A stretch of 64,000 bases of DNA. It comes from Minisyncoccota bacterium (lineage in GTDB: Bacteria > Patescibacteriota > Minisyncoccia > Phycocordibacterales > UBA1006). Where the stretch lies: positions 57,892 through 121,891 of the forward strand of contig DASWYC010000002.1 in NCBI GenBank assembly GCA_036405175.1, written 5' to 3'. Shown piece after piece: positions 1 to 64,000 of this stretch (position 1 is its first letter; the number at the start of each line of letters is the position of its first letter). The position numbers and the translations under genes are program-made. The notes beneath the pieces are model-generated. The model was not told the DNA's origin. It was given only the letters and a program-made list of their open reading frames with translations, and searched no databases.

Positions 1-218
1 CAAAATTACTGTAATTAATAAACTATTAATACGACTTAAGGCGCCGTCCTAAATATGACTTGCGGATCTTACGGGGATCGAAGTCGGGAAAGTGTTGGCG
101 GATAGCTAAGTTAGAATTCTTGCCTCTATAATTTATAGAGGCATTATATTTATCTCATTCTATACAAAATTAAGATTTTAGGGTATACTGGCGGTACTTA
201 TTAATAGTATAAATCACT

Positions 219-347
219 ATGGCAAAACGAAGTCCTAAAATTGGTGTGCACGTAAAGTCAAACCATTCTCCAAAGACCAAGAAGCGTATCGAGGCAAAGC
301 TCGTAATGCTTGAAGCTAAAAAAGCAAAGCGTGGAGGAAAGAAATAA
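219..347 (+). CDS. small lysine/arginine-rich ORF (42 aa, MAKRSPKIGVHVKSNHSPKTKKRIEAKLVMLEAKKAKRGGKK); possible ribosome- or nucleic-acid-associated small protein
   Basis: ATG at 219, stop 345-347. Promoter-like TATACT/TATAAA boxes lie upstream and a strong hairpin terminator follows. It is below the 60-aa cutoff of the ORF track. No family recognised. Confidence 0.3.
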   Translation: MAKRSPKIGVHVKSNHSPKTKKRIEAKLVMLEAKKAKRGGKK

Positions 348-362
348 AATTATTTCCTAAAA

Positions 363-393
363 AATCTTAACCAGTGATGGTTAAGATTTTTTA
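363..393. terminator. rho-independent terminator (AATCTTAACC / GGTTAAGATT stem + T-tract), bidirectional between convergent genes
   Basis: Perfect 10-bp inverted repeat followed by TTTTTT. Seen directly. Confidence 0.6.
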
Positions 394-980
394 GTATAGT
401 TAGCCAGGAATGGAATTGAAATCATTATTGCCCCCAAAAGATCAAGCGCCATATCTTTTTGCGCATCCCAAATATCGCCTTGAGATCCCAAGAAAGCTGC
501 GCCAGCTGAACCTCCATAGAGTGCGGCGTATGCCCATTCAATAACCTCGTATACCATTGCAACCGTTCCAATAGTAAAAATTCCAAATAAAACAGCAATC
601 CAAATAGTTGAAACCTTTTTTGTTTTCCAAAGATATTCGGCAATAGGATAGGCATAGAATCCTGCTGAAAAGTGCCCAATACGATCAAACATATTGCGTT
701 CAAATCCAAAAAGATTATTAAAAAAATCAAAAGGAACGAGTTCGAACGTATAATATCCACCAATAGTGTGCCAAAAAGCTAAAAATGCGATACAGCAGTA
801 TGCAAAGTTGGAAAAGCGGATATTCTTAAAATAGAGAATTGTAGCGGTTGTAACGATTAAGAGTATCGGAATATTTTCTGCCCACCACACTGCACGATCA
901 AAAGGATTAACCGCAAGAATAAAAAATTCTACTATATAAATTGCAAAAAGAATTTTTGGAAATATTGATTTATTTTCCAT
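381..980 (-). CDS. polytopic inner-membrane protein, YjdF/DUF2238-like
   Basis: 199 aa with multiple TM helices. Overall similarity to the YjdF-like family is from memory. Confidence 0.45.
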   Translation of the reverse strand: MENKSIFPKILFAIYIVEFFILAVNPFDRAVWWAENIPILLIVTTATILYFKNIRFSNFAYCCIAFLAFWHTIGGYYTFELVPFDFFNNLFGFERNMFDRIGHFSAGFYAYPIAEYLWKTKKVSTIWIAVLFGIFTIGTVAMVYEVIEWAYAALYGGSAGAAFLGSQGDIWDAQKDMALDLLGAIMISIPFLANYTKKS

Positions 981-983
981 GAG

Positions 984-1403
984 TTAATTAAGAAGCCCGT
1001 ACTCTTTGGCCATTGTAATAAGACGAGGAATAAATACAATCGCATAAATCACCGCAGAGGTAATGAATGCAATCAAAACTGCTCCCGCTGCAACATCTTT
1101 AGTATCGCGTGCATACGGATGAAAATCAGGAGAGGTAAGATCAATGTCAATTTCTATGGCTGAATTGAATGCTTCAGAAGCCATAACAAATCCCATTGAG
1201 AAAATGAGGATTGCCCATTCGGCAGTATTTACCTTGAAGTAGCATCCAAGAATAATAACCACGATACTTACCGCAATATGTACCCAAAAGTTATGCTGAG
1301 TTCTAACAAGTACCCATAAGCCACGAGATGCATGGGTAAGACTCTGGAAACGTTTAATAACACTAAAGCGTTTTTCTTCTGAATAATTGGTTGTCTGATT
1401 CAT
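984..1403 (-). CDS. dgkA: prokaryotic diacylglycerol kinase / undecaprenol kinase family protein
   Basis: 139 aa, 3 TM helices. The ASEAFNSAIE...D.....AKD.AAGAVL pattern is typical of the DgkA family. Confidence 0.6.
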   Translation of the reverse strand: MNQTTNYSEEKRFSVIKRFQSLTHASRGLWVLVRTQHNFWVHIAVSIVVIILGCYFKVNTAEWAILIFSMGFVMASEAFNSAIEIDIDLTSPDFHPYARDTKDVAAGAVLIAFITSAVIYAIVFIPRLITMAKEYGLLN

Positions 1404-3297
1404 GAAGAAAGTATATCACGCATATGAAGTGGGTGGACAAGTGGCACAAAAACGAGTTATCTTGTATAGTTGCTATAAGACTATGAAATCAAAACCGCAG
1501 CAATTTTTAGACAGAATGAATAAGGAATACATAAAGCTCCATAAGGTGTACGAGGAGTACTTCTGGACCTCATATATGGGAGACACATCGGTTAATCCTC
1601 AAAAAGATGAAGCGTTGGCGGCTCGAGATGCGTTTAGGGCGGATTCCACATACATTGCACAAATCAAAGATTTGTTGCCGAAAGCTAACAAGCAGGAACA
1701 GTCTCGCCTTAAGCTATGGCTTAAATTCTTTGAAGCGTATCAATCACCTCAAGAAGGGATTGAATTAAAGAAAAAGATTGATGCACTTGAAACTAAAATT
1801 ACTAAAAAACGAGCAACCCGCAAAGAAGGATATATTGATCCCGTTACCCAAAAGTTTGTTAAGGCATCGGAGAATAAAATGTCTACGATGACACGAACTC
1901 ATCCTGATGAAAAAATTCGCAAAGCATGTTTTGAGGCACGCGAAAAGTTGGCAGAGGATTGCTTGCCTGAATATATTGAAATGATTAAACTTCGCAATGA
2001 GTATGCACGCATGCTTGGTTTTGAAGACTTTTATGCATATAAAGTTGAGCGTGAAGATGGGATGACCAAAAAAGAACTATTTGCAATTTTTGATGCAATA
2101 TATGAAAAGACAAAATACGCATTTAAAGATTTAAGAACACTTGAAAAGAAAATGCCTAATCTAAGAAAGCCATGGAATTTTGGATACATGATGACCGGAA
2201 ACTTTACCAAAGAAGAAGATCAATATTTTCCATTTGAAGAAGCGGTTACTCGATGGGGTCGCTCATTTGCTGCGTTAGGAATAGACTTTCAAGGAGGAAA
2301 ACTGCAACTTGATTTGCTTGATCGGCAGGGAAAGTATGACAACGGATTCTGTCACTGGCCAGATATGGTGAGCTTTGAAAACGGAAAACGAAAACCAGGA
2401 AGTTCAAACTTTACCTGTAACGTGGTAATGGGGCAAGTAGGTTCTGCGTTTCAGGGATATCATACGCTGTTCCACGAAGGTGGACATGCTGCGCACTTAT
2501 TGAACTCTGAACAACAGGATGTTTGCGTCAATCATGAGTATGCACCAATGGCGTCATCATGGGCAGAAACACAAAGTATGTTCTTGGATACGATGTTAAG
2601 CAGTATTGAATGGCTCACACGATATGCGCATAATACACAAGGAGATGAATATCCGTTTGAGCTCTTTGTTCGTAGGGTTGAAAAGCTGGGTCCGTTACGA
2701 CCGCTCAATCTTAACGGAATCATCTTTGTTTCAAGTTTTGAGAAGGAGATTTATGAAACAAAAAATCTAACTGCCGAAAAGGTTAAGAATATTGCTCGTA
2801 AAGCATACAAGAAATATTTTGATCGAAGTGAAGATTCTCTGTATGCATTGAACGTACCTCATATTTATGCTTGGGAAAATTCAGGATCATATCACGGATA
2901 CGGTTTGGCAGAACTTGCTCTTGAGCAATGGCGGGATTACTTCTACAAAAAGTATGGATATATTGTTGATAATCCTCAAGTGGGTAAAGAGATGAAAAAA
3001 GTATGGGCGCTTGGCTCATCAAAAACATTTAAAGAATGTGTACAAATGGCAACTGGTAAAAAATTGAGCCCACAAGCATTTGTTCGTGTTGTTACTCGTT
3101 CAAAAGATACAATCATTAAGCTAGCTCAACAGCGTATTAAAAAACTTAACGAGGTTAAGGTTTCTCGTGCGGCTATAAAGCTTAATGCTCAGATAGCAAT
3201 GGTGAGCGGAAAAGAAACTATCGCAACAAATGCAAAGAGTTTTGAGGACATGGCAGAGAAATACGGAAAATGGCTCAAAACTCAGGTAGAAAAGTAG
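1402..3297 (+). CDS. M3-family zinc metallopeptidase (oligoendopeptidase F-like)
   Basis: HEGGHAAH motif (HExxH) with a downstream Glu (AETQS) as in M3 peptidases; 631 aa. The start overlaps the dgkA start (CATG), so the true start may be an internal Met (M28 or M39). Confidence 0.5.
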   Translation: MKKVYHAYEVGGQVAQKRVILYSCYKTMKSKPQQFLDRMNKEYIKLHKVYEEYFWTSYMGDTSVNPQKDEALAARDAFRADSTYIAQIKDLLPKANKQEQSRLKLWLKFFEAYQSPQEGIELKKKIDALETKITKKRATRKEGYIDPVTQKFVKASENKMSTMTRTHPDEKIRKACFEAREKLAEDCLPEYIEMIKLRNEYARMLGFEDFYAYKVEREDGMTKKELFAIFDAIYEKTKYAFKDLRTLEKKMPNLRKPWNFGYMMTGNFTKEEDQYFPFEEAVTRWGRSFAALGIDFQGGKLQLDLLDRQGKYDNGFCHWPDMVSFENGKRKPGSSNFTCNVVMGQVGSAFQGYHTLFHEGGHAAHLLNSEQQDVCVNHEYAPMASSWAETQSMFLDTMLSSIEWLTRYAHNTQGDEYPFELFVRRVEKLGPLRPLNLNGIIFVSSFEKEIYETKNLTAEKVKNIARKAYKKYFDRSEDSLYALNVPHIYAWENSGSYHGYGLAELALEQWRDYFYKKYGYIVDNPQVGKEMKKVWALGSSKTFKECVQMATGKKLSPQAFVRVVTRSKDTIIKLAQQRIKKLNEVKVSRAAIKLNAQIAMVSGKETIATNAKSFEDMAEKYGKWLKTQVEK

Positions 3298-3298
3298 T

Positions 3299-3622
3299 AT
3301 GAAAAAAGAAGCGTCGCCGTATGTTAAGCGAGTGATTGAGTTGGCGTTAAAAATTCCCAAAGGTCGCGTGACAACATACGGGATTATTAATCGACTTGCT
3401 GGCGGTTCTCCGCGTATGGCGCAAATGATTACAAGTATTCTCGGACGATCAGACGTTGCGGATAAGATTCCATTTCATAGAATTATTTATAGTGATGGTC
3501 GCGTATGGACAAGCCCAGAACACGATACTCAACGTATGAAACTCTACAAAACAGAAGGAATCAAGATTGATGAAAAAGGAAAGGTGATTGATTTTGATAA
3601 AAAAGTATATTTGTTTGAATAA
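3299..3622 (+). CDS. MGMT-fold alkyltransferase-like (ATL) protein; the active-site Cys of the PCHRV motif is replaced by Phe (IPFHRII)
   Basis: VTTYG...GSPRMA...IPFHRII matches the Ogt/Ada C-terminal DNA-binding domain, but without the acceptor cysteine. Confidence 0.55.
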   Translation: MKKEASPYVKRVIELALKIPKGRVTTYGIINRLAGGSPRMAQMITSILGRSDVADKIPFHRIIYSDGRVWTSPEHDTQRMKLYKTEGIKIDEKGKVIDFDKKVYLFE

Positions 3623-3626
3623 AAAA

Positions 3627-3651
3627 TAGCTCCACCTTTTTGATGGAGCTA
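3627..3651. terminator. hairpin terminator (TAGCTCCA / TGGAGCTA); an A-run on the plus side gives a T-run for the minus-strand gene
   Basis: Inverted repeat seen directly. Confidence 0.5.
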
Positions 3652-3670
3652 TTAAAAATACGTTTTAAGA

Positions 3671-4069
3671 TTAATCGAGTTTGTCTTTTAAGAAATCAAA
3701 TGCTTTAAGAGCTTTTTTCGCACGTACAGCCGCTGCTCCAAGTGAGTCATCCCCACCTTCGGAGTCTTCGAAGTTCCTATACTGTTCATAGCCATTTTTG
3801 TCTACAATTCTTTGTAGATATTTTAGCTGCTCTTTCATCATTTTTTTATGGTTGGTAATTATTTGCGAAGAAAAACTATTTATTATTTTCACTACGGTAA
3901 TAATCACCACGCATGCAGCAATCATAACAAGGGCAGGGTTATGATCTTTAAGTATCAATAAAGCCATTAGAAGAGCAATAATAGAAGCAATACCTCCAGT
4001 GAGGTAATTGTACATATTTTTATTCCTCATTAAAACGTAGTCGCGAGACATTTCTAAGAATCCTTCCAT
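3671..4069 (-). CDS. hypothetical membrane protein
   Basis: 132 aa ORF. The N-terminal half is hydrophobic and the C-terminal half is charged. Confidence 0.35.
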   Translation of the reverse strand: MEGFLEMSRDYVLMRNKNMYNYLTGGIASIIALLMALLILKDHNPALVMIAACVVIITVVKIINSFSSQIITNHKKMMKEQLKYLQRIVDKNGYEQYRNFEDSEGGDDSLGAAAVRAKKALKAFDFLKDKLD

Positions 4070-4080
4070 AGAATATGGGT

Positions 4081-4635
4081 TTAATTTTTAACTATATTAA
4101 CTAAATAAAATTTACTACAAAATAAAGAAAAGTCAAACAAAAGTCGCATAGTTTCTATGCGACTTACGGAAGAGTTCTTTCTTCGTTTTGTTTTGATCCG
4201 ACTTAATCTACGAAGACTAAGTAGTCTGTTGAAGGCTTTTGATAATATAAATCTTATTAGCAAAAGAGTGTAGTTAACCATTAGCGCAAAAAGTAAGTTA
4301 AGGAACGTGAACTTCAGAAATCTTAATGTTTCTTCGTGAAAGCTTGTCGTTATAAAACATCCTAAGAATCCGATTAATGGAAATAGTGCTATAACAACAT
4401 TGGTTCCTCTGTTTCTTTTTACTTCTTTTTCAATATCAAAGTTGTAGTTAATTCTTGATTCGTTGATTAACTCAATCTTTCCGAATAGTATCAAACTACA
4501 AACGGAAATAGTTACGACGAAAAAGAATTCATCTCTTTTTATTGACCATAAAAGTGCAGTAATAACAGCAAAGACAATCGTTGCAATAATGGGTAATAGT
4601 ACCCTTACAAAAAAAGATTCATTTTTCATATCCAA
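4081..4635 (-). CDS. hypothetical polytopic membrane protein
   Basis: 184 aa ORF with several TM segments and a basic C-terminal tail. Confidence 0.35.
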   Translation of the reverse strand: MDMKNESFFVRVLLPIIATIVFAVITALLWSIKRDEFFFVVTISVCSLILFGKIELINESRINYNFDIEKEVKRNRGTNVVIALFPLIGFLGCFITTSFHEETLRFLKFTFLNLLFALMVNYTLLLIRFILSKAFNRLLSLRRLSRIKTKRRKNSSVSRIETMRLLFDFSLFCSKFYLVNIVKN

Positions 4636-4721
4636 GAGTTGTTTTGGGTTTATGTTAATTTGTCTAATAGTATTATACTATATATATTATATAATGTCAA
4701 TATTTTGGATTCCTTTAAAAA

Positions 4722-5849
4722 CTAATTAACTTTTGTGATTTTAGTAAACCCAAATACATCACTTTTTACATCATACGCATACGGAAGCGCGGTGTAGTTT
4801 TGTACAATTTTTTCTACAAATGTATCAACAAATAATTTTGTTTTGTCATTCTCGTTCATATTCTTATACGTGCCAAAGACTGCAAAATATACATGGCCTT
4901 TCTCAGTATTAATTACACCTGCAAGATTTTGGTGATAGTTGATAAAGCCAGACTTAAGTACAACATTATCTGCACTTGAAAGTCCTGCAAGACGCTTACT
5001 TACTACACCCGGATCACGCCCCGGTACTGACATTACATCGGTGATCTGAAGCCCTACGTTATGAAGTGATTGCTCAAAATGTTTAAGGACTTTTAACGTA
5101 AGCTCACAGGTGGTGTAGTTATTTTTAAGTCCCGATCCGGTTCCAAACTTTACAGTGTTCGTATCTGCGCCATAAACTTGCTTCATGTATTTTTGAAACT
5201 CTGAATAGCCACCAGCTCGTTCAATGAGTACATCAGAAGAAATATTGGTTGAGTAATCATTAATCTGCTTCATAAGTATTGAAAGCGGTGCTGACTCAAA
5301 CGTATAGATACTTCCAGCTCCAGAATACTTTTTAGCTGAGTATGCTACTGCAAGATTTTTATCTACTGATATATTTTTATTATTCTTAAGCGCGCTTATC
5401 AGTGCAGACTTCACGGTTGGAGATGTTTGTTTCCAGTTAAAATAAAAGTTAGGAGAAAATACGATCTTTTTAATTGGTGATGAAGGACTCATTTGCTTAA
5501 TGACAGCTTCAAGATTTTCAATCACAAAGTGTGGATCGCCGCCACCGTTAATATAAAGTGTTGAGTCGTTCAAAATAAAGTCGGTTTTGTAGCGAAAATC
5601 TTTTCCAAGTTTTGCGAGTGCAAAATCGAATGTATATACTTTTGAAACTGAAGCCGGAATAACGCGTGCTGTTGGTCTATATGATTGCGTTGTTCCATCC
5701 GGATCTTGAAGACAGAATGCTTGCTGAGATATGGCAAGATTATTTTTTGCAACCAGTTGTTTATGAATTGTACTAAGATCTGCAGCAAACGTGAATTGAG
5801 GTATCAATGCACCAAGAATCAAAAGAGGGGTGAAAATTCGTAACATCAT
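4722..5849 (-). CDS. dacB: D-alanyl-D-alanine carboxypeptidase/endopeptidase, PBP4 (peptidase S13) family
   Basis: Signal peptide, SVSK (SxxK) active-site motif and GGGDP motif typical of DacB/PBP4. Confidence 0.7.
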   Translation of the reverse strand: MMLRIFTPLLILGALIPQFTFAADLSTIHKQLVAKNNLAISQQAFCLQDPDGTTQSYRPTARVIPASVSKVYTFDFALAKLGKDFRYKTDFILNDSTLYINGGGDPHFVIENLEAVIKQMSPSSPIKKIVFSPNFYFNWKQTSPTVKSALISALKNNKNISVDKNLAVAYSAKKYSGAGSIYTFESAPLSILMKQINDYSTNISSDVLIERAGGYSEFQKYMKQVYGADTNTVKFGTGSGLKNNYTTCELTLKVLKHFEQSLHNVGLQITDVMSVPGRDPGVVSKRLAGLSSADNVVLKSGFINYHQNLAGVINTEKGHVYFAVFGTYKNMNENDKTKLFVDTFVEKIVQNYTALPYAYDVKSDVFGFTKITKVN

Positions 5850-5909
5850 AATAAATAAGGACGAGAAAGTGTGATTAAGATTACTATCGCTCTAGTATTG
5901 TAAAGTTTC

Positions 5910-6116
5910 ATGAAAATTGTCGCAAATTTGAAGGTGTATAGTATGTATATGAATCAGAAGTTCATTACCGGCGTGTGTACTATTGTTGGGTCGGGTATTG
6001 GAAGTGCTATCCCACTCATATGGGGAGCATCCATGCTCTCAATGAGCTCAATGGTTTTTGGTGCACTCGGAGCTATTGCTGGTATTTGGGTTGGATTTAA
6101 GATAAATAATTACTAA
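5910..6116 (+). CDS. small hydrophobic glycine-zipper peptide (about 55-68 aa)
   Basis: Repeated GxxxG/AxxxG spacing (GSGIGSAIPLIWGASMLSMSSMVFGALGAIAGIWVG). Several in-frame Met starts are possible. Confidence 0.3.
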   Translation: MKIVANLKVYSMYMNQKFITGVCTIVGSGIGSAIPLIWGASMLSMSSMVFGALGAIAGIWVGFKINNY

Positions 6117-6183
6117 TTAGACAATATCTAAAATAAGTGTTATTGTAAACCAAAATTCAAAACATATTTTAAAAATCAAGAAC

Positions 6184-6972
6184 ATGAAGAAAAGATTTTC
6201 TTTTATTGGGGTAACTGATGTTTCAGATTCCCGCGAAGTTGAAGAGTTTTTAGGTACTTTTAAAAACTTTTGGCCCGAGAATGAAGTCTACAAGCTTCAG
6301 ATTGGACCCATGACGAATCCGCTCATTATTGCAGGTGTTGGCGGTAGTGAATGGGATGATATTTGGCCAAAACCAGAACGTTTGGCTGAGTTATTCCTGA
6401 GCGACGAGAAGCTATTTAACACTGTTCATTATGCTAACCCTAACAGTAACGATAACTTCCTGAACGACTTGTTAGCCATAACTTATTATGGAGGTGAAAA
6501 TCTGCACGGCATTCAGCTCGACATGGTGTGGCCCTCTATTGAGGTTCTACGAATGTATAGAGAGAAGAATCCCCACATAAAAATCATCCTGCAGGTTGGC
6601 AATGATTCTCTCAAGCAAGTCTTTGATAAAAAAGAAACGCTTGTTGATCACCTTCGGCTATACGAAGCTCTCATTGATTATGTGTTGCTTGATATGAGTA
6701 TGGGAAGAGGTATAGCAATGAATCCGGATCTCTTGGCTCAGCATATATCTTTGATCCAAGATTCTTTTCCAGGCCTTGGCGTTGCGGTGGCTGGCGGGCT
6801 TGGTCCTGACACTGCTGAGTTGGCTTACCCTTTGTTGGAAAGATTTAAAGGGTTAAGTGTTGATGCTCAGCGTAAGCTACATCGAGATGAAGATCTCAGA
6901 AAGCCCTTGGATATTGGTAGTGTGAATATGTACATTATAAAGAATCTAAACTTTATACTTGATAATTCATGA
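6184..6972 (+). CDS. TIM-barrel protein resembling phosphoribosylanthranilate isomerase (TrpF-like)
   Basis: N-terminal FIGVT, internal LHGIQLD and C-terminal VLLDMSMGRG...VAGGLGPDT resemble the TrpF pattern (ICGIT, QLHG, LLDs..GGtG, LAGGL.peN). Assignment is tentative. Confidence 0.3.
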   Translation: MKKRFSFIGVTDVSDSREVEEFLGTFKNFWPENEVYKLQIGPMTNPLIIAGVGGSEWDDIWPKPERLAELFLSDEKLFNTVHYANPNSNDNFLNDLLAITYYGGENLHGIQLDMVWPSIEVLRMYREKNPHIKIILQVGNDSLKQVFDKKETLVDHLRLYEALIDYVLLDMSMGRGIAMNPDLLAQHISLIQDSFPGLGVAVAGGLGPDTAELAYPLLERFKGLSVDAQRKLHRDEDLRKPLDIGSVNMYIIKNLNFILDNS

Positions 6973-6990
6973 GAATCTCAAATCGGTTTA

Positions 6991-7029
6991 AAAAGGCTTC
7001 GTGTAAAGTTTGCGAAGCCTTTTTGTTTT
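6991..7029 (+). terminator. rho-independent terminator (AAGGCTTCG / CGAAGCCTT + T-tract)
   Basis: Seen directly. Confidence 0.6.
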
Positions 7030-7046
7030 GAGTATGCTTAAGGTAT

Positions 7047-7976
7047 ATGAACAAAACCACCAGTATCATTATTGGAATCGTAATTATTCTTTTGGTTGGA
7101 TTTGCAATTGTTGTATCTGGCAAGAAGGCCAATGCACCAGTTGCTATAACTAACTTTGAAGAATGTGTAGCAGCAGGAAATCCAATTCAAGAAAGTTATC
7201 CTGAGCGCTGTACAACGCCAGATGGATTATCGTTTACTAAACAGATTGATCCAAATGATATGTCGCAATTTATTGTGCCAAATAATCCTCAGCCAAATGG
7301 GGAGATTTCAAGCGGTATTGAACTTACCGGAAAAGCTAATTGGTATTTTGAGGGATCGTTCCCGGTATACCTTCTTGATGCAAATGGTGTAGAGATGACG
7401 GCAACTCCTGCAACTGCACAGGGTGAATGGATGACAAGTGAATTAACTCCGTATAAGGCTGTTCTTAATTACTCAACCCCAACGACACCAACCGGAACAA
7501 TCGTATTACATAATGACAATGCATCGGGACTTCCGGAGAATGATAAAGAAGTTCGTATCCCGGTGAAATTTAAAGAATATAACCCTGATCAGAAGCTTAC
7601 TAAGGTAAAGGTGTATTTTAATAATTCAACCCAGAAGGCTGAATGCGAAAAGGTGATAGCTATTGAACGCTCGGTTCCAGAAACTCAAGCGATTGCACGT
7701 GCTGCGCTTGATGAGTTGCTTAAGGGGGTTATGTCGAGTGAGTTGAAGAATGGATATCAGACTTCAATTCAATCAGGAGTTAAGGTGAAAAGCCTAGATA
7801 TTAAAAATGGTACTGCAACGGTTGATTTCTCAAAAGAGCTAGGGGTTAATGCTGCGGGATCATGTCATGTTGGTGCCGTGCGCGCACAGATTGAGCAGAC
7901 GCTTAAACAGTTTAGTACAGTTAAAAAGGTTGTGATTTCTATTGAAGGAAATTCAAAAGATATTTTGCAACCGTAA
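7047..7976 (+). CDS. membrane-anchored protein with Gmad2-like Ig domain and GerMN domain
   Basis: N-terminal TM helix. The C-terminal region (QAIARAALDELLKG...ATVDFSKEL) resembles the GerMN family. Confidence 0.45.
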   Translation: MNKTTSIIIGIVIILLVGFAIVVSGKKANAPVAITNFEECVAAGNPIQESYPERCTTPDGLSFTKQIDPNDMSQFIVPNNPQPNGEISSGIELTGKANWYFEGSFPVYLLDANGVEMTATPATAQGEWMTSELTPYKAVLNYSTPTTPTGTIVLHNDNASGLPENDKEVRIPVKFKEYNPDQKLTKVKVYFNNSTQKAECEKVIAIERSVPETQAIARAALDELLKGVMSSELKNGYQTSIQSGVKVKSLDIKNGTATVDFSKELGVNAAGSCHVGAVRAQIEQTLKQFSTVKKVVISIEGNSKDILQP

Positions 7977-7986
7977 TGCGTTGATA

Positions 7987-8014
7987 TTGACTTGCTGGAG
8001 AGTTGGAGTATATT
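7987..8014 (+). promoter_or_regulatory. sigma70-like promoter: TTGACT, 16-nt spacer, TATATT
   Basis: Hexamers seen directly. It overlaps the first ATG of the next ORF, so that gene may start at a downstream Met (M16, around 8048). Confidence 0.35.
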
Positions 8015-8353
8015 TTTGATAAGTTATTAATTAAAAATATAGGCCCAATGATAGCGTTGTTGAATTTAACCCTGAGTTTTAGTATATTAGATCTTTTAAA
8101 AAAAGACTTTCGCTTTAACTTTACAAAAGGTAAGTATTGGTTCTGTAAACCGATTCATTCAAAAAGTTCCTATTATATTATAGGAATAGTAAAAATAAAT
8201 CCGGACTCATTTATTCCAGAATCAATTACTATTGGTATTTCGGATAGCCAAGATGGCGAACCAGAAAAAGATGTTCATGAATGTCGTTCACTTGAAGAAT
8301 TTGAAGTAATGAGAAAAAAATTAAAAGAAAGGTATCTATTAGAAAAGGCGTGA
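8003..8353 (+). CDS. hypothetical protein
   Basis: 116-aa ORF followed by a terminator. Start uncertain. Confidence 0.3.
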   Translation: MEYIFDKLLIKNIGPMIALLNLTLSFSILDLLKKDFRFNFTKGKYWFCKPIHSKSSYYIIGIVKINPDSFIPESITIGISDSQDGEPEKDVHECRSLEEFEVMRKKLKERYLLEKA

Positions 8354-8372
8354 TGAGAAATCACGCCTTTTA
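8344..8372. terminator. hairpin terminator (AAGGCGTGAT / ATCACGCCTT) between convergent genes
   Basis: Seen directly. Confidence 0.55.
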
Positions 8373-8382
8373 ACATATCTTG

Positions 8383-8856
8383 TTATTTCTTTACTTCAGC
8401 TGCGGGTCTGATAGAAACATTGGTTGCAGAAATACTTCCATCTGCATTTGGTGTTCCCATTACCATAACTTCTTCACCAACTTTCAAGTCAGTAATTGTT
8501 CCTGCTGCACTCTTTGAAACGGTGGTTGAAGGACTGATCATAATAATCTTTGATCCGGTCTCCCCCATTTGAACCGTAATACTTGTTGCATCAACAGAAA
8601 GAATCTTTCCCATTGCAGCATTGCCTCCAGCACGGCGCATCATGCCGCCTTGTGCACCGGCAACAAAGTTGCCACCCATGCCCATGCCAAAACCAGTATT
8701 ACCTCGTTGGCCTGCACGCATGGTGCCCATTTCACCACGCATAGCTCCACGCATTTTTGAATGAGCAACTTTAGTTCCAATAAAGAAGGCAAGCATAATC
8801 AAAATAACTGCGCCAATAATCATGCCGGTAAAACTTGTTCGTGAAAATGTATACAT
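8383..8856 (-). CDS. small membrane-anchored Gly/Met-rich protein; its C-terminal beta-rich module is paralogous to 12379..12873 (possibly DUF5666-like)
   Basis: N-terminal TM helix, then GMGMGG and MRGAMRGEMG low-complexity region. C-terminal ITDLKVGEEVMVMGTPNADGSISATNVSIRP aligns with PEDIKVDSVIVVIGEPSEDGTIAAKLIRILP of the other protein. Confidence 0.45.
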   Translation of the reverse strand: MYTFSRTSFTGMIIGAVILIMLAFFIGTKVAHSKMRGAMRGEMGTMRAGQRGNTGFGMGMGGNFVAGAQGGMMRRAGGNAAMGKILSVDATSITVQMGETGSKIIMISPSTTVSKSAAGTITDLKVGEEVMVMGTPNADGSISATNVSIRPAAEVKK

Positions 8857-8884
8857 AATAATTTATTTAAATAATAATGAGCAA

Positions 8885-10105
8885 CTACTCGTACCGTAGC
8901 GCTTCAATTGGATTTAGCTTAGCAGCACGCTGTGCGGGATAATATCCAAAGATAACACCAATTGCCGTTGAAACACCAAAGGCAAGCAGAATCGAACCAA
9001 ATGAAACATTCGTCTGAAGAATGCCCAGCTTGGTTACGGCAAACGAAACTGCCCAGCCAAATGCCACGCCGATCACGCCGCCGGTAAAGGTGAGCATGAC
9101 TGACTCAATTAAGAACTGGAGACTAATATCTGATCGTTTAGCACCGATTGCTTTGCGGAGTCCAATCTCGCGTGTACGTTCGGTAACCGTGGTGAGCATC
9201 ATATTCATGATGCCAATACCCCCAACCAGTAATGAGATTCCTGCAACGGCTGCTAAGAGTGTGGTGAATGTTCCAGTCACGCTTGATGCGGTTGCAATAA
9301 TATCTGATTGGTTGAGGGTTGAAAAATCTGCTGCGGATGGATCAGAAATCTTGTGGCGTGTGAGCAGGAGATTGGTAACGTCATTTTGCACTTGAGTAGT
9401 TATTTCAGAGTTTTCTGCAGAAATATCAATTTCGCTCAAGAACTTATTCCCGGTTAAATAATGTTGTGCAACAGTGTAGGGGACATAAATCGTATCATCA
9501 GCATTAGAAAATCCAGACCCCCCTTTGCTTGCGGTGATTCCAATAATTCTAAAGGTGATACCATTGATGCGAATACTTTCTCCTAATGGTTCTGGGTTTT
9601 CTGGAAAAAGATCTTCTGCTGTGGTTGGTCCAATTACGGCAACTTTTGATGCACTATTTACATGAGCATCGCTAAAGAAAGTTCCCGTTGCAACTGACAC
9701 ATTGCGCACGGCAGTGTAGCTTGGGGTGGTGCCAATAATACTCGTGTTAGTATTGGTTCCTTTTGCAATGACTTGTTGGCGAGAAGAAACAACAAATGCA
9801 ATACTACCAATGTTTTCAACTTGGTTTTCAATCGCTTCGCCATCTTCTACGGTAAGTGATTGACCGCCACCACGTCCTGCGCTTGGTCCACCAAAACTAC
9901 GCTGAGCACCAGGCATAATCATAATGAGATTTGATCCAATAGATTGAATACTTGATTCAATAGATTTCTGTGCACCTGCACCAATTGCCGTCATTGCAAT
10001 CACCGAGCTAATACCAATAATCACACCAAGCATGGTAAGTCCGGTGCGGACTTTATTGGCCATCAGTGATGAGTATGTTTCGTGGAGAATATCTTGCGTA
10101 GTCAT
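8885..10105 (-). CDS. ABC transporter permease, MacB/FtsX family
   Basis: N-terminal TM helix, large periplasmic domain, C-terminal FtsX-like 3-TM bundle. Start reassigned to MTTQD (ATG at 10105..10103), 1 nt after the ATPase stop. Confidence 0.75.
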   Translation of the reverse strand: MTTQDILHETYSSLMANKVRTGLTMLGVIIGISSVIAMTAIGAGAQKSIESSIQSIGSNLIMIMPGAQRSFGGPSAGRGGGQSLTVEDGEAIENQVENIGSIAFVVSSRQQVIAKGTNTNTSIIGTTPSYTAVRNVSVATGTFFSDAHVNSASKVAVIGPTTAEDLFPENPEPLGESIRINGITFRIIGITASKGGSGFSNADDTIYVPYTVAQHYLTGNKFLSEIDISAENSEITTQVQNDVTNLLLTRHKISDPSAADFSTLNQSDIIATASSVTGTFTTLLAAVAGISLLVGGIGIMNMMLTTVTERTREIGLRKAIGAKRSDISLQFLIESVMLTFTGGVIGVAFGWAVSFAVTKLGILQTNVSFGSILLAFGVSTAIGVIFGYYPAQRAAKLNPIEALRYE

Positions 10106-10106
10106 A

Positions 10107-10802
10107 TTATTTCTTATGATGATTTTTGTGATCACTGACAATGAGTCCGTCACGAATGGTAATAATTCTGTCTGCATATGCAGCAATCTCAGGTTCGTGG
10201 GTAATCAAAACAATCGTGCGACCAAGTTCTCTATTTAACTTTTGGAACGTTGCTAATACAATTTCTCCCGTTTTAGTATCAAGGTTTCCGGTAGGTTCGT
10301 CGGCAAGAATAATGGTGGGATCATTCACGAGTGCGCGGGCAATTGCAACACGTTGAATCTGTCCTCCGGATAGTTGATTTGATTTGTGTAGTAGGTGAGA
10401 GTCATTGAAGCCTGCAGATTTGAGTGCCGCTTTTGCTTTTTTCTGGCGCTCTTCTTCATTCATGTGTGCATACACAAGTGGCAGCTCAACATTTCTTAAT
10501 ACGGTAGTACGGGGAAGTAAATTAAATGCCTGAAAAACAAATCCAATATGAGTACGACGAATATCCGCTAATTCATCATCAGAAAGCTTTGAAACATCTT
10601 TACCATTCAAAAAGTACTTTCCATGCGTTGGCGTATCAAGTGCGCCAAGGATATGCATCAAGGTAGACTTTCCAGAACCACTTGGCCCGACAATAGCAAC
10701 AAATTCGCCATCAGGAATTTCAAAACTCACTCCTTTAAGTGCCTTAAATTCATTCTCACTTCCTGAAGAATATGTTTTGGTAACATCTTTAACTTCAATC
10801 AT
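10107..10802 (-). CDS. ABC transporter ATP-binding protein (MacB/LolD-type)
   Basis: Walker A GPSGSGKST, signature LSGGQIQRVAIARAL, Walker B ILADEPTGNLD. Confidence 0.85.
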   Translation of the reverse strand: MIEVKDVTKTYSSGSENEFKALKGVSFEIPDGEFVAIVGPSGSGKSTLMHILGALDTPTHGKYFLNGKDVSKLSDDELADIRRTHIGFVFQAFNLLPRTTVLRNVELPLVYAHMNEEERQKKAKAALKSAGFNDSHLLHKSNQLSGGQIQRVAIARALVNDPTIILADEPTGNLDTKTGEIVLATFQKLNRELGRTIVLITHEPEIAAYADRIITIRDGLIVSDHKNHHKK

Positions 10803-10811
10803 ATGAGTATA

Positions 10812-12374
10812 TTAGCGAGTGAATGTTCGCATGGTTGGTGTTGCACCCATGCCGCCGGCACGCACTGCACCACCACGCGTAGATCCGCCAACACTGTTAA
10901 GGATGCTTGGTGCTTGCGTAGATGACTGTTTGGTATTGCTGGTTGTCATGCTGCGTACCACAATACTTTCGCCTTCGGTAAGTCCTTCAACAATTTCTGT
11001 ATTGGTGTCATCAGAAATTCCAATAGTTACAGGTAGCTGCTTTGGTGCAGGATCGGTTGCGCTGGTTGCTTGAAGGACATAGGATGCATTTCCATCAGTT
11101 TTAACTGCAGCAATTGGCACCAGAACTACATCTTGGCGAACGTCGGTTGCAATTGTTGCAGACACGCTCATACCAGATTTAATACGCGCATCGGTGGTAT
11201 CAAAAGCAATCTTAACGTTGTAGTTCACCACACCTTGTGACACCGTTCCGAGCGTATCAACTTGAATGATCTTTCCAGTAACCGTAAGCTCATCAATTGC
11301 ATCAAATGTCATCGTTGCTTTTTGTCCAACCGCAACCTTTGCAGCATCAATTTCATTAAATGGAATAATGGCAACTTGTTGGTTGGTAATAATGGTTCCA
11401 AGTGCCGTTCCTGATCCAACTTGTTGTCCAACAATAACATCGGTGCTTGCAAGAGTTCCGGTAAGGGGTGCCTTCACATAGTACTTAGCAAGATTTTGCT
11501 GAGCATCAAACACGCTATTCTTTGCCTGTTGAAGTGAAAGTTGCTTTTGTTGGAGTTCAATCTCGTTAGTACCTTTTACTGTGGTTGCTTCTTTCAAGTC
11601 TTGAACAGCGTTTTCATAGGCATTTAAATTGCTTACATAGCTAGAGCTATTTTTATTAGGAATGGTAATGGTCCACGTTTGATTTTCATTTACGGTGGCT
11701 GGAAACTTGATAAAGAGTCCAGAAGCTCCTAGTGGTTGAGCTGTTGTAGTATTTACGGTGCCAATACCATTTGCTAGACCCGACATATTAAATGAGTATC
11801 CAGCATCAGTTTTATAGGTAGTAAGGGTAATAGTTCCTTCAGACCCGAGCGTATAGTTTCCAGAAATAGTAGGAGCTGTTGCATTCAAGTTGCGGTCACC
11901 TGGCATAGCTTCAAGCTGAGAGCTCAAGAGTGTTGAATATGCACGATCAACAGCTTTCTTTAAATCAGCGGTTGAGTTTTGCGAGCTATTAATGTAGCTA
12001 TCATATGAAAGCTGCGCAGACTGCAAACTAATTTGCGCATCACGCAAGCTTTTTTGTGCATCGGTACTTTTAATCACAAATAAAGTTTTTCCTTTGGTAA
12101 CCTTGTCGCCGGGTTTTGCATAGATGGCAATGAGTTCTCCTGACGCTTCTGGATTAATATCGAGTGAATTAGAGTTGGAAACTTGTCCGGTTCCAGAAAC
12201 AGTTGAAATAATCGTTCCTTTTTCCGCAGTTCCAAGCATATAGGTAGTTGCCTCTGCTTCTTTATGTGACGCGCGTACGATTAAAACTACTCCCACAATA
12301 ACAATAATAAGAGCGATGATGCTGCGTACTTTATGTGTGCGAATGTATTTGATAGTTTTAGAAAAGATAGACAT
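10812..12374 (-). CDS. HlyD/MacA-family periplasmic adaptor subunit with a long S/T-rich insertion
   Basis: N-terminal TM helix, coiled-coil, beta-barrel and MP domains. Start reassigned to MSIFSKTIKY (ATG at 12374). Confidence 0.7.
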   Translation of the reverse strand: MSIFSKTIKYIRTHKVRSIIALIIVIVGVVLIVRASHKEAEATTYMLGTAEKGTIISTVSGTGQVSNSNSLDINPEASGELIAIYAKPGDKVTKGKTLFVIKSTDAQKSLRDAQISLQSAQLSYDSYINSSQNSTADLKKAVDRAYSTLLSSQLEAMPGDRNLNATAPTISGNYTLGSEGTITLTTYKTDAGYSFNMSGLANGIGTVNTTTAQPLGASGLFIKFPATVNENQTWTITIPNKNSSSYVSNLNAYENAVQDLKEATTVKGTNEIELQQKQLSLQQAKNSVFDAQQNLAKYYVKAPLTGTLASTDVIVGQQVGSGTALGTIITNQQVAIIPFNEIDAAKVAVGQKATMTFDAIDELTVTGKIIQVDTLGTVSQGVVNYNVKIAFDTTDARIKSGMSVSATIATDVRQDVVLVPIAAVKTDGNASYVLQATSATDPAPKQLPVTIGISDDTNTEIVEGLTEGESIVVRSMTTSNTKQSSTQAPSILNSVGGSTRGGAVRAGGMGATPTMRTFTR

Positions 12375-12378
12375 ATAA

Positions 12379-12873
12379 TTATTGGAGTGCCTCTGGGCGA
12401 GGGAGAATACGAATAAGTTTTGCGGCAATGGTTCCATCTTCCGACGGTTCGCCAATTACTACAATGACTGAGTCAACCTTGATATCTTCTGGTTTTCCAT
12501 CGTCACGCATATTTTTAATACTCGTAGTGTTAGAGATTGTGATAACTTTCTCAGTATTATCGCGGTCTTCAACGGTAATATTAGGAAGGTCTACGGCCAG
12601 TACGCGTCCCATAGTTCCGTGCGTATTGGGGAACTCATTACGGATAATTACCATCTTCCCACCACGAGGACCTGGGCGTGGTCCAAAGTTCTGAATGTAG
12701 TTATTGTGCCACGATTGCCCAAATGATGCCTTACGGAATCCATACGCTGCTCCCATACGGAAGATTGCAATAAAAATAATTCCAAAGATGATTATGGCAA
12801 TCACGCATTGGAAAATACGGTTGGTAAATATGCGATCAACTTTTTGAAGAAATTCAGAGTTGTGTGAGTTCAT
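12379..12873 (-). CDS. small membrane-anchored protein, paralog of 8383..8856 (possibly DUF5666-like)
   Basis: TM helix, GPRPGPRGG low-complexity region and shared C-terminal module. Confidence 0.45.
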   Translation of the reverse strand: MNSHNSEFLQKVDRIFTNRIFQCVIAIIIFGIIFIAIFRMGAAYGFRKASFGQSWHNNYIQNFGPRPGPRGGKMVIIRNEFPNTHGTMGRVLAVDLPNITVEDRDNTEKVITISNTTSIKNMRDDGKPEDIKVDSVIVVIGEPSEDGTIAAKLIRILPRPEALQ

Positions 12874-12876
12874 ATA

Positions 12877-13272
12877 TTATTGAATTGCGAGAGATGAATA
12901 ATGAGAGAGTCGAAGCGACTTTTTAAGTGACCATGCAAAGCTGAACGTTGCCATAATCACCAAGATGATACTTGCAAGCGGAAGGCTTTCAAGAAGAATT
13001 ATGCCAAGATCTTTTAGAACATTCACGAGGGCACCACTTGATAATGCAAGCGAAAGATATTGATATAGTCCGCTTGATGCTGTTTGGATAACCAAATGTA
13101 TGATGGCAGCAAGGGTTCCGATTCCAGAAGCCCACATAAGTCTTTTATACAGTAGCGCTGATCCAGATGATTGTTGGACAGAATAAATACTTTGTTTAAT
13201 GCGTTCAGCTAAGCCATGAGGTGTTGAGATCTCTGATTGCAACAGTGTTCGCAATGTACGATGGTTATTCAT
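12877..13272 (-). CDS. putative membrane anti-sigma factor (assigned by position only)
   Basis: 131 aa, immediately downstream of the ECF sigma gene, about 45-aa cytoplasmic N-terminus followed by TM segments. No zinc anti-sigma motif. Confidence 0.3.
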   Translation of the reverse strand: MNNHRTLRTLLQSEISTPHGLAERIKQSIYSVQQSSGSALLYKRLMWASGIGTLAAIIHLVIQTASSGLYQYLSLALSSGALVNVLKDLGIILLESLPLASIILVIMATFSFAWSLKKSLRLSHYSSLAIQ

Positions 13273-13310
13273 ATACTATCTATACGTATAAGAATTAAGT
13301 TTTGGTGCAG

Positions 13311-13862
13311 CTATTGATTGAGTTCTTGCTTAAGTTTGCTGAGCGCACGATGGTGCCAACTTTTTACCGTGTTCATAGGGGTTTCTAAAACGTCACTAAT
13401 TTCTTGAAAGGTAAGTTCTTGTTGATAGTGAAGGATGAGTACAGATTTGTAATTGATTGGAAGATTGTTAAGATGATTTTCAAGAAACACTGAATCAAAT
13501 TGCTGATCAAGAATATCAACCACAGAAGTATGATCGCTGGGAAGTGAAGATTCAAAATCTTGATCATTAGATGAAAGTTGAGAAAAGGTGAATGATTTCT
13601 TTTTACGAAGATGATCCGTTGCAGTGTTGCGTGCAATAGTAAAGAGCCATGCTCTAAAACTTTGTGCGGAGTTGTATTGTGTAAACCGTTGCCACATTTT
13701 AATGAATGTTTCTTGGGTGGCGTCTTCCGCAAGTGCGGCATCATTACTTATGCGATAAATAAAGTTGTAGAGCGGGACAGTGTAGCGTTCAATTAATATA
13801 TTGAGCGCCTGAGAATCTTTAAGAAGAATTTTTTCTACGAGTGCGGTATCCGAAAGTTCCAT
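13311..13862 (-). CDS. RNA polymerase ECF-type sigma factor (sigma-70 regions 2 and 4)
   Basis: Region 2 FIKMWQRF...FRAWLFTIARNTATDHLRKK and a C-terminal region-4 HTH. Confidence 0.8.
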   Translation of the reverse strand: MELSDTALVEKILLKDSQALNILIERYTVPLYNFIYRISNDAALAEDATQETFIKMWQRFTQYNSAQSFRAWLFTIARNTATDHLRKKKSFTFSQLSSNDQDFESSLPSDHTSVVDILDQQFDSVFLENHLNNLPINYKSVLILHYQQELTFQEISDVLETPMNTVKSWHHRALSKLKQELNQ

Positions 13863-14061
13863 AGGTACACTCTATCATGATGATCAGAAAATAAAGAAGC
13901 AAAAAGTATTTTGTTATGAAATAACTTCATGAAGTGTCAATGATGTGGAAAATGATTTTTTGGATATACTAATCAAGACGAAGAAATTTTTCTTTAGAAA
14001 GATTTTTTAGCAAATTTACAATTTTATATCAAGTTTCACTATTAAACCAATCGTTTCTACA

Positions 14062-14211
14062 ATGGACAAGACATTTTTCCATGCGAGCCAAAATTTGGCA
14101 GCTCAAACAAACTCAACTCCTGATTCCATGAACGCAAGAACCAATATTAAAGACGTAGGAAAAGCAGCTGGTTTTGATAATTGTATGACTTTCGGTGCCG
14201 GCAGCTTCTAA
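14062..14211 (+). CDS. small ORF A (49 aa, MDKTFFHASQNLAAQTNSTPDSMNARTNIKDVGKAAGFDNCMTFGAGSF), paralog of ORF B
   Basis: Preceded by a conserved 17-bp motif plus TATACT and a conserved leader; followed by its own terminator. No signal peptide. Confidence 0.3.
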   Translation: MDKTFFHASQNLAAQTNSTPDSMNARTNIKDVGKAAGFDNCMTFGAGSF

Positions 14212-14236
14212 GCGAAATAAACTGAAGCTCAACCAA

Positions 14237-14278
14237 AAAACTGTTTTATCATTTTATCGATAAAACAGTTTTTATTTT
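14237..14278 (+). terminator. rho-independent terminator (AAAACTGTTTTATC / GATAAAACAGTTTT + T-tract)
   Basis: Perfect 14-bp inverted repeat. Confidence 0.6.
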
Positions 14279-14490
14279 GCTAAAGTTTTCAAAAGATAGA
14301 TGACAATAGAATAAGTAAAGAGCGGAGTTGTATATATTATTACAGCATACTCTAGTAGTATGTCAATAATGTGGAAAAAGGGAACGCAAGTATACTTGAA
14401 AGGAAGATGAAATTCTGATTGAAAAAACAGAAATTCAAGCTTGTTTATAATTTCATATCCAATTTTCACCATTAAACTAATATTTTAGTT

Positions 14491-14631
14491 ATGCCAAAAT
14501 CAAATCTTGCAAGCCAATCATTGGCAGCTTACAAAAAAACCGTACAATTCTTCCATGCCAAAGATATTAATGCCTCTTATGAAGATGCTGGTGGCCTTAT
14601 CGAAGACAGAGTGAGTTCCTATCGTGACTAA
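14491..14631 (+). CDS. small ORF B (46 aa, MPKSNLASQSLAAYKKTVQFFHAKDINASYEDAGGLIEDRVSSYRD), paralog of ORF A
   Basis: Shares the FFHA and SQxLAA motifs and the upstream leader with ORF A. Confidence 0.3.
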   Translation: MPKSNLASQSLAAYKKTVQFFHAKDINASYEDAGGLIEDRVSSYRD

Positions 14632-14653
14632 TTTAAGCGCCCGTCCGTAGTTG

Positions 14654-14696
14654 CCTACTATTCAAATGTCAAATGAATAGTAGGTATTTTATTTTC
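14654..14696 (+). terminator. rho-independent terminator (CCTACTATTCA / TGAATAGTAGG + T-tract)
   Basis: Perfect 11-bp inverted repeat. Confidence 0.6.
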
Positions 14697-14761
14697 TGAG
14701 AAAAAAGTTATCAAAACAAAAACCACTCAATCACTTGAGCGGCTTTTTAATTTCTTAATTT

Positions 14762-15277
14762 TTACATTTTGGTTTCAAGACTTGCAACTTGCGCACAATC
14801 TACCGGTGGAAGATCCATATACGTAAGATTCTTTGTATCAATATATACATAAGTACCATCTCCGCGATCTTTCATGCCACCAAAACCAATATGAGCTCCT
14901 TCTGCATCAACAACAAAGATGAGTTCTTCAGGATTCGTCATACCTTCTGCGCTTGCAGTCCAGGTTGCACGTACCGCTGCCATAGTTGGATTTGATTCAA
15001 TCGTTCCTGTGTATGGTCCAATCTTTTTATCTTTCTCGGCAGGAAGGATGTGGAATTCTCCAGACGTTGCGGTGTTGTTAATAGTGAGGGTGAGCCAAGC
15101 AATATCTTTCATGGTCGTACCGGTCTCCCTATAAAAACAGAGCTTGGTAGTCTCTGAGGCGGTTGGGTTAATAGGGGTTGGGGTAGTGGTTTGTGATGAA
15201 GGTTTGAGCCAGATAGCGCTTACGATTAAAAGAGCTCCACACAAAAGTGCCACTTTAAGTACGTCATTCTTGGTCAT
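14762..15277 (-). CDS. hypothetical secreted/membrane-anchored protein
   Basis: Start set at MTKNDVLKVALLCGALLIVSAIW (signal/anchor), then a T/P-rich linker. Confidence 0.4.
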   Translation of the reverse strand: MTKNDVLKVALLCGALLIVSAIWLKPSSQTTTPTPINPTASETTKLCFYRETGTTMKDIAWLTLTINNTATSGEFHILPAEKDKKIGPYTGTIESNPTMAAVRATWTASAEGMTNPEELIFVVDAEGAHIGFGGMKDRGDGTYVYIDTKNLTYMDLPPVDCAQVASLETKM

Positions 15278-15363
15278 ACTCTCTAAGTATACAGGAGTAG
15301 GGTAAAAAGTCCGATTTATGAGAAAACCCTTCAATTGACCACTTTCCAATTGTTTGCTATTAT

Positions 15364-15555
15364 TTGAACATTATGAAAGCATTCGCCCAGGACTTACAAC
15401 GAGAAATCACCAAAATCAACTGGCCTTCACGAGGTACCGTTTTTTCTTACACCGTAACGGTTTTGATTGTGTCGGTGGTGGTTGGATACATCTTGGGAGC
15501 TTTTGACAGCCTCTTTACCGCTGGACTTAAGTATTTGCTTTCATCACCTCTTTAA
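15364..15555 (+). CDS. secE: preprotein translocase subunit SecE
   Basis: 63-aa single-TM protein immediately upstream of nusG in the conserved secE-nusG-rplK arrangement. Confidence 0.7.
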   Translation: MNIMKAFAQDLQREITKINWPSRGTVFSYTVTVLIVSVVVGYILGAFDSLFTAGLKYLLSSPL

Positions 15556-15558
15556 TAT

Positions 15559-16107
15559 ATGAGCAAGCAATTAGAAACCGGTGAGCGCAACTGGTATGCC
15601 ATTCACACCTATTCTGGGTATGAAGATGCTGTTAAGCGCAATCTTACGCAGCGTGCAGAATCAATGGGAATGACCGACTATATTTTTGAAGTTATTGTTC
15701 CAACCGAGAAGAAGATTAAGATTAAAAACGGAAAACGTGTTGAGGAAGAAGAAAAAATCTATCCTGGATATGTTTTGGTAGACATGATTGTTACCGATGA
15801 GTCATGGTACTTGGTGCGAAACACTCCACGAGTTACCGGATTCGTAGGATCAGGTGTTCAGCCGGTTCCCGTATCAGAAGAAGAAGTTGCTCGCTTGCTT
15901 GCCAACATGAAGCCAAAGAGTGATGCAAATTACGAAGTAGCCTATGAAGTTGGTGAAGTAGTTAAGATCGGTGAAGGACCATTTAAAGACTTTGAAGGAA
16001 AGATCTCAGAAATTAATCGCCAAACCGGAAAGCTTAAAGTACTTGTATCAATGTTTGGTCGCGAAACACCGGTAGAACTTGATTTCCTTCAGATTAAAAA
16101 GTTGTAA
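15559..16107 (+). CDS. nusG: transcription termination/antitermination factor NusG
   Basis: NGN domain (WYAIHTYSGYE) and C-terminal KOW motif (GEVVKIGEGPFKDFEGKI). Confidence 0.9.
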   Translation: MSKQLETGERNWYAIHTYSGYEDAVKRNLTQRAESMGMTDYIFEVIVPTEKKIKIKNGKRVEEEEKIYPGYVLVDMIVTDESWYLVRNTPRVTGFVGSGVQPVPVSEEEVARLLANMKPKSDANYEVAYEVGEVVKIGEGPFKDFEGKISEINRQTGKLKVLVSMFGRETPVELDFLQIKKL

Positions 16108-16116
16108 TAGTTACCG

Positions 16117-16178
16117 TTTCCTACATAGAATCCTGATGATGCCTCTCCCGTCATCTTGCTTCTAAGCTATGTAGGTAG
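16117..16178 (+). promoter_or_regulatory. structured leader between nusG and rplK (9-bp stem TTCCTACATAG / CTATGTAGG around a 38-nt loop)
   Basis: Inverted repeat seen directly. No T-tract follows, so it is more likely a leader or processing structure than a terminator. Confidence 0.3.
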
Positions 16179-16207
16179 GGAGAGATTAGAAGAAATTTGA
16201 AATTATT

Positions 16208-16630
16208 ATGGCAAAGAAAATCACTCGAAAACTTAAATTGATTATTCCTGGGGCAAAGGCAACTGCAGCTCCACCACTTGGACCGGCAATCGGAGGATTG
16301 GTGAACATTGGAGAATTCGTAAAGCAATTTAACGAACAAACCAAAGACAAGGCTGGTATGATGACCACTTGTGTACTCACCGCATACGATGACCGTTCAT
16401 TTGACTTTGAAATCAAGACATCACCAATTTCTGCTCTTATTAAAAAAGAACTTGGAATTGAATCAGGATCTGGAAAGAATCGTCAAAAGAAAGTTGGTAA
16501 ATTGACCCAAGCGCAATTGCGCAAGATCGCAGAAGAAAAACTTCCTGACCTTAATGCTATGACCGTTGAAGCGGCTATGGAAATGGTAAAGGGATCTGCT
16601 CGATCAATGGGGGTTGATGTGGCTGAATAA
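16208..16630 (+). CDS. rplK: 50S ribosomal protein L11
   Basis: MAKKITRKLKLIIPGAKATAAPPLGPAIGGLVNIGEFVKQFNEQT is typical L11. Confidence 0.95.
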   Translation: MAKKITRKLKLIIPGAKATAAPPLGPAIGGLVNIGEFVKQFNEQTKDKAGMMTTCVLTAYDDRSFDFEIKTSPISALIKKELGIESGSGKNRQKKVGKLTQAQLRKIAEEKLPDLNAMTVEAAMEMVKGSARSMGVDVAE

Positions 16631-16655
16631 TCCATTGATTGTTTGGTTGAGAAAA

Positions 16656-16686
16656 AAGGCGCAGCCGTAGGCTGCGCCTTTTTTCA
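16656..16686 (+). terminator. rho-independent terminator (AAGGCGCAGCC GTAG GGCTGCGCCTT + T-tract)
   Basis: Seen directly. It overlaps the spurious N-terminal extension of the argS ORF. Confidence 0.7.
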
Positions 16687-16726
16687 TATACTTTTAATCT
16701 ATCTCTTTTTTTGCTATTCTTACTTT

Positions 16727-18442
16727 ATGAAACTCCTCGCGCAGATTAAACAATCAATTGAGTCGTATCTCCTCAAAACACATGGTATTGCGGAAGATGC
16801 TCAGCTAATTTTATCTGATCTTAATCACGCTGATTTTCAATATAACGGTGCGCTCAAATTTGCAAAACAGCTTGGTGTTGCGCCACTAAAAATTGCAGAA
16901 GAAATTGTTGAACAACTTACGCAGTATGTTCAAGATGTTGAGATTAAAGCCGTGGCTCCAGGATATGTTAATTTTATCTACACACAATCATATATTGAAG
17001 ACGCACTTGCGCCGCTTGTAACCGGGGATGTTAAGCCGAACATTGTAGACAAAAAACGCATCATGGTTGAGTACACTGATCCAAACACCTTTAAAGTGTT
17101 CCATATTGGGCACCTTATGACCAATGCTATTGGAGAATCATTAGCGCGTTTGTTTGAATACGGTGGACACGATGTGATTCGTGCAAATTATCAGGGAGAT
17201 GTTGGACGTCATATTGCTCAGGCAATTTATGGAGTACTCAATGGTGATATTCAGCGCCCTGCAGATGATGCTCCGCTTAAAGAAAAAACAGAATATCTTG
17301 GAAAGTGTTATGTCTATGGTGCTCAGCAATTTGAAGCGTCAGATGATGCAAAAGCAAAAATCAGAGAAATCAACGCTCATATTTATAACAATGATAACGA
17401 AGAAATTAACGCATGGAATCAAAAAGGGCGCAATTGGTCACTGGAGCGTTTTGAAGAACTCTATAAAATTCTTAATACAAAATTTAATTACTACTTTTTT
17501 GAATCTCAAACCGCACCAATCGGACTAGAGAAGGTAAAAGCAAATATTCCAAGCGTATTTGTTGAATCTGACGGGGCAATCGTATTTAAGGGTGAAGAAT
17601 ATGGATTGCATACGCGTGTATTCATTAACAAAGAAGGCCTGCCAACCTATGAAGCAAAAGATGTTGGACTTGCGTATCTTAAGCATGAAAAAGAACCAAA
17701 GCTTAATATTTCAATTACCGTAACCGCCAATGAACAGGCTGAATACTTTAAGGTAATGAAGAAAGCTGTTGAATGTATTGATCTAAAAATTGCATCACCA
17801 ATGATGCATGTGTACCACGGAATGATGAGCGGGCCGGGTGGTAAAAAAATGTCATCACGTAAAGGTGATGTTGTTACCGGTGAAAGCTTGATTGAGGACG
17901 CAATGGAGCGCGCACGCGAGGTAATTGAAGAACACTATAAAGATAAAAAAACTGCCGCAGAAAAGGATGCTATTGCAGAAGCGGTTGCAGTTGCTGCTAT
18001 TAAATTCACCATTCTTAAACAGGACAGTTCAAAAAATATTATGTTTGATCTTGAAAAGGCACTTTCTTTTGAAGGAGATAGTGGACCATATTTGCTCTAT
18101 ACCAATGCACGGTTGTGTTCAATCATTCGTAAATCATCAGGATTGATGAATGTTCTTGGGCGAATGTTTAGTGCTAAAAAATCTGACCCAGTGGGCGAGC
18201 TTGAACGAGTATTGATGCAATTTCCAATTGTTGCTGAGCGCGCTGTTGAAGCAATGGAATCACATCGCATCACTACCTATGCACTTGAACTTTCACGAGC
18301 AATTAATAGTTGGTATGGATCACATAAAGTTATTGGGTCAGGGGAGTACGAAGCGTATCGTTTACGTGTGGTGCAGGCTGCACAGCAAACGCTTAAAACA
18401 TGCATTGAACTTTTGGGGATGAAAGCGGTTGAGGAGATGTAG
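16727..18442 (+). CDS. argS: arginine--tRNA ligase
   Basis: HIGH-type motif FHIGHLMTN, C-terminal DALR anticodon-binding region. Start moved to MKLLAQIKQ (16727), downstream of the rplK terminator. Confidence 0.9.
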   Translation: MKLLAQIKQSIESYLLKTHGIAEDAQLILSDLNHADFQYNGALKFAKQLGVAPLKIAEEIVEQLTQYVQDVEIKAVAPGYVNFIYTQSYIEDALAPLVTGDVKPNIVDKKRIMVEYTDPNTFKVFHIGHLMTNAIGESLARLFEYGGHDVIRANYQGDVGRHIAQAIYGVLNGDIQRPADDAPLKEKTEYLGKCYVYGAQQFEASDDAKAKIREINAHIYNNDNEEINAWNQKGRNWSLERFEELYKILNTKFNYYFFESQTAPIGLEKVKANIPSVFVESDGAIVFKGEEYGLHTRVFINKEGLPTYEAKDVGLAYLKHEKEPKLNISITVTANEQAEYFKVMKKAVECIDLKIASPMMHVYHGMMSGPGGKKMSSRKGDVVTGESLIEDAMERAREVIEEHYKDKKTAAEKDAIAEAVAVAAIKFTILKQDSSKNIMFDLEKALSFEGDSGPYLLYTNARLCSIIRKSSGLMNVLGRMFSAKKSDPVGELERVLMQFPIVAERAVEAMESHRITTYALELSRAINSWYGSHKVIGSGEYEAYRLRVVQAAQQTLKTCIELLGMKAVEEM

Positions 18443-18460
18443 GGTGATATACTTTAGGGT

Positions 18461-18877
18461 ATGTTCATACATGATTATATCTATGTTCCATTTATAAATA
18501 TTTTTATATTCTATCCTTGGATTACTTATATTCTTATTATTATTGGGTCTTTTCTTGCTCGTTTAAGAAATAAAAAGAAAAACCAACAGATTGATATTCT
18601 CTATTGGGTGTTCACTGGAATTGCAGCAGTCTCACTAATTGGGCTCAACCTTACGTTTACTAGCCTTAGCACAGGTTTCTTTATCGCTGAACTTGTGATT
18701 GCTGCTGTTCTGCTGACAATTAAATTCTTTTTTAAAAAAGAAAATTTTGTTGTGAACTATTTGCTGCTGATAATTACTATCCCCGCTATTATTTCTATAA
18801 TCGTAATTATTATGACTTTATTGCACCCTCCATGTATGGGATGTATAGACCTTCCACGTGTTCCACTTCCAATTTAA
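18461..18877 (+). CDS. small 4-TM membrane protein ending HPPCMGC...VPLP; tandem paralog 1
   Basis: Aligns throughout with the next gene (WVFTGIAAVSL vs YVFLGISVLAL; FIAELVIAAVLL vs FVAEIIIMIVLL; HPPCMGC vs HPDCMGC; C-terminal VPLP). Confidence 0.5.
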   Translation: MFIHDYIYVPFINIFIFYPWITYILIIIGSFLARLRNKKKNQQIDILYWVFTGIAAVSLIGLNLTFTSLSTGFFIAELVIAAVLLTIKFFFKKENFVVNYLLLIITIPAIISIIVIIMTLLHPPCMGCIDLPRVPLPI

Positions 18878-18887
18878 AAAATAAAAA

Positions 18888-18919
18888 ATCACAGAATAAT
18901 ATTATTCTGCGATTTTTAA
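18888..18919 (+). terminator. hairpin terminator (ATCACAGAATAAT / ATTATTCTGCGAT + T-tract)
   Basis: Seen directly, one mismatch. Confidence 0.5.
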
Positions 18920-18958
18920 ATGAATGAAGAGTATCGGGAGAGGTGATATGCTATAGAT

Positions 18959-19420
18959 ATGCACATTATTTCTATGCTACTTCCATGGGTTTCAGGTATT
19001 TTAATTTGTATTGGACTTATTATTGCATGGCAAAGGAGTAAAAAGAGAAATCGTTCTTTAAATATAACCTATTATGTATTTTTAGGTATTTCAGTACTTG
19101 CCCTGATCGTAATAGACCGATTTTTTAGAGGTATGCTTATAAGTCTGTTTAGTAATACTGTTCATCCAGGCTACTTCGTAGCTGAAATCATTATTATGAT
19201 TGTATTATTAATAATAAGATTTATTCCTAAAAAAGGAAATTTAAATTTTATTGTAAATCATCTCTTGTATATATTTGCTATTCCAGTTATTCTCGGCACG
19301 ATTGATTTGGTGAATGCGGTTCGTCATCCTGACTGTATGGGTTGCCCAATTTACATTAATGATGATCCCACCAGAGAATTCAATGCCATAGAAGGATTGA
19401 GACATGTGCCTTTGCCCTAA
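18959..19420 (+). CDS. small 4-TM membrane protein ending HPDCMGC...VPLP; tandem paralog 2
   Basis: See paralog 1. Confidence 0.5.
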   Translation: MHIISMLLPWVSGILICIGLIIAWQRSKKRNRSLNITYYVFLGISVLALIVIDRFFRGMLISLFSNTVHPGYFVAEIIIMIVLLIIRFIPKKGNLNFIVNHLLYIFAIPVILGTIDLVNAVRHPDCMGCPIYINDDPTREFNAIEGLRHVPLP

Positions 19421-19435
19421 TAAAAGAAAATAAAA

Positions 19436-19467
19436 AACAGTAGAATGATTTCATTCTACTGTTTTTG
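19436..19467. terminator. hairpin terminator (AACAGTAGAATGA / TCATTCTACTGTT + T-tract)
   Basis: Perfect 13-bp inverted repeat. Confidence 0.65.
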
Positions 19468-19484
19468 TAATTGAGCAAAAAACT

Positions 19485-19835
19485 TTAATTTAAATACTTA
19501 TATTCGAATTGTCTTCGATATTCAAGATAAGAACAGATTAGTGTGGTTAAACCAAGAGTAATACTAAGCCAAAAGGCTTCTTTGAAGAGGGTGTATGAAA
19601 ACCAAACCAAACAAAATCCCCCTATAAGTAAAATACAGTGGATAAAACTTTTTGCGTTAGCGGTCAAGAATGACAGTACTATTGCTGCACTAATTCCTCC
19701 AAAAAAACTGAAAACTGTACCCAAAGGGATTCTTGTCTCTTTGATTGCAAATGAGACGGTGGCGAGTCCTACAATTAAGACAATGTAATAGAAATTAATC
19801 CAAAATAAACTTTTACGTTTTTCCATGTTGTTCAA
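19485..19835 (-). CDS. hypothetical 4-TM membrane protein
   Basis: 116-aa hydrophobic ORF. Confidence 0.4.
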   Translation of the reverse strand: MNNMEKRKSLFWINFYYIVLIVGLATVSFAIKETRIPLGTVFSFFGGISAAIVLSFLTANAKSFIHCILLIGGFCLVWFSYTLFKEAFWLSITLGLTTLICSYLEYRRQFEYKYLN

Positions 19836-19926
19836 GTTTTAAAGTGATATTCTCAAAATACTATTCTTTATATAGATTGTCAAATTTACTAATGCAAAAC
19901 CCCATAAAATACGCTATACTCTTCAA

Positions 19927-22900
19927 ATGAAACAGCCTGACCTGAGCAAGTATTTTGAAGGATTTGAAAAATCTAAGCGTTCGCACGATGAGGAAAATAT
20001 CCTCAATTTTTGGCAAGAAAATCAAATCTTTGAACAATCACTTAAAAAACCATCACCAAAAGGAGAGTATGTTTTTTATGAAGGTCCTCCAACGGCAAAC
20101 GGCCGTCCAGGAATTCACCACTTTTTAGCACGCTCATTTAAAGATGCAATTCCTCGCTATAAAACAATGCAAGGATATCATGTAGCGCGTAAGGCTGGTT
20201 GGGATACACACGGTCTTCCTGTTGAACTTCAGGTAGAAAAAGCGCTTGGGTTGGCTAATAAAAAAGAAATTGAACAATACGGTGTAGAAAAGTTTAATGA
20301 AGCGTGTAAAGAATCAGTGTGGCAGTATCAGTCTGAGTGGGAAGCTATGACCGCCCGCATGGGGTATTGGATTGATATGGAAAATCCATATATCACCTAT
20401 GAGACTCCATATATTGAATCAGTATGGAATATCCTTAAGACAGTTGATGACAAGCAGCTTCTCTTTAAGGATTACAAAATTATTCCATGGTGTCCTCGTT
20501 GTGGAACGGGACTTTCTTCTCATGAGCTTTCACAGGGTTATGAAGATGTAAAAGATATCTCAGTAACAGCAGCATTTAAAGTGACGGGCTCAATTGTTAA
20601 TCTTCCAGAAAATACTTCTATTCTTGCATGGACAACAACACCGTGGACGCTCTTTGGAAACGTTGCGCTTGCCGTAGGAAATACTATTAATTATGTTCTC
20701 GTTCAAGATAGTTCACGTGACAATGCACACTTTATTATCGCTGAAGATCGTTTAAGTTTTGCATATCCTGATCAATCAATAATTAAGGTTATTGGAACGT
20801 ATACAGGAAGTGAATTGGTTGGCACAAAGTATCAACCATTGTTTCCATATGCTGCAGAGTTTATTCAATCACAAACAACTCCTGAACAATTTTCAAAAGC
20901 ATACACGGTATACGATGCAGATTTTGTAACAACCAGTGACGGAACGGGTGTTGTCCACACTGCAGTAATGTATGGAGCTGACGATTTTGATCTTGGTACA
21001 AAATTAGGATTGCCAAAAGTTCATATGGTAAACCAAGACGGAACGTACAAAGAGGGTCTTAAAGATTTTACCGGACGATTTGTTAAAGACGAGCAGGTGA
21101 CCATTGATATTCTCAAAGAACTCACTGTATATAATTCTCTTTTTTCAAAACTCAAGTACGAACACTCATATCCTCACTGTTGGCGCTGTAAAACGCCGGT
21201 GCTGTATTACGCGCGTGACTCATGGTTTATTAGAATGTCTCAACTTGCAGACACGTTGCAGCAAGAAAATGAAAAGATTAATTGGAATCCAAGCCACATC
21301 AAAGAGGGGCGTTTTGGAGAATGGCTCCGTGGTCTTAAAGACTGGGGATTGTCTCGCGAACGGTATTGGGGAACACCACTTCCAATTTGGGAATCAGAAG
21401 AGGGTGGACGGATTACGGTGGGTTCACTTGAAGAGTTAAAAACATATTCAACAAAACCAACCGTTGATCTTATTTTGATTCGTCACGGGTTTGCAACTCA
21501 TTTGCGTGACGGAATCTTTGCCGGTGATCGTGCAAACGATACCGCAACACTTACTGAAGAAGGAATTAAACAGGTACAAGAGCTTGCAAATACGTGTGGC
21601 GATACTATTAAATCTGCTGACGTGATTTTTGTTAGTCCATTTAAGCGTACGCAGGAAACCATTACAATCTTGCAGGATGCGCTTGGTCTTACTCAAGAAG
21701 TTATTGTTGATGATCGTTTAGTTGAAATGAATTTTGGAGCATTTAATGGTAAGAAAAACTCAGAACGCGATGGCTACTTTGATAATGATCAGTACACTAA
21801 AGCAAATCCAGAAGGTGAATCACTCTTTGACGTGCAAAAACGCGTAACGGCGTTCTTGAAAGATGTTGAATCTCAATATGCTGGTAAAAAAGTGATCGTA
21901 ATTAGTCACGATGATACGCTCAGTTTGCTATGTTCTGTTGCACGTGGAATTGTTGATAAAGTTCCTCAGATTCAATATTTTAATCCTGCAGAGTGTCGTA
22001 CCGTAACTTCAACAAATTTGCCAGTAAGCCATGACGGGTTTGTGGATCTCCATAAGCCATATATTGATAATATTGTGCTCAAAAAAAATGAGCGTATATA
22101 TACACGCGTACCAGAAGTGATTGATGTGTGGTTTGATTCTGGGTCAATGCCATTTGCACAACAGCATGCACCATTTGCTGGGGAGCTTACCAGTGCTCAA
22201 TATCCAGCAGATTACATAACCGAAGGTCTTGATCAAACCCGCGGATGGTTTTATACCTTGCTTGCTATTGGATGTTTGATGGGTAAAGGTTCACCATATA
22301 AGAATGTAATTTGCTTAGGACTTTTGCTTGATGACAAGGGGCAGAAAATGTCTAAATCAAAGGGGAACATTGTGTCGCCATGGAAGGTCATGTCTGGCGT
22401 TGGATCAGATGTTGCCCGCATGTGGTTGTATAGCGTGAACCAGCCAGGAGAATCAAAGAGTTTTGACATGGCAATGTTGCAGGATCTTGAGCGTAAATTG
22501 TTTGTGATCTTTGAAAACTGTTTAGAATTTTATAAGCTTTCACCCGATGTTCAAACATCATACAATGCTGATCTTCTTAAGAATGCATCATACTTGGATA
22601 AATGGTTAATAGCATACATGAATACTGTTAAGAAAATGGTGACCGAATCACTTGATGCATACGATCTTTTCACCGCAACTCGCACCATCCGCGATTGTGT
22701 GACCGAATTGTCTCAATGGTATGTGCGTCGTTCGCGTGAAGCACTTAAAGAAGAAGGGGTAGTTGGGGATGCAACGCGTCATACCTACCGCAATGCACTC
22801 CGCGATATTGCCATAATGTTGGCACCGTTTACCCCATTCCACGCAGAAAAATTCTTCCAAGACGTGAAGTTTGAAAATGACCCAGCGTCAGTACATCTTG

Positions 22901-23406
22901 CTGATTGGGTAATATTTAATACTGATAGTTCATCAGATATCTTGAATGAAATGGATCAGACACGCACTGTGATCTCGGAAATTCTTAAGAAGCGTGACGA
23001 GGTAAAAATTAAAGTACGCCAACCGCTCGCTTCAGTGACACTTAATCGCTCATTTAACATTGAACTTCAAGAACTTATTAAAGATGAGGTAAATGTAAAG
23101 GAAATAAAGGTTGATGAAAATGCGTTTGAAACAACACTTGATACAAATCTCACCCAAGAACTTATTGAGGAAGGAATTGCTCGTGAAATCACGCGTGCTA
23201 TTCAATCAATGCGTAAGAATAATAATCTTTCACCAGATGATGCGTTTACGGTTACACTCCAAGATTCAGAACTCGTGCAAAAGATCCTGGATACCTATGG
23301 TGATGATATCTCAAAGAAAACAAAAACTACTCTTGCAACCGCCGCATCGATTACTGATTCAGAAAAAATTACCACTAATCTTGGCGATATTCTCATTCAA
23401 AAGTAA
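19927..23406 (+). CDS. ileS: isoleucine--tRNA ligase (eukaryote-like type 2) with an inserted histidine-phosphatase (PGAM-like) domain of about 190 aa
   Basis: PTANGRPGIHHF (HIGH), WDTHGLP, KMSKS (GQKMSKSKGN). The insert between ...EELKTYSTKPTVD and LHKPYIDN carries RHG, SPFKRTQET, LVEMNFGAFNG and SHDD motifs. Confidence 0.9.
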   Translation: MKQPDLSKYFEGFEKSKRSHDEENILNFWQENQIFEQSLKKPSPKGEYVFYEGPPTANGRPGIHHFLARSFKDAIPRYKTMQGYHVARKAGWDTHGLPVELQVEKALGLANKKEIEQYGVEKFNEACKESVWQYQSEWEAMTARMGYWIDMENPYITYETPYIESVWNILKTVDDKQLLFKDYKIIPWCPRCGTGLSSHELSQGYEDVKDISVTAAFKVTGSIVNLPENTSILAWTTTPWTLFGNVALAVGNTINYVLVQDSSRDNAHFIIAEDRLSFAYPDQSIIKVIGTYTGSELVGTKYQPLFPYAAEFIQSQTTPEQFSKAYTVYDADFVTTSDGTGVVHTAVMYGADDFDLGTKLGLPKVHMVNQDGTYKEGLKDFTGRFVKDEQVTIDILKELTVYNSLFSKLKYEHSYPHCWRCKTPVLYYARDSWFIRMSQLADTLQQENEKINWNPSHIKEGRFGEWLRGLKDWGLSRERYWGTPLPIWESEEGGRITVGSLEELKTYSTKPTVDLILIRHGFATHLRDGIFAGDRANDTATLTEEGIKQVQELANTCGDTIKSADVIFVSPFKRTQETITILQDALGLTQEVIVDDRLVEMNFGAFNGKKNSERDGYFDNDQYTKANPEGESLFDVQKRVTAFLKDVESQYAGKKVIVISHDDTLSLLCSVARGIVDKVPQIQYFNPAECRTVTSTNLPVSHDGFVDLHKPYIDNIVLKKNERIYTRVPEVIDVWFDSGSMPFAQQHAPFAGELTSAQYPADYITEGLDQTRGWFYTLLAIGCLMGKGSPYKNVICLGLLLDDKGQKMSKSKGNIVSPWKVMSGVGSDVARMWLYSVNQPGESKSFDMAMLQDLERKLFVIFENCLEFYKLSPDVQTSYNADLLKNASYLDKWLIAYMNTVKKMVTESLDAYDLFTATRTIRDCVTELSQWYVRRSREALKEEGVVGDATRHTYRNALRDIAIMLAPFTPFHAEKFFQDVKFENDPASVHLADWVIFNTDSSSDILNEMDQTRTVISEILKKRDEVKIKVRQPLASVTLNRSFNIELQELIKDEVNVKEIKVDENAFETTLDTNLTQELIEEGIAREITRAIQSMRKNNNLSPDDAFTVTLQDSELVQKILDTYGDDISKKTKTTLATAASITDSEKITTNLGDILIQK

Positions 23407-23433
23407 TCGCAATATCATTGCGTAGACATATAT

Positions 23434-24006
23434 ATGAGTCATGAGTTTTCTCATAAAAAAGCCATTGTATTTGGGTATAGAAATTATGGAGAAAAAGATC
23501 GCTATTACAATTTATTGATAGAAGATGATGGGCTCCGGTATGTGCGTGTTCAAGGGGTGCGTGATGTAAAGTCAAAACATCGTAATCTACTTGGACTCTT
23601 TGCATGTCCCACTATTACCTATATTCACGGACGGGAATACCGCCTGATTGGAATTCAAGAAGATGAATATCTGGCAACAACAGAAGAATTGGTATTTGCA
23701 TTTAGCTTTATTGCTAATATAACTCGTGTTGTTGAATTTGATGAAGCTGAACACAAAGGTCTCTATCATCTGATTCGTGAAATTCATGACGAGATTAGCC
23801 AGCATCCAGCTGTCCCTCGTACAAAGCTGCTGGTCTATATTGCTAGCACAATTCTTAACTTTATTGGATATGGGGACGAAAAACACGAGCACATGCCGCT
23901 TGAACAGGTTATACTTACCTATGAGACCATTCATACGAAAGTCCGTGCTATGGTGTATGAACATCGCGAGCTCAGCTTTTTGAATGAATATCTTGATATT
24001 GTATGA
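23434..24006 (+). CDS. RecO-like protein (N-terminal OB-fold domain; no zinc-finger seen)
   Basis: Weak resemblance to the RecO N-terminal domain and helical region; 190 aa. Overlaps the next gene by ATGA. Confidence 0.35.
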   Translation: MSHEFSHKKAIVFGYRNYGEKDRYYNLLIEDDGLRYVRVQGVRDVKSKHRNLLGLFACPTITYIHGREYRLIGIQEDEYLATTEELVFAFSFIANITRVVEFDEAEHKGLYHLIREIHDEISQHPAVPRTKLLVYIASTILNFIGYGDEKHEHMPLEQVILTYETIHTKVRAMVYEHRELSFLNEYLDIV

Positions 24007-25901
24007 ATCAGAAGTCACCCATAGAAGAACTTAAGGAGGAAATTACTCATAATGATCCGGTGCCGCACCAAAAAAAGATCATTAAGGATACCAGCTTGCC
24101 CAATAAAAAAGAGCTTGAGTTTTTTAATCCTCAAGAAAAACAAAAAAATTCATATGTAGTACCAAAGCATAAATTTCTTAATACGGTGTTTTTTGTTTCG
24201 TTTGCATTTTTCTTAGCCGTGTTTGGGTACATGGTGTATCGCTATAAATTTGCTGATAGTGTAATTTCAAATCGAAAGATCGAAGTGCATGTGGTAACAC
24301 CAGCATCAATCACCTCTGGAAAGGATGCGCTCTTTACGATGTCGATTAATAACGACAATAAAGCTCCGCTCATGAAGCCAGAAATTGTCACCACGATTAC
24401 AGAAATTAATCAATCAAAAACTGCACCGCTCTTGGATGCGTATGAAAAAGAAGTAAATATTACGCTGAAAGATATTGGAAGTGAGGCTGTTGTTAATCAA
24501 GATGTTCCACTCTTATTTATTGGATCAGCAGGAAAGAAGTTTTTAGTTGAATCACAACTCCAATATTCACTTCCGGATTCTGTGGCGCGTTTTACAAAAG
24601 ATCTGCTGCGCCAAGAGGTGACCATTACCAACAATCCGATTGCTATTACTCCTAAATTAAGTGAGCAGAGAATTGTTGAAGGACAAGAATACACCACAAG
24701 TTTTACGCTTCAAAATACTGATACGAATGATTTTGAAAACATTGCACTCCGCATTAGTGCTCCAGAGGGGGCAACGGCAGTCATTCAAGAAGCTAAAAGT
24801 TTTGAAGGGGGAGGCACGTATCCAATTGGACTTTTAAAGAGTCGTGAGCTTCAAACTTTTACGCTGAATGGTGTTCTTGATGCGCGATCACAAGATGTAT
24901 CTGTAATTACTATTGAAGTGGTGTCACTTAAAAGTCTAGGAAGTGAAGAAGTTGATAGTGTGCTTTCAAAAAATACTATTACCTTTACAAAAGAAAAACC
25001 ATTTATTACCGCTCGCCTTGATGGAAATGAGGCACAGCTCACTGTGATCCCACTAAGAGATATTACTACTTCATTTACCATTAAAAATAATTCAAAAGAA
25101 GATTTGCAAGATATTGAAATTCGTCTGAGCTCAACGGGAGATATTATTAACAAACAATCATTGGCAAGTGATAACGCATCATCGGTGGGAACAGGAGAGA
25201 TTGTGTACAGTCGCTTTACGGATGATCGTCTTGAGTCACTTAAGATTGGAGAGAGTATTAGTCTTCCGCTTAAGTTTAGCTCTAATCCGGTGGTGTCTCG
25301 TCAGTTCTTAACAGAAAATCCAGAAAGTGTTGTGGTTGCAAATATTCAAGCGCGCAACTCATCGTTGGAAACATTTAATTTAAAAGATTATCAAGTTGGA
25401 AAAGTGCAGGGTCAAACAACTGCTGAGCTCACGTTCTACACCATTCCATCAACAAATGGTACCTATGTTGAATCGGGAGCATTTCCGTTGAGGATTGGAA
25501 GTACAAGTCAAATGTTAGTACGGTTTGAAGTGAAAAATACTTCAAACACTTTAAATGCCACCAAGATAAGTTTTAAATTGCCGTACTATGTAAGTTTTGG
25601 GCAGAATAAAACATTGGGTGAGAATGTTGCCTATAATGATGTTGAGCGTACCGTAACGTGGAATATTGGTGAGTTGGCAGCAGGAGCTGGCGTGATTGAA
25701 GGAACTGAGCGTGCCCTTACTTTGAGCTTATTTATCACTCCTGTGGTGTCCCAGGCTGATCAAGTAGTGCCACTTACCTCAGAAGTAACGTTAAGCGGAA
25801 CGGATGCGCTCACTAAAAAAGCAATTCAGGTTAAGCGACCATCACTTAAACCATCATTTGATGGGGTAAACGATGATCAGCTTAAGGTGCAGCGGCGATA
25901 A
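24003..25901 (+). CDS. membrane-anchored extracellular protein with repeated beta-sandwich (CARDB/DUF11-like) modules
   Basis: Single N-terminal TM helix. Internal repeats share T.TFTLQNT... / TTSFTIKNNS... / VRFEVKNTSN patterns. Confidence 0.45.
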   Translation: MNQKSPIEELKEEITHNDPVPHQKKIIKDTSLPNKKELEFFNPQEKQKNSYVVPKHKFLNTVFFVSFAFFLAVFGYMVYRYKFADSVISNRKIEVHVVTPASITSGKDALFTMSINNDNKAPLMKPEIVTTITEINQSKTAPLLDAYEKEVNITLKDIGSEAVVNQDVPLLFIGSAGKKFLVESQLQYSLPDSVARFTKDLLRQEVTITNNPIAITPKLSEQRIVEGQEYTTSFTLQNTDTNDFENIALRISAPEGATAVIQEAKSFEGGGTYPIGLLKSRELQTFTLNGVLDARSQDVSVITIEVVSLKSLGSEEVDSVLSKNTITFTKEKPFITARLDGNEAQLTVIPLRDITTSFTIKNNSKEDLQDIEIRLSSTGDIINKQSLASDNASSVGTGEIVYSRFTDDRLESLKIGESISLPLKFSSNPVVSRQFLTENPESVVVANIQARNSSLETFNLKDYQVGKVQGQTTAELTFYTIPSTNGTYVESGAFPLRIGSTSQMLVRFEVKNTSNTLNATKISFKLPYYVSFGQNKTLGENVAYNDVERTVTWNIGELAAGAGVIEGTERALTLSLFITPVVSQADQVVPLTSEVTLSGTDALTKKAIQVKRPSLKPSFDGVNDDQLKVQRR

Positions 25902-26201
25902 GATGGTGGAAAATCTAAATATTTACATTTGTGAATTTTGGAGTAAGATCTGAAGAGAACAGCACTTTCAACCTATAAACATTTATCGTCATGTATGCAC
26001 AACGTTGCATGGTTATTAATGGATCAGATCCAAAGATACTCGTTGAATTTTCTCCTCCTGCTTGGATAATCGTACAGGTAGAGTTGTATATAAAGATCTA
26101 CTATCCTAATGTTGCATCAATGGACATTTCAGATTATTTGGCATTCTTTGATTCAATGGTTCTGCAATTGCTGCATGCCCAAGAATTTCATCGTCGAATT
26201 G

Positions 26202-26231
26202 AGCCTGATGTAGATCGGGCTTTTTCTTTTC
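26202..26231 (+). promoter_or_regulatory. hairpin + T-tract (AGCCTGAT GTAG ATCGGGCT TTTTCTTTT) about 30 nt upstream of the glyQS start; possible attenuator or terminator
   Basis: Seen directly. No T-box consensus (GGTGG.ACCGCG) found. Confidence 0.3.
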
Positions 26232-26262
26232 AAAAACGCCTTTTGTGGTATAGTTAATTTCT

Positions 26263-27639
26263 ATGAGCAAACAAACACGAAATTTCCCTCTCGATGCTCT
26301 TGTTAGTCTGGCAAAGCAGCGAGGTTTTATCTACCAAGGTTCAGAAATTTACGGGGGGATTGCCGGGATGTTTGATTACGGTCCATTGGGGACACTCCTT
26401 AAAAGAAATATTGTAGACGCATGGGTGAATTATTTTGTGCATGGTCGTGAAGACATGTTCTTGATTGACTCTGCAATTTTGATGAATAAAAAAGTTTGGG
26501 AGGCAGCCGGTCACGTTGAGGAATTTGTTGATCCGCTCGTTGATGATCTTAAAACCAACAAGCGCTATCGTGCTGACCATCTTTTGGAAGATAAAGGAAT
26601 TGATCCATCAAAAATGACGATTGATCAAATGACTCAGGCATTTGTTGATAATAAAATTTTGAGCCCCGAAGGAAATCCTGTTGGACCAGTTCGCAAATTT
26701 AATATGATGCTTGAAACAAAAGTTGGAGCGATGGAAGATTCAAGCGCAATATCGTATCTTCGTCCAGAAACGGCTCAAGGTATCTTTGTGAACTATAAAA
26801 ATATTGTTGATTCATTTGCTCCAAAATTGCCATTTGGAATTGCACAAATTGGTAAGGCATTTAGAAATGAAATTACACCACGTGATTTTATCTTCCGCCT
26901 CCGCGAACTTGAGCAAATGGAGATTGAATATTTCATTAATCCAAACGCAGATTGGCTCGCTATTTTTAATACGCTCTTTGAAGAACAGAAAAAGTTTCTA
27001 GAGTCAGTTGGAGTAAAGGCAGATTCAGTCCATGCCTATGAACATCCGGACGAAGCTCGTTCACATTACTCAAAGAAAACTTTAGACTGGGAATTTGATT
27101 ATCCGTTCGGAACTAAAGAGCTCACCGGTATTGCATATCGTACTAACTACGACCTCACTAAGCATGCTGAGTTTTCAAAAACAAAACTCACCTATTTTGA
27201 CCTTGAAACCAATGAGCACATTGTGCCTCATGTAATTGAGCCAACGTTTGGACTTGATCGACTTGTATTGGCGTTGCTCGTTGATGCGTATGAAGAGCAA
27301 GATCTTGGAGAGGGAAATACGCGCACCGTGCTTCACCTTCAAAAAAATATGGCACCATATTTATGTGCAGTATCACCACTTCTTAAAAACAATCCAGAGA
27401 TGGTTGAAAAAGCTCAAGCTGTATACAAAACCCTTAAAGTGGCCACAAAAGGACGCACCATTTGGGAAGATAACTCAAATATTGGAAAGCGATATCGTCG
27501 TCAGGATGAAATTGGAACACCATACTGTATTGTTGTTGATCATCAAACACTTGAAGACAATACGGTGACCGTGCGTGACCGCGATACGATGGCTCAAGAA
27601 CGTGTTGCAATTGATGAGTTAAAAAACTACATTGCATAG
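26263..27639 (+). CDS. glyQS: glycine--tRNA ligase, homodimeric alpha2 (archaeal/eukaryal-like) type
   Basis: N-terminus RGFIYQGSEIYGGIAGMFDYGPLGTLLKRNI is typical of alpha2 GlyRS; class II motifs present. Confidence 0.9.
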   Translation: MSKQTRNFPLDALVSLAKQRGFIYQGSEIYGGIAGMFDYGPLGTLLKRNIVDAWVNYFVHGREDMFLIDSAILMNKKVWEAAGHVEEFVDPLVDDLKTNKRYRADHLLEDKGIDPSKMTIDQMTQAFVDNKILSPEGNPVGPVRKFNMMLETKVGAMEDSSAISYLRPETAQGIFVNYKNIVDSFAPKLPFGIAQIGKAFRNEITPRDFIFRLRELEQMEIEYFINPNADWLAIFNTLFEEQKKFLESVGVKADSVHAYEHPDEARSHYSKKTLDWEFDYPFGTKELTGIAYRTNYDLTKHAEFSKTKLTYFDLETNEHIVPHVIEPTFGLDRLVLALLVDAYEEQDLGEGNTRTVLHLQKNMAPYLCAVSPLLKNNPEMVEKAQAVYKTLKVATKGRTIWEDNSNIGKRYRRQDEIGTPYCIVVDHQTLEDNTVTVRDRDTMAQERVAIDELKNYIA

Positions 27640-27642
27640 CCT

Positions 27643-28914
27643 ATGTATCAAGAAAGAAAATTAAACAATGGGACTCGGTTGGTAACGTATCATCAAAAAG
27701 ATCTTGATACGGTAACTATGATGGTGCTTGTAAAGACGGGAGCGCTCTTTGAAGATGCTCATGAAAAAGGGATCGCACATTTCCTTGAGCATATGTGTTT
27801 TAAAGATACTAAAAACTACACCAAAGAAGATTTGTTGAAAGAATTTGAAATGCGCGGTGCGGTTTCGAATGCATTTACGGCATATGAATGTACGGCATAC
27901 TATGCAAAAACCACAAAAGATATGTATGAGGAGGTATTTCCTTTGATTAGTGAAATCTATCACTACCCTCAATTTCCTGAAGATGAAATTGTTATTGAGA
28001 AGGGAGTAGTTATTGGCGAAATTAATATGAATAAAGATTTGCCACAGATGATGACGTATAAAAAGCATCAAGAGTTTTTGTATGGCATAGGAAAGCCGCA
28101 TGGAGATGCTATTTTAGGAAGTATTGAATCGGTAAATTCATTAACGCGTGACATGCTAAAAGACTTTCATGATCGTTTCTATATTCCAGAAAATACGGTT
28201 ATTATGATCGCAGGTAACTTTGATGAATCAAACATTGTTGAATTATGTGAAAAACATTTTACCAAACCGGCCGGCTCACCAGTGCTGCCAATACCTCCTA
28301 CGCAGCAAAGCACAGGTGGGGCTATTAATCTTGTTGAAAAAGAATCAGAGCAGTCGCATATTATTTACTCATACAATACAGAGTCTTTTTATCATAAAGA
28401 TGCAACGCTTTTGACCGTACTCGGTAATATTCTTGGACAAGGGCTTACCTCGCGTCTCTTTATGCGGCTCCGTGAAAAAATGGGAGCAGGGTATTATGCG
28501 CAAGCTGAACTTGATGAGACCTATGATGCCGGAGCACTTTTGATTGCAACAGGCACCGAGCATGCTCGTGTGCAAGAGGTAATTATGGCAATCCACGATG
28601 AATGTACCAAGCTTATTAATGAAGAAATTTCAGAGGCAGAACTTAAGAAAGTGAAAGATATGACGTTAGCGCGTCATATTATGGGGCTTGAATCAAGTGA
28701 TAGTCGGGCAGATTACAACGGAGTGCGTGCAATTCTTGGGTTGCCAGAGCGTAATGCAGAAACGCTCAAGCATGAGCTTGAAGTGATTACACCTGCGGAT
28801 GTGATCCGGATTGCTCGTCAGTATTTTATACCGGAAACTCTGCTTGTTACCGTTGTGGGTCCAGCACTCGTGCGTGAACAAATTGATGCATGCCACGCGC
28901 AACTTTTTAACTAA
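27643..28914 (+). CDS. M16-family (insulinase/pitrilysin-like) zinc peptidase
   Basis: Inverted zinc motif HFLEH (HxxEH) near the N-terminus; 423 aa. Confidence 0.8.
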   Translation: MYQERKLNNGTRLVTYHQKDLDTVTMMVLVKTGALFEDAHEKGIAHFLEHMCFKDTKNYTKEDLLKEFEMRGAVSNAFTAYECTAYYAKTTKDMYEEVFPLISEIYHYPQFPEDEIVIEKGVVIGEINMNKDLPQMMTYKKHQEFLYGIGKPHGDAILGSIESVNSLTRDMLKDFHDRFYIPENTVIMIAGNFDESNIVELCEKHFTKPAGSPVLPIPPTQQSTGGAINLVEKESEQSHIIYSYNTESFYHKDATLLTVLGNILGQGLTSRLFMRLREKMGAGYYAQAELDETYDAGALLIATGTEHARVQEVIMAIHDECTKLINEEISEAELKKVKDMTLARHIMGLESSDSRADYNGVRAILGLPERNAETLKHELEVITPADVIRIARQYFIPETLLVTVVGPALVREQIDACHAQLFN

Positions 28915-28964
28915 CTTTCCACTGAACTCAGGGGTTCATGAAAAAATACTTGGTGTGATATACT

Positions 28965-30068
28965 GTGCCTATGAAAGATGGCAAGATGGAAATCTCAATC
29001 CGATCAACCACACTTATTAAAATTGGTGTTTTTGCTGGAATTGCATACCTAGTAACGCAAGTGTGGAGCTTCCTTCTAATTATCCTCTGTGCTGTGGTAT
29101 TGGCAGCATTCGTTGAAAGTCTTGCTGATGGATTGGTAAAATATAAAATTCCACGAGGACTCGCAATTGTGATGGTGTATTTGATTATGATTGTTGCAAT
29201 CAGTGGATTGCTCTATGCCCTTATCCCGCTCTTTGCAAGTGAGCTCTCAGGAATTTTTGCATTGCTTCCAAACAGTGAAGAAGGTTCATCTATTTTTCAA
29301 GCATTTGGTGACTTTATTAATGCTAAAGAAGTATTTTCACAGGTAAGCCAAGGTGGCGGAGCGGCAGCAGGATCAGGGCTAGCTGATCTTAAGAGTTTGG
29401 TTTCATTATTGTCTGGCGGAATTCTTAAAACTATTTCTTCAAGTTTAGGAGGAATTGTCAACGCAGTGTTGTTGGTAATCATTTCACTCTATTTAGCAAT
29501 GCAGAAGCGTAGTGTTCATAAGTTTTTAAAAGCAGTAACACCCTATGAATATGAACCGTATGCAATCTCGCTCTGGGCTCGCACCGAGAAAAAAATTGGT
29601 TCATGGTTTAAGGGGCAGCTTCTTTCAGCATTCATTGTTGCCGTACTTACTGCTATCGGACTCTTCTTCTTGAAAGTTCCGTATGTTATTTTGCTTTCAG
29701 CATTTGCGGCCATCATGGGACTTATTCCGTTTGGAATTATTTTGGCAACTATTCCTGCGCTCATTATTGCGTTCTTGGCGGGAGGGTTTGAACTCTTTGC
29801 ACTTACCGGGTTGCTATACTTTGTGATCCAGCAGATTGAAGGATACGTAATTCATCCGTTGGTGCTCAATAAGGCTACCGGAGTTCCGTCACTCATTATT
29901 ATGTTGTCTTTGATTGTTGGAGGAAAGATTGCAGGAATTGTTGGTGTATTCCTTGGTTTGCCAATCTCAATTATGCTTACCGAGATTGTAAACGATCTTG
30001 AAGCTAAAAAACAAAATAAACGTGCGTTATTTGAAACTCCGGTTTCAGAAGAAATTACTGCTGAATAA
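28965..30068 (+). CDS. AI-2E family transporter (PerM/YhhT/TqsA-like, UPF0118)
   Basis: 367 aa, about 8 TM helices, characteristic topology and motifs. Confidence 0.7.
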   Translation: MPMKDGKMEISIRSTTLIKIGVFAGIAYLVTQVWSFLLIILCAVVLAAFVESLADGLVKYKIPRGLAIVMVYLIMIVAISGLLYALIPLFASELSGIFALLPNSEEGSSIFQAFGDFINAKEVFSQVSQGGGAAAGSGLADLKSLVSLLSGGILKTISSSLGGIVNAVLLVIISLYLAMQKRSVHKFLKAVTPYEYEPYAISLWARTEKKIGSWFKGQLLSAFIVAVLTAIGLFFLKVPYVILLSAFAAIMGLIPFGIILATIPALIIAFLAGGFELFALTGLLYFVIQQIEGYVIHPLVLNKATGVPSLIIMLSLIVGGKIAGIVGVFLGLPISIMLTEIVNDLEAKKQNKRALFETPVSEEITAE

Positions 30069-30104
30069 AAAACTCCTTTTCGATTTATCAAAAAGGAGTT
30101 TCAT
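30067..30104. terminator. hairpin terminator (AAAACTCCTTTT / AAAAGGAGTTT) between convergent genes
   Basis: Seen directly. Confidence 0.6.
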
Positions 30105-30122
30105 CTATTAGTACAAAAGCAA

Positions 30123-30491
30123 TCAATCTTCACCTCTAAAGTGCTCTTTAAGAAGAGTGAGTAGTTTTTCTATTTCTTGAGTATTAGTTAAATCTAACGT
30201 GTTTTTATCCGATGCCGTAAGGGTGGGTCTTGGATAGATGATTGTCTTTTTAAATTGAAGACAATAAACTATACTTCCTGTTGCATAGAGATCCAGAAAA
30301 GCTCGGGCCTTTTCTTTTTCAATACGAAAGCGTGCTACGCCAAAAGGATATGTTGTTTTAACTTCTGTTCCAAGCTCCTTCTGTAAAAGAAGGGCAATTT
30401 GTTGAGCATTAGTTTTGAGTTGCTCTTTTTGCCTATTGAGTCGTTCTGAGATTTTTATAATTTTCATTTTAATAAGTTTATGATTCATCAT
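30123..30491 (-). CDS. hypothetical protein
   Basis: 122-aa ORF, divergent from gatC. Confidence 0.3.
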   Translation of the reverse strand: MMNHKLIKMKIIKISERLNRQKEQLKTNAQQIALLLQKELGTEVKTTYPFGVARFRIEKEKARAFLDLYATGSIVYCLQFKKTIIYPRPTLTASDKNTLDLTNTQEIEKLLTLLKEHFRGED

Positions 30492-30561
30492 TATCGTACG
30501 CTTAAATCGTTATACTCGCAAGCTTCTTTCAAAATGGGTTCAAAAATGCTACAATCCACGC

Positions 30562-30828
30562 ATGGAAATCAATACGTCGTACTTGGCAAATCTTGCACGT
30601 ATCCACTCAGATCGTGTATCAGAAGGCCTTAAATCAAGCATTGCAAGTATTCTGGAATTTGTAGATAAACTTGCCGGAGCAGAGGTTAAGAGTTTTAAAA
30701 ATACCAATTATAACCGCACACGCCCAGACAACGTAGAAAATTTTGCATTCTCTCGAGAATTGCTTCTCAAAAATTTCCCACAACAACAGGATGGATTTTT
30801 AGTCGTTCCACAAATTTTGAAAAAATAA
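30562..30828 (+). CDS. gatC: Asp/Glu-tRNA amidotransferase subunit C
   Basis: 88 aa, immediately upstream of gatA with a 1-nt spacer; typical GatC size and pattern. Confidence 0.7.
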   Translation: MEINTSYLANLARIHSDRVSEGLKSSIASILEFVDKLAGAEVKSFKNTNYNRTRPDNVENFAFSRELLLKNFPQQQDGFLVVPQILKK

Positions 30829-30829
30829 T

Positions 30830-32251
30830 ATGATTGATACTGATTCACTTACTATTACAGAAGCACGCAAGTTATTAGGTGCAGGAACTATTACCAGTTC
30901 AGAGCTTACACAAGTCTATCTTGAAGAAATTGAGCGTGAAAACGGAGAGCTTAATGCATTTATTGAAATCTATGAAGATGCACTTGATTCTGCAGCTATT
31001 GCAGATAAATCAAATGGCTCAGGAGTTTTGCACGGTATTCCAATGGGAATTAAAGATAATATTTTAATTGAAGGAAAGCATGCGTCATCAGGGTCAAAGA
31101 TTTTGAAGGATTATGTTGCATCGTACGATGCGCATGTGATTACTGAGCTTAAAAAAGCCGGAGCATTGTTTATTGGTCGCACCAATATGGACGAATTTGG
31201 GATGGGATCTTCAACAGAATCATCACACTATGGCCCAACAAAAAACCCCGTAGATCCAACACGGGTACCAGGAGGCTCATCAGGAGGTTCGGCAGCAGCA
31301 GTAGCTTCAGGAATGGTGCCAGTGGCACTTGGATCAGACACAGGAGGTTCATCGCGCCAACCGGCAAGTTTTTGCGGTATTGTTGGATTCAAGCCAACGT
31401 ATGGAACCGTGTCTCGTCGTGGGTTGATGGCACTTGCCAGTTCACTTGATCAGGTGGGTGTATTAGCGAAGACATGCAATGATGCCAACTTGGTGTATAC
31501 CGTAATCTCAACCGAAGATCAGTTTGACGCCACAAACATTCCAATGAGTGAACGAGCGACTACTAAGAAGGAGATTAAGAAGGTTGGTGTACTGAGAAAT
31601 TTTGTAGCATCACAAAACATTGATGCATCAGTTAAGGATGCATATGAAAAGTTTTTGAATGAACTTGAAGCTGCCGGACATGAATTGGTGGAAATTGATA
31701 CTCAGCTCTTTGTTGATGCTATCTCCGTGTACTATATTATTCTTCCTTGCGAAGCATCATCAAACCTTGCACGATATGACGGTGTACGTTTTGGATTGCG
31801 CGAAGATTATGTAGATCTGCTTGAACAGTACGTATATACTCGTGCATCAGGATTTGGAGATGAAGTGGTGCGCCGTATTCTACTGGGAACATTCTCTCTT
31901 TCTGCAGGATATAAAGATGCCTACTATGGAAAAGCAAATGCTAAGCGTCAAGAAATTACCGCAACATTCCGTAAGCTCTTTGCGGAACAAGTTGATGCGA
32001 TTGTGACACCAACTGCACCAACACCAGCATTTAAGATTGGAGGAATTTCTTCGGCACTTGAGATGTACATGCAGGATCTCTTCACGTTGCCAATCAATAT
32101 TGCAGGAGTTCCATGTGTTTCAATTCCATATACTCATGACGAGGCAGGACTTCCAATTGGAATGCAGATTATTGGAGACTATTTTAGTGATCACACTATT
32201 CTTGATTTTGGAACTAAATTTGAAAAACTTACTCCATTCAAACAGAGCTAG
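30830..32251 (+). CDS. gatA: Asp/Glu-tRNA amidotransferase subunit A (amidase signature family)
   Basis: Amidase signature [12 protein letters not shown], Ser-cisSer-Lys triad context. Confidence 0.9.
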
Positions 32252-32277
32252 TCTCTGTTTTTTGGTATACTAAAGCT

Positions 32278-32811
32278 ATGTTTGCATTCTTGCTTGATCC
32301 CCTCGTAAATTCTGGAATTACCAAAGGAGTTTTTGGGCTTTTGACCAATAACGGCTTAATTGGTTTTGCGTCACTATTAACATTTCTTGGTTTGATGGCA
32401 ATTGGATATTCATATATTCGTATTAAAGAAATTAAAAAAGAAGAAGATGAGAAGTGGACAAACTTTTTTGTACGCAAATATGAGACACAGCAGGCTCAGC
32501 CATCGCGATGGGAGACTATTCGAGGACTTTTTCTTTCTGATGCAGAAGAGAAGTGGCGTTTGGCGATTATTGAAGCTGATTCGTTAATTGAAGAATTATT
32601 ACGTGCAAAAGGCGTGCCAGGTGCAACATTTGCTGACATGCTAAAAGCTAATCCGCCATTTCTTGCGCCCGTGATTCAGCAGGTATGGGGAGTGCATATT
32701 ATGCGTAATCGTATTGCTCATGAAGGGCTTATGTTTAAGGTTGATCGACGATTAGCAAATCATGCGTATCAGGTGTACGAGGCTGCAGTGAATATGATTC
32801 AGGCAGCGTAG
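32278..32811 (+). CDS. membrane-anchored protein with C-terminal HEPN-like (DUF4145-like) domain
   Basis: Two N-terminal TM helices. C-terminal helical domain with an Rx4H motif (RNRIAHEG). Confidence 0.35.
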   Translation: MFAFLLDPLVNSGITKGVFGLLTNNGLIGFASLLTFLGLMAIGYSYIRIKEIKKEEDEKWTNFFVRKYETQQAQPSRWETIRGLFLSDAEEKWRLAIIEADSLIEELLRAKGVPGATFADMLKANPPFLAPVIQQVWGVHIMRNRIAHEGLMFKVDRRLANHAYQVYEAAVNMIQAA

Positions 32812-32822
32812 AGTGAACTAAG

Positions 32823-32858
32823 AAAAGGGTGGTCGGCTTTGCCGACCACCCTTTTTCT
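32823..32858 (+). terminator. rho-independent terminator (GGGTGGTCGGC / GCCGACCACCC + T-tract)
   Basis: Perfect 11-bp stem. Confidence 0.7.
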
Positions 32859-32918
32859 TACACTAACTTCTAAGTCCACTGAAAAATCCCACCATTTCTG
32901 GTCGGATTTTTCTTCTTG

Positions 32919-32989
32919 TTGCGGAGGTCCGAATCGAACGGACATCCCAGGGTTATGAGCCCCGTGAGTTACCTTTACTCCACTCCGCG
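32919..32989 (-). tRNA. initiator tRNA-fMet (anticodon CAT)
   Basis: Hand-folded cloverleaf. C1·A72 mismatch, A11:U24, three consecutive G:C pairs at 29-31:39-41, T-loop TTCGATT. No CCA encoded. Confidence 0.8.
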
Positions 32990-33070
32990 AGCCCCTCAAC
33001 TATACCAAACAAACAAAAAATTGGCAAACTAGGTATTGCACCACGTATACCTGATATACTAGAAGTATAT

Positions 33071-33442
33071 ATGAAGAAATCACTCAAATTTATCCTTATC
33101 GGGATAATTGGAATTGTTATTGGATTTGTGGGCGGTCGTTTTATTCGCGTTCAGCCAGCTCCAATGGATCATTCTCAAATGGGAATGGGTGACCAGATGT
33201 CATCAATGACCACTTCAATCAAAGATTTGAAAGGGGATGAGTTTGATAAAAAGTTTCTTGAAGAAATGATCGTGCATCACCAGGGCGCAGTAGACATGGC
33301 ACGTTTAGTGCTTAAAAATAGCCAAAGGGAAGAGCTTAAGGCACTCGCCAGTGATATTGTGAGTGCTCAAACGAAAGAAATTAGCATGATGAAAGAGTGG
33401 CTTAAAACGTGGTTTGCACCCGCTGGAACTAAAAAGAAATAA
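33071..33442 (+). CDS. DUF305-family secreted/anchored protein
   Basis: N-terminal TM/signal. HHQGAVDMA motif characteristic of DUF305. Confidence 0.65.
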   Translation: MKKSLKFILIGIIGIVIGFVGGRFIRVQPAPMDHSQMGMGDQMSSMTTSIKDLKGDEFDKKFLEEMIVHHQGAVDMARLVLKNSQREELKALASDIVSAQTKEISMMKEWLKTWFAPAGTKKK

Positions 33443-33443
33443 G

Positions 33444-33484
33444 CAAATATCCCAGATCACCTAGGTGACCTGGGATATTTCTTG
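33444..33484. terminator. long hairpin (AAATATCCCAGATCACC / GGTGACCTGGGATATTT), bidirectional terminator for the DUF305 gene and the minus-strand tRNA
   Basis: 17-bp stem with one mismatch; T-runs on both sides. Confidence 0.6.
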
Positions 33485-33558
33485 TGTCAGAGGGCGGACT
33501 TGAACCGCCGACCTGAGGTTTATGAATCCTCCGCTCTAACCAGCTGAGCTACACTGAC
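33485..33558 (-). tRNA. elongator tRNA with CAT anticodon (tRNA-Met or lysidine-type tRNA-Ile2)
   Basis: Hand-folded. D-arm GCTCAGCTGGTTAGAGC, anticodon loop TTCATAA, T-arm GGCGGTTCAAGTCCGCC (Ile2-like in E. coli), C11:G24. Confidence 0.75.
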
Positions 33559-33791
33559 AGTCACCATAGTATACAAAAAAATCAATATTTTTCAACACTA
33601 TTTTATGTTTCAAAAATCACTAAAAATTCATACGCAGTGGCTAATTCTGTCACAATAAGATTTGTCATAATCCATCTAGTCAAAAAAAGCTATATATGGT
33701 ATGGTAAGAGGGCTTGAGGACTCGACCAGAGAGGGCTTTTGACACCCTTTTCCTCCTGCATATTATTAGAAATTTCGTCAAAAACCATAAT

Positions 33792-34317
33792 TATGGACGA
33801 CATTCAATCAACAAAAGTTTACGAACTTGGATATCATCTTCTTTCAACACTCGGAGAAGCTGAAGTTGCTAAATTTCACAGTGATGTAACTGCTCTTGTA
33901 ACAAGCAAGGGCGGAGAAATCATTTCAGAAATGGCGCCGGAACTTATCCGTCTCGCATATCCAATGTTCAAGGTTATCGATAACAAACGAATCTCATTTG
34001 AAACCGCACACTTTGGCGTAATCAAATTTGAGGGAACCATTGAGCTTCTTGAAGAAGTTGCTCAGATGGTAAAGATCCACAAGGGAGTTCTTCGCCACCT
34101 TCTTATCAACACTGTTCGCGAGGATACGCTTGCTAAAAAGCGTCCTATGCGTGGCATTCAACGAGCATCAAAGTCTGATGAATCAGAAACCGAAGCAGAA
34201 GCTCCTGTAGCAGCTGCAGAAGAACCTGAAGTTAAGGACGATGTGCAAGACGATGAAATGCAAAACAAGATTAATAAATTGGTTGAAGAAGATCTCACAG
34301 TCGAAGGTGATGAATAA
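33792..34317 (+). CDS. rpsF: 30S ribosomal protein S6 with acidic C-terminal tail
   Basis: YELGYHL...LAYPM...HFGVIKFEG pattern. Start at MDDIQSTKVYE. The rpsF-ssb-rpsR gene order is conserved across bacteria. Confidence 0.8.
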
Positions 34318-34340
34318 TTAATAACTCATTCTTAATCTGT

Positions 34341-34805
34341 ATGTATCTTAATAAAATCTATATTCTCGGAAATCTTACCCAAAATCCAGAACTTAAAACA
34401 CTTCCTACGGGAAATAAAGTGTGTACGTTCTCGGTAGCTACTAATCGTACCTGGAAGGACGCTGCAACCGGACAAAAAAAGGACGCAGTTGAATTCCACT
34501 CAATCGTAACCTATGGTCGTCAGGCAGAAATCTGCGGACAATACCTTCAAAAAGGTTCACAACTCTTAGTGGAAGGACGCGTGCAAACTCGTTCATGGGA
34601 TGATACTGATGGCAAAAAGCGCTATCGTACCGAGGTAATTGCAGAAAATATTCAACTTGGAAATCGCCCACAAGGCGGTTCAGCTCCGCGCGACTTTGGA
34701 TCTGATAATCAGATTCCTCAAACTGACGAGCCAAAACAAGCAGCTCCAGCAATGGATGCAATTGAATATCCAGCTGATGTAGATTTAGAAGATATCCCAT
34801 TTTAA
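34341..34805 (+). CDS. ssb: single-stranded DNA-binding protein
   Basis: OB fold and a C-terminal acidic tail ending DIPF. Confidence 0.9.
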   Translation: MYLNKIYILGNLTQNPELKTLPTGNKVCTFSVATNRTWKDAATGQKKDAVEFHSIVTYGRQAEICGQYLQKGSQLLVEGRVQTRSWDDTDGKKRYRTEVIAENIQLGNRPQGGSAPRDFGSDNQIPQTDEPKQAAPAMDAIEYPADVDLEDIPF

Positions 34806-34816
34806 GATAAATCAAT

Positions 34817-35014
34817 ATGCAATGTTTTTTCAAACAAAACGGAATTAAACACATCGATTACAAAGATGTTGATCTTTTGAAGCGATTTTTGTCACCTTCA
34901 GGAAAGATCTTGCCTGCACGTCGTGCGGGAGTATGCCGAAAGAATCAACGAAAACTTTCAGCAGCCATTAAACGTGCTCGATTTATGGGATTCCTCCCAT
35001 ACATCCAAGGATAG
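34817..35014 (+). CDS. rpsR: 30S ribosomal protein S18
   Basis: [36 protein letters not shown] is typical S18. Confidence 0.9.
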
Positions 35015-35030
35015 GGTATACTAGAACTCT

Positions 35031-35630
35031 ATGGCACTTTTAGATTACAACGAGGTAACACTCAAAAAGTATGTGGTGGTAGATGGAGAACCCTATGAAG
35101 TAGTGGACTCACATGTTGCTCGTACTCAGATGAGAAAACCTACCAATAAGACCAAGCTTAAAAGCCTCATTTCTGGACGCGTGATCGAACAGGTATTCCA
35201 AGTTTCTGATCGCGTTGAAGAAGCTGATATTTCTAAGAAACCAATTACCTTCTTGTATAAAAACGAGAAGAAAGCTGAGTTTTGGTTCAGCTGGCCTGAT
35301 AATCCAAAAGATCGTTTTGTCCTTGATGACAAAATTGTTGGAGATCAGATTAAATATATTAAAGAGAAATCAGAAGTTGAAGCGCAAGTATTTACCCTTA
35401 AAGACGGGGAAGAGAAAATCATCGGAATTAAGTATCCCATGAAGGTTGATCTTCGTGTTGTGGAAGCTCCACCTTCAATCAAGGGAGACACCGCTACCGG
35501 TGGAACCAAGGTTGTGGTACTCGAGACTGGTGCAACCGTAAACGCTCCGCTCTTCATCAATGAAGGGGAACTCATTAAAGTAAATATTGAAACTGGAGAA
35601 TACTCAGAACGAGTTAATGAGTCTAAATAA
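35031..35630 (+). CDS. efp: elongation factor P
   Basis: KOW-like N-domain with a basic loop (QMRKPTNKTKLKS); three-domain length. Confidence 0.9.
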   Translation: MALLDYNEVTLKKYVVVDGEPYEVVDSHVARTQMRKPTNKTKLKSLISGRVIEQVFQVSDRVEEADISKKPITFLYKNEKKAEFWFSWPDNPKDRFVLDDKIVGDQIKYIKEKSEVEAQVFTLKDGEEKIIGIKYPMKVDLRVVEAPPSIKGDTATGGTKVVVLETGATVNAPLFINEGELIKVNIETGEYSERVNESK

Positions 35631-35647
35631 CAACATTGTTTGTTAAT

Positions 35648-35680
35648 CAAAACCCGCAGAAATGCGGATTTTGTATTTTG
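35648..35680 (+). terminator. hairpin terminator (AAAACCCGCA GAAA TGCGGATTTT)
   Basis: Seen directly. It overlaps the 5' end of the annotated ORF 35636. Confidence 0.5.
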
Positions 35681-35728
35681 TTGAGATTTATGTATAATCC
35701 CAAACAGAACCAAACCTTATCAATTACA

Positions 35729-36268
35729 ATGAAAACAAAAAAGCAAGAAAGGGTGTTCTTTGGGAAAGTGGATTATCAGAATCTTAAAGCGCCTTCATAT
35801 TTAAATCAATTAATTCTTGCTTTAACAACGATATTAAAGTTTATCGCACTAAGGCAGGTATTTTCAGGAAAAGCCTCTACAAACAAACAGGCCTTGCATT
35901 TGATAAAGCATATTCAAAGTTCGATAAGAAGTATTCAAGGAAACTTTGAGTTAAACGAGATAGATCTTGTTCTCAGGTCAAACTTTCGTAACGAACGTTT
36001 TGATAAATTTGTGAGCTTGGAAGTGTGTGAAGAGCAAAAATACTTTCTCGTTGCTATTGCTATACAGAATGTTGCGAAGGAGTTTAATAGAGACTTTTTA
36101 GAGCTCGTTGAAATTGTTGGTAAGAAACCATGGGTGGGCAATCGACAGGTTATTCCTGAAGACTTGGTTAATTCTTCGGAAAAAGAAATCAATTGGCGTG
36201 CTGTAAGTAATTTTGAAAAAATTATTTTCCACGCTCTTGATTGTCCTAAGTCAGGGGACATTATGTAA
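35729..36268 (+). CDS. hypothetical protein
   Basis: Start moved to MKTKKQERV, downstream of the efp terminator. Confidence 0.35.
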   Translation: MKTKKQERVFFGKVDYQNLKAPSYLNQLILALTTILKFIALRQVFSGKASTNKQALHLIKHIQSSIRSIQGNFELNEIDLVLRSNFRNERFDKFVSLEVCEEQKYFLVAIAIQNVAKEFNRDFLELVEIVGKKPWVGNRQVIPEDLVNSSEKEINWRAVSNFEKIIFHALDCPKSGDIM

Positions 36269-36284
36269 AAAACCCTTTATTATA

Positions 36285-36319
36285 AAAGCTCTCACTGTTT
36301 GTGCAGTGAGAGCTTTTTA
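36285..36319. terminator. hairpin terminator (AAAGCTCTCACTG / CAGTGAGAGCTTT), bidirectional (convergent with recA)
   Basis: Perfect 13-bp stem. Confidence 0.7.
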
Positions 36320-36334
36320 CATTTAGTTTTACTA

Positions 36335-37462
36335 CTATTCATCCAGCCCTGCTTCATCCTCGGAACTATCTACTGACGGTGCAGCAGATTCTCCTGAACG
36401 ATCACGTTTAGTTGCAGTTTTAATATCTGCCAACAACGAATCTTCAACGGTTGGATTTTCTCGCAAGAATGTACGAGCAGCATCATATCCACGTCCAAGC
36501 TTTACCACTTCGCTGCCATCGGTCGGAGTATACGTATATGCAGCTCCAGACTTTCCAATAACTTTATACTTTTCTCCAAGCGCCAAGAGTTCTCCTTGCT
36601 TTGAAATTCCTTCGTTATAGATAATATCAAAGTCGGTTTGACGGAATGGTGCCGCAACTTTATTTTTAACAATCTTTACACGTGTACGGTTTCCAACAAC
36701 TTCTTCTCCTTTTTTAATCTGCGCAATCTTGCGGATATCGATACGGATAGAAGTATAGAACTTAAGCGCTTTTCCTCCTGGAGTAGTTTCTGGATTACCA
36801 AACATCACACCAATTTGCATACGTACTTGGTTGATAAAGATAATTACTGTTCGTGTTTTTGAAACAAGGGCAGTCAATTTGCGAAGGGCTTGAGACATCA
36901 AGCGTGCTTGTTTTCCAACATGGTAATCTCCCACATCTCCTTCAATTTCATCACGCGGTGTCAATGCTGCTACTGAGTCGATAACAATAATATCAAGCTT
37001 GCCTGAACGCACCAAGGTGTCAGCAATTTCAAGCGCCTGTTCTCCATTATCTGGTTGAGATACCAAAAGATTATTAATATTTACACCAAGCTTGCGTGCA
37101 TAGTCTGGATCAAGTGCGTGTTCGGCATCAATAAATGCACATACACCGTTTAATTTCTGAGCTTCTGCAATTGCGTGAAGTGCAAGTGTTGTTTTTCCAG
37201 ATGATTCTGGCCCAAAGATTTCAATAATACGTCCGCGAGGGTATCCTCCAACGCCAAGCGCATCGTCAACGCCGATTGATCCGGTAGGGATTACATCAAC
37301 ATCAACTTTTGCGGTCTCATCAAGCTTCATAATTGATCCTTCACCAAATTTGGTTTGAATCATTGCAATGGTTTCTTTGAGTTCTTTGGAAATATCTCCG
37401 TGTGCATCTCCTCCTTTAGATGCTTTACCAACTGATTTGTCCGATTTTGCTTTCTTTGCCAT
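36335..37462 (-). CDS. recA: recombinase RecA
   Basis: Walker [11 protein letters not shown]1/L2 loop regions, typical RecA length. Confidence 0.95.
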
Positions 37463-37471
37463 ACGAATGTG

Positions 37472-37976
37472 TTAATTAACGGGTGTTAGTGAAGGCGTTG
37501 CTTCAGAATCTGTATTAGTAATATCTATAGTATCTTCGCTTTTAGTTTGAGCGTCAATAGCCGGTGTATCAGATTTCTTTGTGACTGATGGTGAAATATA
37601 TGGTTGGCATGGGAATCGGCAATAAAGTCTCAGAATGCGGCGTTTTTGCATTGAGAAAGGATCTTGTAGGTCAATGATGAGGGTATTGTTTCCAGGCGAT
37701 AACAGTATGTCATGCTGGAATGTGCCTTCGGGAGAAAGGGTAATAGGGTATCCATTAATTTGAATACTTTGGGTGCGTTTTGTTGATCCTTCAAGAATCA
37801 CCAAAGGATATTCAAACGCCGTTCCATCCTTAATATTTTCAAAGATTACTTTTGGTGGAAGTATGAGCGAGCGACCTACATATAATACGTATACTGCACC
37901 ACAGATTGATGCAATGACCGTTACTAAAAGTGAAACACGTTGAGCAACTGATTTCTTTTTATTCTTCATCAGCATA
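37472..37976 (-). CDS. hypothetical membrane-anchored protein
   Basis: Start set at MLMKNKKKS, overlapping the ftsK 3' end. Single TM helix plus a beta-rich domain. Confidence 0.4.
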
Positions 37977-40262
37977 TGAACGCTCAATATCTGATCCACG
38001 TGGTCCCATGCCATCAGATTCCTCATTATCATTCATAGAACTACCATTGTTGCCGCCAAGTACCGCACGAGGTTTTGCGCCATCCTGTGGTCCGATAATT
38101 CCTTTGTTTTCTAAGATATCCATTAAGCGTGCCGCACGTGAATAGCCAATCTTAAAGCGGCGCTGCAAATAGCTGGTTGAAGCTTTTCCGGCTTGCATAA
38201 CAACCTGTTTAGCTTCTTCATATAAATCATCATCGGCATCGTCGTCTCCTCCAGTATCACCACCAAACCCGCTTGAGCCACCAGAACTCATACCATCACC
38301 GCTTCCGCCGGTTGGAATAATAATTTGATCGAGTTCTTCGCCATTTTCTTCTTTAATCTGAGCAACAACGGCTTTAAGCTCATCTTCTGAAACGTATGCA
38401 GACTGCAAGCGTTCACCCTTGGCAGACTCTGAGCCAACAAAGAGCATATCTCCAGCACCAAGCAATTTTTCTGCACCCGCAACATCAATAATAGTGCGTG
38501 AGTCAATTTGTGATGCAACTCTAAGCGCAATACGTCCAGGAATGTTTGCTTTGATGAGTCCAGTAATAACATTAACCGATGGGCGCTGTGTTGAAAGAAT
38601 CAAGTGAATCCCAACTGCACGAGACATCTGCGCCAGGCGTACAATTGCAGCTTCAAGTTCGCGAGGGAACGACTGCATAAGATCCGCCATTTCATCAATA
38701 ACAATCACAATATATGCCATACGCTCTGGAAGGTTTGAGGTATCTGATGCATCGTTAATATTTTTGTAGGCAGGCTCAACAATATTGGCATGATATGAAC
38801 CAATATCGCGCACTGAGTTTTCTTCCAAAATATTGTAGCGACGCTCCATTTCTTTAACCGCCCAACGGAGTGCAAAAATAGCTTGTTTTGGATTTTTAAT
38901 TACCGGCGTCAACAAATGCGGGATGTTGTTGTACAGCGTAAGCTCAACACGCTTTGGATCCACCATGATAAAGCGGAGCTTCTTTGGTCCATTGCGGTAG
39001 AGAAGACTGGTAATAATATTATGTACGGCTACAGATTTTCCAGCTCCCGTTGCTCCTGCAACCAACAGGTGAGGGAGCTTTGCAAGATCAGCAAAGTGAT
39101 GCTGACCAGTAATACTTGCTCCAAGTGCAAAGTACAGTGGTTTGTGTGAATTCTTAAATTGAGCGTCCGCTAACATTGATCCAAGTCCAACGAGAGCTTT
39201 TTTGCTGTTTGGAAGTTCGATTCCCACTAATGACTTTCCAGGGATGGGTGCTTCAATGCGAATAGATGAAGCAAGTGCAAGCTCAAGGTTAGCTTGGAGT
39301 CCAACAATTTTTTGAAGACGTGTTCCTTCACGAGGTTTCACTGCAAAACGAGTTACCGTTGGCCCCACATCAATTTCTTCAACTGTTACATCAATATCAA
39401 AGTTCTTGAGGGTGCGCACAATTTCATCACTGCGTGCTTGGGTGTCTTCAATACCAGCTTTCCCAGACGATGTCTTAAGAAGGTTAAGTGCTGGCGGGTT
39501 GTAATCATCAATAAGCGATGTATCTGAGAGGGGAACAAAGGCGGGTGTCTCAGCAATCTTGCCATTCTTTTTTGAAGGAGCTTCGGTGCGCTCTGATTCT
39601 GTTCCGTTTCTAATAATAGGTACAGTGCGCTGACGATCTTCATCAGTGAGCACTACTTCTTCAAGTATGTCATCACCTTCGAGATCTTCTTGGGAAGCTA
39701 CTGCGCGATCACCAAGTGTGGTAATAAATTCAATAAAATTATCCCACCACGATTTGATGGTCTTGTGACGGAGCATGATGATAGCAATGATACCGATAAA
39801 AATTACAACCGATACCAACATGGCACCGTAGAGTCCAAAGAGTGTTTGCGAGATATTCCTCAGCGTGAATCCAAGCGTTCCTCCGGCGGTTGCATTGTTG
39901 GGAAGAAAATCGAGCATGGTTGCAACCGTGGCAAGAAGTACCACCGCAAGTGCGCTATCAATTCCATCAAGCGTACTTTTTTTGGTGAAGAGCAGCTGCG
40001 CACCAATCACTGCGGCGGCAAGTGTTGTGAGGAGGAGTGTACATACTCCAAGAAATTGAATGAGGTATCCGGTAATAAATTCTCCGATGAGTCCTCCGTT
40101 TGAAAGAAGGGAATAAAGAGCAAGTGCGCTGATTAAAAAAAGTACTAATCCGAAGAATCGGATCATGCGCGATTTGGTGATTAAGATTTCAACAGGATCT
40201 TCTTCTGGAAGAGGTTGTTTGCGAGGTCGTCCGGGTTTAGCCATGCATATATTATATATCAT
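37959..40262 (-). CDS. ftsK: DNA translocase FtsK/SpoIIIE
   Basis: N-terminal 4-TM, linker, motor domain with Walker A GATGAGKS, C-terminal gamma (winged-helix) domain. Confidence 0.9.
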   Translation of the reverse strand: MIYNICMAKPGRPRKQPLPEEDPVEILITKSRMIRFFGLVLFLISALALYSLLSNGGLIGEFITGYLIQFLGVCTLLLTTLAAAVIGAQLLFTKKSTLDGIDSALAVVLLATVATMLDFLPNNATAGGTLGFTLRNISQTLFGLYGAMLVSVVIFIGIIAIIMLRHKTIKSWWDNFIEFITTLGDRAVASQEDLEGDDILEEVVLTDEDRQRTVPIIRNGTESERTEAPSKKNGKIAETPAFVPLSDTSLIDDYNPPALNLLKTSSGKAGIEDTQARSDEIVRTLKNFDIDVTVEEIDVGPTVTRFAVKPREGTRLQKIVGLQANLELALASSIRIEAPIPGKSLVGIELPNSKKALVGLGSMLADAQFKNSHKPLYFALGASITGQHHFADLAKLPHLLVAGATGAGKSVAVHNIITSLLYRNGPKKLRFIMVDPKRVELTLYNNIPHLLTPVIKNPKQAIFALRWAVKEMERRYNILEENSVRDIGSYHANIVEPAYKNINDASDTSNLPERMAYIVIVIDEMADLMQSFPRELEAAIVRLAQMSRAVGIHLILSTQRPSVNVITGLIKANIPGRIALRVASQIDSRTIIDVAGAEKLLGAGDMLFVGSESAKGERLQSAYVSEDELKAVVAQIKEENGEELDQIIIPTGGSGDGMSSGGSSGFGGDTGGDDDADDDLYEEAKQVVMQAGKASTSYLQRRFKIGYSRAARLMDILENKGIIGPQDGAKPRAVLGGNNGSSMNDNEESDGMGPRGSDIERSYADEE

Positions 40263-40296
40263 TCGCTCAAGTTAAAACGGATATAAATTCTTACAA

Positions 40297-40427
40297 AATA
40301 ACTCCTGATGAAGCAGCGGATCAAGTCCTATTCTCGGTGTATTTGAGGCACACAATAAAGCAGAGTTTACACACATTAAAAAGTGCCTCAAATACACCTC
40401 CGAAACTGCTTCATCAGGAGTTATTTT
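40297..40427. repeat. 131-bp nested inverted repeat: outer 21-bp perfect stem plus inner 15-bp perfect stem
   Basis: AAATAACTCCTGATGAAGCAG...CTGCTTCATCAGGAGTTATTT and GTGTATTTGAGGCAC...GTGCCTCAAATACAC, seen directly. Confidence 0.6.
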
Positions 40428-40464
40428 ACATGCTACTTTTAGGCAAGAACTGGGCGAATGATAT

Positions 40465-41505
40465 GTGAAATCTATGATCAGAAAGGTTTATTGCACAACA
40501 GGTTTTTATAATGGACATATTGAAATGTCCTTTAAAATATGTAGAATACGAGTAATGGACAAATCACCACTCGCAAATTCTAATGGACAGGATAATCATG
40601 GTAATGGACAAGAAAATGTATGGTTGGAATTTATAACGGACAATAAAGATTTTCTTGTGTCCTTTAGAACGCGTGTCCGTAAGATTTCTTCAGCACTCTA
40701 TATGCTGGGTAACCTTTGGCAGGAAGATGACTTTGGTAAACACTTACATTCGGTGTCCCTTACTATTTTGAGTGCTTCAAAAATTCCTGTAACGGACAAT
40801 CGTCACACTATCATGAATCACTTTATGTCCGTTAAAGAGTCAGTTGAGTATGCATTGTCTCTTATTATCTTTGGCGCAGAAGCAGGACTTCTTGCCACAT
40901 CAAACGTAACCATGATTACGCCGTTTTGCATTGCACTGCTTGGTGACCTCCACGATCTTGAAAATACCCTTCCTGCACTTTTTAATACTTCACGCGTTAA
41001 TAATGCTAAGAGTACTGCTCAAGCGCCAGATGCGAGCGCAGATCTGGCCAACATACTTACTAAGGATCACGGAGATTTCTTTAATCAAGCTGGTTCAGAA
41101 CGCAAAGAAATTCGTGTTCCTGTTCAGCCGCCTACATATATACATACCCCAGCATCAGCAGCAGCTGAAGTTCCTGTGGCTCAAGATATCCACACACTAA
41201 TGTCGCCAACAACGGCTCCGGTTACTGCCCAAGAATTTGTTCAAGCTCGAACCGTTCCAGTTGCTCAAACACAATTGCAACAGCCAGTGCGTACTCGCCA
41301 GGAGGCTACAACTAATCAATATCGGGAAGCTATTTTTGCTGCCATCAAAGCATCAGAACAACAAACACCAAGTGAATTGCAGGCTCAATTTCCAGCATTA
41401 AGCGCAAAGCGTATTCAGCGAGAGCTCCAGCAATTGGTGCAAGAAAAACGGGTCATTAAGAAAGGGGAAAAGCGCTGGGTTTCCTACCATTTGAACGCTT
41501 CATAG
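40465..41505 (+). CDS. hypothetical protein with Q/P/T-rich linker and C-terminal winged-helix-like DNA-binding module
   Basis: C-terminus AKRIQRELQQLVQEKRVIKKGEKRWVSYHL resembles a wHTH. Start uncertain. Confidence 0.35.
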   Translation: MKSMIRKVYCTTGFYNGHIEMSFKICRIRVMDKSPLANSNGQDNHGNGQENVWLEFITDNKDFLVSFRTRVRKISSALYMLGNLWQEDDFGKHLHSVSLTILSASKIPVTDNRHTIMNHFMSVKESVEYALSLIIFGAEAGLLATSNVTMITPFCIALLGDLHDLENTLPALFNTSRVNNAKSTAQAPDASADLANILTKDHGDFFNQAGSERKEIRVPVQPPTYIHTPASAAAEVPVAQDIHTLMSPTTAPVTAQEFVQARTVPVAQTQLQQPVRTRQEATTNQYREAIFAAIKASEQQTPSELQAQFPALSAKRIQRELQQLVQEKRVIKKGEKRWVSYHLNAS

Positions 41506-42080
41506 GATCCTCACAAAATCCCTTGCAGGATAAGCTCAAATGTGGCATAATCTTAGTGTAATATCATGCTCGTAAACACGTCACAACACATAGCAAGAGT
41601 CAGTAGTTTGTAACCCATTGGGTTGTGGAATACCATCTCTTGAATAACTTCATTTCATTGGTATATACTTAGAACACCTTCGTGGACACACAGTGCTTTG
41701 TATCAATAAAGTATTACTGTGCCCATGAGGCACCATCATAAGGAGTAACCTTGTGATGAATAATTACCAACCAAATACATCAGGTTAATAATTATTACTC
41801 TGGTAAAGAAATCGGAAAGACCAAAAAAGATTTCCTTTTTGTCTGATATCTTTTCTTTTGCGAACTTTATCAATTCTTATTTTGGTTACACACATTGAAA
41901 AAAGGTGGACTTATTATTAAGTCGAATCCACCTCGTGTGTAATAAAAGACAGTTTTCTATTGAACTATCTGAAGGTACAACACACTACGACTAGATTGAC
42001 CGTCTGTCGATAGCGGTGAATTTCGTATTGCGTTTCAGATGGAGAGGTAGATTAATGTCTTGTTATGTACATTACAAGAT

Positions 42081-44111
42081 ATGACTAGTAAATCAATCAA
42101 GAACGTGATTGGTCTCGTAGCTATTACTGCTCTTGCGTCAGTTTCATTGACCGCAAACGCAGCATCAGCTTACACCCACTCACGTACTCTTAAAGTAGGT
42201 TCACGCGGACTCGCTGTTGAATCACTTCAAGATGCTCTCAACGCATGTTGGGATCTAGGGCTCACTGCCGATGGAATCTTCGGTAAGGGAACCCGTGCTG
42301 CTGTTATGGCTGCACAAAAAGACCTCGGTCTTAAGGCCGACGGAGTTGTAGGACCAATGACTGGTGCTGCAATCGAGGATTGTGATGGAGCTGTAGTAAC
42401 ACCTACTACCCCAACCACACCTACTACCCCAGGAACTTTGACTCCTGGAGCAGAACTCCGCACTCGTAACTTCCAAATCCGCAACGCATCTAACTCTTCA
42501 GTAGAAGAAGGAGCACGTGGAGTAGAAGTTGCTCGCGTACAGTTCGATACTCAGTACTCAGATGCTAAGCTCGAACGAATTGACCTTGTGGCAACTCCTA
42601 ACGGAACTGTGCCATCACCAACTACACCATGGCGTGTATTTGATCGCGTAATGATCAAGGTAAACGACACTCAAGTAGCTTCATTCGATACTGCTAACGC
42701 AACTATGTGGGATGAAGTTTCATCAGGTGTATACCGCCTTCGCCTTTCAGGACTTACTGCTATCCTTCCAAAGGATCGCACACAAAACATCTCAATCCTT
42801 GCTGACATCAATTCTGGTGCTAACGGAGGATCAGGCGATGTTAAGTGGGATATCTCACTCGGAGCTGACGCTCAGGGAATCCGTATGCTTGACCAGGCTG
42901 GAATTACTCAATACGTAGGACTCGCTTCTACTTTTACCGGAACCACTTTTGGAACCGATAAGGTTGCAAGCAATGCTGCAGTATTGACTATTAAGAACCT
43001 CGGAGGTCTTTCAACTGTACGCGTAACAGCTAGTTCAAATGACCCTGTATCAAAGACCTTGATGGCTAACAAGAACACTGCTTCATCAGCAATGCTTGTA
43101 CACTCATACACCGTTAAGGCTGAAGAAGGAGATATCAAGATCAAGACCGTTCCAGTTAAGCTTGACATCACCGAAGCTTCAGGAGGAACACAGGCAACTG
43201 TTTCTTCAACTGACTACGGAGCACTCTATAAGGCTGTTATTGACTCAACTTGGATTGAAATCAACGGAACCCGTTTTGACTCAATCACATCAAAGTCATC
43301 AGCTGACAACACCACTTACGAAACTGATACCATCAACTTCGACGTTAACCGCAACTTCACTATTACTAGTGGATCAACTGCAACTATTAACGTTTATGTA
43401 AAGCTTGCGTCAATGCCTGATAACTCAGGAAATCCAAACGCAAACTCAGGTGCAACTATCAAGTCTTCAGTAACTGGAACCACTTTGGCTCTTGAAACTG
43501 GAATGTATGATGCTGTACCAAGCAACTCAATCACCGGTTCAGCTACTGGATATGTTCACACTATCCGTACATCAGGTGTTGTTGCAACCATGGGAACTGC
43601 TTCAATCGCACGTACCACCAACAACAGTGGACAAACCACTGCAGTTGAATACACCATTCCGTTGACTCTTACCGCATCTGGAAACACCTTCTATATCGGA
43701 CAGTCAGCAGAATTTGCTGCAACCTCAACCCTTGCCGCAGATGGAGCATCGGCTAAGGCTCTTGCATTCACCTTGCAATCAGCTTCAGCAGCATCAACAG
43801 ATATCACTTCTGTAAACAACTCAGTGTTTACAAACGGAACTGCTGATGGAACTGTTATCTCAACCCTTTCATCTTCAAACGCTTCAATCCAAAATCTTGG
43901 ATACCGTCTTGATGATGGATCAGCTAAGAACTTTACTCTTAAGGTTACTGCAACCGCAGCGTCAGACGGAACAACCGACTCACTCCGCGTAGCACTTAAG
44001 ACCCTCAAGTTCTACAATGCTGACACTCTTGCTGATGGAGCAGGTGAAACTGTATTCACCCTTCTCCCAGTTGAGAACTTCCGCACCGAATTCCAAACTC
44101 TTACTCGCTAA
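42081..44111 (+). CDS. secreted cell-surface protein: signal peptide, peptidoglycan-binding (PG_binding_1-like) domain, TTPTTPTTP linker, large T/S/A-rich beta-rich domain; candidate abundant envelope/S-layer-like protein
   Basis: LKVGSRGLAVESLQDALNA...GLTADGIFGKGTRAAVMAAQKDLGLKADGVVGPMTGAAI matches the PGBD pattern. Codon usage resembles rplL (highly expressed type). Confidence 0.55.
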   Translation: MTSKSIKNVIGLVAITALASVSLTANAASAYTHSRTLKVGSRGLAVESLQDALNACWDLGLTADGIFGKGTRAAVMAAQKDLGLKADGVVGPMTGAAIEDCDGAVVTPTTPTTPTTPGTLTPGAELRTRNFQIRNASNSSVEEGARGVEVARVQFDTQYSDAKLERIDLVATPNGTVPSPTTPWRVFDRVMIKVNDTQVASFDTANATMWDEVSSGVYRLRLSGLTAILPKDRTQNISILADINSGANGGSGDVKWDISLGADAQGIRMLDQAGITQYVGLASTFTGTTFGTDKVASNAAVLTIKNLGGLSTVRVTASSNDPVSKTLMANKNTASSAMLVHSYTVKAEEGDIKIKTVPVKLDITEASGGTQATVSSTDYGALYKAVIDSTWIEINGTRFDSITSKSSADNTTYETDTINFDVNRNFTITSGSTATINVYVKLASMPDNSGNPNANSGATIKSSVTGTTLALETGMYDAVPSNSITGSATGYVHTIRTSGVVATMGTASIARTTNNSGQTTAVEYTIPLTLTASGNTFYIGQSAEFAATSTLAADGASAKALAFTLQSASAASTDITSVNNSVFTNGTADGTVISTLSSSNASIQNLGYRLDDGSAKNFTLKVTATAASDGTTDSLRVALKTLKFYNADTLADGAGETVFTLLPVENFRTEFQTLTR

Positions 44112-44144
44112 TCGCGTTTAAGCTGGAACTAGGTTCTGGATAAC

Positions 44145-44174
44145 AAAAAACACCCTTCGGGGTGTTTTTTGTTA
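44145..44174 (+). terminator. strong terminator AACACCC TTCG GGGTGTT + TTTTTGTT (UUCG tetraloop); identical copy at 45826
   Basis: Seen directly. Confidence 0.75.
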
Positions 44175-44386
44175 TGGGAAAAGGGGAATTTATGGGTAAG
44201 GATATTGGGAAATATAGTAGGGGATATGAAGCCCTAAACCCTCTATATAACTGTTAAAAACTCCGTAAAGTCTTTATAAATAAGGAATATTAAGAGTACT
44301 TTACAAATACATCTAAGTATGATATAATAATACTATCAAATTACTTATTAATACAATAATATATACATTTTAAATCTTTTAAGAGC

Positions 44387-44782
44387 ATGAAAAAGAGAAC
44401 AGGTTTATTTGTGATTTTGGGCCTTGCCATTAGTTCTATCTATTTGGGGTTGTCAATTAATTCGGTGCCTCAATATTGGAGAAGAGCCGGTTTGATTATT
44501 TTGTTTTTCGTAACTATGTTACTGCAGAGCTGTATGCCGGGGATGTACAGTCCTTATGGGAACTCATACGGATATCAGCAGCCTTACGGTAATCCATATG
44601 CTACTGGGAGACCTTATTGCCCTCCTCCGGTGCGGGGAAATCCAAGCGCCTACGGAGACGCAGCATACTGGTATAATTATCAGCGTTTGGCACGAAATGG
44701 TGGCCTAAACATAGGTCTTCAGCCACAGCGAAGATTCAGAACGGTAATGGAGGCTGTTGATGCCTTGGGTTACTCAAGATAG
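44387..44782 (+). CDS. hypothetical membrane protein with Tyr/Gly/Pro/Asn-rich low-complexity tail
   Basis: Two hydrophobic segments then SPYGNSYGYQQPYGNPYATGRPY. Confidence 0.35.
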   Translation: MKKRTGLFVILGLAISSIYLGLSINSVPQYWRRAGLIILFFVTMLLQSCMPGMYSPYGNSYGYQQPYGNPYATGRPYCPPPVRGNPSAYGDAAYWYNYQRLARNGGLNIGLQPQRRFRTVMEAVDALGYSR

Positions 44783-44945
44783 GCCCTTAAATTGATTATC
44801 TTAATTTTAAACTAAGCGTACTTTTGTACGCTTTTTTATTTTCTCTTTAATAATAATTCACCATAAAATCATTAAGTAGGCAAGTAGACGCAATGCCTAA
44901 ATTTTGATTTCATTAATGTATACCAAGAATAATTCTGAAATCTTT

Positions 44946-45824
44946 ATGAACACCCCAACCAAGTCTGCATCACTTGTTCGCCAGATTGCTACCCTTGCAG
45001 GTATTGTTGTACTCGTATTTGCTATGGCAATGTCATCAGCTGATGCTCAATCAGTTCGTCGCGTATTTGTAACCTTGCCAGATGGAACCGCAACCGACAT
45101 GACCATCACCGAGGCATATCAGCGTAACCTTGTTAATACTATGAATGGTCAAAGCGGCCAAACCGGAATCGGCGGACGCAAAGCCCTCGCAACTACCGTT
45201 AACGCAGAAGGAGTTACTACTTCATCAGCAACTATGGTTGGAATCGTTCGTCCTGCAGATGGATGTGTTGCAGGTACCGCTACTCAAGGATTTGAATTTG
45301 GATACGGATCTGAATGGACCAAGGCATCACCTCGCGTAGAAGACGTGAATGATGGAGTAATCATGTACACCTTGCGTGATGTTCCAGCAGGAAAGACCTA
45401 TTCATATCGTGCATGGGTAACTGATTGTACAGGAACCACCTATGGGTCAACTCGCAGTGTAACTACTCGTGTACCAGCTCCAGCGGTAACCGTACCAGCA
45501 CAAGCTATTGATGGAGGTTCAGTAGTTGTTCCAGCAGGAACTTCAACCGAAGATACTAAGAAAGATACTTCTCGTATTGATTTTGGAAACCTCTTCAATA
45601 AGAAAGATTCAACAGATTCAGAAACAACCACTCCTACTACTGAAACCAAGAAAGCAGATGTAAAGACCGAAACCAAAGCTGATGCTAAGGCTGAAGATGC
45701 TGCAGTAGAAACAGAAGCAGCTCCAAAGAAGAAAGGCGGATTCTTCCAGTGGCTTTTGAAGGGAAACACCTCAGAAGCTCCAGCAGATACTGAAGAAACT
45801 CCAACTGCATCTTCAAACAGCTAA
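44946..45824 (+). CDS. secreted T/S-rich hypothetical protein with acidic/K-rich C-terminal tail
   Basis: Start at MNTPTKSAS with signal peptide. Ends with the same terminator as the 42081 gene. Confidence 0.5.
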   Translation: MNTPTKSASLVRQIATLAGIVVLVFAMAMSSADAQSVRRVFVTLPDGTATDMTITEAYQRNLVNTMNGQSGQTGIGGRKALATTVNAEGVTTSSATMVGIVRPADGCVAGTATQGFEFGYGSEWTKASPRVEDVNDGVIMYTLRDVPAGKTYSYRAWVTDCTGTTYGSTRSVTTRVPAPAVTVPAQAIDGGSVVVPAGTSTEDTKKDTSRIDFGNLFNKKDSTDSETTTPTTETKKADVKTETKADAKAEDAAVETEAAPKKKGGFFQWLLKGNTSEAPADTEETPTASSNS

Positions 45825-45825
45825 T

Positions 45826-45857
45826 TTTAAACACCCTTCGGGGTGTTTTTTGTTATC
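45826..45857 (+). terminator. terminator identical to 44145..44174
   Basis: 27-nt identity AACACCCTTCGGGGTGTTTTTTGTTAT. Confidence 0.75.
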
Positions 45858-45914
45858 AAAATTTATTGTTAGTTTGAAATACCCAAACCAGATGAAGAAT
45901 GATATAGTGAATAT

Positions 45915-46781
45915 ATGAAAGCAGTAAAACCTCAAGGAACAACCTGGAAAATCATTGGGATTACTATTTTTGCATCAGTACTTATTGCAGTGCTTGCTGG
46001 CGTAGTCTTTAGAGCGCTTGGATACTATAGTTTGGCTCCGTATGCAGGAATTATTGCGGTAACTGTTTTAAATGTTATTTCATTTTTCTATTCAGATAAG
46101 ATTATTTTACGCATGCATGGAGCAGAAGAAGTTGATCCGCATCGCAATCCAGAACTGTATGATATGGTTGGGCAACTTTCTCAGACAGCAGGCATCCCTA
46201 TCCCAAAGCTCTACATTATTGAAGATGATGCGCTCAATGCATTTGCAACGGGGCGTGATTATAATCATAGTGCGGTGGCGGTGTATCGGGGACTTCTCGA
46301 TAGATTGGATAGAGAAGAATTGCGCGGTGTATTGGCGCATGAAATTGCTCACATTAAAAACTACGATATGCTCACAGGAACACTATTGTCTGTTGGGGTG
46401 GGATTCTTGGCGGTGTTGGCAGATATGATTGGGCGTGTAGTAGTGAGAGAAATTGGTAAGGATAATGCCATTGTATATTTCTTGGGAAGTATCATTCTAT
46501 TCTTTTTGATTCCTATTGGTTCACTCTTGATTCAGATGTTTGTATCACGCAAGCGTGAGTTTGCTGCTGACCGTGATGGGGCGCATCTTGCAAAGAGTTC
46601 TGATGGATTGGCGCGGGCACTTATAAAGCTTGAACAGGCTCATATTCCGCAAGAAACCAATGTTGCAGCCGCTCAGAACCTCTACATTATTCATCCTTTT
46701 AGAGGAGGATTAGCATCGCTCTTTTCTTCACATCCTTCAACGGAGGATCGTGTAGCGCGGCTCCAAAAGATGGTTTTGTAA
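45915..46781 (+). CDS. htpX: M48-family zinc metalloprotease HtpX
   Basis: HEIAHIKNYD (HExxH) and TM helices flanking the protease domain. Confidence 0.85.
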   Translation: MKAVKPQGTTWKIIGITIFASVLIAVLAGVVFRALGYYSLAPYAGIIAVTVLNVISFFYSDKIILRMHGAEEVDPHRNPELYDMVGQLSQTAGIPIPKLYIIEDDALNAFATGRDYNHSAVAVYRGLLDRLDREELRGVLAHEIAHIKNYDMLTGTLLSVGVGFLAVLADMIGRVVVREIGKDNAIVYFLGSIILFFLIPIGSLLIQMFVSRKREFAADRDGAHLAKSSDGLARALIKLEQAHIPQETNVAAAQNLYIIHPFRGGLASLFSSHPSTEDRVARLQKMVL

Positions 46782-46789
46782 GCAAAGAA

Positions 46790-47008
46790 GTCCCAAACGA
46801 GGCTTTTTTACTGCAGAACGAGTTCTCTTGGCAAAATAGCTATTTTATAGTATGATCTTCCCATACGGCCAAAGAAAAGAGGCACGGAATCGCCACGTAA
46901 AACTGGTTATCCCATAAGCCCTCTCGAGGTATAACAAATACATTGTAAGCGGCGGCCGTGGTCGCAAATCAATTTTTACCAGCGATGTGCACTCGCGCAT
47001 CAATTTAT
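46790..47008 (+). promoter_or_regulatory. putative rplJL leader region (GC-rich stems GCGGCGGCCGTGGTCGC / GCGATGTGCACTCGCGC)
   Basis: 220-nt untranslated region upstream of rplJ. L10(L12)4 autoregulatory leaders are common in bacteria. No covariance check done. Confidence 0.3.
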
Positions 47009-47506
47009 ATGGCTACAAGTAAAGCTAAAAAAGAAGAGACATTGTCTGATCTTAAAGCTGCTTTCACAAACGGAGCTTCAGCAACATTCGTATCATTTGC
47101 TGGTGTAGACGTGGCGTCATCAACTGACCTTCGTCGTTCACTTGCAGGAGAAGGCGTATCATATCAAGTTGCAAAGAAGACCCTCATTGCAAAGGCAGTA
47201 CAGGATGGTGGATTTTCTGGAGACATGCCTGAATTGCCAGGAAATATTGCGGTAACCGTATCGCAAAACGATCCAACAGCATCAGCACGTGTACTCTACA
47301 ACTGGTTTAACGATAAAAAAGAGATGAAAGAACTCTTTACAATCGTTGGAGGTATTTATGAGGGAAAGCTCATGAATGCTACCGAGATGCAGGCTATTGC
47401 AACGATTCCAGACATTAAAACCCTTCGTGGAATGTTTGTTAACATTATCAACAGCCCAATTCAATCTATGGTCATCGCACTTTCAAAGATTGCGGAGGCA
47501 AAATAA
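47009..47506 (+). CDS. rplJ: 50S ribosomal protein L10
   Basis: Start set at MATSKAKKEETLSDLKAAF. Typical L10 pattern; immediately upstream of rplL. Confidence 0.85.
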   Translation: MATSKAKKEETLSDLKAAFTNGASATFVSFAGVDVASSTDLRRSLAGEGVSYQVAKKTLIAKAVQDGGFSGDMPELPGNIAVTVSQNDPTASARVLYNWFNDKKEMKELFTIVGGIYEGKLMNATEMQAIATIPDIKTLRGMFVNIINSPIQSMVIALSKIAEAK

Positions 47507-47533
47507 TTACTCATTAATTTTTTATATTTATAT

Positions 47534-47968
47534 ATGGAAGAAGACGTAAAAGTAGCAGCAGAAGCTGCAGAAGTTACAGCAACTGAAGAAGTTACTGTTC
47601 CTGAAAAGTTCAAGACTATCGTTAAGGCTATTGAAGAAATGTCAGTAGTTGATCTTAATGAGCTTGTTAAAGTATTTGAAAAGAAATTTGGTGTATCAGC
47701 AGCAGCTGTTGCCGTTGCAGGACCTGCAGCTGGTGGCGCTGGAGCAGCAGAAGAAAAGACCGAATTCACCCTTGTTCTTACCTCAGATGGTGGAAACAAG
47801 ATCCCTGTGATGAAGGTTATTAAAGAAGCTCTTGGCCTTGGACTTGCAGAAGCTAAGACCATGGTTGAATCTCTCCCCGCAACCGTTAAAGAAAACGGTA
47901 AGAAGGAAGAAATCGATGCGCTCAAGAAGCAAATCGAAGAAGCAGGAGGAAAGGTTGAAGTTAAGTAA
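47534..47968 (+). CDS. rplL: 50S ribosomal protein L7/L12 (with about 25-aa acidic N-terminal extension)
   Basis: [28 protein letters not shown], Ala/Gly hinge, C-terminal domain [13 protein letters not shown]. Confidence 0.9.
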
Positions 47969-47986
47969 TCTTAATCTCTTGAACAA

Positions 47987-48014
47987 AAAGCACTCAGTAC
48001 TGAGTGCTTTTTGT
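47987..48014 (+). terminator. rho-independent terminator (AAAGCACTCAGT / ACTGAGTGCTTT + T-tract)
   Basis: Perfect palindrome. Confidence 0.75.
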
Positions 48015-48057
48015 GTACATGAGTAATAATGTGTGGATATCTTTTTAGATTACATAT

Positions 48058-49041
48058 ATGATGCATATGAATGTGTATACTATAGATATGAAAAAGGAGG
48101 TATCATCTAAGAAAACAAAAAATGCAAATGAATTGCAAAAGTCTGCCACCCTTAAAAAAGTAGTTACTAAAAAGAAGGTGGTACGAACATCTACACCAAA
48201 AGTAATGAGTGTTAATGATTGGCTTCATGAGCCAGTGATCTTGGTTCCAGTGGTGTTTGTTCTTTTGTTTGGAACGTTGGCGTTATGGACAAGCATTCTT
48301 CCTATGGAGGCTCCTTTGAATACTAAGAATCACTCAGGACTTGTTGTTAAGGATGAGGTATATGCCAAAGAATCAGGATTCTTTAATCGTTCTCGTCAAT
48401 ATACTATTGCAATCAAGTATCCTCAATTTGGACAATCAAGCTCAGCTTTTGGGGCTGTGCGTAAATACATGATGAATGATATTGCTGATATTGTTCAGCG
48501 CGGCATGCAGCTTTCAAATACTTCAGCGCGCGTAACCATTCAGGGAGGATATACTACGTCATCATCATACTCATCACAGTTTGGCGAAGTATTTTCTATT
48601 GTGTTAAGCGTACGTACTCGTGCATATGACAACCTCACTGGTGCACTCATGAACGATAGTGTAACCACTCGTTCATACAATATTGATCTTGATACTAACG
48701 AGCTTATTTGGCTTGATGATATTAAGACCTTGAATCAAACCAGTCTTACCTCACTCATTAGAAGTGAATTGACGGCAACAGGAAGCTCAAATGTTGCAAG
48801 CGCTATTGGGTATCTTAATATGACTATGGCGTCTGGATACGGTAAAGCACTTCCATTTACCATTCAAGGTGAACGTGCACTTATTTATCTTGATTCACCA
48901 CTTGGTGGATATGCTATTAAGCCAACAGTAATCAGTATTCCTCTTGATGCAACTATTGAGTTACCAGTAGCAGTAGAAGAGCCTGTTGTTGAAGAAGAGG
49001 CTGCAGAAACTGCTCCTACAACCCAAAAAACAGCTCAATAA
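48058..49041 (+). CDS. membrane-anchored protein with DUF4163/DUF3298-like (RsiV/PdaC-type) extracellular domain
   Basis: TM helix, then YTIAIKYPQFGQ...NDIADIVQRG pattern reminiscent of DUF4163; acidic tail. Confidence 0.4.
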   Translation: MMHMNVYTIDMKKEVSSKKTKNANELQKSATLKKVVTKKKVVRTSTPKVMSVNDWLHEPVILVPVVFVLLFGTLALWTSILPMEAPLNTKNHSGLVVKDEVYAKESGFFNRSRQYTIAIKYPQFGQSSSAFGAVRKYMMNDIADIVQRGMQLSNTSARVTIQGGYTTSSSYSSQFGEVFSIVLSVRTRAYDNLTGALMNDSVTTRSYNIDLDTNELIWLDDIKTLNQTSLTSLIRSELTATGSSNVASAIGYLNMTMASGYGKALPFTIQGERALIYLDSPLGGYAIKPTVISIPLDATIELPVAVEEPVVEEEAAETAPTTQKTAQ

Positions 49042-49083
49042 TCAATCTGTTCTTATTAAAGAATATTTGATATACTGAGGTTA

Positions 49084-49665
49084 ATGGAGACCCTTTCTAA
49101 GATATTTCAGTCGGTATACCGTGTTAAATTAATGCGCCTTTTTCTCTTTAATCCTCAAACTACCTATACTATTCAGGCGCTTATAACAACATCACGCATT
49201 TCGCGGGCTCAAGCACTTAAGGAAATTAAAATTCTTGAATCTGCCGGGTTTATTAAAAAGGCAAAAGATGGTAAAGCAAATGTGAATACATATAGCCTTG
49301 AGCCAAAATTTCCGCTCATTGAACCTCTTAAATCACTTATTATTGATTCTGAACTTATTCGCACAAAAGATATTGCTGAAAAGTTTACCAATGTTGGCGT
49401 GATTAAGCTGCTCATTCTTTCAGGAATCTTTACCAAAAATGAGTCACGTCAGGTAGATATTTTTGTGGTAGGGGATAAGGTAGATAAACAGAAGTTTATG
49501 AAAGCCATGATGGTGCTTGAATCAGAAATTGGAAAAGAGCTTCGATATTGTTTATTTACCCCAGAAGAATATGCGTATCGTATTAATATGCACGATTCAT
49601 TGGTGCTTGATGTGATTAACTATCCAAACCAGCGTATTATTGATAAGATTTCACCTCGTTCATAA
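49084..49665 (+). CDS. winged-helix regulator-like protein with C-terminal nucleotidyltransferase-like region
   Basis: N-terminal wHTH-like (TIQALITTSRISRAQALKEIKILESAGFIKK); C-terminal DIFVVGD motif. Confidence 0.35.
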   Translation: METLSKIFQSVYRVKLMRLFLFNPQTTYTIQALITTSRISRAQALKEIKILESAGFIKKAKDGKANVNTYSLEPKFPLIEPLKSLIIDSELIRTKDIAEKFTNVGVIKLLILSGIFTKNESRQVDIFVVGDKVDKQKFMKAMMVLESEIGKELRYCLFTPEEYAYRINMHDSLVLDVINYPNQRIIDKISPRS

Positions 49666-49835
49666 CGAGGTGATTTCTTGACAGCTTTGGAGAATATTTC
49701 TTTATAATTTTTCCTCAGAGTTGCTTTAAAACTATGAAGATTGAGTGAATTATTCTGATATACTATAAGTACGACTTGCGATCTATCGTTTCGTAAGATC
49801 GGTTTAACAGTAATTAGATCGTAAATTCTATACGT

Positions 49836-50507
49836 ATGGATTTTCTCAGTATTTTCACAGGAACTCTCTCTGTCCTCTGGATCGGAGTAATTGCTTCTGC
49901 GACTAAAATCATTGGAGCTATCCTTATTTTCATCATTGGATGGCTTCTTGCATCACTTGTTGAGAAAGCAATCGAAGAAATCTTTGAAGCTATCAAGCTT
50001 GATCGTCTTCTTGCTCATACCGGTCTTGATACTGCAGTATCAAACGCTGGATACAACCTCAACTCAGGAAAGTTTGTTGGTACCATTTTTAAGTGGCTTA
50101 TCATCATCCTCTTCCTTAAACTTGCTCTTGGTGTAGTAAATCTTACCCAAGTAGATGTATTCCTTGATAAAATTACCAGCTACATTCCATCAGTGATTGT
50201 TGCTACTGTAGTTTTGTTTATTACCTCAATCGTTGCATCAACACTTGCAAAGATCGTAAAGGGAAGCTCAAAAGCTATCAAGCTTGGATCAAGCAACTTT
50301 ATTGCAAAGATCGTAGAAGTTTTGGTGTGGGTATTTGGAATTGTTGTTGTTCTTTCTGAGCTCAACATTGCACAAAACATTGTGGTTCCAGTATTCCTCG
50401 GAATTGTATACGGAATTATCGCTATGCTCGCAATTGCAGGAGGACTTGCATTCGGACTTGGCGGAAAAGAGCACGCTTCAAAGTGGCTTGATAAAGTTGA
50501 ACGCTAA
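49836..50507 (+). CDS. conserved TM-helix repeat membrane protein (PF05552-like)
   Basis: Internally repeated TM helices (IIGAILIFIIGWLLASLVEKAI / IAKIVEVLVWVFGIVVVLSELNIAQNI). Highly-expressed-type codon usage. Confidence 0.4.
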   Translation: MDFLSIFTGTLSVLWIGVIASATKIIGAILIFIIGWLLASLVEKAIEEIFEAIKLDRLLAHTGLDTAVSNAGYNLNSGKFVGTIFKWLIIILFLKLALGVVNLTQVDVFLDKITSYIPSVIVATVVLFITSIVASTLAKIVKGSSKAIKLGSSNFIAKIVEVLVWVFGIVVVLSELNIAQNIVVPVFLGIVYGIIAMLAIAGGLAFGLGGKEHASKWLDKVER

Positions 50508-50525
50508 TTTGTTAGCCTTCAGGCA

Positions 50526-50553
50526 AAAACCAGCAGCAATGCTGGTTTTTTGT
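50526..50553 (+). terminator. rho-independent terminator (AAAACCAGCA GCAA TGCTGGTTTTTT)
   Basis: Seen directly. Confidence 0.75.
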
Positions 50554-50582
50554 TATGAAAATATTCAGTGTATAATGAGGGT

Positions 50583-51611
50583 ATGAATAAGAAACGCATT
50601 GCTATCAACGGTTTTGGGAGAATTGGTCGCGCATTTTTTAAGATTGCACTTAACGATCCAGAGTGTGAGATTGTTGCCATTAATGACTTGATGGATCCGG
50701 AGACTCTTTTGTATTTACTCAGTTATGACTCGGTGTATGGAGGATTCATGCAAGGAAAAATTACGCTCGATGGGGCAGACTTGGTGACCCCATTTGGACA
50801 CGTAAAGCTCTTGCAAGAAAAAGAACCAACAAAGTTACCATGGCGTGATATGAAAATTGATGTGGTAATTGAATCAACCGGTCTCTACACTAATTATGAT
50901 AAAGCGCAATTTCACATTGATCAGGGGGCAAGCCATGTACTTATCACGGGCCCAGTAAAAGGGGAATCAGCTGCAAAAGGAATTACGGCACTTTCAGGAA
51001 TTAATCTTGATCAAGTTACGACGTGTTCTATTACTTCAAATGCATCATGTACCACCAACTCAGCATCGCCAATCATTGCTATTATGGATGAGTCAATTGG
51101 AATTGAAAAAGCAATCCTTTCAACCGTACATGCGTATACGGCAACACAATCTATTGTTGATGGAGGAGGGAAAAAGGATAAACGAGAAATGCGTGCAGCT
51201 GCACAAAATATTATTCCAAGTACTACCGGTGCAGCTATTGCGGTAACAGAAGTGTATGAGCCGCTCAAGAATAAATTTGATGGAATTTCACTTCGTGTGC
51301 CAGTGGTTGCCGGCTCAATCGCAGACATTACCTTTATTTCAAAGCGCCCTACAACAGTGGAGGAAGTACAGCGCATTCTGGTAAAAGCATCGCAAGATCC
51401 ACGCTGGGAGGGGATCTTTACCGCCTCAAACGCACCGCTCGTTTCTACAGATATTATTGGCTCACCGTACGCTTCTATTGCAGATCTTCAGATGGTAAAA
51501 GTGGTAGATGGCAATCTTGTAAAAGTGTTGGCTTGGTACGATAATGAAATGGGGTACACACATACACTTTTGCGTCATGTGAAAGCGATTAAGTCAATAC
51601 CTCGATCATAA
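50583..51611 (+). CDS. gap: glyceraldehyde-3-phosphate dehydrogenase
   Basis: N-terminal Rossmann motif INGFGRIGR, active site SNASCTTN. Start at MNKKRIAING. Confidence 0.9.
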   Translation: MNKKRIAINGFGRIGRAFFKIALNDPECEIVAINDLMDPETLLYLLSYDSVYGGFMQGKITLDGADLVTPFGHVKLLQEKEPTKLPWRDMKIDVVIESTGLYTNYDKAQFHIDQGASHVLITGPVKGESAAKGITALSGINLDQVTTCSITSNASCTTNSASPIIAIMDESIGIEKAILSTVHAYTATQSIVDGGGKKDKREMRAAAQNIIPSTTGAAIAVTEVYEPLKNKFDGISLRVPVVAGSIADITFISKRPTTVEEVQRILVKASQDPRWEGIFTASNAPLVSTDIIGSPYASIADLQMVKVVDGNLVKVLAWYDNEMGYTHTLLRHVKAIKSIPRS

Positions 51612-51630
51612 TCGTAATAAACATACTTCT

Positions 51631-52326
51631 ATGGAACAGTCATCACAAAAAACAACTACAACAATTGTTGTTATTGCACTTGTAATAATTATTGGATTGA
51701 TAATTGTGTTGTCGCAGCGTACCGTAAAGGCGCCTGAGCCAACAACTCCTGAGCAGCCTACTACTCCCGTAACTCAAACACCGGTCACTCCTGCAACTGC
51801 CGTGTACGCTGATACTCAATATGGATATGAGGTTACGTATCCAACAAATTTTACCCTCAACACCAGCAAAAATATTATTAATGATGGCTATATTGCAGAA
51901 GGAAAGCCACTTGTATCATCATGGGTGCTTGATTTTCCAAACGACACCTATAAGGGTACCAATCTTACCCGAGTTCATATGGGGGTAGGAGTATTTGAAG
52001 CAGATGAAAAGTCATGTGTAAATATGGTAACCGGGAATCCTCTTACCGCATTCCCAAGCAAGCAAACTCCTGTGACTATTAATGGTCAAAAGTTTACTAA
52101 AGTAACGGGAATTGGCGATGCTGGAGCTGGTCAATTTGAAACCACGGAATACTATGCAACGTATAAAAATAATAAATGTTATCGAATGATTCTTCTTGGA
52201 CATGGATTTAATGATATTGTTGGGCACAATCAAGATAATCCAAGTGATCAAGTGAAGCAGTATGACATTGCACCACTTGATGCAATCTTTACCACCTTTG
52301 CTGAATCGTTCAAATTTACTAACTAA
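51631..52326 (+). CDS. hypothetical secreted/anchored protein with TP-rich linker
   Basis: TM anchor, PEPTTPEQPTTPVTQTPVTP linker, globular C-terminus. Confidence 0.4.
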   Translation: MEQSSQKTTTTIVVIALVIIIGLIIVLSQRTVKAPEPTTPEQPTTPVTQTPVTPATAVYADTQYGYEVTYPTNFTLNTSKNIINDGYIAEGKPLVSSWVLDFPNDTYKGTNLTRVHMGVGVFEADEKSCVNMVTGNPLTAFPSKQTPVTINGQKFTKVTGIGDAGAGQFETTEYYATYKNNKCYRMILLGHGFNDIVGHNQDNPSDQVKQYDIAPLDAIFTTFAESFKFTN

Positions 52327-52329
52327 TAT

Positions 52330-52812
52330 ATGAACGATACGCCAACACTTCTCATTACTTGTGATCATGCAGGGTTTGAGGACAAGCAGCAACTCTGCGT
52401 GCTTCTTGAACAAGAAGGAAAATATACAGTGGTAGATGTAGGGCCAGACTCAATGCATCCTGACGATGACTACCCGCTTACCGTAGCACCAATGTGTAAA
52501 CTTCTTCAAGAAGCTCTTGCTCAAAAACAACAAGCTTTTGGAATTATCATTGCTCGGTCTGGACAGGGTGAGGCAATGGTGGCTAATCGTTTCAAGGGAA
52601 TCCGTGCCATGGTAGTGAATAATGCTAATGACGAAGTGGTACGGTTAGGGCGTGATCACAATAATGCAAATGTAATTTCATTAGGAACCGCATTTATGAC
52701 GCTTGGTGAAATTAAGCATGCAATTGATATTTTTGTATCTACACCATTTTCAAATGATACGCGTCATCAACGCCGTATTGCTCAGATTGATGACTGCACT
52801 ATTTATGAGTAA
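52330..52812 (+). CDS. rpiB: ribose-5-phosphate isomerase B
   Basis: RpiB/LacAB family pattern (LITCDHAG...GIIIARSGQGEAMVANRFKGIRA). Confidence 0.85.
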   Translation: MNDTPTLLITCDHAGFEDKQQLCVLLEQEGKYTVVDVGPDSMHPDDDYPLTVAPMCKLLQEALAQKQQAFGIIIARSGQGEAMVANRFKGIRAMVVNNANDEVVRLGRDHNNANVISLGTAFMTLGEIKHAIDIFVSTPFSNDTRHQRRIAQIDDCTIYE

Positions 52813-53449
52813 GTATCACATTGTTCCGGCATGTCTTCCATATACCCAGGAAGATCTGGAAAATTTCTTAAAGCGTTGGCAGGGGCACGCGGCACATATT
52901 CATATCGATTGTGTTGGAGAAAAATATGCTGCGGGCGTACTACCAACGCTTTCATGGCGTCAAGAAGTTGATCTGCTTAAGGAATATATCAGTGACTTTA
53001 GCTGTATTGAATTTCATATTATGGATACAGGATTTTCTCGCGAATCAATCTTGGCTATTCGTGAAGCGCTCCCTAATGTGCTCATATTTTGCAAAGAAGT
53101 TCATCATAATGTATGTCCGGAGCTTAAGCATCCATATATTGTAGGTGAGATGTCTGAAGACTGTTCCGATGCTCTTTGTATGACCATTGAGAATATTGGT
53201 GTGCAAGGACAAGAGTTTTTATATGAACATGTGGGTGAATTGGTTGAATGCGTAACAAAGTCTGCTTTTGAAAATATTCATATTGATGGAGGTGTCACGC
53301 CTGATGCTATTAAGAAGGTAGTTGAAAATATTGAACCGGTCGCTGGTGATACAGCTCATAAGCACATCTACTTCACCATCGGAACCTATTTACGAGGTGA
53401 AGACTATCTTGAAAAATATACCGATCTTCATAACTTATTTCCCGCATAA
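52804..53449 (+). CDS. divergent ribulose-phosphate 3-epimerase-like TIM-barrel protein
   Basis: HIHIDCVGEKY...IEFHIMD...IHIDGGVTPD resembles the Rpe metal-ligand pattern (H.D...H...D). Start ATG overlaps the rpiB stop (ATGAGTAA). Lies between rpiB and tkt. Confidence 0.45.
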
Positions 53450-53494
53450 AACTGCCTGAGACGGCAGTTTTGCTATGGTAAACTAAAGAAGAAT

Positions 53495-54349
53495 ATGATT
53501 TCTTATGATCGCGTACAAGAATTAAAAATAATTGCTGCTCGTGTACGTGAGTCTATTATTGAAATGCTGGTAAGTGCAGGGTCGGGACACACTGCTGGAC
53601 CGCTTGGATTTACTGATGTTTTAGTGGCACTTTATTTTCAAACAATGAAACATAATCCAAAAAATCCATCATGGGAACATCGTGATCGATTTTTGTTATC
53701 TCATGGACATATTTGTCCAGCTCTGTATGCAACCATGGCGCACGCTGGATATTTTTCAAAAGCTGAGCTGTTAACTCTGCGTTCGTTTGGGTCACGATTG
53801 CAAGGGCATCCTCATCGTGAATACTTGCCAGGAATTGAAACATCATCAGGTCCACTTGGCTGTGGAATTTCTCAAGGAGTTGGCATGGCACTTGGATTAC
53901 AATTACAAAAAAATCCTGCACGAGTTTTTGTAGGAATTTCTGATGGAGAGTTGCAGGAAGGAAATACATGGGAGGCGCTTATGCTCGCTGCGCACTACAA
54001 GCTCACTAATTTTGTGATTATTTTAGATAGAAACCATATTCAGATTGATGGATTTACGGAAAATATTGTAGGGCTTGATCCGGTGGCAGATAAAATGCGT
54101 GCATTTAATTATGAGGTTGCTGAAGTTGATGGCCATAATTTTGAAGAGCTTGAAAAAGTGCTGCATCAAAAAAATACCAGCGGAAGACCATTATTCGTGA
54201 TTGCGCATACAACTCCGGGGAAAGGTGTAAAAGCATTTGAGAATAAATTTGAATGGCACGGTAAGCCACCGGTAGACAAAGAAGCATATGATGCTTTGGC
54301 AAGCTTGCGCAGTTTAGAGGGTGCCTTAGTAGCTCCGCATCATCACTAA
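53495..54349 (+). CDS. transketolase, N-terminal (TPP-binding) subunit
   Basis: GSGHTAGPLG...GISDGELQEGNTWEA are typical TPP-binding motifs. Split tkt arrangement. Confidence 0.9.
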   Translation: MISYDRVQELKIIAARVRESIIEMLVSAGSGHTAGPLGFTDVLVALYFQTMKHNPKNPSWEHRDRFLLSHGHICPALYATMAHAGYFSKAELLTLRSFGSRLQGHPHREYLPGIETSSGPLGCGISQGVGMALGLQLQKNPARVFVGISDGELQEGNTWEALMLAAHYKLTNFVIILDRNHIQIDGFTENIVGLDPVADKMRAFNYEVAEVDGHNFEELEKVLHQKNTSGRPLFVIAHTTPGKGVKAFENKFEWHGKPPVDKEAYDALASLRSLEGALVAPHHH

Positions 54350-54352
54350 TAT

Positions 54353-55315
54353 ATGAATGAATCACCTATAAAAAAAGAACCAAGTCGTCATGGATTTGGT
54401 AGAGGATTGGTTGAAGCCGCACGAATACATCATAACGTGGTTGGTTTGTGTGCTGATTTGACTGAGTCTACACGGATGAAGGAATTTAAAGAAGAGTTTC
54501 CAGATCGATTTTTTGAGGTTGGTGTTGCTGAACAGAATATGGCTGCTGTTGCATCTGGATTGGCAGCTTCAGGATTTATTCCAGTCATTGCATCGTATGC
54601 AATGTTCTCTCCAGGACGTAATTGGGAACAAATTAGAACAACCATTTGTTATAACAATCAGCCGGTAATTATTGCTGGTCATCACACCGGTCTTTCTGTT
54701 GGTTCGGATGGTGGGTCTCATCAAGCACTTGAAGATATTGCACTCATGCGTGTGCTTCCTAATATGCGTGTAGTGAGTCCATGCGATAGTGTTGAAGCGA
54801 CTCAGCTTATGAAATTATTGGTTCAAAATCCAAAACCGTCATATATGAGATTGGCACGTAGTGAGACAGAGATTTTAACACAACAGAGCGATGCAGTTGA
54901 TCTGTCATCTAATACTATTTTGTATCAAAGCAGTAATACTGCTGAGGTTGTAATTATCTCAACCGGAGTAATTGGGGTTGAGGCTCGCTATGCTGCTCAA
55001 GCGTTAGCACAGCAAGGTGTGAGTGTGGCTTTGTTAAATGCCCGCATCTTAAAACCATTTCCTGTTGAGCAGTTGCGGTTTTTGATGGAACAATTTGGTG
55101 TAACTACTATTGTGACCGTTGAAGAACATCAAAGAAACGGTGGGCTCGGTTCAATTATTGCTGAATTGATTGCTGATAATGGATGGTCACAGAAGTTGTT
55201 ACGAATTGGAGTGGATGATCAGTTTGGGCAATCAGGGACTGTTGAAGAATTATATAAAGCGTATGGTTTGGATAGAGATTCTTTGACAGAAAAGATTAAA
55301 GGTTTCATTGGCTAA
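54353..55315 (+). CDS. transketolase, C-terminal (pyrimidine-binding) subunit
   Basis: FEVGVAEQNMAAVASGLA...; follows the N-subunit with a 3-nt spacer. Confidence 0.9.
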   Translation: MNESPIKKEPSRHGFGRGLVEAARIHHNVVGLCADLTESTRMKEFKEEFPDRFFEVGVAEQNMAAVASGLAASGFIPVIASYAMFSPGRNWEQIRTTICYNNQPVIIAGHHTGLSVGSDGGSHQALEDIALMRVLPNMRVVSPCDSVEATQLMKLLVQNPKPSYMRLARSETEILTQQSDAVDLSSNTILYQSSNTAEVVIISTGVIGVEARYAAQALAQQGVSVALLNARILKPFPVEQLRFLMEQFGVTTIVTVEEHQRNGGLGSIIAELIADNGWSQKLLRIGVDDQFGQSGTVEELYKAYGLDRDSLTEKIKGFIG

Positions 55316-55321
55316 AATTCT

Positions 55322-55447
55322 TTGACTCGAAACTTTTTCATTCACAGTGGCCTCTATTGGGCCTACGCTCGACGATTCGATATATTCGCCCAATGAGCTC
55401 ATCATCGGTCGTCTCCGCGACTGCTCATTCAAAAAGTTTCGAGTCAA
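55322..55447. repeat. 126-bp element bounded by 17-bp perfect inverted repeats (TTGACTCGAAACTTTTT / AAAAAGTTTCGAGTCAA) with an inner 7-bp hairpin (ATTGGGC/GCCCAAT)
   Basis: Seen directly. Confidence 0.5.
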
Positions 55448-55610
55448 ACTCAATCTGGGAAATGTCTTATAGAATATCTCGATCACATACTTTCAAGACA
55501 GTCTCGGAGACATATAAAAAGCACCGTCGTATGATTATTCATTAATGAGGTGCTTTTTATATGTTGAGAATAGGGCTTGACCCGCTGTCTTGAAAGTATG
55601 TGATAAAAAC

Positions 55611-56063
55611 CTACTCACTTTCAGCAACGCGCACAATCAACTTCTTTCCAAACCCAAAGTATTGTCCGGCATTTAAGAAGATAAGCGAAAGCAAAATCAG
55701 AATATAAAAGATATATTCAGAAATAAAGAGTGAGCCGTTCGTTAAAAATGGGAATTTTTCAATGAGGGGAATGTAATAAAGTGTTACCGCAACGATTCCA
55801 AAAATAGATGCAAGGCGCGTACTAAATCCAATAATCAAACAAACACCCAGCACAAGAATTCCCCAAGAATTCAAAAAGTGTACCCATTCAAGAATATCAG
55901 GTGTGGTAAACCAGCTATAAAGTGATTCAAATGTATTCGTACGTTGAATATAGGGAACAGCACTCCATGTTTTGTCAGAAATATGCAACCATCCATTCCA
56001 CGCAAATAACCACCCCATACAAATACGGAGTGTTGCAATGAGCCAAGTAGGAAGACTATTCAT
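55611..56063 (-). CDS. DoxX-family membrane protein
   Basis: 4-TM protein with RICMGWLFAWNG pattern typical of DoxX. Confidence 0.55.
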   Translation of the reverse strand: MNSLPTWLIATLRICMGWLFAWNGWLHISDKTWSAVPYIQRTNTFESLYSWFTTPDILEWVHFLNSWGILVLGVCLIIGFSTRLASIFGIVAVTLYYIPLIEKFPFLTNGSLFISEYIFYILILLSLIFLNAGQYFGFGKKLIVRVAESE

Positions 56064-56184
56064 AAAAATAGTATAGCACTCGTCAATATCTAAGAATGTG
56101 CGGAATACAAATAATTATTGACATAATACTATATATGTGATATATTATTTCAAAATATTTTGCTACTTAAAACTTTGAAAAACA

Positions 56185-56775
56185 ATGGAAAAAAATACTC
56201 TTGGGATTATTGCAGGGTGCATTGCACTCTCAGCTTTCGTACCTTTTACCTATGCGATATTAAAAGGACCAGCTAAGCCAAGTATCGTCACGTGGGGTAC
56301 TTGGGTGGTAGTAAATATTTTACTACTTAAAAGTTATCACGATAACGGAGCGTACAGTACTCTTTGGATGCCTAAGGCATTTCTTCTGGGTGATATTATT
56401 ATCTGCATTCTTTCAATTAGGTTTGGAGAACGGAAGATCTCCAGAATTGATAAAGCAGTTATTGCAGTCACTATTCTTAATATTGCAGGTATCATATTCT
56501 ATAAATATGACAAAGAGGTGGTATTAATGCTCTCAGTTATCGCGCTCGCAATTGGAGGTGTCCCAACAATGATAAAATCTTGGAAACGTCCGTACAACGA
56601 GGATAAATGGGTGTGGTCAATCTTTGGTTTGGGAGCAATCCTTAATCTTGTTGCAGTTGAAGATTGGTCGCATTGGCAAATCTTTGCTCATCCATTATAT
56701 GCAGTATGCGTAGATGTGACAATTGCTATTATCCTTTGGCTAAGAAGTGGCGTCAAAAGACCATTAGTCGCCTAA
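56185..56775 (+). CDS. hypothetical polytopic membrane protein
   Basis: 196 aa, about 6 TM helices. Confidence 0.4.
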   Translation: MEKNTLGIIAGCIALSAFVPFTYAILKGPAKPSIVTWGTWVVVNILLLKSYHDNGAYSTLWMPKAFLLGDIIICILSIRFGERKISRIDKAVIAVTILNIAGIIFYKYDKEVVLMLSVIALAIGGVPTMIKSWKRPYNEDKWVWSIFGLGAILNLVAVEDWSHWQIFAHPLYAVCVDVTIAIILWLRSGVKRPLVA

Positions 56776-56845
56776 AAGATGACATTATTAAAAAGCCTTC
56801 TTCTGGATAAGAGGGCTTTTGTGTTGAAAGGATGTTTGCACGGGG

Positions 56846-57469
56846 TTAAAGTTTCTCAATAATTTTTTTGAGTCCTTTAATAGAATGCGCTATATATTTA
56901 TGCGGTGAATTTTTGAGACGCTTCACACCATGAAGTCCCCACGTTACAACAATAATTTTTTCAACACCGAATTCATAAGCTTCAAGCGCATCGCCACGAG
57001 TGTCGGTAACAAAAATTAATTCGCTTGGCTGTATTCCAAATTGTTCACAAATCATTCTAAACTTTTCAACCTTTGACGCATGAGTTTCTTTGCCGCCAAT
57101 AAATGAAAAACCTGAACTGATGCCGTGATGATTAAGACAAGCAATCACGGGTTCTTCATAACAGGACGTATTGAGTGTGATTGTGTTATCTTTAGAAATA
57201 TTATGAATGAATTCGGCTGCTCCTGCAAACAGCTTTACGGTTTTAATAGCCTTCAGATAGTTTTGAAAACGTGTTTGAAATTCTTCAGGAGATACCGGAA
57301 TTTCTTGATGGCCAGTAGACCCTATATGTTTCCAGTAGTTACCATCATGAACTTTCTGAAAATCTCTGAACGTCATAGTAGGTGAACAGGCTTTTCTGTA
57401 CGGCCAGTGAAGGTGATACGAATCAGCCAAAACGCCATCCCAATCAAAACAGATAACCTTTCTTTTCAT
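56846..57469 (-). CDS. HAD-superfamily hydrolase
   Basis: Motif I FDWDGVL (DxD) at the N-terminus; HAD fold length. Confidence 0.7.
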   Translation of the reverse strand: MKRKVICFDWDGVLADSYHLHWPYRKACSPTMTFRDFQKVHDGNYWKHIGSTGHQEIPVSPEEFQTRFQNYLKAIKTVKLFAGAAEFIHNISKDNTITLNTSCYEEPVIACLNHHGISSGFSFIGGKETHASKVEKFRMICEQFGIQPSELIFVTDTRGDALEAYEFGVEKIIVVTWGLHGVKRLKNSPHKYIAHSIKGLKKIIEKL

Positions 57470-57523
57470 TATCTAAAGCGTAACACAAAAAATATAACCG
57501 AACGAATCGGTTATATTTTCTTG

Positions 57524-57595
57524 AGGCGTGAGCGGGAATCGAACCCGCGCATATCGGTTTTGCAGACCGCTGCGTTTCCACTTCGCCATCACGCC
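57524..57595 (-). tRNA. tRNA-Cys (GCA)
   Basis: Hand-folded. Acceptor GGCGTGA/TCACGCC, anticodon loop CTGCAAA, T-arm GCGGGTTCGATTCCCGC. A terminator hairpin (57490..57520) lies downstream on the minus strand. Confidence 0.8.
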
Positions 57596-57619
57596 GTTAA
57601 ACTAGTGACCTAGTTTTTG

Positions 57620-57701
57620 TGCCCAGGAAAGGACTTGAACCTTCATACCTCGCGGTGCTTGCTCCTAAGGCAAGTGCGTCTACCAATTTCGCCACCTGGG
57701 C
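57620..57701 (-). tRNA. tRNA-Leu (TAG), class II with long variable arm
   Basis: Hand-folded. Acceptor GCCCAGG/CCTGGGC, anticodon loop CTTAGGA, 13-nt variable arm. Confidence 0.8.
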
Positions 57702-57818
57702 ATATTTGTGGCTTGCTTCTTCGAGATAATTCTCAAAATCGCATGGTAATACTGTACCATATTGCAGGATTTTTTCACCTTTTTAGCGTTCGACACAATT
57801 AAGACTTTGTAAAGATTA

Positions 57819-57847
57819 TTGACTTTCTGCTTAAAAAACAGTAAATT
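57819..57847 (+). promoter_or_regulatory. sigma70-like promoter: TTGACT, 17-nt spacer, TAAATT. The -10 ends 8 nt before the ATG, giving a probable leaderless mRNA.
   Basis: Hexamers and spacing seen directly. Confidence 0.45.
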
Positions 57848-57855
57848 CATGAAGT

Positions 57856-58362
57856 ATGAAACAACTTGATCCAAAGGCAGTCTGGTTTTTCTTTATTAAT
57901 TCTATTTTGCGCGCAATAATTCCAGCAATTATTGTAGCTAGTTGGGTGCTAGAGCTTTTATCTGGTTCTGTTGAAAATGGTGAAACTTCACTAAAGGTTT
58001 TTAATTGGCTTTGGCTGATTGTTCCAGTATTTTTTGCTTTGTGCTATGGTTGGGCAAAACTTACATATCGTTTCTATCGTTATGAACTTCTCGATTCAGG
58101 ATTTCGTAAAGAATCAGGGGTAATCTACAAAAAATACGTTACGATTCCATATGATCGAATTCAAAACGTTGATATTAACCGAGGAATTTTAGCTCGCATT
58201 CTTGGACTTTCTGATCTTAATATTCAAACCGCTGGAATGGGGGCAGCAACTATTGGCGGCGGTGCAGAGGGGCGGCTTCCTGCAGTTTCTAAGGAAGACG
58301 GTGAAAAGCTTCGAGATGAATTGATTCAGCGAACTCGCCAGTCTAAAAATCAGGGACTCTAA
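57856..58362 (+). CDS. membrane protein with bacterial PH domain (bPH_2/YdbS-like, PF03703-like)
   Basis: Two TM helices then VTIPYDRIQNVDINRGILARILGLSDLNIQTAG, typical of bPH_2. Confidence 0.6.
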   Translation: MKQLDPKAVWFFFINSILRAIIPAIIVASWVLELLSGSVENGETSLKVFNWLWLIVPVFFALCYGWAKLTYRFYRYELLDSGFRKESGVIYKKYVTIPYDRIQNVDINRGILARILGLSDLNIQTAGMGAATIGGGAEGRLPAVSKEDGEKLRDELIQRTRQSKNQGL

Positions 58363-58465
58363 GGTTTTAAGAAAGAAATTTGAAGCATGGAATATGAGTC
58401 CGGCAAACCAGCCGGGCTTTTATTCTATTCCAATTTTCAGAAAATATAGTATTATAGTCATATTC

Positions 58466-58538
58466 GCGCTAATAGCTCAGTCGGTAGAGCAGCTGCCTCT
58501 TAAGCAGACGGTCGAAGGTTCGAGCCCTTCTTGGCGCA
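58466..58538 (+). tRNA. tRNA-Lys (CTT)
   Basis: Hand-folded. GCGCTAATAGCTCAGTCGGTAGAGC..., anticodon loop CTCTTAA, T-arm GAAGGTTCGAGCCCTTC. Confidence 0.85.
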
Positions 58539-58560
58539 CATAATATAATAGATAGTACAA

Positions 58561-58594
58561 CAAACCCCACCTGTAATAAGGTGGGGTTTGTTGT
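58561..58594 (+). terminator. rho-independent terminator (CAAACCCCACC / GGTGGGGTTTG + T-rich)
   Basis: Perfect 11-bp stem after the tRNA-Lys. Confidence 0.7.
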
Positions 58595-58786
58595 GGAAAT
58601 TGACAGATATAAGATCACGATGTAATATTTTCTTAATCGCTATTTCCTACACAATTTAAAGATTCTACTTAATTTGTTTAAATACTTCTTATAAGTATTT
58701 AGTAAATAGGTTAGAGCACGAAAAATCGGAATCCTTGCCACTATTACTTAGAGGCAGGGATTTTCATTTTAATTTATAATTATCCT

Positions 58787-59374
58787 ATGACTCAAAAAGT
58801 ATTCGTTGGTATTGATGAGGTTGGTCGCGGACCGATTGCCGGATCGGTGGTGATCTGCGCATATGTTGTTGCAACTAGCATGTATCAAGAATTTTGCCGC
58901 ACGGCGCAGGGAATCAATGATTCAAAAAAACTTTCATCAAAAAAGCGGCAAGCGTGGATTGAGAAAACTAAAAATAGTGGATTCTCTATTCTTAAAGAAA
59001 AGTCAGCCGCAGAAATAGACGAATATGGAATTTCATATTGTCTCACAAAAAATATTGAAGAAGCGCTCCAAGAAATTGAACTACAAGGATATGAAATTGA
59101 AAAAGTATTTTTGGACGGCTCGCTGAAAGCGCCAGAAAAGTATTCTCAAGAAACAATTATTAAAGGGGACGAGTCACAGCCGCTTATCTCCATGGCTTCA
59201 ATTGTTGCAAAAGAATATCGGGATGATTATATGAAAAAGCTTGGCGCTCAATTTCCAGAATATGGATTTGAACAACATATGGGCTATGGAACCAAGCACC
59301 ACTACTCAAAAATCCTTGAAAATGGGGTTATTTCTACAATCCACCGCCTCAGCTTCCTTGCAAAGCTCCTCTAG
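58787..59374 (+). CDS. rnhB: ribonuclease HII
   Basis: N-terminal GIDEVGRGPIAGSVV catalytic motif. Confidence 0.9.
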   Translation: MTQKVFVGIDEVGRGPIAGSVVICAYVVATSMYQEFCRTAQGINDSKKLSSKKRQAWIEKTKNSGFSILKEKSAAEIDEYGISYCLTKNIEEALQEIELQGYEIEKVFLDGSLKAPEKYSQETIIKGDESQPLISMASIVAKEYRDDYMKKLGAQFPEYGFEQHMGYGTKHHYSKILENGVISTIHRLSFLAKLL

Positions 59375-59421
59375 TATCCCAAGTTGCAAAAAATACCAAT
59401 ATATTGTAGAATATTCACACT

Positions 59422-59613
59422 ATGGTAAACCGAATGCGTCATACAAAAAGCCATACCGCAAACCGTCGTTCTCACCACGCTCTTAAGGAGGTTCATCAGT
59501 CTAACTGTGCTAACTGTGGCGCTATCAAAAAAGCTCACAACGCATGTCCAACCTGTGGAATGTATCGTGGAAGAATGGTATTAAAATCACGTGCTGCGGT
59601 TGTGGTACAATAA
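59422..59613 (+). CDS. rpmF: 50S ribosomal protein L32
   Basis: Basic N-terminus RRSHHAL and a CxxC...CxxC zinc ribbon (CANCG...CPTCG). Confidence 0.8.
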   Translation: MVNRMRHTKSHTANRRSHHALKEVHQSNCANCGAIKKAHNACPTCGMYRGRMVLKSRAAVVVQ

Positions 59614-59670
59614 TATTACCCTAACAGGTGATATTATTTTGTTTTTTACTAAATCTTTTTAGCTATTTGT

Positions 59671-60597
59671 ATGTCCCAACGTCATCTTGCTCGTTCTCTC
59701 GTTATGCAAGGGCTCTACGCCCGAGATTTTGCCTTGGATCAAGGTGAAGAAGAGTGTTTTAATACACTCATGTACACTGTTAATGAATATGCTAAAGGGA
59801 TGGATAATCCGGAATTCGTATACGATCTTTATCGTAATATCATCAGAAAAATTGCCGTACTTGATGAAGTAATTCAAAAAGCTGCGCCGCAATATCCTAT
59901 TCAAACTATTTCAGGAGTTGACCGCAATGTGATGCGCATTGGGCTTTATGAGCTTTTGTTTGGTGACTATGATCAAGTGCCACCAAAGGTTGCAATCACT
60001 GAAGCTATTGTGCTTGCAAAAACATTCGGTGGAGAAAATTCAAATAAATTTGTGAACGGAGTACTTGGAACAATTTATCGTGAACTTGGTGAGCCACAGA
60101 AAGATCACAAGCCTGAAGAAAAGAAAGATGTGGTTGATGATGCAGATTTGCCGGTGCTTAAAAAAGCTGGAGGATTTATTTACACCGTTGAAGATGGCAT
60201 GATTTATGTTGTGCTTGTTCATGATATCTTTGGATTCTGGACGTTTTCAAAAGGTGGACAAAAAGAAGGTGAGGATCTTCGCCAAGCAGCAGCTCGTGCG
60301 CTTCAAGAAGAGCTTGGTATCACTGTAACTCCTCAGGAAGAAATTGGAATGCATAAATATACTGCTCACTCGCCAACAGAAGGAAAGGTTATTAAGGAAG
60401 TTACGTACTATTTATGTCAGGCACCAGAGCGCTCAGATTTGGTAATTGGAGACATGGATGGTGGAATCATTGACGCACGTTGGTTTTCGTTGGATGAAAT
60501 TACCGATTTGCGTATGTACAGCGATGTGGTAAAAATAGTAGGAACCGCACTGGAAATCATTGCTGAAAAGCATCAAGATTTAGTAAAGGCGCGCTAA
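59671..60597 (+). CDS. nusB: NusB-NUDIX fusion: antitermination factor NusB N-terminal domain (about 145 aa) fused to a NUDIX hydrolase domain
   Basis: NusB-like N-terminus LARSLVMQGLYARDF...ITEAIVLAKTFGGENSNKFVNGVLG. C-terminal Nudix box GGQKEGEDLRQAAARALQEELGI. Confidence 0.8.
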   Translation: MSQRHLARSLVMQGLYARDFALDQGEEECFNTLMYTVNEYAKGMDNPEFVYDLYRNIIRKIAVLDEVIQKAAPQYPIQTISGVDRNVMRIGLYELLFGDYDQVPPKVAITEAIVLAKTFGGENSNKFVNGVLGTIYRELGEPQKDHKPEEKKDVVDDADLPVLKKAGGFIYTVEDGMIYVVLVHDIFGFWTFSKGGQKEGEDLRQAAARALQEELGITVTPQEEIGMHKYTAHSPTEGKVIKEVTYYLCQAPERSDLVIGDMDGGIIDARWFSLDEITDLRMYSDVVKIVGTALEIIAEKHQDLVKAR

Positions 60598-60612
60598 ATA
60601 TATATCTCTCTT

Positions 60613-61302
60613 ATGATCAATACGACCGCACTCGAGAAAATTATCGGAACAAAGATTAAGGATCAAGATCTCTATACTCAGGCATTTACGCACCGTTCGT
60701 TTATTAATGAACATCCTCATTTGGGGCTTTCGCATAATGAACGTCTTGAGTTTTTAGGTGATGCTGTTTTGGAATTAGTGGCAACTCATGCGCTCTTTTT
60801 ACAATATCCAAAACATCCAGAAGGGCAATTAACGGCCTTTAGAAGTGCGATTGTTCGCACGGAATCTATTTCAGAAAGTGCTCGTGAAATTGGTTTAAAT
60901 GATTTTCTTCTCCTTTCAAAAGGTGAATCACGTGATACAGGGAAGGCTCGTGACTATATTTTGGCAAATACCTATGAGGCGTTGATTGGTGCAATTTACT
61001 TGGATGCCGGCTATGAAGCTGCATCTGCGTTTATTAAAAACACTTTGCTTCATAAAGTTGAAGGGGTAGTAGAAGGAGGATTATGGCGCGATCCAAAATC
61101 ATACACGCAAGAGAAAGCGCAGGAGCAATTTAATGTGACACCAATGTATAAAAGTCTTAAAGACGAAGGGCCTGATCACGATAAAATATTTACCGTTGGA
61201 GTATTCTTTGGTGAGAAAGAGGTTGCGCGTGGGGTAGGAAAGTCTAAACAAGATGCCGAGCAGGCTGCGGCACGCAAAGCGATTGAGATGTTTAATTGGT
61301 AA
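60613..61302 (+). CDS. rnc: ribonuclease III
   Basis: Signature ERLEFLGDAVLELV and a C-terminal dsRBD. Confidence 0.9.
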   Translation: MINTTALEKIIGTKIKDQDLYTQAFTHRSFINEHPHLGLSHNERLEFLGDAVLELVATHALFLQYPKHPEGQLTAFRSAIVRTESISESAREIGLNDFLLLSKGESRDTGKARDYILANTYEALIGAIYLDAGYEAASAFIKNTLLHKVEGVVEGGLWRDPKSYTQEKAQEQFNVTPMYKSLKDEGPDHDKIFTVGVFFGEKEVARGVGKSKQDAEQAAARKAIEMFNW

Positions 61303-61370
61303 TATTGACTAATGTTAATATATATGTTATAAGACATGTATATTTGTTTAACCTCAAAATACTAAAATAA

Positions 61371-61886
61371 ATGAAACATAGAATACTTAAGCTTCGAGTT
61401 GTCGTCCCAGGGAATATAAACCTGAATACTCTTATTCCAAATACAATGATGAAGTTGGAGAAAAAACAAAAGAAGAAGGGTGTTTATGCATATGGTAGCT
61501 CACTCCTCAGTAAGCCTGCAGTGCCAAAGGGTTTATTTCCAGGCAAAACCTACAAGGTGATTATCATTTCTCGAGAAAGTGTTGCCGTAAATGAAGACTC
61601 AAGTAAGCTGTATTATCAGGGTCAAGAATACCTCTGGTTCGGGGCTCATGGGTTCTGTATTCTGGCGAGTTTTTTATCAAAAAAGATGAAATCTAAAATC
61701 GGAGAACAGGAAAGATTAATATCTTTTGGAGAAAAGATGCCATATGAAACTTTTGATGAAACAAAAGTGGATAACAGGTTGGCTGCAATGTATGTTACGA
61801 CTTCTCGTAATATTTTCCAATTTGTTATACCTGAGTGCGGAAGTAATCAAAGAAGGGACATGCTGGTTGCTTTTAGGCCTATTTAA
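61371..61886 (+). CDS. hypothetical protein
   Basis: 171-aa ORF between rnc and smc, followed by a long hairpin (61890..61928). Confidence 0.3.
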   Translation: MKHRILKLRVVVPGNINLNTLIPNTMMKLEKKQKKKGVYAYGSSLLSKPAVPKGLFPGKTYKVIIISRESVAVNEDSSKLYYQGQEYLWFGAHGFCILASFLSKKMKSKIGEQERLISFGEKMPYETFDETKVDNRLAAMYVTTSRNIFQFVIPECGSNQRRDMLVAFRPI

Positions 61887-61956
61887 ATAGAAGGATCACC
61901 TACATAACTATGTAAGGTGATCCTTTTTGCTTAACTCGTGATACAATAACAACAAC

Positions 61957-64000
61957 ATGACCGCGCTCAAACGCCTTGAAATGGAGGGTTTTAAATCATT
62001 TGGAAAGAAAGTTATCCTCCAATTTAACACACCTATTACGGGTGTTGTTGGGCCTAATGGGTCAGGAAAATCAAATATTGTGGAGGCATTCCGCTTTGTG
62101 TTTGGAGAACAATCAATGAAATCAATGCGTAGCGATGCGGGAGCAGATTTGCTTTTTCAAGGTGCAGGTACCAAAGCTACAGAGGCTTACGTATCAATTA
62201 TTTTTGAAAATGTTTCAATTAAAAACAAAGCACTCCTTTCAGATATTAGTGCGCTGTTGGAAGGTGATGAGTTGGAAATCAAACGTACTATTACATTGGA
62301 TAAAGGTTCACAGTATTTTATTAACGGAACAAATGTGCGTCTTAAAGATGTGACGGCATTGGCTGCTGCACTTTCTTTGGGAATTGGAAGTCATCATATC
62401 ATTTCACAAGGTGAGGCGGATAGGATTATGTCTGCAACGGCACGTGAGCGTAAGCTCATGATTGAGGATTCTCTTGGGTTGCGCATCTATCACATTAAAA
62501 TCAAAGAGACTGAGAAAAAGTTGGATCAGGCACTGATGAATGTGCGTGAGTTGGCAGCAAAAAAACAATCAATCATTCCAATCTTTAATGATCTTAAAAA
62601 ACAAGTTGAAAAGATTGAGTTGGCACAATCACTCAGAACAGAATTACAAACGGCGGCATCAGTGTATTTTTCATTATTAGAAAAAAGTTTGTCCGAGGAG
62701 AGCAAAAAGAACTCAGAAGAGTATGGTGTGATTTTGCAGGAGCTTGCAAAAGTTGAACAGGAAAAATCAATCAAAGAAGAATCACTTATTGCAAAAAAAA
62801 GCAGCATGACCAAGCGGGTTACGAATGTTGAACTTGAAGAATCAATTGAACAACGCCGTAATGATATACGGAATTGTGAACGTGATAGTGATGCGCTTAC
62901 CATGAAAATTGATTTTGCTATGAGAGAGGCAGAAAAGCTTGTAAAAAAAATGACCCATCAAAATCATATTCACTACACAATTTCTCATGAAGAATATGAA
63001 GTATTTCAGTCTGTTCTTAAGCACATTGAACAGGCCTCAACACTTGAGCAGATAAAAACTATTTTAAATAGTGCGGATTTTGAAACATGTAAAAAAGTTT
63101 TTAGCTCGCAGCAGGATAGAGTTGCAAAGCAGGATTTTGAAATTGATATCCAGAATTATCGTGATGAGGCAACGCAGTTGGAAGAACAAAGAAATGCATT
63201 AACAGAAAAGTTGCGTGGACTTCAGGCGGCATATCAGGATTTGATTAATCAAAAAAAGCAGGATGAGCAAGCCTTTGTTGAAAGTTTTTCTCAGATTGCA
63301 GATGATGAACGTGCGGTGATGCAGTTACAGCAGCGCGTAATGGAGCTCATGCAGCGCAAAAATATGTTGGATATGGCGCGTAGTAACGTGGCACATAAGC
63401 AGGAAGAAATGAATACCTTTAAAGAGTATATTGGTGCATATGTTGATCTTGCTCAGGAGATAAACAATGACGATGCTCAAAAGTTTACCGGTAAAGAACT
63501 GGGTGCACTTAAGCAGCAGTGTGAACGTTTGTGCTACAAAATTGAAGATATGGGAGGTGGAGGTGGCGGAGATGTGATGCATCTGTTTGAAGAAACTCAA
63601 AAAGAACTTGATGTTATTGCAGGACATAGTGATGATACAAGTCGTGCCGTTGATGAACTTCAAAAGATAATTGCTGACTTGCAGGAATCACTCAAACAAG
63701 AATTTGAAGAAGGACTAGAAGCGGTAAATAATTCGTTCAAGCATAATTTTGTAACCCTCTTTTCTGGTGGTGATGCACGTATTGTGATATTGAAGAGTGA
63801 GGATGAGGACGGCGTGTCTGAGGGAATTGATATTGACGTTGCGTTGCCTAAGAAAAACATTACCTCACTCGCAATGCTTTCAGGAGGAGAGCGTGCGCTT
63901 ACCTCGATTGCGCTATTGTTTGCACTCTGTTCGTTGACTCCGCCACCATTCTTAGTGCTCGATGAAACCGACGCTGCACTTGACGAAGCAAACTCAGCAC
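61957..64000 (+). CDS. smc: SMC-family chromosome partition ATPase with short coiled-coil and no recognisable hinge (3' end beyond window)
   Basis: N-terminus LEMEGFKSFGKK...GPNGSGKSNIVEAFRFVFGEQSMKSMRS. C-terminal head ...LSGGERALTSIALLFAL...FLVLDETDAALD only about 640 aa later. Open to window end in frame. Not in the ORF track because no stop falls inside the window. Confidence 0.8.
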   Translation, partial: MTALKRLEMEGFKSFGKKVILQFNTPITGVVGPNGSGKSNIVEAFRFVFGEQSMKSMRSDAGADLLFQGAGTKATEAYVSIIFENVSIKNKALLSDISALLEGDELEIKRTITLDKGSQYFINGTNVRLKDVTALAAALSLGIGSHHIISQGEADRIMSATARERKLMIEDSLGLRIYHIKIKETEKKLDQALMNVRELAAKKQSIIPIFNDLKKQVEKIELAQSLRTELQTAASVYFSLLEKSLSEESKKNSEEYGVILQELAKVEQEKSIKEESLIAKKSSMTKRVTNVELEESIEQRRNDIRNCERDSDALTMKIDFAMREAEKLVKKMTHQNHIHYTISHEEYEVFQSVLKHIEQASTLEQIKTILNSADFETCKKVFSSQQDRVAKQDFEIDIQNYRDEATQLEEQRNALTEKLRGLQAAYQDLINQKKQDEQAFVESFSQIADDERAVMQLQQRVMELMQRKNMLDMARSNVAHKQEEMNTFKEYIGAYVDLAQEINNDDAQKFTGKELGALKQQCERLCYKIEDMGGGGGGDVMHLFEETQKELDVIAGHSDDTSRAVDELQKIIADLQESLKQEFEEGLEAVNNSFKHNFVTLFSGGDARIVILKSEDEDGVSEGIDIDVALPKKNITSLAMLSGGERALTSIALLFALCSLTPPPFLVLDETDAALDEANSA

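Follow-up and report, generated by a model that had tools for sequence, protein, structure and literature searches.

What might an ECF sigma factor, a MacB-type exporter and two small membrane-anchored proteins do when they are encoded side by side in a member of the Candidatus Paceibacterota (CPR/Patescibacteria)? The question is raised by a cassette of seven co-directional genes in a 64-kb stretch of such a genome (hereafter, the window), the source of which bears out the CPR origin proposed by the first-pass annotation. Most likely, the ECF (stress-type) sigma factor switches on a membrane export pump together with two small tethered helper proteins, and the cassette functions as an inducible envelope-defence or export pump. 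Our best explanation as a whole, i.e. a two-module regulatory and export cassette that inducibly protects the single membrane, is one to which we attach somewhat more belief than doubt; within it, we infer both the substrate class and the identity of the anti-sigma factor.

The open reading frames and their translations revealed all seven genes on the minus strand of the window, at the coordinates originally claimed; all features described below are located on that strand. In the direction of transcription, the order is ECF sigma, a membrane protein with two hydrophobic segments (2-TM protein), smallA, the adaptor (membrane-fusion protein, MFP), an ABC ATPase, a MacB permease, and smallB, and the intervening spacers are 38, 3, 4, 9, 1, and 28 nt long, respectively. 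The range of 1-30 nt given previously holds for five spacers (1-28 nt), but not for the 38-nt spacer between the sigma and 2-TM genes. The genes form two modules, i.e. sigma, 2-TM protein and smallA on the one hand and MFP, ABC ATPase, MacB permease and smallB on the other. The cassette probably comprises two transcription units rather than a single operon. It ends with an intrinsic terminator (8338..8370), an 11-bp GC-rich hairpin (8344-8370) followed by UUUUCU, which has a fold energy of -17.1 kcal/mol (z -5.7); 0 of 200 shuffled sequences folded as well.

To estimate conservation, 80 loci were fetched with an adaptor profile, out of at least 589 confirmed stretches, and all 80 stem from Patescibacteria. 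The following counts are based on the 64 untruncated loci among them. The complete cassette is present in 44 of the 64, so that most of these ultra-small relatives keep it as a unit. Its gene order is contiguous as in the window in 39 loci (including L058), and in the other five all seven genes are found with the sigma gene displaced by 3-5 kb upstream. The genes flanking the cassette vary from locus to locus. The 2-TM protein, which co-occurs with sigma and smallA, was found together with smallA in 49/64 loci, and both were missed in 15/64. Sigma, the 2-TM protein and smallA are all absent from 10/64 loci, and five of these ten retain smallB. In one relative, L002, the same pump genes lie downstream of a gene for a MarR-family regulator; such an arrangement is typical of efflux pumps and favours that reading.

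The first gene (13311..13862) encodes an ECF (group 4) sigma-70 family factor of 183 aa, with Pfam matches to Sigma70_r2 (E 3.5e-20) and Sigma70_r4_2 (E 3.5e-12) and a score of 109.8 bits for TIGR02937 (sigma70-ECF; cut-off 42.9); none of the named NCBIfam equivalogs reached its own cut-off. An extended -10 promoter-like element, TGATAGAGT (13869..13877), was read 6 nt upstream of its ATG. Among 54 related loci, 25 have the corresponding pattern TGnTAnnnT at a distance of 4-9 nt from the start codon of the sigma gene, on its upstream side, compared to 0.6 expected from shuffles. The element predicts transcription by the housekeeping sigma factor into a leaderless sigma mRNA, and the gene would be transcribed alone.

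A different, ECF-type motif, TGCACCAAA-N14-CGTAT (13282..13309), occupies the sigma/2-TM spacer, and its CGTATA ends 8 nt before the ATG at 13272. It is the single perfect copy in the whole window. Of 60 related loci, 52 have GCACC-N16/17-CGTA in the same place, whereas about 10 chance matches were obtained in 1.23 Mb of shuffled sequence. Across loci the consensus is TGCACCAAAa-N13-CGTATa, and both the internal spacing and the position relative to the start codon are fixed (7-11 nt from CGTA to the start codon in 40/53 loci). This short distance suggests that the 2-TM transcript is probably leaderless, or nearly so, from its predicted start. In the loci with a displaced sigma gene the motif remains with the 2-TM gene, and additional copies are found at interruptions of the operon: L021 has them before both MacB and smallB, whereas L030, L053, and L056 have one before smallB. 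In L001, L006, L007, and L021, the motif also precedes a divergent gene for a secreted repeat protein. Sigma control, which had been guessed from gene order, thereby gains in silico support.

The 2-TM protein (131 aa, 12877..13272) is a candidate anti-sigma factor by virtue of its gene position. Family alignment and hydropathy revealed an N-terminal cytoplasmic segment of ~40 aa and two hydrophobic segments, with a conserved QSGFYxYxSLxFS...WKE...ESLP between them. Searches of Pfam, NCBIfam and PDB sequences gave no match, including none to a known anti-sigma domain; this lack of detectable similarity and the short cytoplasmic part count against the anti-sigma role.

The third gene, smallA (164 aa, 12379..12873), is predicted to encode an N-terminal TM helix, a disordered linker and a C-terminal OB-fold domain, and it matches DUF5666 below the Pfam threshold (E 0.0087). 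Its TM helix runs on into a conserved juxtamembrane helix, GFRKASFGxxWxxNYxxNFG. The last gene, smallB (157 aa, 8383..8856), has a TM anchor, a Gly-rich linker (median Gly 26%) and a C-terminal DUF5666 domain (E 4.2e-7, 30.6 bits, cut-off 27), which by paralogy with smallA would also be an OB fold. The two proteins are 35% identical over 95 aa (BLASTP, E 6e-14), and hhalign gave a profile-profile probability of 98.7% (E 2e-16 over 127 columns). On these sequence comparisons they are true paralogs with a common C-terminal domain well beyond chance, as had been proposed, and the predicted fold of one of them adds to the HMM and profile evidence. With a domain shared by the small proteins and a cassette conserved among relatives, neither of the results that the first-pass annotation had named as speaking against it was obtained.

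The Pfam and NCBIfam matches of the cassette's proteins agree with the family assignments made before. The ABC ATPase (231 aa, 10107..10802) is a separate polypeptide of the MacB/LolD/FtsE type (ABC_tran, E 4.6e-36) with Walker A GPSGSGKST, signature LSGGQ and Walker B ILADEP, and its best NCBIfam alignments are with the N-terminal half of MacB and with LolD. The permease (406 aa, 8885..10105, starting at an internal ATG of the ORF 8885-10186) is of the MacB type (type VII ABC), in which TM1 and TM2 flank an extracytoplasmic core domain. It matches MacB_PCD (E 1.7e-47, residues 21-245) and FtsX (E 6.9e-23, residues 286-399) and aligns with residues 256-646 of E. coli MacB in NCBIfam. The adaptor (520 aa, 10812..12374, starting at an internal ATG of the ORF 10812-12455) is YknX/MacA-like and has an N-terminal TM anchor. 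Pfam identified HlyD_D23 and HlyD_3, and the score for TIGR01730 (RND_mfp) is 126 bits (cut-off 94.9). Precomputed Pfam matches of its homologues include Beta-barrel_YknX and, for many, also YknX_C and BSH_YknX. The adaptor ends in a Gly/Arg-rich low-complexity tail (10815..10943; family consensus APSLLGGxGGxxxGGxGxxR) with a composition similar to that of the smallB linker.

The family profile of the adaptor aligns with the MacA structures 4dk0 and 5nik over the lipoyl, beta-barrel and membrane-proximal parts, but profile positions 137-258 have no MacA counterpart; the tip, residues 95-110, is found there in MacA. For residues 100-305, AF2 predicts a helix (103-150), seven strands (156-238, pLDDT 94-97) and a second helix (246-296), i.e. 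an alpha-hairpin with a confidently predicted beta module (residues ~151-245, 11640..11924) at its tip. Its conserved residues include G172, Y187, G219, L220, F224, W234, and P239, and Foldseek found no match in the PDB at E<=1e-3. The family alignment, the comparison with the MacA structures and AF2 agree on ~95-110 aa, so that the earlier estimate of about 200 aa is too high, and the "unusual" S/T richness amounts to a mild enrichment (27%), given that the whole adaptor already has 22%. All 82 family members analysed carry a tip module, 34 of them the beta module and 48 an unrelated helical one, and the two types are mutually exclusive.

For comparison, we considered known systems with related components. 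Bacillus YknWXYZ belongs to the sigma-W regulon. Like the cassette, it operates in a single-membrane organism, combines the TM-anchored adaptor YknX with the MacB-type permease YknZ and an ATPase, YknY, on a polypeptide of its own, has a small accessory membrane protein encoded alongside, and is under ECF sigma control from a promoter with a CGTA-type -10; moreover, YknX-specific Pfam models match the adaptor family. It requires its adaptor and the small accessory membrane protein, and it protects against the SDP peptide (PMC4887032). In contrast, the cassette has no Yip1-family YknW homologue detectable with Pfam and two TM-anchored OB-fold (DUF5666) paralogs instead, it encodes the sigma factor and its partner proteins itself, and its adaptor has the 95-110-aa tip module and the Gly/Arg-rich tail.

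The best mechanistic template for the pump is Spr0693-0694-0695, in which ATPase and permease are likewise split and the three core components are the same. In the model for Streptococcus pneumoniae, a hexamer of Spr0693 builds a nanotube that reaches from the membrane as far as the peptidoglycan, and the pump makes the cells resistant to the antimicrobial peptide LL-37; the hairpin tip is only a flexible loop of ~22 residues (PMC5768738), in contrast to the folded module predicted here. That system has neither a sigma module nor OB-fold accessories, and the Spr0693-type structure 5xu0 matches the adaptor profile weakly (E 3.5e-7). With models for YknX and Spr0693 (PMC4887032, PMC5768738), the role of a MacA adaptor in a single-membrane cell is less unclear than had been stated. 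The MacAB-TolC systems of E. coli and Aggregatibacter share the MacB fold and domain order (MacB_PCD and FtsX) as well as the adaptor domain order (best PDB sequence matches 4dk0, 4dk1, and 5nik). However, an outer membrane is not expected in this lineage, Pfam found no TolC-like gene in the cassette, ATPase and permease are separate polypeptides, and the inserted module replaces the TolC-docking hairpin tip of MacA.

For the regulatory module, Cupriavidus CnrYXH-CnrCBA and NccYXH represent three-component ECF signalling beside an adaptor-containing efflux pump. They combine an ECF sigma factor, a very small TM anti-sigma factor with a short cytoplasmic domain and a small anchored extracytoplasmic sensor, encoded beside the pump that they control. 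Pfam, NCBIfam and PDB sequence searches detected no similarity of the cassette proteins to Cnr/Ncc proteins. In addition, the pump is of the ABC/MacB type and not RND, the candidate sensor is an OB fold without conserved metal ligands, and the gene order differs, with the sigma gene outside the sigma-dependent unit. If smallB hands substrate over to the pump, a plausible model for it is CusF of CusCFBA, a small OB-fold accessory encoded in the operon of an adaptor-containing pump. CusF itself is a soluble protein that binds Cu/Ag via conserved Met and His (plus Trp), whereas in smallB a Gly-rich linker ties the domain to a TM helix, and the domain lacks conserved Met, His, and Cys.

Together, these features would be compatible with the following mechanism. 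The 2-TM protein would keep sigma inactive at the membrane, and smallA, tethered on the outer face, may be its signal-receiving partner, if CnrYXH and other three-component ECF systems are taken as a guide. Freed sigma would use the ECF-type promoter to produce a leaderless polycistronic mRNA from the 2-TM gene through smallB, and synthesis of the 2-TM protein from this mRNA would provide negative feedback. The pump itself would belong to the MacB-type ABC machines (type VII, mechanotransmission) and, like YknYZ and Spr0694-0695, have its ATPase on a polypeptide of its own. The substrate would be picked up from the outer leaflet or the extracytoplasmic face, and ATP-driven motion of the extracytoplasmic domain of the permease would push it into a tube of TM-anchored adaptors, which presumably oligomerise, running from the membrane out to the wall zone. 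The tip module would sit where Gram-negative adaptors dock TolC, and therefore its most likely role is contact with the wall or surface layer, or gating of the exit. SmallB may be a tethered accessory that captures substrate and passes it on, or one that helps to assemble the pump.

The strongest alternative, which we nevertheless regard as rather unlikely, is a housekeeping machine that exports or assembles an endogenous envelope or surface component, e.g. a lipid, glycolipid, lipoprotein-like molecule, surface-layer or adhesion factor, analogous to DevBCA (glycolipid export) or LolCDE. Sigma would then tune the exporter to the state of the envelope and not to toxins, and the interchangeable tip modules would fit the conduit to differing wall or surface architectures or to host contact. 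The very wide conservation of the cassette in reduced genomes, the universal and mutually exclusive tip modules and the motif before the secreted repeat protein are consistent with this alternative. In L025, moreover, glycosyltransferase-, PAP2-, DedA-, and hydrolase-like genes are embedded in the cassette between the sigma and 2-TM genes, and such envelope-biogenesis-like genes in some relatives fit a broader envelope programme better than simple detoxification. Partial NCBIfam matches include the DevB and DevA families, but the DevB, DevA and Lol scores are all far below the family cut-offs. Furthermore, the cassette contains no conserved candidate gene for a cargo, and both the pumps without a sigma module (10 of 64 loci) and the relative with the MarR regulator are typical of efflux.

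It is improbable that the cassette is an FtsEX-like mechanotransducer without bulk transport, in which MacB domain motion acts on the OB-fold protein(s) or the adaptor tip and switches on or releases an extracytoplasmic activity, e.g. wall remodelling. The MacB-family members FtsEX and LolCDE do act in this way (PMC5768738). The two tethered extracytoplasmic proteins are conserved partners, and a substrate is not evident. In contrast, the cassette encodes a complete adaptor of the MacA/YknX type, including the lipoyl, barrel and membrane-proximal domains; FtsEX-type systems are not known to use such adaptors, which imply a conduit. The cassette has no conserved hydrolase gene, the FtsX and LolC/E family scores are far below the cut-off, and the MacB alignment covers the whole permease. 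Least probable of all, by a little, is efflux of a metal (e.g. Cu/Ag or a divalent cation) with CusF-like OB-fold metallochaperones and a CnrYXH-like sensor module, for although that three-component logic is similar, the smallB linker is Met-rich in the window genome (17%) and the adaptor weakly matches CzcB/NccB and IhpB (divalent metal exporter adaptor) in NCBIfam, the Met enrichment is lineage-specific (median 3% in 63 orthologues), family alignments revealed no invariant His, Cys or Met in either OB-domain family, and every metal-family score is far below its own cut-off.

We thus favour the inducible, sigma-controlled export pump. Its component parts are familiar, but their conserved combination, their wiring, and the extra module on the tube of the pump appear to be undescribed. 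The presence of a drug or peptide pump in so many tiny genomes is somewhat unexpected and could indicate housekeeping export; physiologically, the pump most likely protects the single membrane, in an inducible manner, from membrane-active compounds, e.g. antimicrobial peptides or amphiphiles.

All seven minus-strand reading frames of the cassette appear in the ORF list at the coordinates of the first-pass annotation. Those of the adaptor and the permease begin at ATGs within somewhat longer ORFs, as had been assumed there. In cassette order, the seven frames encode an ECF sigma factor (13311-13862), a protein with two transmembrane segments (2-TM protein, 12877-13272), the small anchored protein smallA (12379-12873), a membrane-fusion or adaptor protein (10812-12374), an ABC ATPase nearest to the MacB/LolD/FtsE type (10107-10802), a permease (8885-10105), and the second small anchored protein, smallB (8383-8856). 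The intergenic spacers, read from the sequence, are 38, 3, 4, 9, 1, and 28 nt. The proposed families were borne out by Pfam and NCBIfam scans; the 2-TM protein had no match in either collection. A protein with 100% identity to the adaptor is encoded by a Candidatus Paceibacterota MAG, which confirms the suspected CPR origin. The cassette ends with a terminator, i.e. an 11-bp hairpin and a U-tract (8338-8370, minus strand). A 116-aa ORF on the plus strand (8003-8353) is convergent with the cassette, and its 3′ end lies inside or beside the hairpin at 8344-8370, which may therefore act bidirectionally.

The cassette is kept as a unit in relatives. The gene neighbourhoods of three distant adaptor homologues (40-50% identity) were tabulated. 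Two unrelated contexts have the seven-gene order; in the third, the pump lies downstream of a MarR regulator and of another sigma/DUF5667 pair. This third arrangement is seen in a Zambryskibacteria relative (loci L002/L003, 3644-5990), where adaptor, ATPase, and permease genes follow the gene of a MarR-family regulator, another ECF sigma factor and a DUF5667 membrane protein are encoded upstream, and OB-fold proteins are absent. The pump core is thus paired with different regulators in different lineages. A scan with an adaptor profile, using one genome per species, yielded 80 loci among at least 589 confirmed stretches, and among the matches listed all 80 belong to Patescibacteria; the record titles include Nomura-, Adler-, Yanofsky-, Vogel-, Kaiser-, Komeili-, Doudna-, and Magasanikbacteria.

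Gene contents were counted with HMMs built from three orthologue sets in the 64 loci that had enough flanking DNA. The full gene order is present in 39 of them, and five more contain all seven genes with the sigma gene 3-5 kb further upstream. The sigma factor, the 2-TM protein, and smallA are all missing from ten loci, five of which have kept smallB, and in five loci the sigma factor is present and the 2-TM protein and smallA are both absent. The 2-TM protein and smallA occur together in 49 loci and were both missed in 15, and therefore the cassette consists of two modules, one of sigma factor, 2-TM protein, and smallA, and one of adaptor, ATPase, permease, and smallB. An apparent fusion of the putative anti-sigma factor with smallA in one locus of the full-order group (L058) stems from erroneous ORF calling in a GC-rich genome, where the two genes are in fact separate. 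In five species (L025, 2043-7017, as well as L029, L038, L040, and L064), 3-5 kb of genes separate the sigma gene from the promoter and the 2-TM gene. Judged by eye from their translations, the inserted genes of L025 look like those for a DedA-like membrane protein, a GT4-type glycosyltransferase, an alpha/beta hydrolase, and a PAP2-like membrane protein, suggesting that envelope genes have been recruited beside the sigma factor.

The sigma factor has 183 aa and contains Sigma70_r2 (residues 23-89) and Sigma70_r4_2 (residues 131-177), with a TIGR02937 score of 109.8 bits at a cut-off of 42.9; Pfam gave no match to region 3 or region 1. Judged from these matches, it is an ECF (group 4) sigma factor, having only regions sigma-2 and sigma-4 and a small size. 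All NCBIfam models of named ECF groups or equivalogs (SigW, SigM, SigY, and others) remained far below their cut-offs, e.g. SigW with 118 versus 209 bits, and the ECF reclassification paper mentions neither CPR lineages nor a MacB/FtsX context. In the cassettes, the sigma gene is followed by the conserved gene of the 2-TM protein. In this family, about 40 cytoplasmic residues at the N-terminus precede two hydrophobic segments, and conservation is highest in the stretch QSGFYxYxSLxFS...WKE...ESLP, located between these segments and at their edges. Profile searches revealed no similarity to any anti-sigma domain in Pfam, NCBIfam, or PDB. DUF3379 was rejected as an assignment, as a single member matched it with a non-significant E value of 0.061. 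From its position and co-occurrence, we infer that the 2-TM protein is a candidate anti-sigma factor.

When the regions before the 2-TM gene were aligned across the loci, the motif TGCACCAAAa-N13-CGTATa emerged. In the window, its version TGCACCAAA-N14-CGTAT fills the spacer between the sigma and the 2-TM genes (13282-13309) and is the sole perfect copy in 64 kb. The pattern GCACC-N16/17-CGTA precedes the 2-TM gene in 52 of 60 loci, compared to about ten matches in 1.23 Mb of shuffled sequence. GCACC and CGTA are separated by 17 nt in 46 loci and by 16 nt in seven, and the start codon of the 2-TM gene follows CGTA after 7-11 nt in 40 of 53 loci. In its form, the motif resembles the Bacillus sigma-W/M/X promoters, which combine a −35 element of the TGxAAC type, a spacer of 16-17 nt, and a CGTA −10 element. 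A cognate ECF promoter, with a −35 and a CGT-containing −10 element, is predicted in silico near the locus of the sigma factor. Where the sigma gene is displaced, the motif remains with the 2-TM gene. Additional copies are found at breaks of the operon, i.e. before the MacB permease and smallB genes in L021 and before smallB in L030, L053, and L056. A further copy (GCACC-N16/17-CGTATA) precedes the divergent gene of a secreted repeat protein in L001 (around 4492), L006 (around 691), L007 (around 6430), and L021 (around 6506). Its retention with the 2-TM gene, its duplication at operon breaks, and its copy before the secreted protein are as expected of a sigma-dependent promoter, and the secreted protein is probably an additional member of the regulon. 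The four loci are the closest relatives of the window, and their motif copy is on the opposite strand, directed away from the sigma gene. The secreted protein, which is absent from the window, has a signal peptide and repeated helical motifs (e.g. ...IKSELASGKSVQQVLADHNITM...). A loose GCACC-N16-CGTA match on the minus strand of the window at 32600-32624 (GCACCTGGCACGCCTTTTGCACGTA) has neither the AAA extension nor CGTAT and fits chance (0.27 expected per window).

The sigma gene itself has a different promoter. An autoregulated ECF promoter upstream of it was not found in the window; a housekeeping-type extended −10 element, TGATAGAGT, is situated there and ends 6 nt before the ATG, and the ECF-type motif lies downstream. 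TGnTAnnnT was found 4-9 nt before the sigma start codon in 25 of 54 loci, versus 0.6 in shuffled sequences. In the window (start codons at 13862 and 13272) and in many related loci, the −10 elements are only 5-9 nt away from the start codons, leaving no room for a Shine-Dalgarno sequence. Because the −10 elements adjoin the start codons, both units are predicted to be leaderless, which suggests that leaderless translation is common for the cassette genes in Paceibacteria. With the sigma gene outside the unit that depends on it and the putative anti-sigma factor inside, the predicted wiring would establish a negative feedback.

The repeated element TTTTCCACAT[C/T]ATTGACA upstream of the sigma gene was considered as a sigma target and rejected, as it does not match the conserved ECF-type motif and is part of two tandem small-gene units on the other strand. 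These duplicated units (14062-14211 and 14491-14631, plus strand; flanks 13863-14760) diverge from the sigma gene. In both, a conserved upstream region, GTCAAT[G/A]ATGTGGAAAA ... GTATAC ... TTTA[C/T]AATTT, is followed by an ORF of 46-49 aa, with ASQxLAA as a common motif at the N-terminus, and by a separate hairpin terminator. The two ORFs, annotated in the source MAG as the hypothetical proteins VGE63_00550 and VGE63_00555, are singletons in a collection of 15 billion proteins and have no homologues in 83 related loci. Therefore, they are not part of the cassette, and their interpretation as pump cargo or bacteriocins was dismissed. The units are candidates for small peptides or small RNAs.

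The ATPase matched ABC_tran (E 4.6e-36) and aligned best with the N-terminal half of MacB; its Walker A (GPSGSGKST), signature (LSGGQ), and Walker B (ILADEP) motifs are intact in the translation. The permease matched MacB_PCD (E 1.7e-47, residues 21-245) and FtsX (E 6.9e-23, residues 286-399) in Pfam. Its predicted layout is MacB-type (type VII), with an extracytoplasmic core between TM1 and TM2 and a subsequent C-terminal TM bundle of the FtsX type. The E. coli MacB equivalog (macrolide exporter, NF007826) was not recognized, with 259 and 268 bits versus a cut-off of 966, and the ATPase and permease are encoded by separate genes, in contrast to the fused E. coli MacB.

The adaptor follows the MacA/YknX-type plan with lipoyl, beta-barrel, and membrane-proximal domains and an alpha-hairpin inserted in the lipoyl domain. 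The first-pass annotation had described an S/T-rich insertion of about 200 aa. Profile alignment to MacA and the AF2 prediction reduce this to about 95-110 aa, sited at the hairpin tip, and the S+T content is 27%, versus 22% for the whole protein. Profile positions 137-258 are unmatched in MacA structures and face MacA residues 95-110, i.e. the tip. For residues 100-305 (mean pLDDT 88), AF2 predicts a helix (103-150), a seven-stranded module (156-238, pLDDT 94-97), and a second helix (246-296); in this model, a plain tip with a short TolC-docking turn or a flexible loop is absent, and the folded module takes its place. Foldseek found no solved relative of the beta module at E≤1e-3; the best matches were flagellar junction proteins, with the layout alone in common. 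BLAST single-linkage clustering of the tip regions was uninformative because the flanking helices link everything, and it was replaced by two module-specific HMMs. Among 82 adaptor family members, including that of the window, 34 have the beta module and 48 an unrelated helical one, and none has both or neither. Both types occur in sigma-linked cassettes. In Gram-negatives, the hairpin tip is the docking site for TolC. That every tip in this family bears one of two unrelated folded modules is suggestive of a specific contact or gate outside the cytoplasm.

The proposed kinship of the two small proteins was substantiated by 35% identity over 95 residues (E 6e-14) and by a profile match with 98.7% probability (hhalign), which extends over 127 columns, from the TM anchor through the linker into the C-terminal domain. 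With DUF5666 (PF18914, gathering cut-off 27), smallB scores above the threshold (30.6 bits) and smallA alone below it (16.8 bits). For smallA, AF2 predicts a long N-terminal helix, containing the TM segment and a conserved juxtamembrane GFRKASFGxxW, a disordered linker, and a beta-barrel with pLDDT >90. Its matches include B. subtilis YobA and CcmE, a membrane-anchored OB-fold chaperone, and, at E≤1e-30, 457 clusters (50% identity) among 1.84 billion representatives belong to the smallA family alone. SmallB is built likewise, and its linker is rich in Gly (median 26%). The Met content of this linker is 17% in the window versus a median of 3% in orthologues, and a metal-chaperone reading was rejected, as Met-richness is not conserved. 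The family alignments contain no invariant His, Cys, or Met in either OB family. The adaptor ends with a conserved Gly/Arg-rich tail (10815-10943, minus strand, ...GGSTRGGAVRAGGMGATPTMR), and this unusual Gly/Arg(/Met)-rich composition is shared with the smallB linker (8620-8760, minus strand, MRGAMRGEMGTMRAGQRG...GGMMRRAGG). Across orthologues of both, the Gly/Arg character is kept and the Met enrichment is not.

The cassette would most likely encode a MacB-type pump of the same kind as YknXYZ and Spr0693-0695, switched on by the ECF sigma factor. Precedents from single-membrane bacteria include a nanotube model for the adaptor, the requirement for a small accessory membrane protein, and an antimicrobial-peptide phenotype (PMC4887032, PMC5768738). 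YknWXYZ differs in having the Yip1-family protein YknW; no Yip1-family Pfam match was obtained for any of the seven proteins at E≤0.1. In their logic, CnrYXH is a similar three-component sigma module and CusF a similar pump-associated OB protein, both by analogy, not homology. The main rival explanation is a housekeeping export of an envelope component; the broad conservation and the envelope-type genes in the extended regulon are in its favour. That the complex would act as an FtsEX-like mechanotransducer or export metals is less likely.

The tethered OB-fold paralogs might conceivably act as a relay by which transcription is coupled to the activity of the pump; we regard this as a long shot. 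SmallB would dock on MacB and the adaptor as a working part of the pump, and smallA, via its like domain, would read the state of the pump or substrate and signal to the 2-TM protein in the membrane. The pump would be a CPR-specific conduit, with interchangeable beta or helical tips that engage the wall, a surface layer, or even a host cell. If true, sigma activity would track transport demand, an ECF-based counterpart of BceAB-BceS flux sensing.

All components of the cassette belong to known classes. In a limited search of the searchable literature, we found no description of the seven-gene combination, of an OB-fold family split into a regulatory and a pump paralog, of the 2-TM partner family, of a leaderless promoter architecture with the sigma gene outside its own regulon unit, or of an obligatory dimorphic hairpin-tip module; searches for DUF5666 and for CPR, ECF, and MacB together retrieved nothing relevant. 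The genomes of Patescibacteria are very small, with few regulators, and, to our knowledge, almost nothing is known about envelope sensing and defence in these bacteria and about their export towards a host. The cassette represents a concrete, widely conserved, and testable regulon, with a sigma factor, a predicted promoter of fixed leaderless geometry, a new 2-TM partner family, a tethered OB-fold family with regulatory and pump paralogs, and a MacB-type pump. It is relevant to the question of tripartite-pump adaptors in bacteria without an outer membrane, and the promoter motif already allows regulon prediction in any CPR genome.

What the first reader, a model, noticed from the sequence alone, without database searches (positions are those of the whole stretch)
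13925..14700. Two tandem paralogous small-ORF cassettes with a conserved 17-bp upstream motif, conserved leader and private terminators, divergent from an ECF sigma / ABC exporter operon
The roughly 900-bp spacer after the ECF sigma gene contains two copies, about 415 bp apart, of the same module:
- A 17-bp motif GTCAAT(G/A)ATGTGGAAAA (13936..13952 and 14362..14378; 16/17 identical). Each is followed after exactly 12 nt of unrelated sequence by TATACT.
- About 50 nt later, a conserved leader (TTTACAATTTTATATCAAGTTTCACTATTAAACCAAT vs TTGTTTATAATTTCATATCCAATTTTCACCATTAAACTAAT).
- A 49-aa ORF (14062..14211) and a 46-aa ORF (14491..14631) that share the FFHA and SQ(N/S)LAA motifs, in permuted order.
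- A perfect-stem rho-independent terminator after each ORF.

The spacer between motif and TATACT is unconserved while the motif is nearly perfect, which argues for selection on the motif (a regulator or sigma site) rather than recent duplication. On the opposite strand the motif reads TTTTCCACATYATTGACA, containing a TTGACA -35 hexamer pointing toward the ECF sigma gene.

Both peptides contain a palindromic GCCAAnnnTTGGC in the SQxLA codons. Both lack signal peptides. They sit next to a MacB-type exporter, a family that often exports small peptides. They may be regulated small proteins or peptide substrates of the adjacent exporter, or small RNAs with incidental ORFs.
Basis: seen in the sequence. 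Interest (0 to 1): 0.7.

Follow-up and report, generated by a model that had tools for sequence, protein, structure and literature searches.

The report
Two co-regulated orphan small-gene cassettes
Next to a stress sigma-factor gene, an uncultured Paceibacterota (CPR) bacterium carries two copies of a small stand-alone gene unit with the same 18-bp control box; each probably encodes a fast-evolving orphan mini-protein of unknown function, which is real but not extraordinary.

Summary
Each cassette has an 18-bp box (17/18 identical), 12 unconserved nt, TATACT, an 85-88-nt leader, a 49- or 46-codon ORF and a perfect-stem terminator.

New context:
- TATACT is this genome's ordinary -10 hexamer. 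Most genes here are leaderless and lack a Shine-Dalgarno sequence (TGnTATACT, 6-8 nt, ATG).
- The cassettes are atypical. They have no TG extension, carry a conserved box at about -42 to -25, and have a long leader.
- The only close relative found (sigma factor 83% identical) has one cassette. It keeps the box (17/18), the TATACT, most of the leader, the start-codon position and the 3' flank.
- That relative's 44-codon ORF is unrecognisably different. This is the only stretch in 7.8 kb of synteny where the alignment collapses.
- The peptides have no homologues in 5.8 billion or 1.84 billion proteins, and no Pfam, NCBIfam or Rfam match.
- The box occurs nowhere else in about 78 kb of this genome. 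Matches in metagenome and viral collections look like chance.

Best reading (about 0.5): two co-regulated genes for small, fast-diverging proteins, whose promoters depend on an unidentified factor that binds the box. No evidence was found for the suggested links to the ECF sigma factor or to the MacB-type exporter. Interest is modest.

The parts
13935..13952 (+). 18-bp box, copy 1 (TGTCAATGATGTGGAAAA). Inferred position is about -42 to -25 relative to the transcription start.
   Evidence: (D5). It is 17/18 identical to copy 2 and 17/18 identical to the orthologous box in L071.
13965..13970 (+). -10 hexamer TATACT of cassette 1, without the TG extension. Inferred start is about 13977.
   Evidence: TATACT is the genome's consensus -10 for leaderless genes.
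13977..14061 (+). Inferred 5' leader of cassette 1, about 85 nt. It contains the conserved block 14011-14052 (TTTACAATTTTATATCAAGTTTCACTATTAAACCAAT), which itself holds a second possible -10 (TACAAT, 14017-14022).
   Evidence: Identity to the L071 leader is 35/44 and 28/43 by block. No Rfam hit and no supported consensus structure.
14062..14211 (+). ORF1, 49 aa (MDKTFFHASQNLAAQ...). NCBI annotates it as hypothetical protein VGE63_00550.
   Evidence: Codon score is 0.135 per codon, best of six frames. ORF length against shuffles gives p=0.047. No homologue apart from itself.
14087..14099 (.). 13-bp perfect palindrome GCCAAAATTTGGC inside ORF1 (codons S-Q-N-L-A).
   Evidence: D1. The flanking 9+9 nt are almost identical in copy 2, including wobble positions.
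14236..14273 (+). Intrinsic terminator of cassette 1: 15-bp perfect stem, 8-nt loop, T run. The A run upstream would allow it to work in both directions.
   Evidence: (I2).
14361..14378 (+). 18-bp box, copy 2 (TGTCAATAATGTGGAAAA).
14391..14396 (+). -10 hexamer TATACT of cassette 2. Inferred start is about 14403.
14403..14490 (+). Inferred 5' leader of cassette 2, about 88 nt. It contains the conserved block 14441-14482, which includes TATAAT at 14446-14451.
14491..14631 (+). ORF2, 46 aa (MPKSNLASQSLAAYKK...). NCBI annotates it as hypothetical protein VGE63_00555.
   Evidence: Codon score is 0.239 per codon. ORF length gives p=0.055. No homologue in 5.8 billion or 1.84 billion proteins. AlphaFold2 on the single sequence gives one long helix, pLDDT 73.
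14513..14525 (.). 13-bp perfect palindrome GCCAATCATTGGC inside ORF2.
   Evidence: D1.
14654..14684 (+). Intrinsic terminator of cassette 2: 11-bp perfect stem, 9-nt loop, followed by TATTTTATTTT.
   Evidence: I11. The 3' flank is 82% identical to that of the single L071 cassette.
13311..13877 (-). Context, not part of the cassettes: the divergent ECF-type sigma factor gene (13311-13862) with its own leaderless promoter TGaTAGAGT (13877-13869), then 6 nt, then ATG.

Best explanation
These are two paralogous, independently transcribed small-gene cassettes of a lineage-restricted, very fast-evolving family.

Each unit consists of:
- a promoter made of the 18-bp box, 12 nt and the genome's standard -10 hexamer TATACT
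- an 85-88-nt untranslated leader
- a 46- or 49-codon ORF
- its own intrinsic terminator, giving a transcript of about 300 nt

Inferred mechanism:
- These promoters lack the TG extension that the genome's constitutive leaderless promoters have, and the genome uses no -35 consensus.
- The box occupies about -42 to -25. It is therefore most likely the docking site of a sequence-specific factor that makes the promoters active and co-regulates both cassettes.
- That factor is most likely an activator sitting in place of a -35 element. Less likely it is an alternative sigma factor or a repressor.
- The ORFs are translated by Shine-Dalgarno-independent internal initiation, as operon-internal genes in this genome must be.
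- The products are small hydrophilic, probably helical proteins. Their sequence is under little conservation or under diversifying pressure.

Shown: the anatomy, the patchy conservation, retention of the ORF and the start position, and orphan status.
Inferred: the transcription start, the existence and identity of the box-binding factor, translation, and any cellular role.
For: Anatomy and paralogy.

Conservation between the copies:
- The box (17/18) and TATACT (6/6) are kept.
- The N12 spacer between them is 1/12 identical.

Comparison with the ortholog L071 (sigma factor 83% identical, syntenic):
- It keeps the box (17/18), the same 12-nt spacing, TATACT and the leader.
- It has an ATG aligned to the ORF1 start column, 84 nt from the inferred transcription start, and an ORF of 44 codons.
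- It has its own terminator.

Evidence for coding:
- An ORF of 44-49 codons fills the leader-to-terminator interval in all three cassettes, although the ORF bodies share no DNA similarity.
- Against dinucleotide shuffles, ORF length gives p=0.047, 0.055 and 0.041.
- Codon scores are 0.135, 0.239 and 0.023 per codon. Each is the best of six frames.
- Random 40-70-aa ORFs score -0.226 +/- 0.236. Real genes score 0.406 +/- 0.173.
- The L071 peptide shows weak similarity to ORF2 (z=2.46, p=0.016).

Promoter context:
- TATACT is the house -10 hexamer, and leaderless TGnTATACT promoters are the norm.
- The cassette promoters lack the TG extension.

Against an RNA element: no Rfam match, tRNA or conserved leader structure.
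Against: - Comparative evidence rests on only two genomes and three cassettes. The ORF-length p-values for the two window copies suffer from ascertainment, because the region was flagged for its ORFs.
- Codon scores sit at the low end of real genes. The L071 ORF scores below the 5th percentile of real genes.
- The peptides have no homologue anywhere and no family match.
- A leader of about 85 nt without a Shine-Dalgarno sequence is unusual in a mostly leaderless genome, so translation is not assured.
- The nucleotides around the palindrome are conserved between the paralogs even at wobble positions. That hints at a nucleic-acid-level constraint rather than a protein-level one.
- No candidate box-binding protein was identified, and the box was found at no third site in about 78 kb of the genome.
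- A second -10-like hexamer (TACAAT, TATAAT, TACAAT) is conserved in the leader of all three cassettes. The true start could therefore be about 50 nt further downstream.
Confidence: 0.5

Rival explanations
1. The functional products are small RNAs of about 300 nt, non-coding or dual-function. The active part is the conserved 5' portion of about 110 nt (leader block, and in the window the palindromic hairpin). The ORFs are incidental or secondary.
For: - Conservation is concentrated in the non-coding 5' part and the 3' terminator region, while the ORF body is unalignable.
- A long leader is atypical for mRNAs in this leaderless, Shine-Dalgarno-less genome.
- The 9+9 nt flanking the palindrome loop are identical between paralogs, including wobble positions. 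The three central nucleotides all differ yet keep the symmetry.
- The whole transcripts fold somewhat better than shuffles (z=-2.85 and -1.92), though largely because of the terminators.
Against: - There is no Rfam match.
- RNAalifold finds only an 8-pair AU-rich hairpin, with a consensus energy of about -0.5 kcal/mol.
- The palindrome block is absent from L071 (9/26 identity).
- An ORF of 44-49 codons starting at the same position is kept in all three cassettes, with codon scores above those of random ORFs.
- A duplex scan against gene 5' ends gave no outstanding shared target.
Confidence: 0.25
2. The box plus TATACT is the promoter recognised by the adjacent ECF sigma factor, so the cassettes belong to its regulon.
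For: - The cassettes are adjacent to and divergent from the sigma gene, and this arrangement is conserved in L071.
- The box overlaps the -35 region and contains GGAAAA, which is loosely like the GGAAC/TGAAAC -35 elements of ECF promoters (from established knowledge of SigW/SigE-type promoters).
- The promoters lack the housekeeping TG extension.
Against: - The -10 is exactly the housekeeping hexamer, not a CGT/GTC-type ECF -10.
- GGAAAA lies only 12 nt from TATACT, whereas ECF promoters use 16-17 nt.
- Nothing is conserved at 16-17 nt after TGTCAA.
- The sigma gene itself has a housekeeping-type leaderless promoter and no copy of the box in its own orientation.
- The box is absent upstream of any gene of the sigma/ABC operon and from the rest of the window.
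- Relatives with the same sigma operon lack the cassettes.
- The genome has at least one other ECF-type sigma factor.
Confidence: 0.15
3. The ORFs encode exported peptides (pheromone, bacteriocin-like or other substrates) handled by the neighbouring MacB-type ABC exporter. Their hypervariability reflects diversifying selection.
For: - The exporter operon is close by.
- The ORF body is the single most divergent segment in 7.8 kb of synteny while its flanks are conserved. Such a pattern is known for pherotype and bacteriocin loci (from established knowledge).
Against: - The peptides have no signal peptide, no hydrophobic or cationic character, and no shared leader with the L071 peptide.
- There is no double-glycine leader consensus, and no C39 peptidase domain on the transporter, which is MacB_PCD/FtsX plus a separate ATPase.
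- No modification enzymes are adjacent.
- The operon occurs without the cassettes in L075 and L076.
Confidence: 0.07
4. The cassettes are duplicated, decaying intergenic sequence. The similarities are what remains of a duplication and have no present function.
For: The ORFs are orphans. Other short intergenic spacers are also 84-100% identical between the two genomes, so flank identity of 82-88% is not exceptional in itself.
Against: - The paralogs are saturated outside discrete blocks (N12 1/12) yet keep 17/18 in the box and 6/6 in TATACT at identical spacing.
- The same features persist in L071.
- Perfect-stem terminators and open reading frames are maintained in all three cassettes.
Confidence: 0.05

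Closest known systems
Activator-dependent promoters in which an 18-bp site replaces the -35 element (PhoB 'pho box' type, OmpR/PhoB family)
   Same: An 18-bp conserved block ends about 10-12 bp upstream of a good -10 hexamer, in a promoter that lacks the other upstream element. Two TG-initial half-sites (TGTCAAT and TGGAAAA) start 11 bp apart.
   Different: - The half-sites match each other at only 4 of 7 positions.
- No response regulator or other DNA-binding candidate was found in the window.
- The comparison with the pho box is from memory and is a lead, not a test.
Small-peptide genes next to their regulator, with a regulator box in the promoter (SHP/Rgg, ComS/ComR, PrgQ/PrgX)
   Same: Short ORFs are transcribed divergently from a transcription-factor gene. 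A conserved box overlaps the -35 region, an ABC exporter is nearby, and the peptide sequences diverge quickly.
   Different: - The neighbouring regulator here is an ECF sigma factor, not an RRNPP protein.
- The peptides are hydrophilic and 44-49 aa long, with no conserved C-terminal signalling core.
- There is no evidence of export.
ECF sigma factor regulon promoters (SigW/SigM/SigE type)
   Same: The location is next to an ECF sigma / anti-sigma / efflux operon, and the upstream element is G/A-rich (GGAAAA).
   Different: The -10 is the housekeeping TATACT, the spacing is wrong, and there is no autoregulatory copy upstream of the sigma gene.
Type I toxin-antitoxin loci and dual-function small RNAs (such as SR1, SgrS, RNAIII)
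   Same: Small ORFs are tandemly duplicated and lineage-specific, with long 5' leaders and strong terminators in an intergenic region.
   Different: - The peptides are not hydrophobic or membrane-active.
- No antisense promoter was found inside the cassettes.
- No conserved RNA structure was found.
Tandem tiny basic ORFs (MAKRASVQKK..., MAKKKRKVAKK...) divergent from the homologous sigma gene in other Paceibacterota
   Same: The genomic slot and layout are the same: one or two small ORFs, each with its own promoter and terminator, divergent from the ECF-type sigma gene.
   Different: - Those ORFs are 26-43 aa, 35-65% Lys/Arg, and well conserved across lineages. The MAKRA-type ones have leaderless-type promoters.
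- The window ORFs are neutral in charge, have leaders, and show no sequence similarity to them.

Membership tests
Any Rfam RNA family | Covariance-model score at or near the family's gathering threshold | tested here: not met
   In 13000-16000, with E up to 10, all hits were noise. Nothing within 13977-14700 exceeded 19 bits against gathering scores of 43-382. There were no tRNA or tmRNA genes.
Any described protein family (Pfam, NCBIfam) or any sequenced homologue | A significant profile or sequence match for the peptides | tested here: not met
   - the only hit was a sub-threshold Dermaseptin match (E=0.019, 15 bits against a cut-off of 20.9).
- only self hits in 5.8 billion proteins.
- ORF2 against 1.84 billion representatives gave only itself plus a 23-residue match inside a 1450-aa protein.
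- no match in phage records.
Rho-independent (intrinsic) terminator | A stable stem-loop directly followed by a T run at the 3' end of the unit | tested here: met
   - 14236-14273, 15 pairs plus a T run.
- (I11): 14654-14684, 11 perfect pairs followed by TATTTTATTTT. The consensus scan did not list this one; its loop is 9 nt, above the scan's 3-8-nt limit.
This genome's standard leaderless promoter class | A TATACT-like -10 hexamer | tested here: met
   Exact TATACT occurs in both cassettes and in L071. The class is defined.
This genome's standard leaderless promoter class | A TG extension at -15/-14 and an ATG 6-8 nt after the hexamer | tested here: not met
   - The bases upstream are tgga, caag and taga (L071), with no TG in register.
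- No gene-opening ATG lies at 5-9 nt after the hexamer. Copy 2 has only a 3-codon ATG at 10 nt.
ECF sigma-dependent promoter | An AAC-containing -35 element, 16-17 nt of spacer, and a CGT/GTC-type -10. There is usually also a copy upstream of the sigma gene itself. | tested here: not met
   By inspection:
- The only conserved downstream element is TATACT, 12 nt after GGAAAA.
- The sigma gene has TGaTAGAGT-N6-ATG and no box in its own orientation.
The defining features of the class are taken from established knowledge, not from a database search.
Double-glycine-leader or RiPP precursor peptides with a dedicated exporter | A conserved N-terminal leader ending in GG/GA, plus a C39-peptidase ABC transporter or modification enzymes nearby | tested here: not met
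   - The transporter is MacB_PCD/FtsX plus ABC_tran plus a YknX-like MFP, with no peptidase domain and no modification enzymes.
- The N-terminal similarity of ORF1 and ORF2 (ASQxLAA) is absent from the L071 peptide.
Type I toxin-antitoxin | A small hydrophobic membrane peptide plus an overlapping antisense RNA | tested here: not met
   - The peptides are hydrophilic with no transmembrane stretch (sequences).
- There is no minus-strand promoter inside the ORFs or leaders, apart from the palindromic AAGTATACTT at 14394, which points into the spacer.
Protein-coding gene (generic) | An ORF maintained across homologous loci, with coding-like codon usage | tested here: inconclusive
   - An ORF is present in 3 of 3 cassettes (p about 0.04-0.055 each).
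- Codon scores lie between those of random ORFs and real genes.
- Only weak peptide similarity exists between ORF2 and the L071 ORF (p=0.016).
- No polymorphism data are available: all contigs from each of the two organisms are identical.

The most novel reading that the evidence does not exclude
The cassettes form a hypervariable peptide locus. Conserved regulatory and terminator flanks act as recombination or expression scaffolds around a peptide-coding core that is exchanged or driven to diversify between close lineages. In that case they could be strain-specific signalling or antagonism peptides of an episymbiotic CPR bacterium, functionally tied to the neighbouring ECF / anti-sigma / MacB-type module. 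That would be a new kind of peptide system in Patescibacteria.
Probability: 0.1. Interest if true: 0.7.

Novelty: new member of a known kind. Interest (0 to 1): 0.35.

Why it matters
If the reading is right, this is a clean example of a regulated promoter in a CPR bacterium. Gene regulation and small proteins are essentially unstudied in that group.

- The promoter has a defined 18-bp cis-element in a genome whose other promoters are extended -10 and leaderless.
- The box gives a concrete handle for finding its binding factor, by DNA pull-down or a one-hybrid screen, and a regulon.
- The contrast between conserved flanks and an unrecognisable ORF body marks the locus as a local hotspot of protein innovation or turnover.

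The finding rests on two genomes and orphan peptides with no functional clue. Its present value is as a lead, not a discovery.

Tried and rejected
1. Peptide homology. Both ORFs were searched against 5.8 billion proteins, ORF2 against 1.84 billion representatives, all three peptides against Pfam and NCBIfam, and all three by tblastn against phages. Nothing was found.

2. The box elsewhere.
- Window with up to 5 mismatches: only the two copies were real.
- 59 loci of sigma homologues from GTDB genomes: none.
- nhmmer with a three-sequence profile of box and leader: none.
- About 14 kb beyond the window ends: none.
- JGI metagenomes with box+N13+TATACT: two hits, both inside unrelated coding sequences and judged chance.
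- IMG/VR with the 17-mer: 30 hits. My own estimate for chance is about 20. None had TATACT at the right spacing.

3. RNA element. The Rfam search, tRNA scan, consensus fold and a duplex scan against gene 5' ends gave nothing convincing.

4. Opposite-strand TTGACA as a -35 for the sigma gene. Rejected on spacing (60 nt) and on the absence of any -35 consensus in this genome.

5. A leaderless mini-ORF starting in the box (ATGTGGAAA = M-W-K). Rejected because its length is 10, 13 and 55 codons in the three cassettes, and no promoter lies at leaderless distance.

6. Population variation for dN/dS. All contigs of each organism are identical in the region.

7. A third relative. It was seen only as a 1.2-kb NusG contig that does not reach the locus.

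8. Flank conservation as evidence of special constraint. This was toned down, because other short intergenic spacers are equally conserved between the two genomes.
Full report
**What is there**

The window comes from an uncultured Candidatus Paceibacterota (CPR/Patescibacteria) genome. NCBI annotates the two ORFs as hypothetical proteins VGE63_00550 and VGE63_00555, on a 668-kb contig.

The spacer runs from an ECF-type sigma factor gene (13311-13862, minus strand; Sigma70_r2/r4_2, best NCBIfam matches SigW/SigM-like) to a convergent 171-aa gene (14762-15277, minus strand). It is about 900 bp long and holds two head-to-tail copies of one module:

| Element | Cassette 1 | Cassette 2 |
|---|---|---|
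| Box TGTCAATRATGTGGAAAA | 13935-13952 | 14361-14378 |
| Spacer | 12 nt | 12 nt |
| TATACT | 13965-13970 | 14391-14396 |
| Leader | about 85 nt | about 88 nt |
| ORF | 14062-14211, 49 aa | 14491-14631, 46 aa |
| Terminator | 14236-14273, 15-bp perfect stem | 14654-14684, 11-bp perfect stem, then TATTTTATTTT |

Two corrections apply.
- The box is 18 bp, not 17.
- The ASQ(N/S)LAA segment is collinear in the two ORFs, at the same 426-nt offset as the box. Only FFHA is displaced, and a 12-nt match with one mismatch is near chance level by my own estimate.

**Is it more than chance or a recent duplication?**

With up to three mismatches allowed, the box occurs only at these two places in 64 kb. Block-by-block identity between the copies is very uneven:

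| Block | Identity, copy 1 vs copy 2 |
|---|---|
| Box | 17/18 |
| N12 spacer | 1/12 |
| TATACT | 6/6 |
| First 40 nt of leader | 24/44 |
| Leader block | 33/43 |
| First six codons | 4/18 |
| Palindrome block | 19/26 |

The 3' regions are unrelated. The duplication is therefore old, and discrete blocks are under constraint.

**The genome's promoter grammar changes the reading of TATACT**

- Only 4 of 69 ORFs of 120 aa or more have a Shine-Dalgarno-like motif.
- Many genes show (TGn)TATACT, then 6-8 nt, then ATG, which is the pattern of leaderless mRNAs from extended -10 promoters.
- Ten of the 47 TATACT boxes in the window lie 5-9 nt before the ATG of an ORF of 60 aa or more.
- No -35 consensus is visible in 35 such promoters.
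- The sigma gene itself has TGaTAGAGT-N6-ATG.

TATACT is thus simply the housekeeping -10 hexamer. The cassette promoters are unusual in three other ways. They lack the TG extension. They carry an 18-bp conserved block at about -42 to -25. They are followed by a long leader rather than an immediate ATG.

The opposite-strand TTGACA cannot be the sigma gene's -35. It lies 60 nt from that gene's -10, and copy 2 has the same box with no gene on the other strand.

**Comparative evidence**

The peptides have no homologue apart from themselves in 5.8 billion proteins. ORF2 has none in 1.84 billion representatives searched with full HMMER. There are no Pfam, NCBIfam or phage matches.

Sigma homologues in 57 Paceibacterota genomes are at most 43% identical and lack the box.

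One close relative exists: sigma factor P0004, 83% identical, on Logan and ENA contigs L071-L074. The locus is syntenic. On one side lie IleRS, ArgRS, L11, NusG and the 170-aa gene. On the other side lie sigma, anti-sigma-like, a 168-aa gene, MFP, ABC, MacB-type permease and DUF5666.

The L071 spacer is only 472 bp and holds one cassette.
- Its upstream region, box (17/18), spacing, TATACT and leader are orthologous to copy 1, at 82-88% identity.
- Its 3' UTR and terminator are orthologous to copy 2, at 82% identity.
- Its 44-codon ORF (MKQHQFSRKKVAIGFDSLFTGSQDVSAEIHFKETGIQSTVSQKK) shows no DNA similarity to ORF1 or ORF2 (z=0.2).

In a 100-nt sliding comparison over 7.8 kb, identity never falls below 0.62 except between 14032 and 14626, where the alignment collapses. 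Four-fold degenerate sites of neighbouring genes are 61-85% identical, and other short spacers are 84-100% identical. So the flanks are ordinary for this genome pair. It is the ORF body that is extraordinary: it has been replaced or has diverged faster than silent sites.

Relatives at about 51% sigma identity have the same operon but no cassettes (L075 and L076).

**Coding or not?**

For coding:
- All three cassettes keep an ATG-initiated ORF of 44-49 codons that fills the interval between leader and terminator. Against dinucleotide shuffles the p-values are 0.047, 0.055 and 0.041. The L071 value is the only one free of ascertainment bias.
- The ATG of L071 aligns with that of ORF1.
- Codon log-likelihood scores are 0.135, 0.239 and 0.023 per codon, and each is the best of six frames. 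Random small ORFs score -0.226 +/- 0.236, and real genes score 0.406 +/- 0.173.
- The L071 peptide is weakly similar to ORF2 (p=0.016).
- All three peptides have a hydrophobic-[KE]-[DE]-x-G motif at residues 29-35. This pattern was noticed after the fact.

Against coding:
- The peptides are orphans and their codon scores are low.
- The leaders have no Shine-Dalgarno sequence and are unusual in a leaderless genome.
- Nucleotide-level conservation around the 13-bp palindromes includes wobble positions.

An RNA-element reading finds no support from Rfam, from a consensus fold (an 8-pair AU hairpin at about -0.5 kcal/mol) or from a target scan. AlphaFold2 on ORF2 alone gives a single long helix at pLDDT 73, which says little.

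**Most likely mechanism**

I commit, at about 0.5, to two co-regulated small-protein genes.
- A sequence-specific factor binds the 18-bp box, which sits where a -35 element would be.
- That enables the housekeeping RNA polymerase to use a TATACT that lacks the TG extension.
- Transcripts of about 300 nt end at private terminators.
- The ORFs are translated without a Shine-Dalgarno sequence, as operon-internal genes in this genome must be.

The geometry resembles pho-box-type activator sites: 18 bp, with two TG-initial half-sites 11 bp apart, ending 12 bp before the -10. That resemblance is recalled from memory, and the half-sites match at only 4 of 7 positions.

The transcription start, the factor, translation and the function are all inferred. 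A second conserved -10-like hexamer in the leader (TACAAT, TATAAT, TACAAT) leaves the true start open.

**Rival explanations**

- sRNA or dual-function RNA: 0.25.
- ECF sigma-dependent promoter: 0.15. The -10 is the wrong type and the spacing is wrong. There is no autoregulatory copy, no box elsewhere in the operon, and the genome has a second ECF-like sigma factor.
- Exported peptide substrates of the MacB-type pump: 0.07. There are no export features, no peptidase domain, and the operon exists without the cassettes in relatives.
- Functionless remnant: 0.05.

**Verdict**

This is a real, neatly built pair of orphan small-gene units with a genuine cis-regulatory box. No evidence was found for the suggested link to the exporter or to the ECF sigma factor.

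In kind it is a new member of a familiar category: lineage-specific small ORFs under a shared operator. The one unusual property is the conserved flanks around a hypervariable ORF core. The evidence base is two genomes. Interest is 0.35.

Noticed in passing
whole window, e.g. 18444-18463, 28955-28973, 49067-49086, 1403-1419(-): The genome is essentially free of Shine-Dalgarno motifs (4 of 69 ORFs) and mostly leaderless. The consensus is TGnTATACT, then 6-8 nt, then ATG, with no detectable -35 consensus. Ten of the 47 TATACT boxes lie 5-9 nt before the ATG of a real ORF.
   Followed up: partly
L048:5590-5900(-), L034, L036, L039, L056 and 14 other loci among L012-L069: In 19 of 54 Paceibacterota loci, a conserved, very basic 30-43-aa ORF (MAKRA[ST]...SRSRKT.KR...) lies divergent from the homologous ECF-type sigma gene, in most cases with a -10-like hexamer just upstream of its ATG. 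Five loci have a second tandem ORF of 26-27 aa (MAKKKRKVAKK...), and at least in L048 each ORF has its own terminator. Neither matches Pfam or NCBIfam. Neither is present in the 64-kb window.
   Followed up: partly
window 14032-14626 versus L071 about 5668-5840: This is the only stretch in 7.8 kb of synteny where the two genomes cannot be aligned. About 600 bp in the window (two ORFs plus the inter-cassette region) correspond to about 170 bp in L071 (one unrelated ORF). The boundaries lie inside the leader and at the ORF2 stop codon.
   Followed up: yes
window 14087-14099 and 14513-14525: There are perfect 13-bp palindromes, GCCAAA-A-TTTGGC and GCCAAT-C-ATTGGC. The three central bases all differ between the copies, yet the symmetry is kept. 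The flanking 9+9 nt are almost identical, including wobble positions. The palindrome is absent from L071. It could be a protein-binding site or a hairpin; its role is unexplained.
   Followed up: partly
window 14272-14472 (-): A 66-aa ORF called by gene finders on the opposite strand spans box 2 and the copy 2 promoter. Its codon score is -0.095 per codon, so it is probably a spurious call.
   Followed up: partly
window 19927-23406 (+): The isoleucyl-tRNA synthetase (1159 aa) has a histidine-phosphatase domain (PF00300, His_Phos_1) annotated within it. The L071 relative has it too.
   Followed up: no
window 18461-18877 and 18959-19420 (+): Two tandem paralogous membrane proteins (138 and 153 aa) share a C-terminal HP[PD]CMGC motif, and each has its own leaderless TGATATACT or TGATATGCT promoter. 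In L071 this slot instead holds a methyltransferase gene on the other strand, so it is another variable island.
   Followed up: no
L112:13514-14038 (-), about 8 kb beyond the window's right end: The same genome has a second ECF-type sigma factor gene (174 aa), followed by a 277-aa gene. No copy of the 18-bp box lies near it.
   Followed up: partly
L034, L036, L039, L048, L056, about 60-75 nt upstream of the sigma ATG: A conserved element AAAACTGTG(T/C)ATAAC (GTGGATAAC in L048) lies between the sigma gene and the first basic small ORF. In L034 and L048 it is accompanied by a CGCATTCGTGCG-type palindrome ahead of the small ORF's TATAAT. This may be a regulator site in those lineages. No convincing similarity to the window's box was found.
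   Followed up: no

Follow-up and report, generated by a model that had tools for sequence, protein, structure and literature searches.

Between argS and ileS of a Candidatus Paceibacterota genome lies a low-GC island that holds genes A, B and C, all predicted to encode small membrane proteins. A and B stand in tandem and are paralogues of each other. The features are given below by their positions in the window, by which we mean the whole 64-kb stretch of DNA that was analysed.

18443..19926, no strand assigned: low-GC island with genes A, B and C, 1.5 kb between argS (which ends at 18442) and ileS (which starts at 19927).
18461..18877, forward strand: gene A, NCBI locus tag VGE63_00585, encoding a predicted four-pass membrane protein of 138 aa.
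18824..18844, forward strand: H-P-P-C-M-G-C motif of A (H122, C125 and C128), immediately C-terminal to TM4.
18860..18871, forward strand: VPLP of A, near the C-terminus and followed by Ile and the stop codon.
18959..19420, forward strand: gene B, encoding a predicted four-pass membrane protein of 153 aa, paralogue of A.
19325..19345, forward strand: H-P-D-C-M-G-C motif of B (H123, C126 and C129).
19406..19417, forward strand: VPLP of B, at the C-terminus and preceded by a 15-residue acidic linker that has no counterpart in A.
19485..19835, reverse strand: gene C, locus tag VGE63_00595, encoding an orphan multi-pass membrane protein of 113-116 aa.

VGE63_00585 is annotated as a hypothetical protein of a Candidatus Paceibacterota MAG, on a contig of 668 kb. 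Gene boundaries vary somewhat between gene callers: one of them chose Met6 as the start of B, which gives a protein of 148 aa, and one placed an 81-aa ORF (19543-19788) in the region of gene C on the opposite strand.

An earlier note on this DNA had described A and B as two open reading frames that align over their full length and that both carry HPPCMGC or HPDCMGC followed by a terminal VPLP(I). Both descriptions proved accurate, the coordinates being exact and the motifs present at the positions listed above and at both C-termini. The proteins are 41% identical over 121 columns in BLASTP (E 1e-22) and 46% identical over 127 shared columns in a MAFFT alignment. Their Smith-Waterman score of 243 compares with 35 +/- 6 when the whole sequences are shuffled (z 34) and with 52 +/- 11 when residues are shuffled only inside their own TM or loop segment (z 16.7). 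Because the observed score is far above both shuffle controls, the similarity reflects homology and not a shared hydrophobic composition. Elsewhere in the 64-kb window, no further copy of the family or of the motif was found in a real frame. Both cysteines of A lie in the motif, as do two of the three in B; the third (C17) is inside TM1 and is not conserved in A. Residues invariant between A and B include the His and Met of the motif and a Glu in TM3 (E77 in A, E76 in B), and the other invariant polar residues within the helices are one Asn and one Pro, both in TM4.

The codon-level comparison indicates that A and B are real genes on which purifying selection acts. Synonymous change has reached saturation (pS 0.70, dS about 2) and dN is 0.46, which gives a dN/dS of about 0.22. 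Identity is highest at codon position 2, lower at position 1 and lowest at position 3, and the three indels in the alignment are all in frame. Within the motif, the codons for H, G and the second C differ synonymously between the two genes, and the same is true of all four VPLP codons; it is therefore the residues rather than the DNA that have been kept. Synonymous saturation together with a protein identity of only 41-46% means that the duplication is old. A recent duplication is thus ruled out, and with it the suggestion in the earlier note that the function had possibly expanded recently.

One challenge to the reality of the genes is that a stretch of AT-rich intergenic DNA could have been duplicated and happen to hold open frames, A and B, the translations of which resemble TM helices because they are rich in Ile, Phe and Leu. 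The low GC content with its odd value at codon position 1, the failure of one gene caller to report ORF A on five of seven contigs, and the lack of homologues everywhere that was searched would all fit such an origin. However, both frames have stayed open in spite of synonymous saturation and their indels preserve the frame, the low dN/dS and the superior conservation of codon position 2 are those of coding sequence, and each unit has a promoter box of the native type at the exact ATG and has kept a terminator. We find the explanation by chance frames barely credible, and the codon-level comparison of A and B appears to have effectively refuted it already.

The contigs on which ORF A was missed also bear on how such genes are recorded. 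A and B were found on seven other contigs in Logan, which all stem from a single series of runs (SRR11449177-88); the literature searched had nothing on these runs. Over the 1.7-kb region compared (18301-20000), the contigs are 100% identical and therefore offer no polymorphism to use. Despite the identical DNA, ORF A was left uncalled on five of the seven (L003-L007) and B was started at Met6. The case shows that gene callers miss genes of this kind. It follows that protein databases may under-represent them, and small AT-rich membrane genes like A and B probably are under-represented there.

Each of the two genes is framed by expression signals.

18443..18457, forward strand: promoter-like element of A, GGTGATATACTTTAG, with the extended -10 box TG-A-TATACT at 18445-18453.
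18942..18956, forward strand: promoter-like element of B, GGTGATATGCTATAG, with the extended -10 box TG-A-TATGCT.
18884..18917, no strand assigned: intrinsic terminator hairpin of A, set between an A-tract and a T-tract (-12.8 kcal/mol, z -7.2).
19433..19466, no strand assigned: intrinsic, bidirectional terminator hairpin of B, with A- and T-tract flanks (-18.6 kcal/mol, z -6.3).

Both hairpins are strong, and with their folding energies they bear out the claim that each gene has its own terminator. Outside the coding body, the best-conserved DNA between A and B consists of the 15-nt upstream element, identical at 13 of 15 positions, and of the terminator, the stems of which differ through paired changes. 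The B terminator also closes gene C, which converges on it within the same AT-rich island and has a promoter-like site of its own (TTGACA-N17-TATTTT, 19883-19855). Since the extended -10 box stands only 7 nt before the ATG in A and 6 nt in B, we infer leaderless mRNAs for both genes. An old tandem duplication of the whole unit of promoter, gene and terminator would account for the present arrangement, and A and B appear to be separately transcribed genes of a family restricted to a lineage of Candidatus Paceibacterota (CPR).

The upstream element turned out to be neither a private regulatory site of A and B nor a Shine-Dalgarno sequence, but the general leaderless -10 box of the organism. In a survey of the window, 15 of 21 sites of the form TATA[CAG]T-N5-8-ATG fell exactly at the starts of ORFs of at least 60 aa. 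The boxes at gene starts are often preceded by TGn, and Shine-Dalgarno-like sequences are essentially absent from gene starts across the window. The same box precedes ileS both in this genome and in its closest relative (L008). Taken together, the survey implies that extended -10 promoters and leaderless mRNAs would be the norm in this organism. Genes that start at such a box include those at 1403(-), 15277(-), 18461, 19927, 26263, 28971, 32278, 35031, 45915, 48088, 49084, 50583, 56063(-) and 58787.

The window has a GC content of 0.40, genes A and B have 0.32 and the island has 0.32-0.33. The difference falls largely on codon position 1 (0.33-0.40 vs 0.49-0.57, even in comparison with other membrane proteins) and hence reflects amino-acid composition, while GC3 is only slightly low (0.25-0.28 vs 0.31-0.37). 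The genes had been called very AT-rich, and their GC content is indeed lower than that of the window, but 'very' somewhat overstates a difference that arises mainly at the first codon position. What had been termed a local AT skew is really low GC, and chiefly a matter of amino-acid composition.

Upstream of the island are nusG, the gene for L11 and argS. On the other side follow ileS, recO, an ORF of 632 aa without assigned identity and a class II aminoacyl-tRNA synthetase gene, probably proS, with genes for an M16 peptidase and an AI-2E family transporter further downstream. No metal, redox or transport genes directly adjoin A and B; aminoacyl-tRNA synthetase genes occupy those places. In the closest relative, argS and ileS are only 89 bp apart and the island is absent, which agrees with the accessory status proposed for the pair. 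The two synthetase genes are likewise adjacent in several other Paceibacteria.

More broadly, argS-ileS synteny is common to many Paceibacteria, with a gap of anything between 56 bp and more than 5 kb (loci L008-L063 and L088-L107). The junction is a variable spot, which carries unrelated inserts in different lineages.

An accessory island at such a junction might be cargo (holin, toxin or immunity genes, for instance) that a phage, a plasmid or another mobile element left between argS and ileS. Its absence from the closest relative, a GC content below that of the flanks, and small membrane proteins equipped with their own signals are what one would expect of such cargo. However, the island borders have no flanking direct or inverted repeats and no integrase or tRNA gene, and the promoters follow the peculiar leaderless layout of the host itself; together, these observations argue against a recent insertion of a mobile element. 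Moreover, viral contigs, phage genomes, plasmids, PHROGs and PADLOC yielded no match. We therefore consider a mobile origin improbable.

The family had not been recognised from the sequence, and the searches agree with this, in that curated families, solved structures and other proteins all failed to give a match. For A and B, the Pfam, NCBIfam, PHROGs and PADLOC collections returned sub-threshold noise only, and a sequence-profile search of PDB returned zero matches. Word-index protein searches with A, B and C recovered only the queries themselves, and when 1.84 billion representative proteins were searched exhaustively with an HMMER profile, only A and B came back. Scans of DNA from JGI metagenomes and IMG/VR with the A/B profile produced motif matches and no relative, tblastn of B against phage and plasmid collections gave zero matches, and Rfam reported nothing above threshold over the island. 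We also examined 160 ileS loci of relatives, fetched with an IleRS probe from GTDB genomes and JGI metagenomes; the scan of GTDB covered the ileS synteny loci. Neither tblastn with A, B and C nor a scan for the HP.C..C motif found anything similar in these loci, so that none of the 160 holds anything like A, B or C. Gene C, for its part, was compared with A and B as a possible third member of the family and proved unrelated.

The lineage itself is poorly sampled, as its closest relative is only 62% identical in IleRS and 67% in ArgRS. With no homologues beyond the two paralogues, the conservation of the motif comes down to a single comparison, that of A with B.

Kyte-Doolittle profiles and the secondary structure in AlphaFold models agree on four long helices in both proteins (residues 3-37, 42-65, 69-90 and 96-121 in A), as had been proposed in the earlier note. 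The models, with pLDDT values of 57.8 and 59.7, are of low confidence and offer only a generic four-helix bundle and no confident fold. The C-terminal tail is disordered in both models and differs in length between A and B.

Loops 1 and 3 of A (RLRNKKKN and K..KK) contain eight of its nine Lys/Arg residues; in B, these loops hold eight and the rest of the protein five, and the tail is net acidic. By the positive-inside rule, the basic loops 1 and 3 are cytoplasmic, which leaves the N-terminus, loop 2 and the C-terminal tail outside. We infer an N-out/C-out topology, a call made from the positive-inside rule by itself, in which the His/Cys/Met/Cys cluster would lie on the outer face of the membrane. 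The claim that the motif sits at the membrane surface beside the last TM helix is thus upheld, with the outer face as the predicted side. The invariant Glu is placed in the outer half of TM3, the helix adjoining the motif-bearing TM4, and we propose that it may come close to the motif.

Several known families share individual features with A and B. Among them are DsbB and VKOR, four-helix membrane bundles with a CxxC at the extracytoplasmic surface. A possible likeness to this arrangement raises the idea that A and B are minimal thiol oxidoreductases of the DsbB/VKOR kind, whose CxxC at the outer TM end would oxidise or reduce exported proteins. In VKOR, the CxxC is at the outer end of the last helix of the bundle; A and B likewise have four TM helices and a CxxC at the predicted extracytoplasmic end of TM4, and the inner residues of the CxxC are partly hydrophobic. 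On the other hand, neither protein has a profile or structure match, and DsbB (PF02600) and VKOR (PF07884) were absent from the Pfam scan even at E <= 10. The second conserved Cys pair, which DsbB and VKOR carry in an extracytoplasmic loop and through which electrons are relayed to the CxxC, is missing as well, A having only two cysteines and C17 of B being located in TM1. Membership was thus rejected, and a function of this kind seems to us highly improbable.

The nearest analogy in working principle may be MerC and, more loosely, Ctr1. MerC and MerT resemble A and B in being small multi-pass membrane proteins, located in the inner membrane, and MerC has four TM helices; the two Mer proteins work through a Cys pair (CxxC in MerC) that captures a soft metal ion at the outer side. 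Unlike that of MerC, which is inside TM1, the Cys pair of A and B is in an exposed tail after TM4, and there is neither a second, cytoplasmic Cys pair nor a mer operon context. A and B do not match MerC (PF03203) and their neighbours are argS and ileS, so that membership of the MerC/MerT group was discarded; the sole MerC match in Pfam (E 0.2) belongs to the unrelated gene C. With eukaryotic Ctr1 the analogy would be purely functional: it is also a very small multi-pass protein with His/Cys/Met clusters at its termini, and these clusters pass Cu(I) to or from a pore formed by an oligomer. Ctr1 nevertheless differs in having three TM helices, a cytosolic HCH motif and an MxxxM in the pore helix, and there is no homology. 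The GMxCxxC domains of the HMA type (as in CopZ and MerP) share the C-x-G-C spacing and a nearby Met, but theirs is a soluble ferredoxin-like fold (beta-alpha-beta-beta-alpha-beta), whereas the motif of A and B belongs to a short, disordered tail that follows a TM helix; Pfam gave no match to HMA (PF00403), and this assignment was rejected too.

Other candidates were set aside on the details of the motif or its context. ZAS anti-sigma factors need H-x3-C-x2-C in an N-terminal, cytoplasmic position, whereas A and B have H-x2-C-x2-C, C-terminal and predicted to be outside; no ECF sigma gene is adjacent, the nearest sigma-70 gene (13311-13862) being about 4.6 kb away. PEP-CTERM-type sorting signals (for example, VPLPA-CTERM) do not apply, as neither a TM helix nor a basic cluster follows the terminal VPLP, and the sorting-domain models of NCBIfam did not match A or B. 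CPBP/Rce1-like proteases (PF02517), which are marked by the motifs EExxxR and FxxxH, reached only 9.0 bits with B (E 2.3, cut-off 22.4) and did not match A; there is a single Glu, and EExxxR is lacking. The CxxCH haem attachment site of c-type cytochromes is likewise absent: the second Cys is followed by Ile in A and by Pro in B, and the His comes ahead of the pair.

What might the motif do? Soft and borderline metals, Cu(I) and Zn(II) among them, are classically bound by His, Cys, Met and Glu, and CxxC is a classic redox-active dithiol. A four-pass protein that presents H-x2-C-x2-C and a Met at the outer membrane face could, together with the invariant Glu of TM3, form a putative site that binds Cu, Zn or a similar soft metal ion; alternatively, the motif might act as a redox-active dithiol/disulfide. 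Such a site may operate inside a homo-oligomer or an A/B hetero-oligomer, and the variable linker with its invariant terminal VPLP would then serve as a cap or a docking peptide. In its manner of working, the protein would resemble small metal-handling membrane proteins such as MerC or Ctr1 while being a member of neither family. We tentatively favour this reading, a putative surface site for soft-metal binding or thiol redox that is possibly completed in an A/B oligomer, as one that may well be right but that we hold with less than even confidence. Counted against it are the fact that four-residue runs of identity are not improbable between proteins that are 46% identical, and the nature of the adjoining genes, none of which is concerned with metals, redox or transport.

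A plainer account is that the Cys pair is a structural disulfide or a stabiliser of the tail and nothing else, with docking through VPLP as the actual function and with neither metal nor redox chemistry. An outward-facing CxxC could, in an oxic habitat, simply be an oxidised structural disulfide. The proteins would then be accessory membrane proteins of a CPR episymbiont, with a role, for instance, at the surface or in host interaction, immunity or exclusion. This account is consistent with a lineage-specific island shared with the unrelated orphan membrane gene C, with the different inserts at the argS-ileS junction of other Paceibacteria, and with the lack of metal or redox genes nearby. It also suits a disordered, length-variable tail that nonetheless ends in an invariant VPLP, the codons of which are all synonymously different. 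However, a disulfide within a CxxC is strained, and such pairs typically mark redox-active or metal sites, not structural ones; a structural role would also leave the invariant His and Met and the membrane-embedded Glu unexplained. Nor did the PADLOC, PHROG, phage and plasmid searches give any hint of a defence or mobile origin. We judge a purely structural Cys pair somewhat unlikely, though worth serious consideration.

A broader version of the favoured metal or thiol reading is that A and B are founding members of a so far undescribed tetraspan family that faces outward with metal or thiol activity, is confined to an almost unsampled Paceibacteria lineage and serves at the surface of these episymbiotic cells. 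It may have arisen on the spot, from AT-rich DNA between argS and ileS, before its duplication. Their roles may include, for example, the capture of trace metals or reversible thiol contacts with the host cell. We regard this broader version as unlikely, if attractive. Should the motif be a working metal or redox site, A and B would show how soft metals or thiols can be handled at the CPR surface by a very small protein that has no relatives in sequence. Most membrane proteins of CPR bacteria have no assigned function, and A and B are one case among many lineage-restricted small membrane proteins in CPR genomes that come without functional context. The main value of the locus is as a clean example of an orphan gene pair that is demonstrably real and under selection.

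Some other observations in the window concern genes outside the island. The IleRS encoded next to it (19927-23406, forward strand) has a complete histidine-phosphatase domain (His_Phos_1, E 1.7e-29) inserted in the middle of the catalytic domain, at residues 515-675. An insertion at the same position was present in 47 of the first 80 related loci, and all 47 are of the Paceibacteria/Nomurabacteria type; matches from Uhrbacteria and Bacteroidota are without it. In the literature searched, we found no mention of a histidine-phosphatase insertion in IleRS.

The reverse-strand ORF at 4081-4635 encodes a protein of 184 aa with about four TM helices that is unrelated to A and B. Its GC content is 0.30, with 0.32 at codon position 1, and it may represent a further islet of the orphan membrane type. 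Between the tRNA-Met genes at 32918-32989 and 33484-33558, positions 33071-33439 (forward strand) encode a small DUF305 protein. Copper-binding four-helix proteins such as CopM belong to DUF305; the gene is 14 kb from A and B, and we propose no link between them. Finally, the forward-strand ORFs at 24003-25901 (632 aa) and 40465-41505 (346 aa) have no Pfam match, and the former sits in a conserved recO-proS stretch.
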